From Candidatus Pacearchaeota archaeon (GTDB lineage: Archaea; Nanobdellota; Nanobdellia; Pacearchaeales; GW2011-AR1), in NCBI GenBank assembly GCA_041659945.1, contig JBAZXH010000001.1, positions 363,395 through 387,394 on the forward strand: a stretch of 24,000 nucleotides of DNA. Direction: 5' to 3'. The notes beneath the pieces were generated by a model that saw nothing but the letters and a program-made list of their open reading frames with translations, had not been told where the DNA came from and made no database searches. Below are positions 1 to 24,000 of the stretch, in pieces (position 1 is the first letter of the stretch; every line of letters begins with the position of its first letter). Made by a program: the position numbers and the translations under genes.

Positions 1-53
1 AACTTACAATTTGTCTAAATTTGATTCTTTCTATAAATTGGTGAGGGGGTAAG

Positions 54-725
54 ATGGCAACAAAGATAAGAATAACGTGTCCAACAAATTGGAATCCAAC
101 AACAATAGGTAAACCTACTTCATATTCATTAGTGGGGTTTTGTTCTGACGAACCAAAAGAAATACTTAAAAGAACATTTGGAGAATCCTTTGTTTGGGGT
201 TATAGAGATATTGGAATCTGTGAAGGTTCAATTATAGATGCAAGTTGGAATTGTAAAAAACCAGGTAAACCCTTTTCTACACTTGAAATAGCTATGGAAA
301 ATTTACCAAGAGGCATTAAAGTAGACCTGAATTATGATGATCTTATTAATGAACTGTGGAAACATAAAAAATTTCCTGCTGATTGTTTTAAAATTGATCA
401 TTCATTAGATTATTACTTGGGTCCTTGTTCAAAAATTACATATGAACCAGCTTCAGAAGATAATTTAAGAAGATGTGCAGTTTATCATCTCGCTTATAGA
501 CAGTATAGCTCATTAAAAACAGATTATTTTCATTTTCGTAAAAAGTTTAATTTTGAGGATCTTAAAGATCAAATAGCAGTTAATACAACTAACCATATTT
601 TGTCTTCAGAAGCAGAAGCAGAAATTTGCAAAGTAATTTTTAGAACAAGTTCATTAAAACCTGATGAATTGACAGATTATATTAAAAGAGAAGTTTTAAG
701 TGTAAGAAAGGCCTTTGGCCTTTAA
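54..725 (+). CDS. hypothetical protein (223 aa, Cys/Trp-containing ORFan)
   Basis: ATG-initiated long ORF. A strong SD-like GGTGAGGGGGT lies at 40-50, just upstream of the ATG at 54. I recognise no motif. It has 8 Cys and several Trp/His, unlike the Lys/Ile/Asn-rich core proteins of this window. Confidence 0.55.
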   Translation: MATKIRITCPTNWNPTTIGKPTSYSLVGFCSDEPKEILKRTFGESFVWGYRDIGICEGSIIDASWNCKKPGKPFSTLEIAMENLPRGIKVDLNYDDLINELWKHKKFPADCFKIDHSLDYYLGPCSKITYEPASEDNLRRCAVYHLAYRQYSSLKTDYFHFRKKFNFEDLKDQIAVNTTNHILSSEAEAEICKVIFRTSSLKPDELTDYIKREVLSVRKAFGL

Positions 726-734
726 TATACAAGC

Positions 735-1475
735 TTATTCTTTAGCAGTCTTCCAGAGTTGATTAAAATAATTTAAGAATGATTTGGTCATCTTTTCAGA
801 TTCTATCAATAAAGAAATATGATCATTTTCAGAAGGAATCAAAACCCAAATTTTCTTTTCATAAATCATTATTGATATTGGAATGTTAAACTGATCAGGC
901 AGGTATTTAATTTGAGTCATTGGTTGGTCTATTGCCTCTGAATTTCTCATTTGTTCTTTTGCAAGAATTATCCTTTTTATCTTTAAATTAATTCTTTTTC
1001 TTTGCCAACTCTCAAAATAATCAGGTAAAATCTTTTGGGTTATTGCCGAGTAACCCAGATAATAAATTTCTTTTTTTACATTAAGCATATCATTTAACAA
1101 AGTTTTTAGGCCCTCTTTTCCTTTATAAATTTCAGCTTTAAGTTCTTCTTGTTTAGATTGTTTTAAGCTTAAAAGAATTGGAATTAATTCCTGAATTTGA
1201 GTTTCTTGATTTTTAATTTTTTCTTCTTTTTCTTTAAGATAAGATAGTAACTTCTCTGGTTTTGATGCAAGAAAATGTTTCCTATTTGCCTTGATTATAT
1301 ATGAAACAAGACCTTTTTCAATTAATGACTCAAGAATATCATAGGTATTAGTCCTATAAATTCCTACTTTCTCAGCAATTTCTGAGGCCATAGCAGACTC
1401 TACTTTTGACAACTCAACAAAGACTTTAATTTCTGCATCTGTCAGTCCTATTTCCTTAAGTACATTAGTATTCAT
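735..1475 (-). CDS. TrmB-family transcriptional regulator
   Basis: The N-terminus MNTNVLKEIGLTDAEIKVFVELSKVESAMASEIAEKVGIYRTNTYDILESLIEKGLVSYI is the typical TrmB winged-helix. It is followed by a coiled-coil linker (EKEEKIKNQETQIQEL) and a C-terminal domain. It is divergent from the 1604-3115 operon. Confidence 0.85.
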   Translation of the reverse strand: MNTNVLKEIGLTDAEIKVFVELSKVESAMASEIAEKVGIYRTNTYDILESLIEKGLVSYIIKANRKHFLASKPEKLLSYLKEKEEKIKNQETQIQELIPILLSLKQSKQEELKAEIYKGKEGLKTLLNDMLNVKKEIYYLGYSAITQKILPDYFESWQRKRINLKIKRIILAKEQMRNSEAIDQPMTQIKYLPDQFNIPISIMIYEKKIWVLIPSENDHISLLIESEKMTKSFLNYFNQLWKTAKE

Positions 1476-1603
1476 AGAAAACGAACATTTTCTGAGGTTA
1501 TAAATCTTGTTATTGTAGTATTATAAGTATACAACAAAAACTTAAATATGGAGATTATTGATTCTTTTGTCAAAATATGATAGGATAACTGGAGAAACAT
1601 AAA

Positions 1604-2032
1604 ATGGAAATGTATGATTACCTAGACAGAAAGACAAAAAGAGTTAGGTGGATTAGTGCTACAGTTACAAGACACGATAAATCAGATGTAGACGAATTAA
1701 CTCATGATGATATTAAAAACTATGATGAAGTGGATTTTGCTAGCGAATTAGCAATTAAATGCCCAGTAGTCTCCAATAAGGGACTTGAATATTTATATCG
1801 TAAACTTTTTTTTGATTTGGGTGACATTCCAAGCGAACATTGTAAAGAAAGTCAATTTGATATAGGTTTTCACGAGTCAGGTGGTAAAATAACCTTAAGA
1901 GCTCGCAGAAGGGTGAAAGTAGAATATAGAGCAGGAGAAGGAGTTCCAACTGATCTTGGAAATATAGTCTGTTTTAAACCTCATTATGAAATAACAGATA
2001 GAGAGATAGTTCTAGAAGGTGAGAGAAAATGA
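1604..2032 (+). CDS. hypothetical protein (142 aa), first gene of ORFan operon
   Basis: ATG ORF with GGAG 9 nt upstream. Its stop overlaps the next start (ATGA at 2029-2032). No recognisable domain. Confidence 0.55.
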   Translation: MEMYDYLDRKTKRVRWISATVTRHDKSDVDELTHDDIKNYDEVDFASELAIKCPVVSNKGLEYLYRKLFFDLGDIPSEHCKESQFDIGFHESGGKITLRARRRVKVEYRAGEGVPTDLGNIVCFKPHYEITDREIVLEGERK

Positions 2033-2286
2033 AATGGCATATAAGCAGAATTACAACTTCCAATGTAGAATATTTAGTAAGGTATGAAAATACTTCTAAT
2101 TGTCATAATGCTATATGGTGTGAACCAACACTACATAACAAAGAGCATCATACTTGTGAGTTTGATCATTTAAGTGATGCAAAAGCTCAAAGAGATGAAA
2201 TTAAATCGTTTGAAAGAGAAATTTATGGTGGCACTTCTCATGAATTAAACAAGGCTTCTTATCAAGTTAGGCCTACAATATTTTGA
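2029..2286 (+). CDS. hypothetical small Cys/His-rich protein (85 aa)
   Basis: ATGA start/stop overlap with the upstream gene, with GGTGAG SD inside the upstream gene end. The segment CHNAIWC...HNKEHHTC offers possible metal ligands, which is inference only. Confidence 0.5.
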   Translation: MKWHISRITTSNVEYLVRYENTSNCHNAIWCEPTLHNKEHHTCEFDHLSDAKAQRDEIKSFEREIYGGTSHELNKASYQVRPTIF

Positions 2287-2297
2287 GGTAAAAGAAA

Positions 2298-2609
2298 ATG
2301 AGACTGACATTTTCAACAAAACAAATGTATGACACAGACCAAATAGATAGTATGCTTTCTATGTATGAAACATTGCTTGTTGGGCGTAAATGTCTAAAAG
2401 AAGTAGATGATGGTCAAGTTTTAGGTGAAGATTATGAATTTAAAGCAGATATTTTAGCTTATGAAGCCTTTAATGTGTCTCAAAGAAATGGATTAATCAG
2501 TACTGCTTCTGGTGGAAGGTTAATCGAAGAAGTTAGAGGACTAATAAGAAAGCTTTATCCAAAAATTGCAAGTAATGCTCAAAAAATGCAATTTTGGAAT
2601 CCAGATTAA
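2298..2609 (+). CDS. hypothetical protein (103 aa)
   Basis: ATG preceded by GAGGT (2285-2289), 11 nt after the previous stop. No recognisable domain. Confidence 0.5.
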   Translation: MRLTFSTKQMYDTDQIDSMLSMYETLLVGRKCLKEVDDGQVLGEDYEFKADILAYEAFNVSQRNGLISTASGGRLIEEVRGLIRKLYPKIASNAQKMQFWNPD

Positions 2610-2623
2610 TTTTGAATAATAAA

Positions 2624-3115
2624 ATGAAAACAAATAGAGAACTTATTGCTGTTGGGAAACAAGAATTTAAACAAAAAAAGAGTGAGAAAGGGATTTATTT
2701 TCCTGATGGAGATTTTGAATTATCTTATCTTGATGCTTTTACTGAATCTTTAGATGAAAGATATCCAGTCTATGCTACAATAAAGGGAGGGTGCATTCTT
2801 CAAAATTTACTTGTTGCTTTACCGGATTTCCTTTTTGAGAATATGTATACTGAAACTGATCTTGGTTGGATTCCCAAAAGAAGAACTGTTACTTTTGATG
2901 GACTTAACATTGGAAAACAGCCAATAAGCTGGTCATTAGCAAGGTATTTTTACATACCTAATATGAGGCACCATAAGAGACTGAGGACAGTTGAACAATT
3001 ATCTTTACCTCAACATGATAAAGAATTAGAAACCGTTCAACTATGGTTAACATATAGACCCTTTCCTATAAGAACAATTAAGAGGGAAGTAATAACTCAT
3101 AAAAGGATGGAGTAA
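2624..3115 (+). CDS. hypothetical protein (163 aa from ATG; ORF track starts at a TTG at 2594)
   Basis: The track ORF begins at TTG inside the previous gene. The first ATG (MKTNRELIAV) is at 2624, 15 nt after the upstream stop. No recognisable domain. Confidence 0.5.
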   Translation: MKTNRELIAVGKQEFKQKKSEKGIYFPDGDFELSYLDAFTESLDERYPVYATIKGGCILQNLLVALPDFLFENMYTETDLGWIPKRRTVTFDGLNIGKQPISWSLARYFYIPNMRHHKRLRTVEQLSLPQHDKELETVQLWLTYRPFPIRTIKREVITHKRME

Positions 3116-3331
3116 TTACCGTTAAAGGATCATTTTTTAATATAATCTAAAGTTTAGAGAGTTAAATAGCCATTTTATTCAGTGCACGTCTTTTCGGCAA
3201 GTACAAGTAATATATATACTACCTCTAAATAGAACTTATGGGAAAAAATCCGGTAGAGTGTAATTAATTGTTAAAATTCTCAATTAAATAGACGACCCGT
3301 ATGGTTTAATTAATTGCCCTGGTTAATCTTA

Positions 3332-4078
3332 CTATTTATTACCTGTACTCAAGGCTCTGCTAGTTTGTCCATGAATATATACTGTTCGATATAATGCCTT
3401 GACTCTATCTATATTAACTTTAAATGGTATTCCTACTTTCCATGCATGCTCTTGTGCATGTTCTAAATCTTGTTCAATCTCTGGCCAACGACCGCCTTTT
3501 AATGCTTTAACAAAAGCACTTTGAAAATATTCCTCTATTATTACATAATCTCCATCAGTATTACTTTTCTTATAACTTTCTTTTGCTTTTTCTTCAATTT
3601 CTCTAAAATTAAACCTTCTACTTGAATCATAAAGGTCTCTTTTTATTTGAATTTCTTCAGCATATCTTCTTGCTCTATCTAAGCTATCTTTAATATCTTT
3701 CCAAGAAAATCCTCTATTAATCTCATCAAACATATAGTAGCATAACATCCTCATATTCCCAGGACCTTTTTCTTTTATTGCATCATGCCAAAGACCCTTT
3801 AATCTATCCATAAGATTTTTGGATATTGGTCCATTTAGCCCTTCGGACTTACTTGCTATATCTAATCTATTCTGAAGAAAGTAAGATCCAGGACTACCAA
3901 AAAGAGTAGGTCCTTCCCAAGAATCTCCTCGCCATGCATCATAAAAAGCGCCTTGCAGAAAACCTCTAGCTAAACCTATATGCCCCTCATCTTCAACTAT
4001 CTTACGACCCTCTTCAAGTTGAGCATCTAATGTTTTTTTTGTATTTCTAGATTTTCTAGGCTTTTGTTCGTCTTTCAT
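3332..4078 (-). CDS. hypothetical protein with internal repeats (248 aa)
   Basis: Long ATG ORF. The protein contains repeated modules: FLQGAFYDAWRGDSW vs YFQSAFVKALKGGRW, and RGFSWKDIKDSLDRARRYAEE vs KGGRWPEIEQDLEHAQEHAWK. No family recognised. Confidence 0.6.
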   Translation of the reverse strand: MKDEQKPRKSRNTKKTLDAQLEEGRKIVEDEGHIGLARGFLQGAFYDAWRGDSWEGPTLFGSPGSYFLQNRLDIASKSEGLNGPISKNLMDRLKGLWHDAIKEKGPGNMRMLCYYMFDEINRGFSWKDIKDSLDRARRYAEEIQIKRDLYDSSRRFNFREIEEKAKESYKKSNTDGDYVIIEEYFQSAFVKALKGGRWPEIEQDLEHAQEHAWKVGIPFKVNIDRVKALYRTVYIHGQTSRALSTGNK

Positions 4079-4190
4079 TTTGTGACCTTTTAGTTATAAT
4101 TATCGTGTATATTAATGATATATAAAGGCTTTTAATTATAAGCATACTAAAAACGTAAGGTTTATATATTAAATACGGTTTAGTTCCGTT

Positions 4191-5159
4191 ATGAATACAA
4201 GAATAGACTTAAAGGATAGAAAGATACTATTTGAATTAAATATAAATTCTCGCCAGTCTAATGAGAAAATTGCTAGGAAAGTGGGTTTATCAAAACAAGC
4301 AGTGGCGGTAAGAATTAAGAAATTACAGGATGAAGAAATAATTGATTATTTTTTTGTGAAATTAAATCCAACTATTCTTGGATTTATGCATATTAAAATA
4401 TACTTGAAACTCTATAATCTAACACCCAATAAAGAAAAGGAGTTAATTAACGACTTAAATCAACAAAAGGGAGTATTTTGGTTATGTTCATTAAGAGGCA
4501 AATATGATTTAGTAGTCTCTGTTTACGCAAAAAGTATATCTGATTTTAGTAAACATTATGATAAATTGTTTGATAAATGGAGGGAGTATATATTAGAAAG
4601 AAATGTCTTTTTACTCGAAGAAGCTTATACTTATTCAAAAGCTTATTTATTGCCAAAAAAAGAGCCAGAAGAGTTTGTATATAGCAGTGGAAAAGAAGAA
4701 AAAATCTCTCTTGATACATTAGATCAAAAATTACTTTCAATTCTTAATAAAAATGCTAGACACCCTTTAATTGATATTGCAATAAAATTAGATGTTAGTC
4801 CAGATACTGTTAGTTACCGCATTAAAAATCTTCAAAAAAAAGGAGTTATTGTGGGTTTTGACACAAAAATTAATTTTGCTAATATTAATGAAAATTTCTA
4901 TATTGTTTCAATAAAACTACAGCGCATGGATAAAAAAAAGTATGATGAGTTAAAAGGATTTTTAAAGAATAATAAGAATGTTATTACTTTTATTAAAATT
5001 ATTAGTGATTTTGATATTGAATTAGAAGTTGAAGTTTTAGAGAGAAAGGACTTTGATGATTTACTTACATCATTAAGAGAAAGATTTCCTTTAGAAGTCA
5101 AAGATTATGAAATACTTGAAGTTACAAAGGAACATAGGATCACTTACTTTCCATTTTAA
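4191..5159 (+). CDS. Lrp/AsnC-family transcriptional regulator, tandem (two HTH + two effector-like halves)
   Basis: Two Lrp/AsnC-type HTH segments are present: DLKDRKILFELNINSRQSNEKIARKVGLSKQAVAVRIKKLQDEEII and LDQKLLSILNKNARHPLIDIAIKLDVSPDTVSYRIKNLQKKGVI. Each is followed by a ~80-aa alpha/beta-like region. Confidence 0.8.
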   Translation: MNTRIDLKDRKILFELNINSRQSNEKIARKVGLSKQAVAVRIKKLQDEEIIDYFFVKLNPTILGFMHIKIYLKLYNLTPNKEKELINDLNQQKGVFWLCSLRGKYDLVVSVYAKSISDFSKHYDKLFDKWREYILERNVFLLEEAYTYSKAYLLPKKEPEEFVYSSGKEEKISLDTLDQKLLSILNKNARHPLIDIAIKLDVSPDTVSYRIKNLQKKGVIVGFDTKINFANINENFYIVSIKLQRMDKKKYDELKGFLKNNKNVITFIKIISDFDIELEVEVLERKDFDDLLTSLRERFPLEVKDYEILEVTKEHRITYFPF

Positions 5160-5214
5160 AGCCAAAAGAGAGTATTATAACAATTTTTAAAAAGAGGTGA
5201 GATGTAGATAATGT

Positions 5215-5496
5215 ATGTCATATGCATCTGATGTAGACTTAGACCAGCAAAGAGAAGAAGCTGAGGAGTTCTTTAGAGAGTGGCAAGAGGCAAATGCTTC
5301 TAGAGAGTCTTCTAGGCTAACTGTTATTGATGAGTCTGGTTTGGAATGTAATGCAAGCGATTATCCTGAGGGGCATATTGTTGGATGTAGATCAGGAGGA
5401 GTTCAGTTTCATTATCGTGCTTCAGTTCTTGATGGTAGAAAATACTGGGCATTAAGCAGTACTTTAAAACCTGAAGAGCCTAGAGGATTAAATTAG
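5215..5496 (+). CDS. hypothetical protein (93 aa, acidic N-terminus)
   Basis: ATG ORF with GAGGTGA SD about 13 nt upstream. No recognisable domain. It is followed immediately by direct-repeat copy 1. Confidence 0.5.
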   Translation: MSYASDVDLDQQREEAEEFFREWQEANASRESSRLTVIDESGLECNASDYPEGHIVGCRSGGVQFHYRASVLDGRKYWALSSTLKPEEPRGLN

Positions 5497-5499
5497 TCC

Positions 5500-5556
5500 C
5501 AAAGCCATTAAGTTTTATCTCGCATTAGGGTGGGGGGATGGATTTTCATTAATTTT
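5500..5556. repeat. direct repeat copy 1 (core CAAAGCCATTAAGTTTTATCTCGCATTAGGGTGGGGGGAT)
   Basis: The core 5500-5539 matches 6294-6333 at 39/40 positions. The next ~15 nt (ATT..CATT.AATT) align with small indels. It starts 4 nt after the stop of 5215-5496. Confidence 0.9.
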
Positions 5557-5606
5557 TAGTAATAACAATTACAAAGGTTTAAAAGGAGAAGGATTATACC
5601 AAAATT

Positions 5607-6284
5607 ATGACAGATAAATTAGTTTATGATGTACATGATTCAAAGGGAAGAAATATTTCAGCTTATGTAGAAGCACCATTTGATACTGGAAAGTCTGTTT
5701 TAGAAGTTGTAGGACATGAGGTAATTGATCTTCCTGAAAATGCAAGGCTTAGAATTCAAGAAGGAGAGTATAAAGAAGATAAAGATATATTAGGGTATGG
5801 AAATTGGACAAGAGAAGGATTTATTTATTCTCCTAAACAAAATTTTGTTTTTTTTACAAAATGCTCACCAGTAATTGAGAATTCTACTGAAGCAACACAA
5901 GCTCATAAAGAAGTAAAGGAGTTTTATCCAACAGCAGAACAAATTGAAAGAGCAATTGACCCTTCAGTTTGTTTTAAAGTGCCTTATGGTCAAAAGCCGA
6001 TTCCAACAAATAGATTTGGAGAAGATCCTCTAACAGTATTTGCATTTGAGGATTGGGCAGAGTCTTATGGTGAATTTTTAGCTAATTTAAAGTCACCAAC
6101 AATACCTTGGATGCCAGTTAGACTAGTTGTCAGGGCTTATGCTTCTGAACAACTAGGAGTATTTGCAAGACAAAATTGGCTTTATGGACTTGGAGGTAAT
6201 GGTATGTCTTGTCTTGATAGTTACTATAAAGGTCTTGACAGTTGTGATCGGGTTCGAGGGAAGTTGAGAGTTGATAAACATTAA
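5607..6284 (+). CDS. hypothetical protein (225 aa)
   Basis: ATG ORF with AGGAG SD about 15 nt upstream. No recognisable domain. The gene is bracketed by the two direct-repeat copies. Confidence 0.6.
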   Translation: MTDKLVYDVHDSKGRNISAYVEAPFDTGKSVLEVVGHEVIDLPENARLRIQEGEYKEDKDILGYGNWTREGFIYSPKQNFVFFTKCSPVIENSTEATQAHKEVKEFYPTAEQIERAIDPSVCFKVPYGQKPIPTNRFGEDPLTVFAFEDWAESYGEFLANLKSPTIPWMPVRLVVRAYASEQLGVFARQNWLYGLGGNGMSCLDSYYKGLDSCDRVRGKLRVDKH

Positions 6285-6293
6285 AAATTGTTT

Positions 6294-6347
6294 CAAAACC
6301 ATTAAGTTTTATCTCGCATTAGGGTGGGGGGATATTCATTTAATTAT
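6294..6347. repeat. direct repeat copy 2
   Basis: See copy 1. It starts 10 nt after the stop of 5607-6284 and ends at the stop codon of the convergent relE-like gene (6344-6346). Confidence 0.9.
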
Positions 6348-6595
6348 TCATAGACATTCTTTCTATGGCCTAACTTAAGAACTAAAATAATTAATTCTTC
6401 ATGTTTAATCTGATAAATTGCTCTATAATCTCCAAATCTTAAACTCCAAAGTCCCGCAAGATTTGTGGTTAATGGTTTTCCTAGTTCAGGATTTTTTTCT
6501 AATTCATTAAATTTTTTTACTATTCTTTCCTGTTCAACTCTTTCTAATTTTCTAAAAAAATTCTCTGGATTTTTTTCAAGTATTATTTTATGCAT
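6344..6595 (-). CDS. relE: type II toxin, RelE/ParE family
   Basis: The 83-aa protein has the typical RelE/ParE C-terminal pattern LAGLWSLRFGDYRAIYQIKHEELIILVLKLGHRKNVYE. It lies 4 nt downstream of the antitoxin gene. Confidence 0.85.
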   Translation of the reverse strand: MHKIILEKNPENFFRKLERVEQERIVKKFNELEKNPELGKPLTTNLAGLWSLRFGDYRAIYQIKHEELIILVLKLGHRKNVYE

Positions 6596-6599
6596 AGGA

Positions 6600-6869
6600 C
6601 TAAGCTTCTAATTTGAGCTCTTTTTTAAGTTTAGAGAATTCTATGCCTCTACCTTGTTCATATTCTTCTAAAGCTTCAGCAATATCCCTCATAGTTTCAG
6701 GATCAGATAAAATTTCAATAGTTTCTATTAAACTGTCTCTATTAACATTTTGAGGAGAACAAGTGCTTAACATTCTTATTATTAAATCATTATAAGACTC
6801 TCTATAATGAACTTTTAATTTGTCAAGTTTATCTTTTACTTTTTCGTCAATTTGTATTGTTGTAACCAT
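6600..6869 (-). CDS. antitoxin (archaeal RelB-like)
   Basis: The 89-aa protein sits upstream of the toxin in the same operon. Its C-terminal ETIEILSDPETMRDIAEALEEYEQGRG is typical of RelB/Phd-type antitoxins. Its N-terminal TIQIDEKVKDKLDKLK...SYNDLIIRML resembles the other antitoxin at 13310. Confidence 0.75.
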   Translation of the reverse strand: MVTTIQIDEKVKDKLDKLKVHYRESYNDLIIRMLSTCSPQNVNRDSLIETIEILSDPETMRDIAEALEEYEQGRGIEFSKLKKELKLEA

Positions 6870-6956
6870 AGTGTTCTATAACTATCTATAGTTTATAAAT
6901 GTTTTGTTCTAATTCTGTTCCAAAAGACATTAGTTTTTCTCACTTTAAGGTAGGAG

Positions 6957-7622
6957 ATGTTTTTTTATTACAATAATTCTTATAAATATCAAATTCAGTC
7001 TCTTTTGATGAATAGAGAAGACGTAATGACTGTTAGTCCTGAAGAAGCAATAGCAATTATTCGAGGAGATGATTTAATGACAACTTTACTTCGTGTTTCT
7101 GATGTTGGGCACCGTACACTTTGTACTGTAGAATCAGCGAAGGGTGACTTTTTAGGCGTTTTTGGAGGAGAGGTTTATCGAGATAGGCATGTAGAAGTAG
7201 TACATTATTCCGATCATGGGATGGACTCTGATGAAGGTTATTGGGTTTATGATAAAGATAGAGATTTGGTTGTTTTTCATGCTAAAGAATTAGATCTTGC
7301 TCCTAAAACGGTTTTTGATGAAACGAGAAAGAGACATGTATTCAGACCAACAATAATACCTCAACCGGCTAAAAATAGATTTACTTGGGAATCTGGAATT
7401 GATAGTGAACATACTAATACTTTTATTGGAGATCGGAGCAAACCTCTTTATTTTGATATGCCTGTAATATGGTATGAACTTTTAGCATTTCAACCTGGAG
7501 ATTGGCAACAACATATTAAACTTATCGAGAGAGAAGTAGGATATGTGAAAGACGGTGAGGATTTTCTAGGACCAAGAGAGATTAACAAAAGGTTTGATGC
7601 TAATTGTTTTGTTCATGCATAA
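6957..7622 (+). CDS. hypothetical protein (221 aa; start uncertain)
   Basis: Long ORF. The ATG at 6957 abuts AAGGTAGGAG, and in-frame alternative ATGs lie at 7008 and 7026. No recognisable domain. Confidence 0.55.
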   Translation: MFFYYNNSYKYQIQSLLMNREDVMTVSPEEAIAIIRGDDLMTTLLRVSDVGHRTLCTVESAKGDFLGVFGGEVYRDRHVEVVHYSDHGMDSDEGYWVYDKDRDLVVFHAKELDLAPKTVFDETRKRHVFRPTIIPQPAKNRFTWESGIDSEHTNTFIGDRSKPLYFDMPVIWYELLAFQPGDWQQHIKLIEREVGYVKDGEDFLGPREINKRFDANCFVHA

Positions 7623-7733
7623 AAATAAAACAATTAGGTTGATTATTTCCTTATTTTTGCGTGCTTTTTATCGAATTTGGGTAGTTAATTTTCTATTCAT
7701 AACGTTTTTATATTGATTAAGCCACTTTAAGAT

Positions 7734-8933
7734 ATGGGAATAAAGGACTTTTTTAAGAAGATATTTAGTGAAGATGTAGCGGAGAAAGTTGAGGAAAAAC
7801 CTGTTGAAAAGAGAAAAATCTCTAGTTTAAAGGATTTTGAAAGCTTTCTTGATGAGACAAGCCAGGATTTGGAGAAAGAGAATAAAGCAATTTTAAAGAC
7901 TGTCAGGGAAAAGGTTAAGATTTTTGTTTCAGAATCAAAAGAGGAAGTTAAACGACTTAGGGGTTTGGATTTGGAGAAAAGAAGAGAAGAGCAGAGATTA
8001 AAGAATATTGTTGTTGAAAATTTCAATGTTTATCTTGAACATCTTGAGAGGTTTTTGGATGAGCTAGATGATCTTGATTTAGAGATTTTAGATGATTACT
8101 TTGCAAAAATTGATGTAGTCTTCAGGAGGTTTGATTCTAATTCAGGAATGAATTTTGAGAAGGCCATAGTTTTATTTGGCCAAGACTTAAAAAACATCAA
8201 AAATAAAATAAGTACTTTTTTGTCTGATGCCAGTTTTATCAAAAAAGAGAATTCGGAGTTATTTGATAAAAATAAGGAGTTAAAAGAGTATGGAGAGTTA
8301 ATTCTGGAAGTTAAATCTTTGATTGATTCTACTTCTAAAACAAACGAAGAAATTCAATATTTAAATAATAGTTTAGAAAGTTTAAGAAAGGAGATCAAAG
8401 AACGTGAAGAGGAGATTATTAAAATTGAAGCGTGTGATGATTGTAAAAAAGAACTTAAAGAAAAGGAAGATTTTGAAAATGAAAGGGAAGATATGAAAAA
8501 GAGCGCTTCTGAGTTAAAGAAAAAAGTTGGTTTTAAAGAGTTATTAAAGAAATTTCACGGACATGAAAAGAGTTACGAGTTAATTAAGGAATATTCTGAT
8601 AAGTTTTTGGAGACTCTGGAAAAGGATGAAGACTTGGCTATTTTAGAAATATTAGGTGAGGAATATGGTTTTCTAAAAGAGGATTTTATTAATTTAAGAG
8701 AAAAACTAAGTAAAATTAACAAGGGTCTGGAACTGATAATTGAGAAAGAGATTGAAGAACTTAAAAAACAAATAAGCAGTCTTGAGGCTCAGATTAAAGA
8801 TAAGGAGAAAGAAATTGTAATTGAAACTAAAAAAATAGAAAAATTTGATTCAAGAAAAAAAGAGATTTTTTCTCAGATTAAAAAGAGCAAATTGTTTAAG
8901 AATTTAGAATTTGACTTTAATCTACTTCTTTAA
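7734..8933 (+). CDS. Lys/Glu-rich coiled-coil protein (399 aa)
   Basis: Uninterrupted ORF with heptad-like K/E/L-rich sequence throughout. No catalytic motif. Confidence 0.6.
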   Translation: MGIKDFFKKIFSEDVAEKVEEKPVEKRKISSLKDFESFLDETSQDLEKENKAILKTVREKVKIFVSESKEEVKRLRGLDLEKRREEQRLKNIVVENFNVYLEHLERFLDELDDLDLEILDDYFAKIDVVFRRFDSNSGMNFEKAIVLFGQDLKNIKNKISTFLSDASFIKKENSELFDKNKELKEYGELILEVKSLIDSTSKTNEEIQYLNNSLESLRKEIKEREEEIIKIEACDDCKKELKEKEDFENEREDMKKSASELKKKVGFKELLKKFHGHEKSYELIKEYSDKFLETLEKDEDLAILEILGEEYGFLKEDFINLREKLSKINKGLELIIEKEIEELKKQISSLEAQIKDKEKEIVIETKKIEKFDSRKKEIFSQIKKSKLFKNLEFDFNLLL

Positions 8934-9968
8934 ATGAACATCCATTTGTTGGAATGGTATTGAAACACCATTTCTTATTAAGGCTTCATATATTAGAGTA
9001 TTTGCTAGATCTAGGAAATTGTCTGGGTCGTGAGTTGAGGTAAGAGTTATATAAAATCTAGCTTCAAAATCTAGAGAAGATTCATTCATTTTTAGGAATT
9101 TTACTGATGGAGGCGGACTTTTTAAACAACCTTTTATTGAATTTATTTCTCCAAGAACTATTTTTTTTACTCTTGCAATATCGCTTCCATAGGCTACATT
9201 AAATGGGATTTTTATTCTTATTTTTGGTTCGGGTAATGATTCATTAACAATTTTTGAATCAGCCAGCTTATTATTAGGTATAATTATTGTTTCATCATCA
9301 GAGGTTCTTACCTTTGTGCTTCTTAATCCAATTTTTATTATTTGTGCTTCAATCTTATCATCCATATATATTATGTCACCTTCATTTATTGTTTTATCAA
9401 ATATTATGGAAATACCTGAAAAAATATTACTTAAAACTGGTTGAAGAGCTAGTGCTACAGCAATTCCAGCAATTCCTAATCCAGCTAATGTGGAAGTTAC
9501 ATTAAATCCCCAAAGATCAAGTATAAACACAATACCTAAAACTATAAGAGAGATTTGTAGTACTCCGTGAATTATGGAAATTAGATTATCATCTATTTTT
9601 GTATTTGTTTTCTGAGCTAACTTTCTCCACCAACTTAGTACAAATACATCTAGTATGAGAAATAATAGGTAACCGAGTACAATTACGAGAGCAGAATAAA
9701 CTAATTTACCTGCAACACTTTCTAGCTTTGGAACAACATTTACTAGTTGATCAATAGATAGTCTTGCTATTAGCAAAAAAAACATTATTAATATTGGTGG
9801 AACAAATCTTTTTGCCTGAGATTTGTTAAAATCTGTTTTTGTTCTTTTATTAATTAGTCTTACTACTCTTGCAAAGAATGATGCTACTAAAGCTAAAACT
9901 AAAAGTAATACTGCTCCGATAACTATTGCTCTAACATACGGATTAAGAATATAGTTTTCTAAAAACAT
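8922..9968 (-). CDS. mechanosensitive ion channel, MscS family
   Basis: N-terminal TM helices are followed by the MscS pore/beta-domain signature LAGLGIAGIAVALALQPVLSNIFSGISIIFDKTINEGDIIYMDD. The track start (GTG at 9974) lies inside the SD GAGGTG, so I place the start at the ATG at 9968. Confidence 0.85.
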   Translation of the reverse strand: MFLENYILNPYVRAIVIGAVLLLVLALVASFFARVVRLINKRTKTDFNKSQAKRFVPPILIMFFLLIARLSIDQLVNVVPKLESVAGKLVYSALVIVLGYLLFLILDVFVLSWWRKLAQKTNTKIDDNLISIIHGVLQISLIVLGIVFILDLWGFNVTSTLAGLGIAGIAVALALQPVLSNIFSGISIIFDKTINEGDIIYMDDKIEAQIIKIGLRSTKVRTSDDETIIIPNNKLADSKIVNESLPEPKIRIKIPFNVAYGSDIARVKKIVLGEINSIKGCLKSPPPSVKFLKMNESSLDFEARFYITLTSTHDPDNFLDLANTLIYEALIRNGVSIPFQQMDVHLKK

Positions 9969-10113
9969 TTTCACCTCTTAATTTAGAGTACTTTTGTATT
10001 TTTAAAGGTTTATCTTAAAATTTAGAGGGAAAAATATCACTGCATCATAAGAAGATTTAAAAAGATTGTATATCTAACAAAATTAGGTAAAGTTTTTTGG
10101 AGAAAAGAGGTAA

Positions 10114-10233
10114 ATGACTATAAAAGATCTTAATCAAGAGGAACTTCGCGAAGATCTCAAAGAAATTCAAGGGCCAGAAGAAGATGTGGATTTTGCAGTT
10201 GAACTTGAAGAGATGGACGAATTAGAGGAGTGA
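10114..10233 (+). CDS. possible small acidic protein (39 aa)
   Basis: Not in the ORF track. ATG preceded by AGAGG (10106-10110). It translates to MTIKDLNQEELREDLKEIQGPEEDVDFAVELEEMDELEE and lies in an otherwise empty ~450-bp intergenic region. Confidence 0.25.
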   Translation: MTIKDLNQEELREDLKEIQGPEEDVDFAVELEEMDELEE

Positions 10234-10422
10234 TTTTATTTTTTTATTCATCCTAAATTTTCTTTTTCTTATTTTTCTTTTTAACTCTCTAGGTAGTATT
10301 AGTCCCTTGTGAATGCCGGGCACTATATTTGACACTAGTTGGAATAGTGAGTATATCCACAAAAGCTTTAAATATATGTCAATATGTCCTAGCATATACT
10401 TCGAGAATTTGAGGGTTGTGAA

Positions 10423-11421
10423 ATGAAAAGGAAGATTATTAAGCAAGGGCATAATACACTAACAATAACCCTGCCTTCTGATTGGGTTAAAAAACTTAAT
10501 TTAAACGCTGGAGATGAGGTTGATCTTTTTGAAAATGCGAATTCTTTGGTTATAAGCGGAAAGCAACATAATGGACATAAATCTACAACAATTGATATTA
10601 CTGGATTAAGAGTACCTATGGTTTGGAGATTTTTTCAAGGGGCTTATAGAGAAGGTTATGATGAAATAAAGTTAATATATGATGCAAATAAGCAGGAGTG
10701 TGAAAATGCTTATGATTATTATGCTAATCAGTTTGCCTATACAAGAATGGGTGAAAGGCCAAGAAAGGTTGCTACTCTTGATATGGTTAGTGGTCTTGTT
10801 AGTAGATTTATTGGAATAGCTATTATTGATCATGGCCCAAATTACTGTATTATAAGAGAAATGGGAGAACTGTCAACAAAAGAATTTGATAACTCTTTGA
10901 GAAGAATCTTTTTGTTAATCTTAGAATTATTTGACGAGATTATTTCTATGATTAAGGATAATAAAATTAGTGATATTGGTGTTTGTAAAAGAATTCATAC
11001 TATGGATGTAAATGTTGATAGGTTTGTTGATTACTGTTGTAGAATAAACAATAAGATTAATGACTCAACATTTCAAAAGAATAAACAGCTTATGTTTTCT
11101 ACACTTTTCTTATTGGAGATTTTAAGTGATGAGTTTAAGTATATTGGTAGACATCTTGCAAACTCAAAGAAAAAGGTTGATGAGATTTTAGAGTTTGCAG
11201 AGTTAGTTAAAGAGCATTTTGAGATGTACTATGAGTTATTTTATAAATTTGATAAAGATAGAGCGATTAAATTTGGAGAACATGATTATGAGATTTATAA
11301 TGATCATTTTGAATTAAAAGAATCAGTTAACAAGGATGTTAATAGTATTCGAAGACATTTAATGCAGGTAAGTAAGTTTACTTTTTGTCTAATGGAATTA
11401 AGAGTTGAAATGGAGTACTAG
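10423..11421 (+). CDS. AbrB/SpoVT-domain regulator with PhoU-like helical C-terminal region
   Basis: The N-terminus KIIKQGHNTLTITLPSDWVKKLNLNAGDEVDLFENANSLVISGK is a SpoVT/AbrB swapped-hairpin motif. The long helical remainder resembles archaeal PhoU-type phosphate-uptake regulators. Confidence 0.65.
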   Translation: MKRKIIKQGHNTLTITLPSDWVKKLNLNAGDEVDLFENANSLVISGKQHNGHKSTTIDITGLRVPMVWRFFQGAYREGYDEIKLIYDANKQECENAYDYYANQFAYTRMGERPRKVATLDMVSGLVSRFIGIAIIDHGPNYCIIREMGELSTKEFDNSLRRIFLLILELFDEIISMIKDNKISDIGVCKRIHTMDVNVDRFVDYCCRINNKINDSTFQKNKQLMFSTLFLLEILSDEFKYIGRHLANSKKKVDEILEFAELVKEHFEMYYELFYKFDKDRAIKFGEHDYEIYNDHFELKESVNKDVNSIRRHLMQVSKFTFCLMELRVEMEY

Positions 11422-11440
11422 AGATTCTTGTTTAATAATT

Positions 11441-11456
11441 AAATGCTCCCGCCGGG
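11441..11456. repeat. exact 16-nt copy of tRNA-Glu 3' end plus trailer (AAATGCTCCCGCCGGG)
   Basis: Identical to 11573-11588, which covers the acceptor 3' strand and the first trailer bases of the tRNA-Glu gene. Confidence 0.9.
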
Positions 11457-11528
11457 GGCTAAAAATTGCTTCACAATTTTGGCAACTTTAATTCTAAAAC
11501 TAATGAATCAAAGTATTCTAACCCTCCG
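11453..11528 (-). other. tRNA-Glu-linked structured non-coding element (copy A)
   Basis: On the minus strand, CGGAGGGTTA can pair with TAGCCCCCG (one bulged A). This encloses hairpins CTTTGATTC-N10-GAATTAAAG and AAAATTG-TGAAG-CAATTTT. It contains the conserved 29-nt module at 11458-11486. Folded by hand. Confidence 0.4.
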
Positions 11529-11575
11529 GGTTCGAGAATTCCAAAGGAATTCATATTATCTTTGATATTATAAAA

Positions 11576-11802
11576 TGCTCCCGCCGGGATTCGAACCCGG
11601 GTCTAAGCCGTTCTCCGTATTCTCAAAAACCTAAAAAAGAATTTTTTCAGGTGACAAAATTTCTTTTGCATATGAGAATTTATCTATTTTTTCAAATAAA
11701 TTTCTCAGAGGGCAGTCGATTTGAGAACCGAGTGCCGGACTTTCAACAAGTCTGTGGCTCTGCTCGAGAGGGCCTAATGCTTGACCACTACACTACAGGA
11801 GC
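11576..11802 (-). tRNA. tRNA-Glu (anticodon CUC) with 154-nt intron at 37/38
   Basis: Exons 11802-11765 and 11610-11576 give a 73-nt cloverleaf. Acceptor is GCTCCTG/CGGGAGC, D arm GTGT-AGTGGTCAA-GCAT, anticodon arm AGGCC-CTCTCGC-GGCTT. The variable loop is 4 nt (AGAC) and the T arm is CCGGG-TTCGAAT-CCCGG. CTCT(32-35) pairs with GGAG ahead of a 3-nt AAC bulge (BHB core). Confidence 0.75.
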
Positions 11803-11822
11803 GTACCTATGGTTAGATCTTT

Positions 11823-11831
11823 GTGTATAAA
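11823..11831 (-). promoter_or_regulatory. TATA-like box for tRNA-Glu (minus strand TTTATACAC)
   Basis: It lies 21-29 nt upstream of the tRNA 5' end. The same 9-mer occurs upstream of tRNA-Gln (12429-12437) but closer to that gene. Confidence 0.35.
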
Positions 11832-11850
11832 AAACTTTTCTATAGAAGAT

Positions 11851-12102
11851 TTATTCAGCTAAATAGACAAGGTCATTTGGTCTTACTTTTTCTGCCACTT
11901 TTATTCCCACTTCATCTCCAGCAGTTGCTTCTGGTACTTCTTCACGGTCGATTTGCATGCTTTCCACTTCTTGTGTGAAGTTAGTTGTTGCACCCTTTAT
12001 TGTTATCATATCACCTACTCTGAGGGTATCATTTAATTTTACTGCAGCAACTTCAACTTTGGAGAAATAAGACATGACTTTGCCAACTTCTTTTTCTGCC
12101 AT
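11851..12102 (-). CDS. stand-alone EF-Tu domain 2-like (translation-factor beta-barrel) protein, 83 aa
   Basis: MAEKEVGKVMSYFSKVEVAAVKLNDTLRVGDMITIKG...SMQIDREEVPEATAGDEVGIKVAEKVRPNDLVY fits the GTP_EFTU_D2 pattern (G-D-x-I, S-I/M-Q, A-x-A-G-D). The track ORF extends to 12258 through the structured element, so I start at Met53, preceded by AGGA. Confidence 0.65.
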   Translation of the reverse strand: MAEKEVGKVMSYFSKVEVAAVKLNDTLRVGDMITIKGATTNFTQEVESMQIDREEVPEATAGDEVGIKVAEKVRPNDLVYLAE

Positions 12103-12159
12103 TATAATCCTATGTAACAGATATTTATTAATCTTTTGTATGAAAAGGATAGCCTTGCT

Positions 12160-12246
12160 CGGTGCTAAAAATTCATCCTGAATTTTGGCAACCATTCGTT
12201 CTGACGAACTCAGGTATTTGAACCTTTCAAATCCTGAATAGCCCCG
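12160..12246 (-). other. tRNA-Gln-linked structured non-coding element (copy B), 87-nt cloverleaf-like fold
   Basis: On the minus strand, CGGGGCTA pairs with TAGCACCG (one G-A mismatch). This encloses CAGGATTTGAA-AGG-TTCAAATACCTG, TTCGT-CAGA-ACGAA and AAAATTC-AGGAT-GAATTTT. It contains the conserved module at 12164-12192. Folded by hand. Confidence 0.4.
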
Positions 12247-12251
12247 CCAGG
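12237..12251. repeat. exact 15-nt copy of tRNA-Gln 3' end plus trailer (AATAGCCCCGCCAGG)
   Basis: Identical to 12324-12338 in the tRNA-Gln gene. Confidence 0.9.
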
Positions 12252-12325
12252 TACTCAAGAATAAACTTCTTGGTAAGTTATCTTCTTATGAAGCTAACTA
12301 TTTGAAAAATCCTGGCAAATATAAA

Positions 12326-12416
12326 TAGCCCCGCCAGGATTTGAACCTGGGTCCCAGCCTTTCTCCTAAATTAATTGACCAGAGGGCTAGATCCTTGACC
12401 GCTAGACTACAGGGCT
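12326..12416 (-). tRNA. tRNA-Gln (anticodon CUG) with 18-nt intron at 37/38
   Basis: A1-U72 acceptor AGCCCTG/CGGGGCT, typical of archaeal tRNA-Gln. D arm GTCT-AGCGGTCAA-GGAT, anticodon arm TAGCC-CTCTGGA-GGCTG, T arm CCAGG-TTCAAAT-CCTGG. The intron TCAATTAATTTAGGAGAA is at plus 12361-12378, with a CTCT/GGAG helix and AAA bulge. Confidence 0.8.
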
Positions 12417-12489
12417 ATGGAAATTAAAGTGTATAAACATTTTTAAAGTTGCTTATATTACAATTTTATAGGGTGAATAAAAGAGGATA

Positions 12490-12930
12490 ATGTCATTTTT
12501 ATTAATAATTTTGCTGGTAGCGATTTTTATAATTGGAGCTTTTGTGTTTCTTAGGTTTAAACATATGAAGGGTAGAGCGTTTTTGTTTATTGGAATATTT
12601 ATTATTATAATTTTAATTGTAGGATATTTTGCAGTTATTTATGGAAGAAATCTTGATTTTACAAAGCCTTCTGATCTCGGTACAATAGTCAAACTTTATT
12701 TTGGATGGTTTGCAACTTTATTTCATAACATGAAAGTTATTACTGGGAATGCAATACATATGGACTGGAGGTCGGTGGATGTAAATGCAACAGACAAAGT
12801 TGTTGGTGGTGTGGAGAATAAAATTTCTAATTTAGGTCCTACAGATTCACAAACTACTCAAACTACTAGTTCTGGCAAAACTTTTAGTTCTTCATCGAGT
12901 AAAGTTGAAGTTAAACCGATGAAGGGTTAG
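12490..12930 (+). CDS. small membrane protein with Ser/Thr-rich tail (146 aa)
   Basis: Two N-terminal hydrophobic helices and AGAGG SD. It shares the LY..W...L..N....TG....MDW motif with the next gene. Confidence 0.6.
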   Translation: MSFLLIILLVAIFIIGAFVFLRFKHMKGRAFLFIGIFIIIILIVGYFAVIYGRNLDFTKPSDLGTIVKLYFGWFATLFHNMKVITGNAIHMDWRSVDVNATDKVVGGVENKISNLGPTDSQTTQTTSSGKTFSSSSSKVEVKPMKG

Positions 12931-12938
12931 TTTACACC

Positions 12939-13139
12939 ATGAAAATCTTAATTTTCGTTTTAATTTTTTTGCTTGTTAGTGCTTTTTTGATTATTTCTAA
13001 CAATGAGCTTGCTCTGAGAAACTCTGAAAACTTGAGTAAGTTTACTTCACTTTATGGTATTTGGTTGAAAGACCTTGGAGATAATTCTGTTAAGTTTACG
13101 GGATATGTTGCAAAAATGGACTGGTTACCAAAAGAATAA
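12939..13139 (+). CDS. small membrane protein (66 aa), paralog of upstream gene core
   Basis: N-terminal TM helix MKILIFVLIFLLVSAFLIIS. SLYGIWLKDLGDNSVKFTGYVAKMDW aligns with KLYFGWFATLFHNMKVITGNAIHMDW of 12490-12930. Confidence 0.5.
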   Translation: MKILIFVLIFLLVSAFLIISNNELALRNSENLSKFTSLYGIWLKDLGDNSVKFTGYVAKMDWLPKE

Positions 13140-13172
13140 ACTTTTATAAACATTAATTCTAAGTATTTCTGT

Positions 13173-13245
13173 GCCTCGATGGCTCAGTTGGTAGAGCGTT
13201 ACATTGGTAATGTAAAGGTCCCGAGTTCAATCCTCGGTCGAGGCT
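13173..13245 (+). tRNA. tRNA-Thr (anticodon GGU), no intron
   Basis: GCCTCGA-TG-GCTC-AGTTGGTA-GAGC-G-TTACA-TTGGTAA-TGTAA-AGGTC-CCGAG-TTCAATC-CTCGG-TCGAGGC-T. All stems are Watson-Crick. CCA is not encoded. Confidence 0.9.
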
Positions 13246-13309
13246 TGAAGAGAAAAGTTTATAAACTATAGGACTTATAATAATTATAATATATATAAGA
13301 GTTATAAAA

Positions 13310-13516
13310 ATGGAAACAACAACAATTGCAGTAAACAGAGAAATAGTAGAGGAAATCAAGAAATTTGGAAACAAGGGAGAGACTTACTCTGAAATTATTG
13401 CTCGGTTAATTAAAAGTGCTAAGCAAAGACAGCTTCATGATCTTTTAATGAATGAGGAAGGATACATTCCAGTAAAAGATGCTTTAGAGAGGGCTAAAGC
13501 TAAATGGCAAAAGTAA
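13310..13516 (+). CDS. putative antitoxin (68 aa)
   Basis: TTIAVNREIVEEIKKFGNKGETYSEIIARLI resembles the N-terminal domain of the antitoxin at 6600-6869. It overlaps the downstream toxin gene by 13 nt. Confidence 0.65.
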   Translation: METTTIAVNREIVEEIKKFGNKGETYSEIIARLIKSAKQRQLHDLLMNEEGYIPVKDALERAKAKWQK

Positions 13517-13842
13517 TTATTTCTGAAGAATTAGAGGATGAAATTAATAAAAAATTTAAGAAAGAGTCTATAGAGATATTTGAATTATTATATTCTTTAG
13601 AAGAAAATCCTCATAAAGGTAGATTATTAGGAAATGTTGGAGGAATTGCAATTAAAGAGCTGAGGTATAAATCTTTTAGATTTTATTTTATTACCGATGG
13701 ATATCAGCTTAAAATAATGGATGGCCAAAAATTAACTGACTTGTTGATAAAATTTGTAAGAATGTCTGATAAAAAAACACAACAAATAGTTATTGATGAA
13801 ATTAAAAATATTTTAAGGCAGTTTGGTGAAGAAGGATTTTAA
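13504..13842 (+). CDS. RelE/ParE-like toxin (112 aa)
   Basis: LEENPHKGRLLGNVGGIAIKELRYKSFRFYFITDG matches the RelE/ParE-superfamily core pattern. It is translationally coupled to the upstream small gene. Confidence 0.65.
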   Translation: MAKVIISEELEDEINKKFKKESIEIFELLYSLEENPHKGRLLGNVGGIAIKELRYKSFRFYFITDGYQLKIMDGQKLTDLLIKFVRMSDKKTQQIVIDEIKNILRQFGEEGF

Positions 13843-13846
13843 GATA

Positions 13847-13857
13847 GGTCGAGGCTT
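13847..13857. repeat. 11-nt copy of tRNA-Thr 3' end (GGTCGAGGCTT)
   Basis: Identical to 13236-13246 (the last bases of the T stem, the acceptor 3' strand, the discriminator and one trailer base). It begins 5 nt after the toxin stop codon. Confidence 0.8.
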
Positions 13858-13900
13858 TGATTTTAAATAGATTTTTATAGTTTTATGATGTAAAATCAAA

Positions 13901-14623
13901 ATGGTAAAAGAAGAATATGAACTGATTGGCGGAAAGTATGCCCATTTGAGTAGAAATGATCCCTTGAAAACTTATGTTCAATATCCTGGATTGATAAAAC
14001 TTCTTGGAAATGTCAAAGGCAGAAAGGTTTTAGATATTGGGTGTGGAGATGGGTTTCTTTTAAGCAGAGTTGCTAAAAAAGGAGCCAAAGTTGTTGGTTT
14101 TGATGTTTCCGAAAAACAGATTGAACTTGCAAATGAGAATGAAAAGAAACTGGGGCTTGGAATGGAGTTTTTTTGTTCAGATCAATTTAATTTTATTTAT
14201 CCTGGGAAATTTGACTTAGCTTTTTCGAATATGGTTATATTTTATGCAGCTAACTTTGATGAATTAGTCCAATTTTTTAAATGCGCCTTTAATTCATTAA
14301 AGAGCAATGGAAAATTTATCTCTGTTGTTTTGAATCCAGATTATAAAAGGTTCGGAGAGTTGCATTATAATAGAAAGGTAATACTTAATGGAAAAAAGAT
14401 GAGAACAGAGTTTTTTATTGATGGAAAATTTAGTTTTAGTACAGATTTTTATTCTTTTTTTAGCAAACAAGAATATGAGAAAGCAGCTCTTAAAGGAGGT
14501 TTTTCTAAAATAGAATGGAAAAGTTTTAAAATTGAGGCAAAGGGAATTAAAGAGTTAGGCAAGGATTTTTGGAGAGGGTATAAATCTGATCCGTTATATA
14601 GTGTTTTTGTTGTTAAAAAGTAA
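13901..14623 (+). CDS. class I SAM-dependent methyltransferase
   Basis: Motif I VLDIGCGDGFL is followed by VVGFDVSEKQIELA and a Rossmann-type pattern. Substrate unknown. Confidence 0.85.
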   Translation: MVKEEYELIGGKYAHLSRNDPLKTYVQYPGLIKLLGNVKGRKVLDIGCGDGFLLSRVAKKGAKVVGFDVSEKQIELANENEKKLGLGMEFFCSDQFNFIYPGKFDLAFSNMVIFYAANFDELVQFFKCAFNSLKSNGKFISVVLNPDYKRFGELHYNRKVILNGKKMRTEFFIDGKFSFSTDFYSFFSKQEYEKAALKGGFSKIEWKSFKIEAKGIKELGKDFWRGYKSDPLYSVFVVKK

Positions 14624-14671
14624 TTGTCTTGATTGATTCATTAGCTTTATAAATAAGCTCTTCTCAAGGTA

Positions 14672-15205
14672 ATGATGGTAAAATCAAAAGACAATAGGGA
14701 GAATTGTGAAGAAGGATGTTGTGATAGCTTTTTTGAACATGAAGAAAAGGTTAGAGAAGAGTATGAAAAATTGTGTACTAAATATGGCTTAGTCAGTTTT
14801 AAAGAGTTAAATGAGGATTTTGATATTGATGTGAGTGATTTGAATATTGATACTCCTTTGCGTGATGTAAGAAAGGCTATGGTTTTGAAATTTTCTGGAT
14901 TTTTGAATTTAATTGAACTTTTGTTAAATCCCACAAATGGTCAGATGTTGAATATGTTCATGTCTAGAGGTATAGGTGTTGAAGAAAAAAAGATTTTGGA
15001 TAAGCTTTTTGATATTCTTGGAGAGATTGTGATAAGTTCGCTTAGTTTGGATTTGGAATATTCAGAAAAAAAAGAAGCAGAGTTTATTAAATCCAACTTT
15101 AAGAAGTGGCAGGAAGTTAAAAAAGATGCTCTAGTTGTGATAGGTAAAATTCAGGATAGCTGGGGTAAAAAAGAGTTTAAGAAAGAAAAGAGTTATTTTG
15201 GGTGA
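14672..15205 (+). CDS. hypothetical protein (177 aa)
   Basis: ATG ORF with core-like Lys/Glu-rich composition and N-terminal CEEGCC. No recognisable domain. Its 3' end overlaps the convergent PIN gene by 13 nt. Confidence 0.55.
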   Translation: MMVKSKDNRENCEEGCCDSFFEHEEKVREEYEKLCTKYGLVSFKELNEDFDIDVSDLNIDTPLRDVRKAMVLKFSGFLNLIELLLNPTNGQMLNMFMSRGIGVEEKKILDKLFDILGEIVISSLSLDLEYSEKKEAEFIKSNFKKWQEVKKDALVVIGKIQDSWGKKEFKKEKSYFG

Positions 15206-15858
15206 GGGTTAACTTTTGATGGATCAAAGTTTCTATAAGCATCAAATTTTTTTCTAAGATAAAATGGCAAATTATTTCCTTCAAATAACCTACATTCTAA
15301 ACAAAGACTCCATGCCTTGCCTATGTCGAAATCATTTGAAACTAAACAAACAGGACTTTGTTCGCCTAAAGCTACTATACCTGTAACTAAAAAATCCCAA
15401 TCAACATCGTTTAACTTACAAAGGTCTTTAATTCCTTTGCAAACTCCACTGAGGGTTTTATAATGCTCCAGAGTAGAGAAATCTAAAACTCTATTTGTTG
15501 ATCTAAGATACTCTATTAGTCTTTTCTTTGCTTCTCTTTCTTTAGTTATTATTTTACCCCCTCTTCGTAATGTATCTCTAAAATGTTTTCTATTGGGTTT
15601 TCTAATGTCACCAACTGCTAAGGTTGGACTAAGCAATGGTCTACCCCCTGCCGGATCAAGCTCTCCATATACTCCCTCGGGTATATAGACCCTCCCTGTT
15701 TCTTCTGCGAATTGTTGCATTTTTCTTGCAGAAGCTCTTCTGATCTCATTATATCTAATATCTGCTGGTAATCTTAAACCATCTAAATAAAAAAATGATG
15801 AAGTGTCTAAAATAACCATCTTATACCCTTTGACCAATTGCTCAAAACTACAATCCAT
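15193..15858 (-). CDS. PIN-domain-like nuclease (221 aa; may start at Met14, 15819)
   Basis: The acidic PIN quartet is in the expected order: MVILDTSSF, IPEGVYGEL, DVDWDFLVTGIVALG, LVSNDFDI. A ~70-aa basic insertion lies between the second and third elements. Confidence 0.6.
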   Translation of the reverse strand: MDCSFEQLVKGYKMVILDTSSFFYLDGLRLPADIRYNEIRRASARKMQQFAEETGRVYIPEGVYGELDPAGGRPLLSPTLAVGDIRKPNRKHFRDTLRRGGKIITKEREAKKRLIEYLRSTNRVLDFSTLEHYKTLSGVCKGIKDLCKLNDVDWDFLVTGIVALGEQSPVCLVSNDFDIGKAWSLCLECRLFEGNNLPFYLRKKFDAYRNFDPSKVNPHPK

Positions 15859-15860
15859 TA

Positions 15861-15913
15861 TTTTTCAGAATTTGTGAAGTTTTTAAGCTTTTATGTTATG
15901 CTTTTTCAGAATT
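15861..15913. repeat. two 12-nt direct repeats TTTTTCAGAATT (15861-15872, 15902-15913) between PIN gene and upstream gene
   Basis: Exact 12/12 match, 41 bp apart, in the 71-bp spacer. AT-rich, so significance is modest. Confidence 0.4.
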
Positions 15914-15929
15914 AAAACTTTAAGAATTT

Positions 15930-16274
15930 TTAAGCATTAGCTCTTTTATAATAAACATCTCCACCTTTGACTACTCTTCTAAAATCGCTACCTCTGACTC
16001 CTCTTCTAATTTTAGACTCAGATGATCCTACTAAAAGCTCTGATAAGTTTGCATATTTTAATGTACTATGGCCGGGAATTAAACCATGCTCATAGGCTAT
16101 AGTATAGCTATCTTTTGGACATCCAGGAGTATTTGTAAGAATTCCAGTATGGACTCCGGTTTCATTATCTGTGAGAATTACCCTTTTTCCTAAATTACTA
16201 ATAATAACTGACTTTCTTGACTTTTGAGTTGGACCAGTATTAACAGGATGATATTTACTTGCTTTAATTGTCAT
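15930..16274 (-). CDS. hypothetical protein (114 aa), upstream neighbour of PIN gene
   Basis: ATG ORF. The protein is basic and Gly/Thr-rich. No recognisable domain. Confidence 0.5.
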   Translation of the reverse strand: MTIKASKYHPVNTGPTQKSRKSVIISNLGKRVILTDNETGVHTGILTNTPGCPKDSYTIAYEHGLIPGHSTLKYANLSELLVGSSESKIRRGVRGSDFRRVVKGGDVYYKRANA

Positions 16275-16316
16275 TTCAGAGGCAAATTTGAGAAGTATTT
16301 AAAGATTATTACAGTT

Positions 16317-17945
16317 TTATTTTAAAATCTCGCTTAGATCAAATTCTACGATTGTTAGGGGCATTTTGATTTTGAAATTCTTTAGAATTTGAGGATGAAC
16401 CTCCCCTATAAAGCCCACTTTCTTATTGTTTATGAGTATATCTGCAACTCTTCCTTCTATGCAATAGTTATTAGTTTTACTTGTGTTTGATTGAGGTTTT
16501 TCTATTTTTATGCTGTGATTTAGCATTATTGCGAGGTAATTTAGTATTTGCTTAGCTTTTGTAAAGTTTCCTGGAGCTAGAGCTATTGAAAGATGTTCAT
16601 TTTCATGATAACTATTGTCAAATACTTTTCCTATTTCAAATATTTCCTGAGGATATTCTACGTCAACATTTTCTGAAAGAATTCTTAGAGCACAATTTGT
16701 GAGATCTGGGCGAAGGATGTTGAATTCTGTCTTTGAGTTTGGAATTTCAATTTGTTGTTCTTCGTTTAGATTTGACTTTTTAATTGCATCTTTTGTTGTT
16801 AAATGTAGATTTGATATTTCTATTAATCCTAAACCTGCTAGAATATCTGAAATTTTTTTCTTTATTATTTCTTTACTGTCTATCTGACCTATTGTTGAGA
16901 TTTGAGGAATTTGAGGAATGATTTTATCATAACCATAGGCAATGGCAATATCTTCTATTAGATCTACTTCGTGTAGGATGTCAACTCTCCAAGCAGGGCT
17001 ATAAACATAACCCTTTTTATATTCATGACCCATTTTTTCAAGAAATTTTTTTATTTCTGTTTTTTTAATCTCAAGTCCGAGAAGTTTATTTATATTATTA
17101 TAGTTTAATTTTGTTTTTTGAGGAGTCATATCTGGAATGTTTAATTTTTTTCCATTTCGTTGTGTACATTCAATTGAGTATATTTGTCCACCCATCTCTG
17201 CAAGAGAAGTTACAATGATTGTTAATGCTTTCTGAAGGATGTTTGAATCTGTTCCAGTTACTTCTATAAAAACATCTCTTGTTGTTTCATCTATTTTTCC
17301 CATATCATGAGAGTTTATTATTGGTGGCATTGACATTATTGATCCATTTGAGTCAATAAAAATAGGAAATTTATCCCAATTTTCACATAGGTGTCCATAT
17401 TCTCTACCAGTTGGATGTTTTGAAAGTATTTGTCTACCAGTTATTACTGTGGGATATTCAAGAGGTCTGAATTTAATCTGATCAGGATCCATTCCAATAA
17501 ATCTTACTGGAAATGATATTTTATTTAGAGGATAAAGACCGATACCTCCTTTCTTTCTATTTCTCATCATTGTTGCACCAAGTTTTTCTTGAACTTGTAT
17601 AATTTCTTTTATTCTTGCATCATTAAATTTAATACCTTTTACGATGCAAGCAAAGGCATAATGATATTCATCGGGCACTGATTTTTCAATAACTAGCTTG
17701 TAACCAGATTTTTCAATCTTGTACGTTTTTAGTCCAGCTCTTTTTCCACAAAATGCACTAAATTCTCTTACAAAACCTTGAATGGATAATAGGTCTGGTC
17801 TATTTGGGAAGACTTCTATATTTACATTTTCATCATCAAAAGTATCTAGAGGAGTTCCAAACATTGCAAGTTTGTGATCCATTTCATCGTTTGCTTTCCC
17901 AATGTCTTTTTCAAATATTTTTTTTGGAATTGTTAAAACTGCCAT
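16317..17945 (-). CDS. pheT: phenylalanine--tRNA ligase beta subunit (archaeal type)
   Basis: The 542-aa protein has the archaeal PheT layout (B3/4-like N-terminus with VFPNRPDLLSIQGFVREF, B5 region, C-terminal catalytic-like fold). Strong SD GGAGGT upstream. Same strand as pheS. Confidence 0.9.
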   Translation of the reverse strand: MAVLTIPKKIFEKDIGKANDEMDHKLAMFGTPLDTFDDENVNIEVFPNRPDLLSIQGFVREFSAFCGKRAGLKTYKIEKSGYKLVIEKSVPDEYHYAFACIVKGIKFNDARIKEIIQVQEKLGATMMRNRKKGGIGLYPLNKISFPVRFIGMDPDQIKFRPLEYPTVITGRQILSKHPTGREYGHLCENWDKFPIFIDSNGSIMSMPPIINSHDMGKIDETTRDVFIEVTGTDSNILQKALTIIVTSLAEMGGQIYSIECTQRNGKKLNIPDMTPQKTKLNYNNINKLLGLEIKKTEIKKFLEKMGHEYKKGYVYSPAWRVDILHEVDLIEDIAIAYGYDKIIPQIPQISTIGQIDSKEIIKKKISDILAGLGLIEISNLHLTTKDAIKKSNLNEEQQIEIPNSKTEFNILRPDLTNCALRILSENVDVEYPQEIFEIGKVFDNSYHENEHLSIALAPGNFTKAKQILNYLAIMLNHSIKIEKPQSNTSKTNNYCIEGRVADILINNKKVGFIGEVHPQILKNFKIKMPLTIVEFDLSEILK

Positions 17946-17994
17946 TGAGAACCTCCAGCGGGTTCTTCACAGTTCCAGCAACCCTTATATTTTT

Positions 17995-18360
17995 TCATTT
18001 TAAATTTACCTCAAAGAAATTTAATTGTCCTTTATATGGAATGGGATTTAATCTTTGTGGATTTTCAATTATAAAACCATAGTTTCCCCAGTAGGATGAT
18101 GCCAGGTGAAACTTTTTATCTTTGGCATGCTGAGTTTTATTTGTGTATTTTTTTACATCAATTAATTTAGCTTTGCCAACTATTGCTCCTTGAGGAAGAC
18201 TTTCAAAACCAAAATTTTTCATTGATTTTTTATCTGGAGTTTTTGAAGCATGGATTAGAAATTCTCCTCTAAACTTTGTATTCCATTTTCTTAGTTCAAT
18301 TTTCTTTTTACCTTGAACTATTAGTTCTGCAAAGGGTTGTTTTAGTGATAGGGCTTTCAT
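17995..18360 (-). CDS. ASCH domain protein
   Basis: MKALSLKQPFAELIVQGKKKIELRKWNTKFRGEFLIHASK is the canonical ASCH (PUA-like) N-terminal signature. Its start codon is 1 nt from the pheS stop. Confidence 0.8.
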   Translation of the reverse strand: MKALSLKQPFAELIVQGKKKIELRKWNTKFRGEFLIHASKTPDKKSMKNFGFESLPQGAIVGKAKLIDVKKYTNKTQHAKDKKFHLASSYWGNYGFIIENPQRLNPIPYKGQLNFFEVNLK

Positions 18361-18361
18361 T

Positions 18362-19891
18362 TTATTTTATCCAAAATTTAATTTTTCTTAGTTGAGAGAG
18401 ATCATTCTTATACATTTCACGAAGATCTTTAATTTCATAGTAATCCATGAGCATTCTGTCAAAACCTGGTCCCCAGGCTAATACTGGTATGCTTTCTCCA
18501 AGTAATGGAATTGTGACTTCTGGTCTGAAGATTCCTGCACCACCTAATTCTAACCAGATCTTTTTTTCTGGATGATAAACATCAATTTCTACACTTGGCT
18601 CGGTATATGGGAAATAACTTGGACGGAAACGAACTTTATCAAATCCCATTTTTTTAAAGAACTGTTGTAAATATCCTAGAAGGTGACGGAAATTTGCATT
18701 TCTATCAACAACAATTCCCTCTGTTTGATTAAATTCAAAACCGTGTTTCCAATCTAGGGTTTCATTTCTAAAACATTTTCCAACTGCAAAATATTTTTGT
18801 GGAAGAGGTTGTTTTTCGCTTTTTATTTTATTTAGTGTTTGTGATGAGAGACAAGTTGTGTGAGTTCTTAGCAGCATTTTCTTTGATATCTTTTCATTAA
18901 ATTCGTATTGCCATCCTTTGCTTCCTTTTATTTTTCCCTCATGCGAGTCTTTTATTGCTTTTACTATAGACTTATCTGGAAGAGTTGATTCTTTGTTTAG
19001 AAAGAAAGTATCTTGCATTTCTCTTACTGGATGATCTTGCGCTGTGAATAGAGCATCAAAATTCCAAAAAGAACTTACTAAAATATCTCCGGACATTTCT
19101 TTGAATCCCATTTCAGACCAAACTGATCGGGCATAGTCTGTTGCCTGATTGACAAACTGTCTTTTTCCGCCTGAAATTCGTGGAACTGGTGATTCGACAT
19201 CGTAACGTCTGAATTTTTTACCTTCCCATGAACCATTCTTTATCATTTCTTGACTAAGTTGTTCAATTAAGCCTTCATGATGGGATATTTTTTCCTTTAT
19301 AATTTGTTTTCCTAGATCTGTTAAATTATAGGTTATGATTTGTTTTTCGATTATTTCTATAATCTCTTTTCTTTCTTTTAGAGAATTAAGTGCAAATGCT
19401 TGTTCGGGTTTTAGTGATTCAAATTCAATTGGTAGTTGATCTAAAAATTGTTCTTCTAGACTTTTTTTGTCTATTTCACTTTTTTTTGCATTAAGAACTA
19501 ATTTTCCTTGCTTTAACTCTATTAGGGCTTTCTTTTTTAAAGCTCCAAGGGCTGCTTTGAACTCGTTATCACTGAGATTTGATTTTTTTGAGGCTTCATT
19601 TAATGTGAGATTATTTTCTTTTTCAACTAGAGTTAACAATTGTCTTTCTGGAAGGCCCTTTTTTGCATAATTTTTTCCATTTTGGCCAAGTTCAATTGTT
19701 TTTTTCTTGCTGACATTTAGGGCAATAATTTTTTTTGTGTTTAGAAACTCTAGAGCTCTCAGAACGCTTACTCTATCTAGGTTTGATTTTTCAATAATCT
19801 CTTCGAAATTGCTATTTAGAAAAGGCAAAATTTTCCTTTCTAGTGGTGATAGAGATTCTAATATTTCTTCAGTGTCTATCTCGTGGCTCAT
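18362..19891 (-). CDS. pheS: phenylalanine--tRNA ligase alpha subunit (archaeal type)
   Basis: N-terminal winged-helix repeats are followed by the class II core: HPVREMQDTFF, FRNETLDWKHGFEFNQTEGIV, ELGGAGIFRPEV. Confidence 0.9.
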   Translation of the reverse strand: MSHEIDTEEILESLSPLERKILPFLNSNFEEIIEKSNLDRVSVLRALEFLNTKKIIALNVSKKKTIELGQNGKNYAKKGLPERQLLTLVEKENNLTLNEASKKSNLSDNEFKAALGALKKKALIELKQGKLVLNAKKSEIDKKSLEEQFLDQLPIEFESLKPEQAFALNSLKERKEIIEIIEKQIITYNLTDLGKQIIKEKISHHEGLIEQLSQEMIKNGSWEGKKFRRYDVESPVPRISGGKRQFVNQATDYARSVWSEMGFKEMSGDILVSSFWNFDALFTAQDHPVREMQDTFFLNKESTLPDKSIVKAIKDSHEGKIKGSKGWQYEFNEKISKKMLLRTHTTCLSSQTLNKIKSEKQPLPQKYFAVGKCFRNETLDWKHGFEFNQTEGIVVDRNANFRHLLGYLQQFFKKMGFDKVRFRPSYFPYTEPSVEIDVYHPEKKIWLELGGAGIFRPEVTIPLLGESIPVLAWGPGFDRMLMDYYEIKDLREMYKNDLSQLRKIKFWIK

Positions 19892-19977
19892 AGAACTTAT
19901 GGGGGATTTTTGTTAATAAACCTTTTTATTTGTGAAGAACAATAATATATTTAAACTATGGATTGTTAATCTAGACT

Positions 19978-20466
19978 ATGGAAACAGATACTCGGGATGT
20001 TGGAGTTGATACTCAAAAAAAAAGTGCATTAAGTTATTTTGGAGGATATGGAGCTTTTCAAGATTATGTTTGGAATCAAGTACGTGAAGGGTTATTAAGT
20101 ATGCCAAGTGTTAGAACTTTTTTTGAGGTTGAAGAGGCAATTAATAGAACTATTACTCCGTATAGTCGAAAAATTGATTTTACAGATTTAGTAAAAAGAA
20201 AACAGCCTTTAACTAATAGAATGGTTGAAAGATTATCTTTTTTAACTTTAAATCATTATGTTGATCATATTTACCCTCCATTACAAAGAGAATTAACTAG
20301 TGAAGATAGACAACGTTGGGGACCCGATGCAGAATTATTTATAGAGTTAGATGCAAGTGAAGAGTCAGATGAAGAAACTAAAAGAATACTAGGAATTGAT
20401 AGTGAAGATCCTCCTTGGTTAAAAGTTCCTCCCAAGTCTAAGTCTTTAGCAGAAGTAGTTGGTTAG
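19978..20466 (+). CDS. hypothetical protein (162 aa)
   Basis: ATG ORF divergent from pheS. Non-core-like composition with an acidic C-terminal stretch. No recognisable domain. Confidence 0.5.
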   Translation: METDTRDVGVDTQKKSALSYFGGYGAFQDYVWNQVREGLLSMPSVRTFFEVEEAINRTITPYSRKIDFTDLVKRKQPLTNRMVERLSFLTLNHYVDHIYPPLQRELTSEDRQRWGPDAELFIELDASEESDEETKRILGIDSEDPPWLKVPPKSKSLAEVVG

Positions 20467-20522
20467 TTTATTTTTATTTGATAATAAGCAACGCTTTTAA
20501 ATTCACAATACTTTAGATTTTT

Positions 20523-21323
20523 ATGACAATCCAATTACCAAAGTCCTTTGATGTTGTTGGAAATATTGCAATTCTTAAGTTTGATAAAAATGAGAAAAAG
20601 GCTGAGAAGGTTAAGATTGCCAAGGAATTGATGTTTCAATTGCCTGCCATAAAAACTGTTTTGGAAAAAACTGGTAAGTTTAGTGGAAGGCTTAGAACTA
20701 TGAAAACTAACTTTTTGACTGGTGAGAAAACTAAAATTGCAACTTATCGTGAAAATGGGTGTATGTTTAGATTAAATGTTGACACATGTTATTTTTCTCC
20801 AAGATTAAGCAATGAAAGAAATGAAATTGCTAAGCTAGTTAAGCCTGGAGAAAAAGTTTTAGTTTTGTTTGGGGGAGTTGCTCCTTTTTCAATTGTGATT
20901 GCTAAGATGGCAAAGCCAAAAATTGTTTATTCTGTTGAGATTAATCGTGAAGCTTCAAAGTATGCTAGTGAAAATGTTCGTTTAAATAAATTAAATGAAA
21001 AAGTTATTGTTGTTCAGGGAGATGTGAAGAAAGTTATTCCTAGATTAGTTAAAGAGGGTAAGGGGAGACTTAAGTTTGACAGAATTGTGATGGCTAGACC
21101 GCAATTAAAAGAGACTTTTTTGAAATGGGCATTTATGGTTATTAAGAAGGGCGGAATAATTCATTACTATGGGTTTGCAAAAGATCATGAGGAAGTTATT
21201 AAGTCGATTGAAACTGAGGCTAAAAAAGCAAAAAAGAAAATAAAAATATTTCTGATTAAAAAAGCTGGAGATATTGCACCATTTAAGTATAGATGGCGAG
21301 TAGATCTGCGAGTCATGAATTAA
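20523..21323 (+). CDS. trm5: tRNA (guanine37-N1)-methyltransferase Trm5/Taw2 family
   Basis: N-terminal FDVVGNIAILKF, the SAM-binding stretch VLVLFGGVAPFSI and SVEINREA, with Met-10-like overall length and layout. Confidence 0.75.
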   Translation: MTIQLPKSFDVVGNIAILKFDKNEKKAEKVKIAKELMFQLPAIKTVLEKTGKFSGRLRTMKTNFLTGEKTKIATYRENGCMFRLNVDTCYFSPRLSNERNEIAKLVKPGEKVLVLFGGVAPFSIVIAKMAKPKIVYSVEINREASKYASENVRLNKLNEKVIVVQGDVKKVIPRLVKEGKGRLKFDRIVMARPQLKETFLKWAFMVIKKGGIIHYYGFAKDHEEVIKSIETEAKKAKKKIKIFLIKKAGDIAPFKYRWRVDLRVMN

Positions 21324-21331
21324 AAAATAAA

Positions 21332-21541
21332 ATGATAATTATAACAGATCATGCAAAAAAAAGGATGGTTGAACGGGATATTAGTTTTGAAATTATAAAA
21401 ATTGCTGTGGAAATGCCAGATTATACTGTTGATAAGGATGGGATGATTGAGGCTTTCAAAAAGTTAGACAATAAAACTTTGAAGGTAGTTTACGTCAGTA
21501 AAGATAAATTTATAAAGATACTAAGTGTCATGTGGAAATGA
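21332..21541 (+). CDS. DUF4258-family protein (putative toxin)
   Basis: MIIITDHAKKRMVERDISFEIIKIAV matches the DUF4258 H-A-x-x-R-M-x-E-R-x-I signature. The track ORF start (21293) lies inside trm5, so the ATG at 21332 is preferred. Confidence 0.7.
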   Translation: MIIITDHAKKRMVERDISFEIIKIAVEMPDYTVDKDGMIEAFKKLDNKTLKVVYVSKDKFIKILSVMWK

Positions 21542-21750
21542 TAATTGAAGTAGATAAAAATGCTGATGCGGCATATATATATTTTAGAGAAATTAAAGCA
21601 GGAGAGGTAGTTCAGACTATATCTCTTAATGAGGAAATTAACATTGATTTGGACAAAGATGGAATTACTATTGGAATTGAGGTGTTAAATGCAAGTAAAA
21701 ACCTTCCTTCTTCATCGTTTAAAGATGCTAAATTGATCAATTTGAATTAG
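21532..21750 (+). CDS. DUF2283-family protein (putative antitoxin partner)
   Basis: EVDKNADAAYIYFRE...INIDLDKDGITIGIEVLNAS matches the DUF2283 pattern (D-x-L-Y-I, D-x-D-G-x-x-x-G-I-E-I). It overlaps the upstream gene end; an alternative ATGA-coupled start is at 21538. Confidence 0.7.
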   Translation: MEMIIEVDKNADAAYIYFREIKAGEVVQTISLNEEINIDLDKDGITIGIEVLNASKNLPSSSFKDAKLINLN

Positions 21751-21844
21751 ATTTTCTATTACTTTTACTATAGTATTATTTAAAAAGGAGACTTGTTTTT
21801 TATGATTCTTCTTAGTACTTGAGAGGTTTAACAAAAGAGTTAAC

Positions 21845-23845
21845 ATGGCAACACAACTTACTTTTAATGCAGATGGCAGCATCAAAATTCCCCGTGAGAT
21901 TGAAAATGATGTTCCGGAATTTGAAGATTTGAAAAGCCAGGCAAAAGAATTAGACATCTGGGATTTTACTGAAAAGATTGATTTTGATGAAAAACATTAT
22001 AATCTTGAGGATGAAGTATTTGGATTTAATTTATATGAAGATGGCAGGAAGTTGAAGCCATTAATTTTTTCAAATGGTAAGAGTCAAGAAGATGTTTTTA
22101 AGGAAATATTAAAAAATATTAATAATGGGAAGAGAGTAATTTTTGTGCGAGGTGTTTGTGGTACTGGAAAAAGTGCTATTGCATTGAATCTTGCAAAAGA
22201 ACTTGGAAAAACAAGCATTGTTGTTCCTGGAAAAGCTCTTCAGAAACAATATGCTTTAGATTATTCGAAATCAAAATATATTCTTAAAAATGATCATAAA
22301 AAGCTGAAAATTAGTATTATAACTGGTAGAGAAAATCACTCTTGTCTTTATTCTAAAGGTTGCAGTGCAAATGATCAGAATTTACCATGTAAAATTGAAA
22401 TAAAAGAAGGCAATGTTGAATTTTTGCAAAGATATTTAAAAGAAAATAATCGTGATCCAGATCTTGAAGTTAAAGATATAAGAAGAATTTCAATAGCTCC
22501 GGCATGTCCCTATTGGAGCCCGATAGTTCCTTCAGAATATGAATTCCCTCTTGGTGCAAAAAAGAAAATAAAATATGCTGGATTAAATGGAATTGATTTT
22601 ACAATTTATAATAGAAAAGAGGGTTGTGGTTATTATGGTCAGTTTAATTCTTATGTTGATGCTGAGGCAATTGTTTTTAATTCAATGAAATATAAACTTG
22701 AGAGTTTGATGAATCGAAAACCTCAGACTGAAGTTGAAATAATTGATGAGTGTGATGAGTTTTTAGATAGTTTTTCAAATGTAAAGCGAATTAATTTTGC
22801 TAGATTTTTTAATGCACTGTTGAGTTTAAATTTCGAAAATAGTGCACTTAAGGTTTTAGTTAAAAGTCTTTATAATTTAGTTTCAGATGTAATAAATGAT
22901 GAGTATACTAAGCATTTGGCTAATACTGGGGAAATAATCAAGTTAAAAAATACTAAGCTTTATGAGATCTTAAATTTCTTTTTAAAAAACTCGGCTTTGG
23001 TTGATTCTCTTGATGAGGAGAATTATATTCATTCAGTTGTTGAGATTGCTCTTGAATTTGAAGAGCTTTTTGATGATACATTTGTTACATTTTCTCAGGA
23101 GGAAAGAGGCATCATTGCAAATGTTGCAACTGTGAGTTTATCTAAAAAATTTGAAGAACTTTTGGATAAGAATAAATTTTTAGTGTTGATGTCTGGAACA
23201 ATTCATTCTGTTGGTGTGTTGAGAGATATATTTGGAATAACGGATTTTGTAACGGTTGATGCAGAAACAATTAATCAAGGTAGTGTTGAGGTTAAATATA
23301 CTGGTTTGGAGATGGATTGTAAATATGAAAATTTTGCTAGTGGTAATTTTTCAAGACAGCAGTATTTAGAAGCTTTGGATAAATGTGTTGAAATTGCTAA
23401 TAAACCTGTTTTAATTCATGTTAATGCTTTTGAAGATTTGCCAACAATTGGAGAAAAAAGTGTTTATAATCTCAAAAATTTAATTGCAAGAGAAAAACTT
23501 TATGAGACTCAACAGGAAGATAGGGAAAATAAAATTGTTGAAAAGTTTAAGAATAAAAGCACTGATGTTCTTTTTACAACAAAGTGCAATCGGGGAGTTG
23601 ATTTTCCTGGAGATCAATGTAGAAGTATAATTTTTACAAAGTATCCTAATCCAAATGTTCAATCGGTTTTTTGGAAGATGTTGAAGAAAACACATCCCCA
23701 GTATTACTGGGAATTTTATAAAGATAAGGCTAGAAGAGAGTTTTTACAAAAGTTATATCGTGGAGTTAGAAGTAAGGACGATCATATTTCTTTGCTTTCG
23801 CCAGATATTAGGGTTTTGAATGCTGCTAATTTGCTTGGTTTTTAA
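21845..23845 (+). CDS. XPD/Rad3 (DinG)-family helicase-like protein
   Basis: Walker A is GVCGTGKSAIAL and motif II is IIDECDEF. Four Cys lie between them (HSC...GC...PC...PACPYW), as in the XPD Fe-S domain. The C-terminal NRGVDFPGDQCRSIIFTKYP resembles helicase motif VI of this family. Confidence 0.7.
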   Translation: MATQLTFNADGSIKIPREIENDVPEFEDLKSQAKELDIWDFTEKIDFDEKHYNLEDEVFGFNLYEDGRKLKPLIFSNGKSQEDVFKEILKNINNGKRVIFVRGVCGTGKSAIALNLAKELGKTSIVVPGKALQKQYALDYSKSKYILKNDHKKLKISIITGRENHSCLYSKGCSANDQNLPCKIEIKEGNVEFLQRYLKENNRDPDLEVKDIRRISIAPACPYWSPIVPSEYEFPLGAKKKIKYAGLNGIDFTIYNRKEGCGYYGQFNSYVDAEAIVFNSMKYKLESLMNRKPQTEVEIIDECDEFLDSFSNVKRINFARFFNALLSLNFENSALKVLVKSLYNLVSDVINDEYTKHLANTGEIIKLKNTKLYEILNFFLKNSALVDSLDEENYIHSVVEIALEFEELFDDTFVTFSQEERGIIANVATVSLSKKFEELLDKNKFLVLMSGTIHSVGVLRDIFGITDFVTVDAETINQGSVEVKYTGLEMDCKYENFASGNFSRQQYLEALDKCVEIANKPVLIHVNAFEDLPTIGEKSVYNLKNLIAREKLYETQQEDRENKIVEKFKNKSTDVLFTTKCNRGVDFPGDQCRSIIFTKYPNPNVQSVFWKMLKKTHPQYYWEFYKDKARREFLQKLYRGVRSKDDHISLLSPDIRVLNAANLLGF

Positions 23846-23931
23846 ACTTTTTGCTGAATATTTTTTGATTTTTTGAATGGTTTATGCTTAATAATGTTTA
23901 TATATTAAGTTTTAGTCTTATTTTTGTAAAA

Positions 23932-24000
23932 ATGAGGTTAAGAAACGAACTTTTAGTAGTTGTATTTATAGCTCTGCTAATGGCAGTAGTTTTTAGTAGT
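23932..24000 (+). CDS. 5' end of a membrane/secreted protein gene (runs off window)
   Basis: ATG followed by MRLRNELLVVVFIALLMAVVFSS, a signal/TM-like hydrophobic segment. Only 23 codons are visible. Confidence 0.3.
   Translation, partial: MRLRNELLVVVFIALLMAVVFSS

Follow-up and report, generated by a model that had tools for sequence, protein, structure and literature searches.

A two-hairpin element joined to tRNA T-arm sequence in Pacearchaeota and Woesearchaeota: a candidate non-autonomous mobile element

Introduction

DPANN archaea have tiny genomes in which tRNA genes are mostly single-copy. In one 24,000-nt stretch of a Candidatus Pacearchaeota genome (GCA_041659945.1, contig JBAZXH010000001.1, positions 363,395 to 387,394; hereafter the window), two intron-containing tRNA genes on the minus strand are each followed by non-coding DNA that repeats the 3′ end of the gene and carries a hairpin of shared sequence. 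This raises the question of what the hairpin sequence is and how it came to lie between two copies of a tRNA end. A first, sequence-only reading of the window offered three explanations: att-site scars of small tRNA-targeting integrative elements, a tRNA-derived ncRNA family, or a shared signal for pre-tRNA processing or termination.

tRNA genes and downstream units in the window

The functional target genes of the units in the window are those for tRNA-Gln(CUG) and tRNA-Glu(CUC). The latter is overlooked by default ARAGORN and Rfam scans and was recovered with the intron setting of ARAGORN; it has orthologues in L006, L016, L026, L029, L030, and L034. The window tRNA-Gln is 82-85% identical to tRNA-Gln(CUG) of L006, L016, and L030, and only 71% identical to that of the closest relative, L026. 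By these identities, its body is of a type foreign to the host lineage.

Both repeats described in the sequence-only reading are exact. On the minus strand, AAATGCTCCCGCCGGG at 11441-11456, behind tRNA-Glu, recurs at 11573-11588, at the 3′ end of that gene, and AATAGCCCCGCCAGG at 12237-12251 recurs at 12324-12338 for tRNA-Gln. The 29-nt module GTTGCCAAAATT-N7-AATTTTTAGC, read on the minus strand, is found at 11458-11486 (module A) and 12164-12192 (module B), and allowing up to 3 mismatches returns the same two sites only (expected 0.00 from 100 shuffles). The G-C to C-G swap in the stem that separates the two modules is likewise real. The statement that no ORF is involved is true in substance, as the sole overlapping ORF (11851-12258, TTG start) is a mechanical 5′ extension of an 83-aa gene that starts at ATG 12102. 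The earlier reading overlooked that tRNA-Gln is followed by two tandem units, the proximal one diverged and the next one canonical. No copy of the element lies behind the tRNA-Thr gene of the window. The parts of the two loci are as follows, each listed in transcription order.

12326-12416, minus strand: tRNA-Gln(CUG) with an 18-nt intron (Rfam tRNA, 44.7 bits; ARAGORN)
12300-12316, minus strand: T-arm-derived piece of Gln unit 1, GCCAGG-ATTT-TTCAAAT (read from the sequence)
12252-12299, minus strand: diverged core of Gln unit 1, AG-hp1-CU / UACC-AAGAAG..CUUCUUG-AGUA (folding and architecture)
12239-12251, minus strand: tail of Gln unit 1, an exact copy of tRNA-Gln nt 61-73, CCTGGCGGGGCTA (repeat comparison)
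12211-12236, minus strand: palindrome (hp0) of Gln unit 2, CAGGATTTGAA-AGG-TTCAAATACCTG
12163-12215, minus strand: canonical core E of Gln unit 2, AC-hp1-GU / UGC-C-AAAAUUC-AGGAU-GAAUUUU-UA-GCA
12150-12162, minus strand: tail of Gln unit 2, the displaced 3′ end of an earlier tRNA-Gln, CCGAGCAAGGCTA (comparison with L026)
11576-11802, minus strand: tRNA-Glu(CUC) with a 154-nt intron (ARAGORN with introns)
11515-11552, minus strand: spacer hairpin of the Glu unit, GAATTCC-TTT-GGAATTC, overlapping hp0, TTCTCGAACC-CGGAG-GGTTAGAAT
11457-11514, minus strand: canonical core E of the Glu unit, AC-hp1-GU / UGC-C-AAAAUUG-UGAAG-CAAUUUU-UA-GCC
11441-11456, minus strand: tail of the Glu unit, an exact copy of tRNA-Glu nt 61-73 plus TTT (repeat comparison)

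Modules A and B thus lie inside the cores of the Glu unit and of Gln unit 2, respectively. In the Glu unit, hp0 repeats with its 3′ arm the 5′ strand of the T-stem and the T-loop, and the flanks of the core, GGTTAGAAT joined to CCCGGCGGGAGC, match the contiguous tRNA at all but 1 of 21 positions. In Gln unit 2, hp0 repeats the T-loop with its 3′ arm, and the palindrome overlaps the first 5 nt of the core. The T-arm-derived piece of Gln unit 1 starts with the T-stem strand, continues with a short inverted segment, and ends in a T-loop copy that adjoins the core, a layout also present in L009 (AGGGGATTTTTCAAATAC). The minimum free energy fold of the core in this unit has two adjacent hairpins (-12.8 kcal/mol), with an architecture like that of the canonical core and of the GTCCC subfamily.

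Distribution and architecture of the family

The exact 29-nt module occurs in 24 further DNA stretches, about 18 of them distinct, from Pacearchaeota and Woesearchaeota MAGs and unbinned metagenome contigs; JGI metagenomes supplied 16 of them and GTDB genomes 8, the latter all DPANN MAGs by record title or content. Neither the exact module nor the GTCCC variant has a match in IMG/VR. A relaxed pattern gave 12 matches there, and since all of these fall within coding sequence and lack a hairpin or tRNA, they are chance matches; a viral origin was rejected.

Nearly all of the stretches lie directly 3′ of a tRNA gene, and the isoacceptors vary: the same layout is seen downstream of Lys, Trp, Tyr, Gly, Leu, Ser, Met, Thr, Glu, and Gln tRNAs. 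Each unit, 70-250 bp in size, is ordered as a spacer, a short palindrome built from the T-loop sequence of the tRNA concerned (hp0), a core E of 50-60 nt, and a copy of tRNA nt 61/62-73. The core has the form AC-hp1-GU / UGC-C-hp2-UA-GCA, and the 29-nt module is its second hairpin, hp2. The inverted T-loop copy in hp0 stands beside every unit. Units without a hairpin core occur behind tRNA-Glu in L029 and tRNA-Arg in L007. Up to 4 units form a tandem array, and within the DNA covered a complete tRNA lies upstream of nearly every unit (exceptions: L008, L022, L024). A copy of the last 12 nt of the tRNA (at most 1 mismatch) lies within 600 nt downstream of 21 of the 35 tRNAs in the fetched loci, most of which were chosen because they carry the element.

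The first reading had not recognized the arrangement as a described element, and neither Rfam nor a full-text literature search yielded a description; the two-hairpin element is thus apparently undescribed. In Rfam, only tRNA scored above the gathering threshold, no family corresponds to the element, and at E ≤ 5 no match overlaps either two-hairpin core or either palindrome in the window. A weak match to CRISPR-DR63 at 11529-11566 (19.6 bits against a gathering threshold of 37, E = 4.1) overlaps the spacer hairpin of the Glu unit.

Structure of the core

The stem swap between modules A and B had been taken to argue for selection on structure rather than sequence, and the wider family supports this. 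Because the search pattern itself set the 22 invariant bases of the module, the conservation of these bases does not count as independent evidence. Across 18 distinct family members the two top pairs of hp2 covary, and every Watson-Crick type is represented: one pair is CG in 8, UA in 7, AU in 1, and GC in 1, and the other is UA in 6, AU in 5, and CG in 5. The first hairpin, hp1, is kept as a hairpin with about 25 different sequences, variable length, and an optional bulged T. When each of 26 hp1 hairpins was folded against shuffled sequences, the mean z was -4.2, at a median interior identity of 64%.

The two hairpins are dissimilar, and hp2 contains a conserved 1x2 internal loop. A C/A mismatch in hp2 on the tRNA-sense strand corresponds to a G.U pair on the opposite strand, and the G.U pairs of hp1 are mostly on the sense strand. 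The folding signals of the two strands are therefore mixed, and do not indicate one active strand. A MITE was rejected on two points: AC... and ...GCA, at the two ends of the core, do not form inverted repeats, and the core is not bounded by a target-site duplication of its own.

Insertion junctions, gain, and loss

Insertion of the core is precise: when the 8-9 nt before E are joined to the 12 nt after it, 12 of 19 units give contiguous tRNA sequence with at most 2 mismatches and no gap, and 3 further units fit by eye after a 1-nt shift of the boundary. Deleting E restores a contiguous tRNA sequence from the T-loop to the 3′ end. The junction falls at the 3′ edge of the T-loop, between nt 60 and 61 or 61 and 62 (55-58 in some variants), and the left flank ends in a loose A-W-T(C) motif such as AAT, ATT, AATC, or ATTC. 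The tail repeat starts at a fixed point (nt 56-62) and is mostly 13-20 nt long, reaching 43 nt in one lineage.

The same core is found beside different tRNAs and in both orientations. In L007, a core identical at 49 of 49 nt lies downstream of tRNA-Met and, twice, of tRNA-Gly, where the flanks are tRNA-specific; the core alone is common to these units, and the spacer, palindrome, and tail are local. Inverted copies occur downstream of tRNA-Gln in L006 and L016, nested copies are seen, and one copy has an insertion of ~75 nt within its hp1 loop.

Presence of the element varies at orthologous sites. The tRNA-Gln site is filled in the window and in L029, and empty in L026, L027, and L030. One population has 1 or 2 units depending on the strain, and the breakpoint of one strain rearrangement is at the 5′ AC of E. 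Among P0009, P0102, P0024, and P0035, this copy-number variation and the one rearrangement were seen; no clean empty/filled pair was found among near-identical strains, and no excised form was found.

Of the two end copies, the one at the tRNA is part of the working gene; the distal one is a displaced fragment, which at the Gln locus preserves an older allele. The acceptor-like end behind module B, first described as degenerate, is indeed present (12150-12162). It matches the 3′ end of L026 tRNA-Gln at 12 of 13 positions and that of the present window gene at 9 of 13, and is therefore the displaced original end. The flanks on both sides of this tail also align with L026. In the tRNA-Glu unit of L016, the two flanks represent an older type than the gene now in place.

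A proposed mobile element aimed at the T-arm

The reading that we favor, at a probability of roughly one half, is that E is a mobile DNA element, non-autonomous and restricted to Pacearchaeota and Woesearchaeota, which targets the DNA of the tRNA T-arm and depends on an enzyme supplied in trans. Its target would be a conserved near-palindrome, to which E would be joined at the 3′ edge of the T-loop, probably by transposition at the DNA level. Insertions into a working gene would presumably be lethal; the arrangements observed are only those in which the tRNA still works, with an intact gene upstream and E in a partial 3′ copy downstream. Since E sits within such a partial copy, the 3′ end that follows the module is its right-hand target flank; this would be a displaced or duplicated end comparable to the displaced tRNA fragment of tRNA-targeting islands. 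Arrays would form as units stack by repeated insertion, and the tail most distant from the gene would be both the oldest and the most decayed.

Because E encodes nothing, the enzyme must act in trans. No ORF lies within the units, and in a Pfam search the neighboring genes in the loci included no recombinase and only housekeeping genes. The preferred candidate would be a hairpin-recognizing, single-strand Y1/HUH transposase of the IS200/IS605 or RAYT type, with an integrase or casposase-like enzyme as the alternative. In 256 Nanobdellota proteomes, K07491, the REP-associated Y1 tyrosine transposase, is alone among transposase KOs in having strict hits (bioRxiv 10.64898/2026.05.13.725050). A tblastn search of the fetched loci with IS608 TnpA returned nothing, which is a weak test.

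Several traits of E resemble those of the PATEs of IS200/IS605 and of REP/REPIN sequences. These too are tiny and non-coding, have imperfect hairpins with a conserved stem irregularity and no terminal inverted repeats, insert precisely without a target duplication of their own, are mobilized in trans (as E would be), and occur in both orientations, in clusters, and nested; among transposase KOs, moreover, strict hits in the phylum are reported only for a RAYT-type gene. However, the hairpins at the ends of IS200/IS605 elements are alike, whereas those of E are unlike each other and hp1 is free in sequence. IS200/IS605 elements require a strict target of 4-5 nt, whereas E adjoins a structured T-arm with a loose end motif. 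Both known kinds are scattered in intergenic DNA, whereas copies of E are confined to tRNA 3′ flanks. In addition, at each insertion of E part of the target is duplicated and a flank is copied in inverted form, and no transposase is linked to E in the DNA covered, which includes 24 kb of the 832-kb source contig.

The tRNA-specific inverted T-loop copy (hp0) and the duplicated 3′ end are not explained by simple cut-and-paste. Snap-back cDNA, hairpin-capped breaks, palindromic target duplication, and inversion between repeats were considered as origins of hp0, and none yields all three arrangements. A more speculative reading, which we hold to be rather unlikely, is an undescribed mobility system in which the hairpin element would recognize folded or near-palindromic T-arm DNA and have its end joined to nt 61, after which the gene would be rebuilt by local synthesis, with the inverted T-loop copy as a footprint. 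Such a system would drive the exchange of entire tRNA genes for foreign alleles, as seen for the window tRNA-Gln, and LAGLIDADG endonucleases may act together with the element. Its chemistry, if this were true, would be unlike integrase, casposase, DDE, and IS200/IS605 schemes as now described.

Alternative explanations

Among the explanations first proposed, att-site scars come closest: the duplicated ends are derived from the target, but the units are not passive scars, as the core itself recurs at different tRNAs. No integrase is present. An elaborated form, in which each unit would depend, as an attP-only satellite, on an element with a tyrosine or serine integrase and recombine within nt 61-73, with the hairpins as arm or accessory-protein sites and the tail as attR, is doubtful. 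It draws on the hallmark of tRNA-targeting islands, a regenerated gene together with a displaced fragment (Islander; PMC4383910). Islands of tyrosine integrases split the tRNA gene at a set position, which for the units would be the edge of the T-loop, and rebuild it, the original 3′ fragment becoming the direct repeat at the far end. Such islands and tycheposon arrays also grow in tandem through successive events, and the displaced fragment may keep an older allele; the units, too, form polar arrays with decayed distal copies, retain an older allele in a distal tail, and in the two cases named above lack the hairpin core. However, units of 70-250 bp, with neither cargo nor an integrase in or near any of them, are too short for a normal double-stranded circle. 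In islands the att core at each end is an unbroken tRNA segment, whereas in most units E interrupts the displaced fragment between the T-loop and the 3′ strand of the T-stem, so that T-loop copy and tail are one tRNA piece split by the core, which is unexpected of an att site. Nor does it fit that the core takes either orientation relative to the tail, that an inverted T-loop copy accompanies every unit, or that the tRNA-Met and tRNA-Gly units of L007 have only the core in common. Integration by a Cas1- or casposase-like enzyme would read the T-loop as a "leader" and duplicate the next ~15 bp (nt 61-73 and a few more), with new units entering on the gene side as CRISPR spacers do. Casposons have a 14-15-bp target-site duplication next to the T-psi-C loop region (PMC5137440), and the fixed repeat start beside the T-loop, the usual repeat length of 13-20 nt, and the polarity of the arrays agree with this. 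Nevertheless, such an origin is very unlikely, as the repeat varies from 13 to 43 nt, terminal inverted repeats are absent, and the fetched loci contain no cas1 or polB. The insert is moreover a conserved hairpin element with tRNA-derived sequence, including a tRNA-specific T-loop copy and its inverse, and its left end is not conserved. Ends of the casposon or MITE type were rejected, the left ends of units being neither conserved nor the inverse of ...TAGCA.

Explanations at the RNA level account for other parts of the evidence. A tRNA-derived ncRNA family is not supported in the form initially suggested: only the flanks come from the tRNA, and the core does not. A functional small RNA is distinctly unlikely, whether as a tRNA maturation regulator or with the hairpins as scaffold and the 13-16-nt tail as a guide, as in TnpB/IscB omega-RNA or type V crRNA with the T-loop as a 5′ TAM or PAM. 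The hairpin structure is conserved with covariation, a conserved scaffold directly precedes a variable segment equal to the DNA that flanks the element end and follows an AT-rich T-loop motif, and spacers that are AT-rich and TATA-like are frequent at ~25 nt upstream of the core, as read by eye from the sequences. However, no TnpB/Cas12-like or other nuclease gene is nearby, the scaffold is only ~55 nt, and in inverted copies the tail is on the wrong side. The module is kept where a decayed tail no longer matches the tRNA (L016, L003, and unit 2 of the window), an active guide would hit the intact gene ~100 nt upstream, and presence is variable at orthologous sites. Inverted copies also argue against any function tied to co-transcription with the tRNA. 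A terminator or pre-tRNA processing signal common to tRNA genes and kept by selection, the last of the initial suggestions, is scarcely credible: the 3′ arm of hp2 does run into T5 behind tRNA genes, and at the Glu locus hp2 also lies 37 nt behind a convergent ORF, but the same tRNA-Gln in close relatives and the window tRNA-Thr lack the element, copy number is strain-variable, inverted and nested copies occur, and the duplicated 3′ ends are left unexplained. Archaeal non-canonical introns and split or permuted tRNAs share with E a discrete insertion at a T-loop position, and the tRNAs of the hosts are intron-rich. The interrupted copy, in contrast, is a 3′ fragment (nt ~47-73) behind a complete gene, often with a decayed 5′ strand of the T-stem. 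A T-loop intron or split tRNA was rejected on this ground and on the bulge-helix-bulge (BHB) motif of two 3-nt bulges 4 bp apart, which could not be drawn by hand at the junctions: the 4 nt before the 3′ bulge (UUUA or UUAG) are unable to pair with T-loop nt 54-57.

Implications for tRNA genes in small genomes

If E is a mobile element, its units are a record of earlier tRNA alleles and of at least one case in which a foreign type took the place of a whole tRNA gene, and active non-coding parasites would be present even in the tiny genomes of DPANN archaea. No described transposition scheme cleanly fits a hairpin element that is aimed at the T-arm, joins precisely at nt 60-62 in either orientation, and comes with an inverted copy of a flank, and E thus offers a concrete system for seeking a new or re-purposed recombinase. 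In practice, the units yield spurious tRNA fragments and repeats, which can break assemblies and confuse the annotation of tRNAs in MAGs. The tRNA genes of relatives have a further feature, in that genes for LAGLIDADG endonucleases are found at their 5′ side or in their introns.

The tRNA-Glu and tRNA-Gln Loci

The window has a G+C content of about 30% and carries archaeal-type genes, such as two PheRS subunits and an XPD-like helicase. Its two tRNA loci follow one another on the minus strand, and each gene is trailed by one or more units composed of an AT-rich spacer, a short palindrome (hp0), a two-hairpin core (E, with hairpins hp1 and hp2) and a tail that copies the tRNA 3′ end:

12326-12416, minus strand: tRNA-Gln(CUG) with an 18-nt intron, first in minus-strand order, followed by two units
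12252-12299, minus strand: core of the proximal Gln unit, with a diverged module and a perfect tail
12150-12162, minus strand: "degenerate" tail of the distal Gln unit, which has the canonical module
11851-12102, minus strand: 83-aa EF-Tu-domain-2-like gene, between the Gln units and tRNA-Glu
11576-11802, minus strand: tRNA-Glu(CUC) with a 154-nt intron, followed by one unit

A sequence-only reading had described the duplicated 3′ ends, a shared 29-nt hairpin module (hp2; 22 fixed and seven variable nt) and a second acceptor-like end, and its sequence statements were all correct on re-examination. Both duplications are exact, the module gives two matches in the window even with three mismatches allowed (0.00 expected), and the second acceptor-like end is present at 12150-12162. 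What it overlooked is that two tandem units stand behind tRNA-Gln.

The tRNA-Glu(CUC) gene, with its 154-nt intron, is missed by default ARAGORN and Rfam scans. Within this intron are two tRNA-like pieces, one resembling a T-loop (GGTTCTCAAATC) and the other an anticodon loop (GCCCTCTGAG); in orthologues the intron is 84-121 nt long. A motif, TCGATGAGA or TCGACGAGA, that might be a C/D-box guide is common to several tRNA-Glu introns among the loci fetched from relatives and metagenomes, which bear L-numbers (L006, L016, L029, L034, L063, L071). A 332-aa ORF with an AbrB/MazE N-terminal domain (10423-11421, plus strand; homologue in L027) is convergent on the Glu unit, and small toxin-antitoxin-like pairs (VapB/ParE, DUF4258/DUF2283) lie at 6344-6869 (minus) and 21293-21750 (plus).

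Anatomy of a Unit

In the tRNA sense, the order is spacer, hp0, E and tail. The 3′ arm of hp0 copies the T-stem 5′ strand and T-loop of the tRNA, including rare T-loop variants such as TTCGATT or TTCAATT, and the tail runs from nt 61 or 62 to a point 0-7 nt beyond the discriminator. E starts with AC and finishes with GCA; hp1 is closed by AC/GU, and hp2, whose 1x2 internal loop is conserved, by the next bases, UGC...GCA. When E is deleted in silico, the flanks form contiguous tRNA without a gap (at most two mismatches in 20-21 nt) in 12 of 19 units, and three units of the GTCCC subfamily also fit by eye with the boundary shifted by 1 nt. Because the flanks rejoin in this way, E is a discrete and precise insertion between nt 60 and 61 or 61 and 62 of a partial tRNA copy.

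With b as T-loop copy and c as tail, three arrangements occur: inverse(b)-NN-b/E/c, inverse(b)/E/b2-c and inverse(b)/inverse(E)/b2-c. All three have, on the side facing the gene, a T-loop copy that is inverted and specific to the tRNA, and no single known mechanism was found to yield all of them.

The compensatory stem swap reported between the two window modules is borne out across the family: the two top pairs of hp2, its sole positions left free by the search pattern, use all Watson-Crick types. A 7-11-bp hp1 is nearly always present with a sequence that differs in almost every copy (mean z = -4.2 over 26 copies; median interior identity 64%). At least one further subfamily follows the same plan (GUCCC-AGAAAWU...-GAGC), and looser variants include the proximal Gln unit of the window, Gln unit 2 of L006 and a tRNA-Val unit in L019. 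Shuffled sequence gives 8-17 matches to a simple two-hairpin descriptor and the loci themselves 54, of which the recognisable ones all adjoin tRNAs.

Distribution of the Element

The 22 fixed module bases were used as an exact pattern in one scan each of the GTDB species representatives, JGI metagenomes and IMG/VR. GTDB gave eight stretches, seven titled Woesearchaeota or Pacearchaeota MAGs; two of the stretches came from one contig of a record titled Paceibacterota, which carries the same archaeal locus. JGI gave 16 more, whereas IMG/VR gave no exact-module match. After de-duplication, about 18 distinct copies beyond the window remained. The Paceibacterota contig (DAOTCN010000001.1, 389 kb, "Candidatus Paceibacterota bacterium"; L003, L005) bears canonical units behind tRNA-Lys and tRNA-Trp in a sequence context identical to a JGI contig (L014, L017); it is probably a mislabelled Pacearchaeota genome.

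Nearly all copies have the module behind a tRNA gene (Lys, Trp, Tyr, Gly, Leu, Ser, Met, Thr, Glu or Gln), at a distance of 70-250 nt, and the 3′ end of the same tRNA comes next. In the fetched loci as a whole, most of them module-selected, the last 12 nt of 21 of the 35 tRNAs recur, with one mismatch at most, no more than 600 nt downstream; several of these tRNAs were chosen independently of the module, and their units carry variant modules. Tandem arrays reach four units behind tRNA-Gly in L007 and three behind tRNA-Gln in L016.

Rfam holds no family for the element, and no description of it was found in the searchable literature. Mobile elements that use tRNA genes and displace a 3′ fragment, and non-autonomous elements built of hairpins, are known in general; the combination, target and architecture appear to be new.

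Evidence for Mobility of the Core as DNA and for Allele Replacement

In L007, an identical 49-nt core stands behind tRNA-Met and, twice, tRNA-Gly; only the core is common, the palindrome and tail being tRNA-specific. A third Met copy there has an insertion of about 75 nt within the hp1 loop. L006 and L016 carry inverted cores behind tRNA-Gln (tRNA, TT, inverse T-loop, inverse core, AATC, tail), and in L023 a long unit contains a variant that is also inverted. One population, marked by protein P0009 (L032-L040), has one or two 134-nt tandem units behind tRNA-Glu, depending on the strain. On one of its contigs the core replaces nt 38-55 of tRNA-Glu and the intron end, with the 3′ exon lost; the breakpoint is the 5′ AC of the core, and no intact tRNA-Glu(CUC) is left on that contig.

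Comparison of orthologous tRNA-Gln sites, proposed with the sequence-only reading, shows them empty in L026, L027 and L030 and filled in the window and L029. Behind tRNA-Glu of L029 (10585-10880), a 43-nt duplicate (nt 58-73 plus 27-nt trailer) lacks the hairpin core; it represents an excised or empty unit, or else the product of a different process.

The sequence flanking tRNA-Gln on either side aligns well between the window and L026, the closest relative; a neighbouring protein is 83% identical, and the two tRNA-Glu 5′ exons hardly differ. The distal Gln tail of the window (CCGAGCAAGGCTA) matches the L026 tRNA-Gln 3′ end at 12 of 13 positions and the present window gene at 9 of 13, while the present gene shares 82-85% identity with tRNA-Gln of L006, L016 and L030 but only 71% with that of L026. 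It follows that a foreign type has taken the place of the resident tRNA-Gln body, and that the last 13 nt of the replaced gene survive behind the core. At tRNA-Glu of L016, too, both core flanks represent an older type than the gene now there. The tail is thus the displaced end of the target, in keeping with tRNA-targeting islands, which leave a regenerated gene and a displaced fragment (PMC4383910). The L026 tRNA-Gln (455-529, compared with window 12326-12416) has no intron; its two acceptor-stem mismatches (AGCCTCT vs. CTAGGCT) suggest that it is itself chimeric.

Origin of the Units

What the loci show is a small hairpin element with an exact junction at the edge of the T-loop, found in both orientations and with an intact gene upstream in nearly all cases. 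The best explanation, with a probability of about one half, is a trans-mobilised hairpin element: E would insert at the DNA level, catalysed in trans, and insertions into a working tRNA gene would be removed by selection. No recombinase is encoded in any unit or among the neighbouring genes of the window and fetched loci. IS200/IS605-type or REP-type elements fit the core best, if incompletely. Like them, it has imperfect hairpins without inverted terminal repeats, makes no duplication of its own, and occurs in both orientations and nested. However, its target motif is loose, its two hairpins are unlike each other, and their scheme yields neither the duplicated 3′ end nor the inverted T-loop copy. 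According to a preprint, the REP-associated Y1 transposase is the sole transposase KO for which 256 Nanobdellota proteomes give strict hits (bioRxiv 10.64898/2026.05.13.725050).

Miniature integrative elements, or micro-islands, are a less likely source. A casposase-like route offers a different parallel, with the T-loop region as the leader and a duplication of 15 bp after it (PMC5137440), but the units have no inverted repeats and the fetched loci no Cas1, and it is distinctly improbable. The hairpins of E could form in RNA or single-stranded DNA, and G·U evidence from hp1 and hp2 points to different strands. A functional guide-like RNA is unlikely, slightly less so than the casposase-like route, and a terminator very unlikely indeed.

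Other Rearrangements at tRNA Genes

Relatives carry a family of LAGLIDADG-domain ORFs at their tRNA genes, of which the window has none; Pfam LAGLIDADG_3 matches the L028 ORF with 27.4 bits, and this ORF and that of L063 share 47% identity:

L027 8089-9075 and L028 5287-6273: LAGLIDADG ORF ending at or overlapping the tRNA-Gln 5′ end
L063 1509-2465: LAGLIDADG ORF overlapping the tRNA-Glu 5′ end
L029 about 10455-10604: decayed LAGLIDADG remnant at the tRNA-Glu 5′ end, placed as in L063
L025 1509-2129: LAGLIDADG ORF within a tRNA intron (predicted, 706 nt)

Besides E there is another small repeat, GGGAAAGTTAAGCGAAGAAAACCGTAGGTTGTCTCGC, which, together with a variant, occurs at three places in L016 and L007: abutting a tRNA 5′ end (just 5′ of tRNA-Glu, L016), abutting a 3′-end tail copy (tRNA-Gln unit 3, L016) and nested within the hp1 loop of one core (L007, about 5330-5400). 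In L020 (about 3560-3700), the tRNA-Leu promoter region and first 15 nt are duplicated some 60 nt upstream of the complete gene, so rearrangement in this group extends to the 5′ side of tRNA genes.

Follow-up and report, generated by a model that had tools for sequence, protein, structure and literature searches.

Archaeal tRNA introns at the canonical position 37/38 are removed by protein enzymes that act on a bulge-helix-bulge (BHB) motif, in which a 4-bp helix between nucleotides 32-35 and the 3' end of the intron is flanked by two 3-nt bulges. Published lengths range from 11 to 129 nt with medians of 12-25 nt, and a conserved functional RNA has been known from the tRNA-Trp intron only (PMC4090602). 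This box C/D intron of euryarchaeal tRNA-Trp(CCA) is a long, conserved and structured RNA within a canonical intron, tied to one tRNA species and lacking in some lineages. Two further systems have to be considered here, namely the split tRNA-Glu of Nanoarchaeum equitans, a member of the DPANN superphylum, which is broken at 37/38, and the introns of the Thermoproteales, which are proposed to transpose between genes and are found in intron-rich tRNA genes with relaxed BHB motifs. In DPANN archaea, alpha4 endonucleases with an L3 loop are reported to accompany disrupted tRNA genes (PMC5829648).

The tRNA-Glu(CUC) gene described in this work lies in a 24,000-nt stretch of DNA from a Candidatus Pacearchaeota archaeon (referred to as the window) and contains an intron which as such belongs to a known kind, the canonical-position archaeal tRNA intron. 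It agrees with these introns in its site, in the two bulges and the 4-bp helix and in the expected removal by protein enzymes. It differs in its length of 154 nt (up to 225 nt in relatives), in the missing outer helix h', which makes the BHB a relaxed one, and in a conserved multi-helix core. Judged from comparative sequence analysis, we consider it highly probable that the gene is functional and that its archaeal intron combines a relaxed BHB with a structured core conserved in the lineage. The length of the intron, its retention throughout the clade in a single tRNA, and a core that covaries, has invariant loops and lacks an Rfam family go beyond the reviews consulted; a full-text literature search retrieved no description of the core or of this intron type.

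Gene structure and splice sites

The gene comprises 227 nt on the minus strand (11576..11802) and was reported by ARAGORN with introns allowed (option -i) as c[11576,11802], a tRNA-Glu(ctc) with a 154-nt intron in the anticodon loop, in agreement with the orthologues. The 5' exon (11765..11802, minus strand) includes tRNA positions 1-37 in 38 nt, owing to one extra base in the D-loop, and ends with CUCUCG. The intron follows at position 37/38 (11611..11764, minus strand), as supported by BHB geometry, intronless orthologues and ARAGORN -i, and the 3' exon (11576..11610, minus strand; 35 nt) covers positions 38-73, with CCA not encoded. The exons alone form a standard cloverleaf (ARAGORN -i, stems inspected by hand) and, when joined, a 73-nt tRNA-Glu(CUC) with an acceptor stem of 7 bp, a D stem of 4 bp, an anticodon stem of 5 bp and a T stem of 5 bp. 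The first-pass annotation of this DNA had described precisely such a 73-nt tRNA-Glu divided by 154 nt at 37/38, which ARAGORN -i and the sequence both bear out. The gene was missed by ARAGORN in its default mode and by the Rfam tRNA model at gathering score. A TATA-like promoter element, TTTATACAC, is located about 20 nt upstream of the tRNA-Glu start (11823..11831, minus strand); an exact copy of this 9-mer is also found upstream of tRNA-Gln (12429-12437), and TTTATAAAC upstream of tRNA-Thr corresponds to it with one mismatch.

For the identification of orthologous loci, one genome per species was scanned for the surroundings of homologues of an 83-aa, EF-Tu domain 2-like protein, which is encoded between tRNA-Gln and tRNA-Glu in the window (12102..11851, minus strand) and whose homologues are annotated from Pacearchaeota and Nanoarchaeia. 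This yielded 80 loci, nearly all from MAGs of Pacearchaeota, Woesearchaeota or Nanoarchaeota, with the recurrent order tRNA-Thr(GGU), tRNA-Gln(CUG), small protein and tRNA-Glu(CUC). With introns allowed, ARAGORN detected a tRNA-Glu(CUC) intron at the same site in at least 45 of the 80 loci and an intronless gene in 11; five further loci contained the intron core, with the tRNA gene mistyped by ARAGORN. Intron lengths varied from 32 to 225 nt, with a median of 104 nt if the window and its two closest relatives, the loci L105 and L180, are included. The intron had been called unusually long, which holds against the classical archaeal range (11-129 nt; PMC4090602) but not within this lineage: compared at the orthologous gene, long introns are normal for tRNA-Glu(CUC).

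In the pre-tRNA, the 5' strand of the central BHB helix is formed by C32 U33 C34 U35 (11767..11770, minus strand), followed by the 5' bulge C36-G37-A (11766..11764), and the 3' strand by GGAG (11613..11616, minus strand), i.e., the four intron bases just before the last two, followed by the 3' bulge A-A-C38 (11612..11610). This pairing of CTCT with GGAG between CGA and AAC bulges had been recognized in the first pass and is found with the same geometry in the orthologues. The same applies to the observation that the neighboring tRNA-Gln (12417..12325) shares the geometry and has an intron of 18 nt with the same GGAGAA end. The MFE fold of the window uses the adjacent register UCUC/GAGA instead of CUCU/GGAG. 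Among 48 genes (45 orthologues, the window, L105 and L180) the central helix has all four pairs in 45 and the anticodon stem all five pairs in every one; in locus L048 the central helix covaries as UUCU with AGAA. The 5' bulge reads CAa in 40 of the 48 genes and CGa in the window type, and the 3' bulge reads aaC in 32. A strict outer helix h' at the 5' bulge, already reported as not evident, is absent in the folds: at most 1 bp is possible and a multi-helix junction follows. Helix h, the anticodon stem, is thus present and h' is missing, which corresponds to the relaxed form and not to the strict hBHBh' motif.

Archaeal tRNA splicing endonucleases cleave after the second base of each bulge. 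Cleavage at these bases predicts exactly the loop sequence of intronless orthologues, nine of 11 of which read CUCUCAC-GG. ARAGORN predicted the same gene and the same intron length with both intron ends shifted 1 nt later, resulting in A38 and not C38. Because of the loops of the intronless orthologues, and because 41 of the 48 intron-bearing genes have C as the last base of the 3-nt 3' bulge, the boundaries given in the first pass are to be preferred.

The anticodon stem, the 4-bp CUCU/GGAG helix and the two 3-nt bulges would together constitute a relaxed bulge-helix-bulge in the pre-tRNA. From what is known of archaeal biology, the splicing endonuclease would cut within the bulges, after G37 and before C38, an RtcB-type ligase would join the exons and probably circularise the intron, and m1G37 would be formed by the Trm5-type enzyme encoded at 20523-21323. 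Since h' is absent, cleavage would require an endonuclease with tolerance for relaxed motifs; genes for a splicing endonuclease and for RtcB were not found among the 20 ORFs of the window that were scanned.

The fold of the pre-tRNA reaches z = -3.9 against shuffled sequences, and the same gene and splice geometry occur in 47 other loci, so that the pattern is not a product of chance. A pseudogene, i.e., a tRNA-Glu disrupted by inserted DNA, would be in line with the failure of standard tRNA finders to detect the gene. We regard this as very unlikely, given that the intact exons show proper covariation with those of relatives, that splice geometry is conserved and a promoter present, and that the same interrupted state is found in at least 45 species.

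A folded core in the introns of the lineage

When the introns were lined up on a hairpin with a GNNGA loop, a folded module of about 65 nt common to most of the orthologous introns was recognized. Its commonest form consists of P1 (GAGAGG/CCUCUC; variants ACAAAG/CUUUGU, AAGCAG/CUGCUU and UUAGGAU/AUCCUAA), P2 (GAUCU/AGGUC; variants GGCC/GGCC and GAUAU/AUAUC), P3 (CUC-GNNGA-GAG) and P4 (UGCA-UCUCAA-UGCA). In a MAFFT alignment of 28 modules, pairing was present in 86% of the cells, compared to 33-52% with slid partners. In this alignment 11 core pairs change on both sides, and the covariation score of 0.275 exceeds that of all 500 shuffles. The loops are invariant while the stems covary, with G..GA in the P3 loop and UCU.AA in the P4 loop. 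The shortest core-bearing introns (72-80 nt) are composed of the core and 7-10 nt on each side; longer introns carry extra hairpins before or after the core.

A covariance model of the core, R1, was built from other genomes without the sequence of the window. Its 34 strong matches in 411 kb of related DNA, with scores of 53 bits or more, were without exception located on the strand of the gene, downstream from the small protein and at the expected position of the intron. At the loci with independently fixed exons, 32 of 32 matches fell inside the intron, and no copy outside tRNA-Glu introns was detected in the 411 kb. Another sequence type, built in the same way (L012, L019, L023, L055, L058, L059 and L079), matched R1 weakly, with 11-27 bits. 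The core is present in about 37 genomes, whose neighbor proteins are 61-94% identical between genomes. Rfam searches returned only tRNA matches and noise for the whole window at gathering scores, for 11350-12500 at E <= 10 and for 12 related loci at E <= 5.

In the window, R1 aligned over its full length to 11771..11704 with a weak match of 20.7 bits (E 0.034 for the 411 kb and, with filters off, E 0.0067 for 81 kb). The order of elements is that of R1, with P1, P3 with a GUUGA loop and P4 with a UCUCAA loop within the 37/38 intron. The cores of L105 and L180 gave no R1 match at E <= 10 in 81 kb, so what connects the window type to the common one is its architecture, its position and a single modest score. 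On this basis, homology of the two types appears plausible.

A further possibility is selfish behavior, in which the intron, alone or together with its tRNA gene, spreads horizontally as a unit and owes its conservation to recent spread. The patchy presence among orthologues would agree with this, as would the duplicated tRNA 3' ends that are frequent in the clade and the tRNA-Gln of the window, which replaced an older copy whose 3' end was left at 12150-12162. The divergence of the core, moreover, is uncorrelated with that of the neighbor protein (rho -0.03, permutation p 0.62), a test of little power on very short sequences. However, tRNA-Glu(CUC) is the only tRNA with the core, which invariably sits at 37/38 and in the same synteny, and compensatory substitutions in its stems need time and selection. 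An exact-pattern scan found no copy of the common core form in viral contigs. The restriction to one tRNA and one position, with no other copies in 411 kb, also sets it apart from the introns of the Thermoproteales. Altogether we judge horizontal spread improbable.

The two folded domains of the 154-nt intron

The composition of the intron is uneven: its first 61 nt contain 54% GC and its last 93 nt 23%, compared to 62% in the exons. It is made up of two folded domains, a GC-rich core and an AT-rich three-helix extension that is shared with the closest relatives. These relatives were obtained from a metagenome scan with a 17-mer from the intron start, in which only L105 and L180 out of 117 matches proved to be real relatives. 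Their introns measure 147 nt and 146 nt, respectively; the contig of a further locus, L003, ends inside the intron. The exons of L105 and L180 covary with those of the window: the T stem, which reads CCGGG/CCCGG in the window, is CCGAG/CUCGG in these relatives, and the anticodon stem changes as well.

The GC-rich core (11706..11762, minus strand) is supported by folds, by the covariance-model match and by compensatory changes of P4 in L105 and L180. In the folds, P1 (CAGAG/CUCUG) pairs 11762..11758 with 11710..11706, P3 is the hairpin GACUU-GUUGA-AAGUC (11752..11738) and P4 the hairpin GGCA-C-UCGGUU-CUCA-AAUCGA-C-UGCC with the loop UCUCAA (11736..11711), all on the minus strand. Just a 3-bp GCC/GGC alternative, competing with the base of P4, corresponds to P2. 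The 5' domain of L105 and L180 is nearly identical to that of the window with exception of P4, where the stem changes in a compensatory manner from UCGGU/AUCGA to GCAGU/ACUGC and the loop reads ACUCUU in L105 and UCUCUA in L180.

In the first pass, the GC-richer, structured 5' part and its GACTT-GTTGA-AAGTC hairpin were correctly described, and the hairpin holding the supposedly T-arm-like GGUUCUCAAAUC exists, but this piece represents the P4 loop. Likewise, the repeated CCCUCUGAG is present, yet it is the 3' strand of P1 and not a second anticodon arm. Both pieces being conserved parts of the core, the suggestion that tRNA-derived mobile DNA was inserted into the anticodon loop found no support. 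A further resemblance, 80% identity of 11694-11713 to the tRNA-Gln exon/intron junction at 12368-12387, was set aside, being not shared by L105 and L180; it is probably due to chance and the constraint on P1.

Between both domains lies the AT-rich hairpin W (AUUUAUUU / AAAUAGAU; 11682..11701, minus strand; fold), in place of which L105 has a different small hairpin. The AT-rich 3' domain (11619..11679, minus strand), deduced from the fold and from comparison with L105 and L180, is closed by the helix AUUCUCA/UGAGAAU (11679..11673 with 11625..11619), which has its counterpart in AUCUCAA/UUGAGAU of L105 and is absent in L180. P1 (5 bp) and this AU-rich helix are the only long-range helices of the intron. 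The domain encloses hairpin X (11669..11654) and hairpin Y (11652..11629), both on the minus strand and both present in L105 and L180. The sequence of the AT-rich half differs in the relatives and the helices X and Y are kept, for Y with several two-sided changes: its strands are CCUGAAAAAA/UUUUUUAGG in the window, CCUCAAGUUC/GAACUUAAGG in L180 and CUUGAACUC/GAGUUUAAG in L105. Since the helices are retained despite the change in sequence, the AT-rich half is to be regarded as a selected RNA structure and not as spacer or promoter. The 3' part is indeed AT-rich, as had been stated (23% GC), but its reading as promoter or intergenic DNA does not stand against hairpins with compensatory changes.

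These observations also bear on the proposal that the locus stands halfway between a tRNA gene with an intron and a split tRNA of the Nanoarchaeum type, in which an AT-rich promoter would drive a separate 3' half. The identity of the tRNA, the break at 37/38 and the affiliation to DPANN are the same as in N. equitans, and the AT-rich last 93 nt contain AAATTTATTTG. In the window, however, the halves are 154 nt apart on one strand and behind one promoter. The AAATTTATTTG stretch has no conserved counterpart in L105 and L180, nothing in 11611-11764 matches the promoter element TTTATACAC within one mismatch, and the GC-rich complementary leader and trailer of the Nanoarchaeum type are absent. Every orthologue is contiguous, with introns of 32-225 nt, and long introns with a conserved folded core are the norm among relatives, so the gene is not a half-split tRNA. 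An evolutionary intermediate of this kind is extremely unlikely, and the proposal was abandoned in favor of an intron-bearing gene with a lineage-typical core.

Role of the core and genomic context

In our preferred explanation, the core most likely acts in cis: it would close the long intron in place of the missing h' and hold both splice sites together, and its invariant loops may form a surface that a processing factor recognizes. The invariant loop sequences speak against this explanation, as they exceed what a pure scaffold needs. So do orthologues without an intron or with short, core-less introns, which show that tRNA-Glu does not need the core.

Alternatively, the core could be a functional RNA hosted by the intron, which acts after excision, probably as a stable circle, or within the pre-tRNA, and binds a specific protein or RNA, e.g., by mimicking the anticodon arm of tRNA-Glu. 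Among the three suggestions of the first pass, the intron hosting a small RNA came closest: a structured core does recur throughout the clade, but its independent function seems doubtful to us. It would explain invariant loops amid covarying stems and the retention of the core across about 37 genomes with the neighbor proteins mentioned above, and the UCUCAA of the P4 loop echoes the anticodon-loop CUCUCAA of the same pre-tRNAs. Conversely, the analysis brought up no target or partner, the core is missing in the 11 intronless and in several short-intron orthologues, the P4 loop is not conserved in L105 and L180, and copies outside tRNA-Glu introns are lacking in the 411 kb.

Signatures of known RNA families were not found either. 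For a box C/D guide, which is the case in the tRNA-Trp(CCA) intron, there is no RUGAUGA (C/C') box and no box C/D-type complementarity to the exons; CUGA, the sequence of D/D' boxes, occurs at 11708..11705 and 11650..11647, 58 nt apart and not about 12 nt as in such a guide, and is absent at the aligned sites of L105 and L180. No snoRNA family of Rfam matched 11350-12500 at E <= 10. A K-turn or K-loop was rejected since the "UGA" of GGUGAU lies in the covarying P2 (GGCC/GGCC, GAUAU/AUAUC) and the P2/P3 internal loop is without tandem G-A pairs, and H/ACA since there is no pocket-plus-ACA layout. The core folds into a three-way junction whose loops are GNNGA and UCUCAA. A group I intron is equally inconsistent with 154 nt and BHB geometry and gave no Rfam match at E <= 10. 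The common core also resembles a Shine-Dalgarno sequence, GAGGUGAU, with an AUG 9-10 nt further on in the P3 loop. Nevertheless, a small ORF was discarded: seven of 37 P3 loops have ACG, AGG or UCG in place of AUG, the frame is broken by one-base indels, and ORFs translated by eye vary in length from approximately 8 to more than 25 codons, with some frames entering the exon. That the core is an undescribed functional RNA family in a tRNA intron, the second after the box C/D RNA of tRNA-Trp, with a divergent member in the window, is proposed only tentatively.

The window has a GC content of about 31% and encodes the archaeal PheRS alpha and beta subunits as well as a Trm5/TYW2 methyltransferase. 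Two other contigs, one of 536 kb in GCA_041664525.1 and an ENA contig of 833 kb, contain the region 11400-12500 in identical form. As a separate observation, copies of tRNA 3' ends were found downstream of 33 of the 166 tRNA genes in the loci and upstream of none. Three such remnants are located in the window, one of which shows that tRNA-Gln replaced an older gene. These copies may be more unusual than the intron itself. Their interpretation as T-arm BHB introns was rejected, as only three of 33 pass and the signal derives from a self-complementary CCGG/CUGG 4-mer.

A survey from 2018 noted incomplete tRNA sets in DPANN genomes and urged manual searches (PMC5829648). Since default tRNA finders miss the gene, genomes of this lineage, which is large and uncultivated, will appear to be devoid of tRNA-Glu(CUC). 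The relaxed BHB closed by a multi-helix junction represents a natural substrate for tests of substrate recognition by DPANN endonucleases. A second and different case of a functional RNA in a tRNA intron, if true, would widen the view of the roles that these introns can have.

Neighbouring genes and the identity of tRNA-Gln

Throughout the clade (the window and 80 related loci), a gene encoding an 83-aa protein lies immediately upstream of tRNA-Glu(CUC). In the window it occupies 11851-12102 (-), and its product resembles both domain 2 of EF-Tu and the U32 peptidase C-terminal domain. For the adjacent tRNA gene at 12325-12417 (-), ARAGORN returned tRNA-Pyl(cta) when introns were allowed and tRNA-??? 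with a 4-base anticodon when they were not. From the bulge-helix-bulge (BHB) geometry, in which CUCU pairs with GGAG between the bulges GGU and AAA, the gene is identified as tRNA-Gln(CUG), interrupted at 37/38 by an intron of 18 nt. The tRNA-Gln of the related locus L013 (2147-2256) was mislabelled as Thr(agt) by ARAGORN; it carries an insert of about 30 nt in the D-loop region, which is apparently a non-canonical intron.

A third module in tRNA-Glu introns

A third recurrent module of the tRNA-Glu introns, AUGRC-hairpin-GCGUUUG, was found in eight related loci (L049, L052, L056, L058, L059, L073, L075 and L085) and is absent from the window. A hairpin and GAUUCAAAUG often come after it. At 32-45 nt, the shortest introns consist entirely of this module, and in long introns it is added 5' of the core, the folded module of about 65 nt common to most tRNA-Glu(CUC) introns of the clade.

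Apparent replacement of tRNA-Gln and repeats near tRNA genes

On the minus strand of the window, at 12150-12162, a remnant of a tRNA-Gln 3' end, CCGAGCAAGGCTA, is followed by caaaagattaataaatat. Together they match the 3' end and downstream flank (CCGAGCTAGGCTA) of the intronless tRNA-Gln in L003, a close relative, from which the window's present tRNA-Gln differs in sequence and by its intron. An older tRNA-Gln appears to have been swapped for the present one, between an unchanged promoter and the remnant.

A 28-nt hairpin repeat, TTGCCAAAATT-N7-AATTTTTAGC, occurs twice in the window (11458-11485 and 12164-12191, both (-)) against 0.01 copies expected by chance, and both copies directly adjoin a remnant tRNA 3' end. 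In L013, the element downstream of tRNA-Gln contains a similar hairpin at 2279-2304, whose orientation is inverted with respect to the tRNA. Inverted T-arm copies are present downstream of both window tRNAs: TCGAACCCGG at 11526-11535 (-) is the reverse complement of CCGGGTTCGA of tRNA-Glu, and the palindrome CAGGATTTGAA-A-GGTTCAAATACCTG at 12212-12236 (-) is made from the T-arm of tRNA-Gln.

The terminal 10-22 nt at the 3' end of a tRNA are repeated in direct orientation 50-270 nt downstream of the gene in the window (11444-11456 and 12239-12251, both (-)), in related loci between L008 and L083, and in L180, one of the closer relatives. When the last 11 nt were searched within 400 nt downstream with at most one mismatch, 33 of the 166 tRNAs of the window and related loci had a copy of their own end; an upstream copy was found for none of the 166. 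Several copies form tandem arrays in L082, L014, L046, L050 and L070, and the intervals between copies usually contain a hairpin together with a T-arm copy that is inverted or degenerate. A reading as BHB introns of the T-arm was tested and rejected. The copies look like scars or miniature elements left by recombination targeting tRNA 3' ends.
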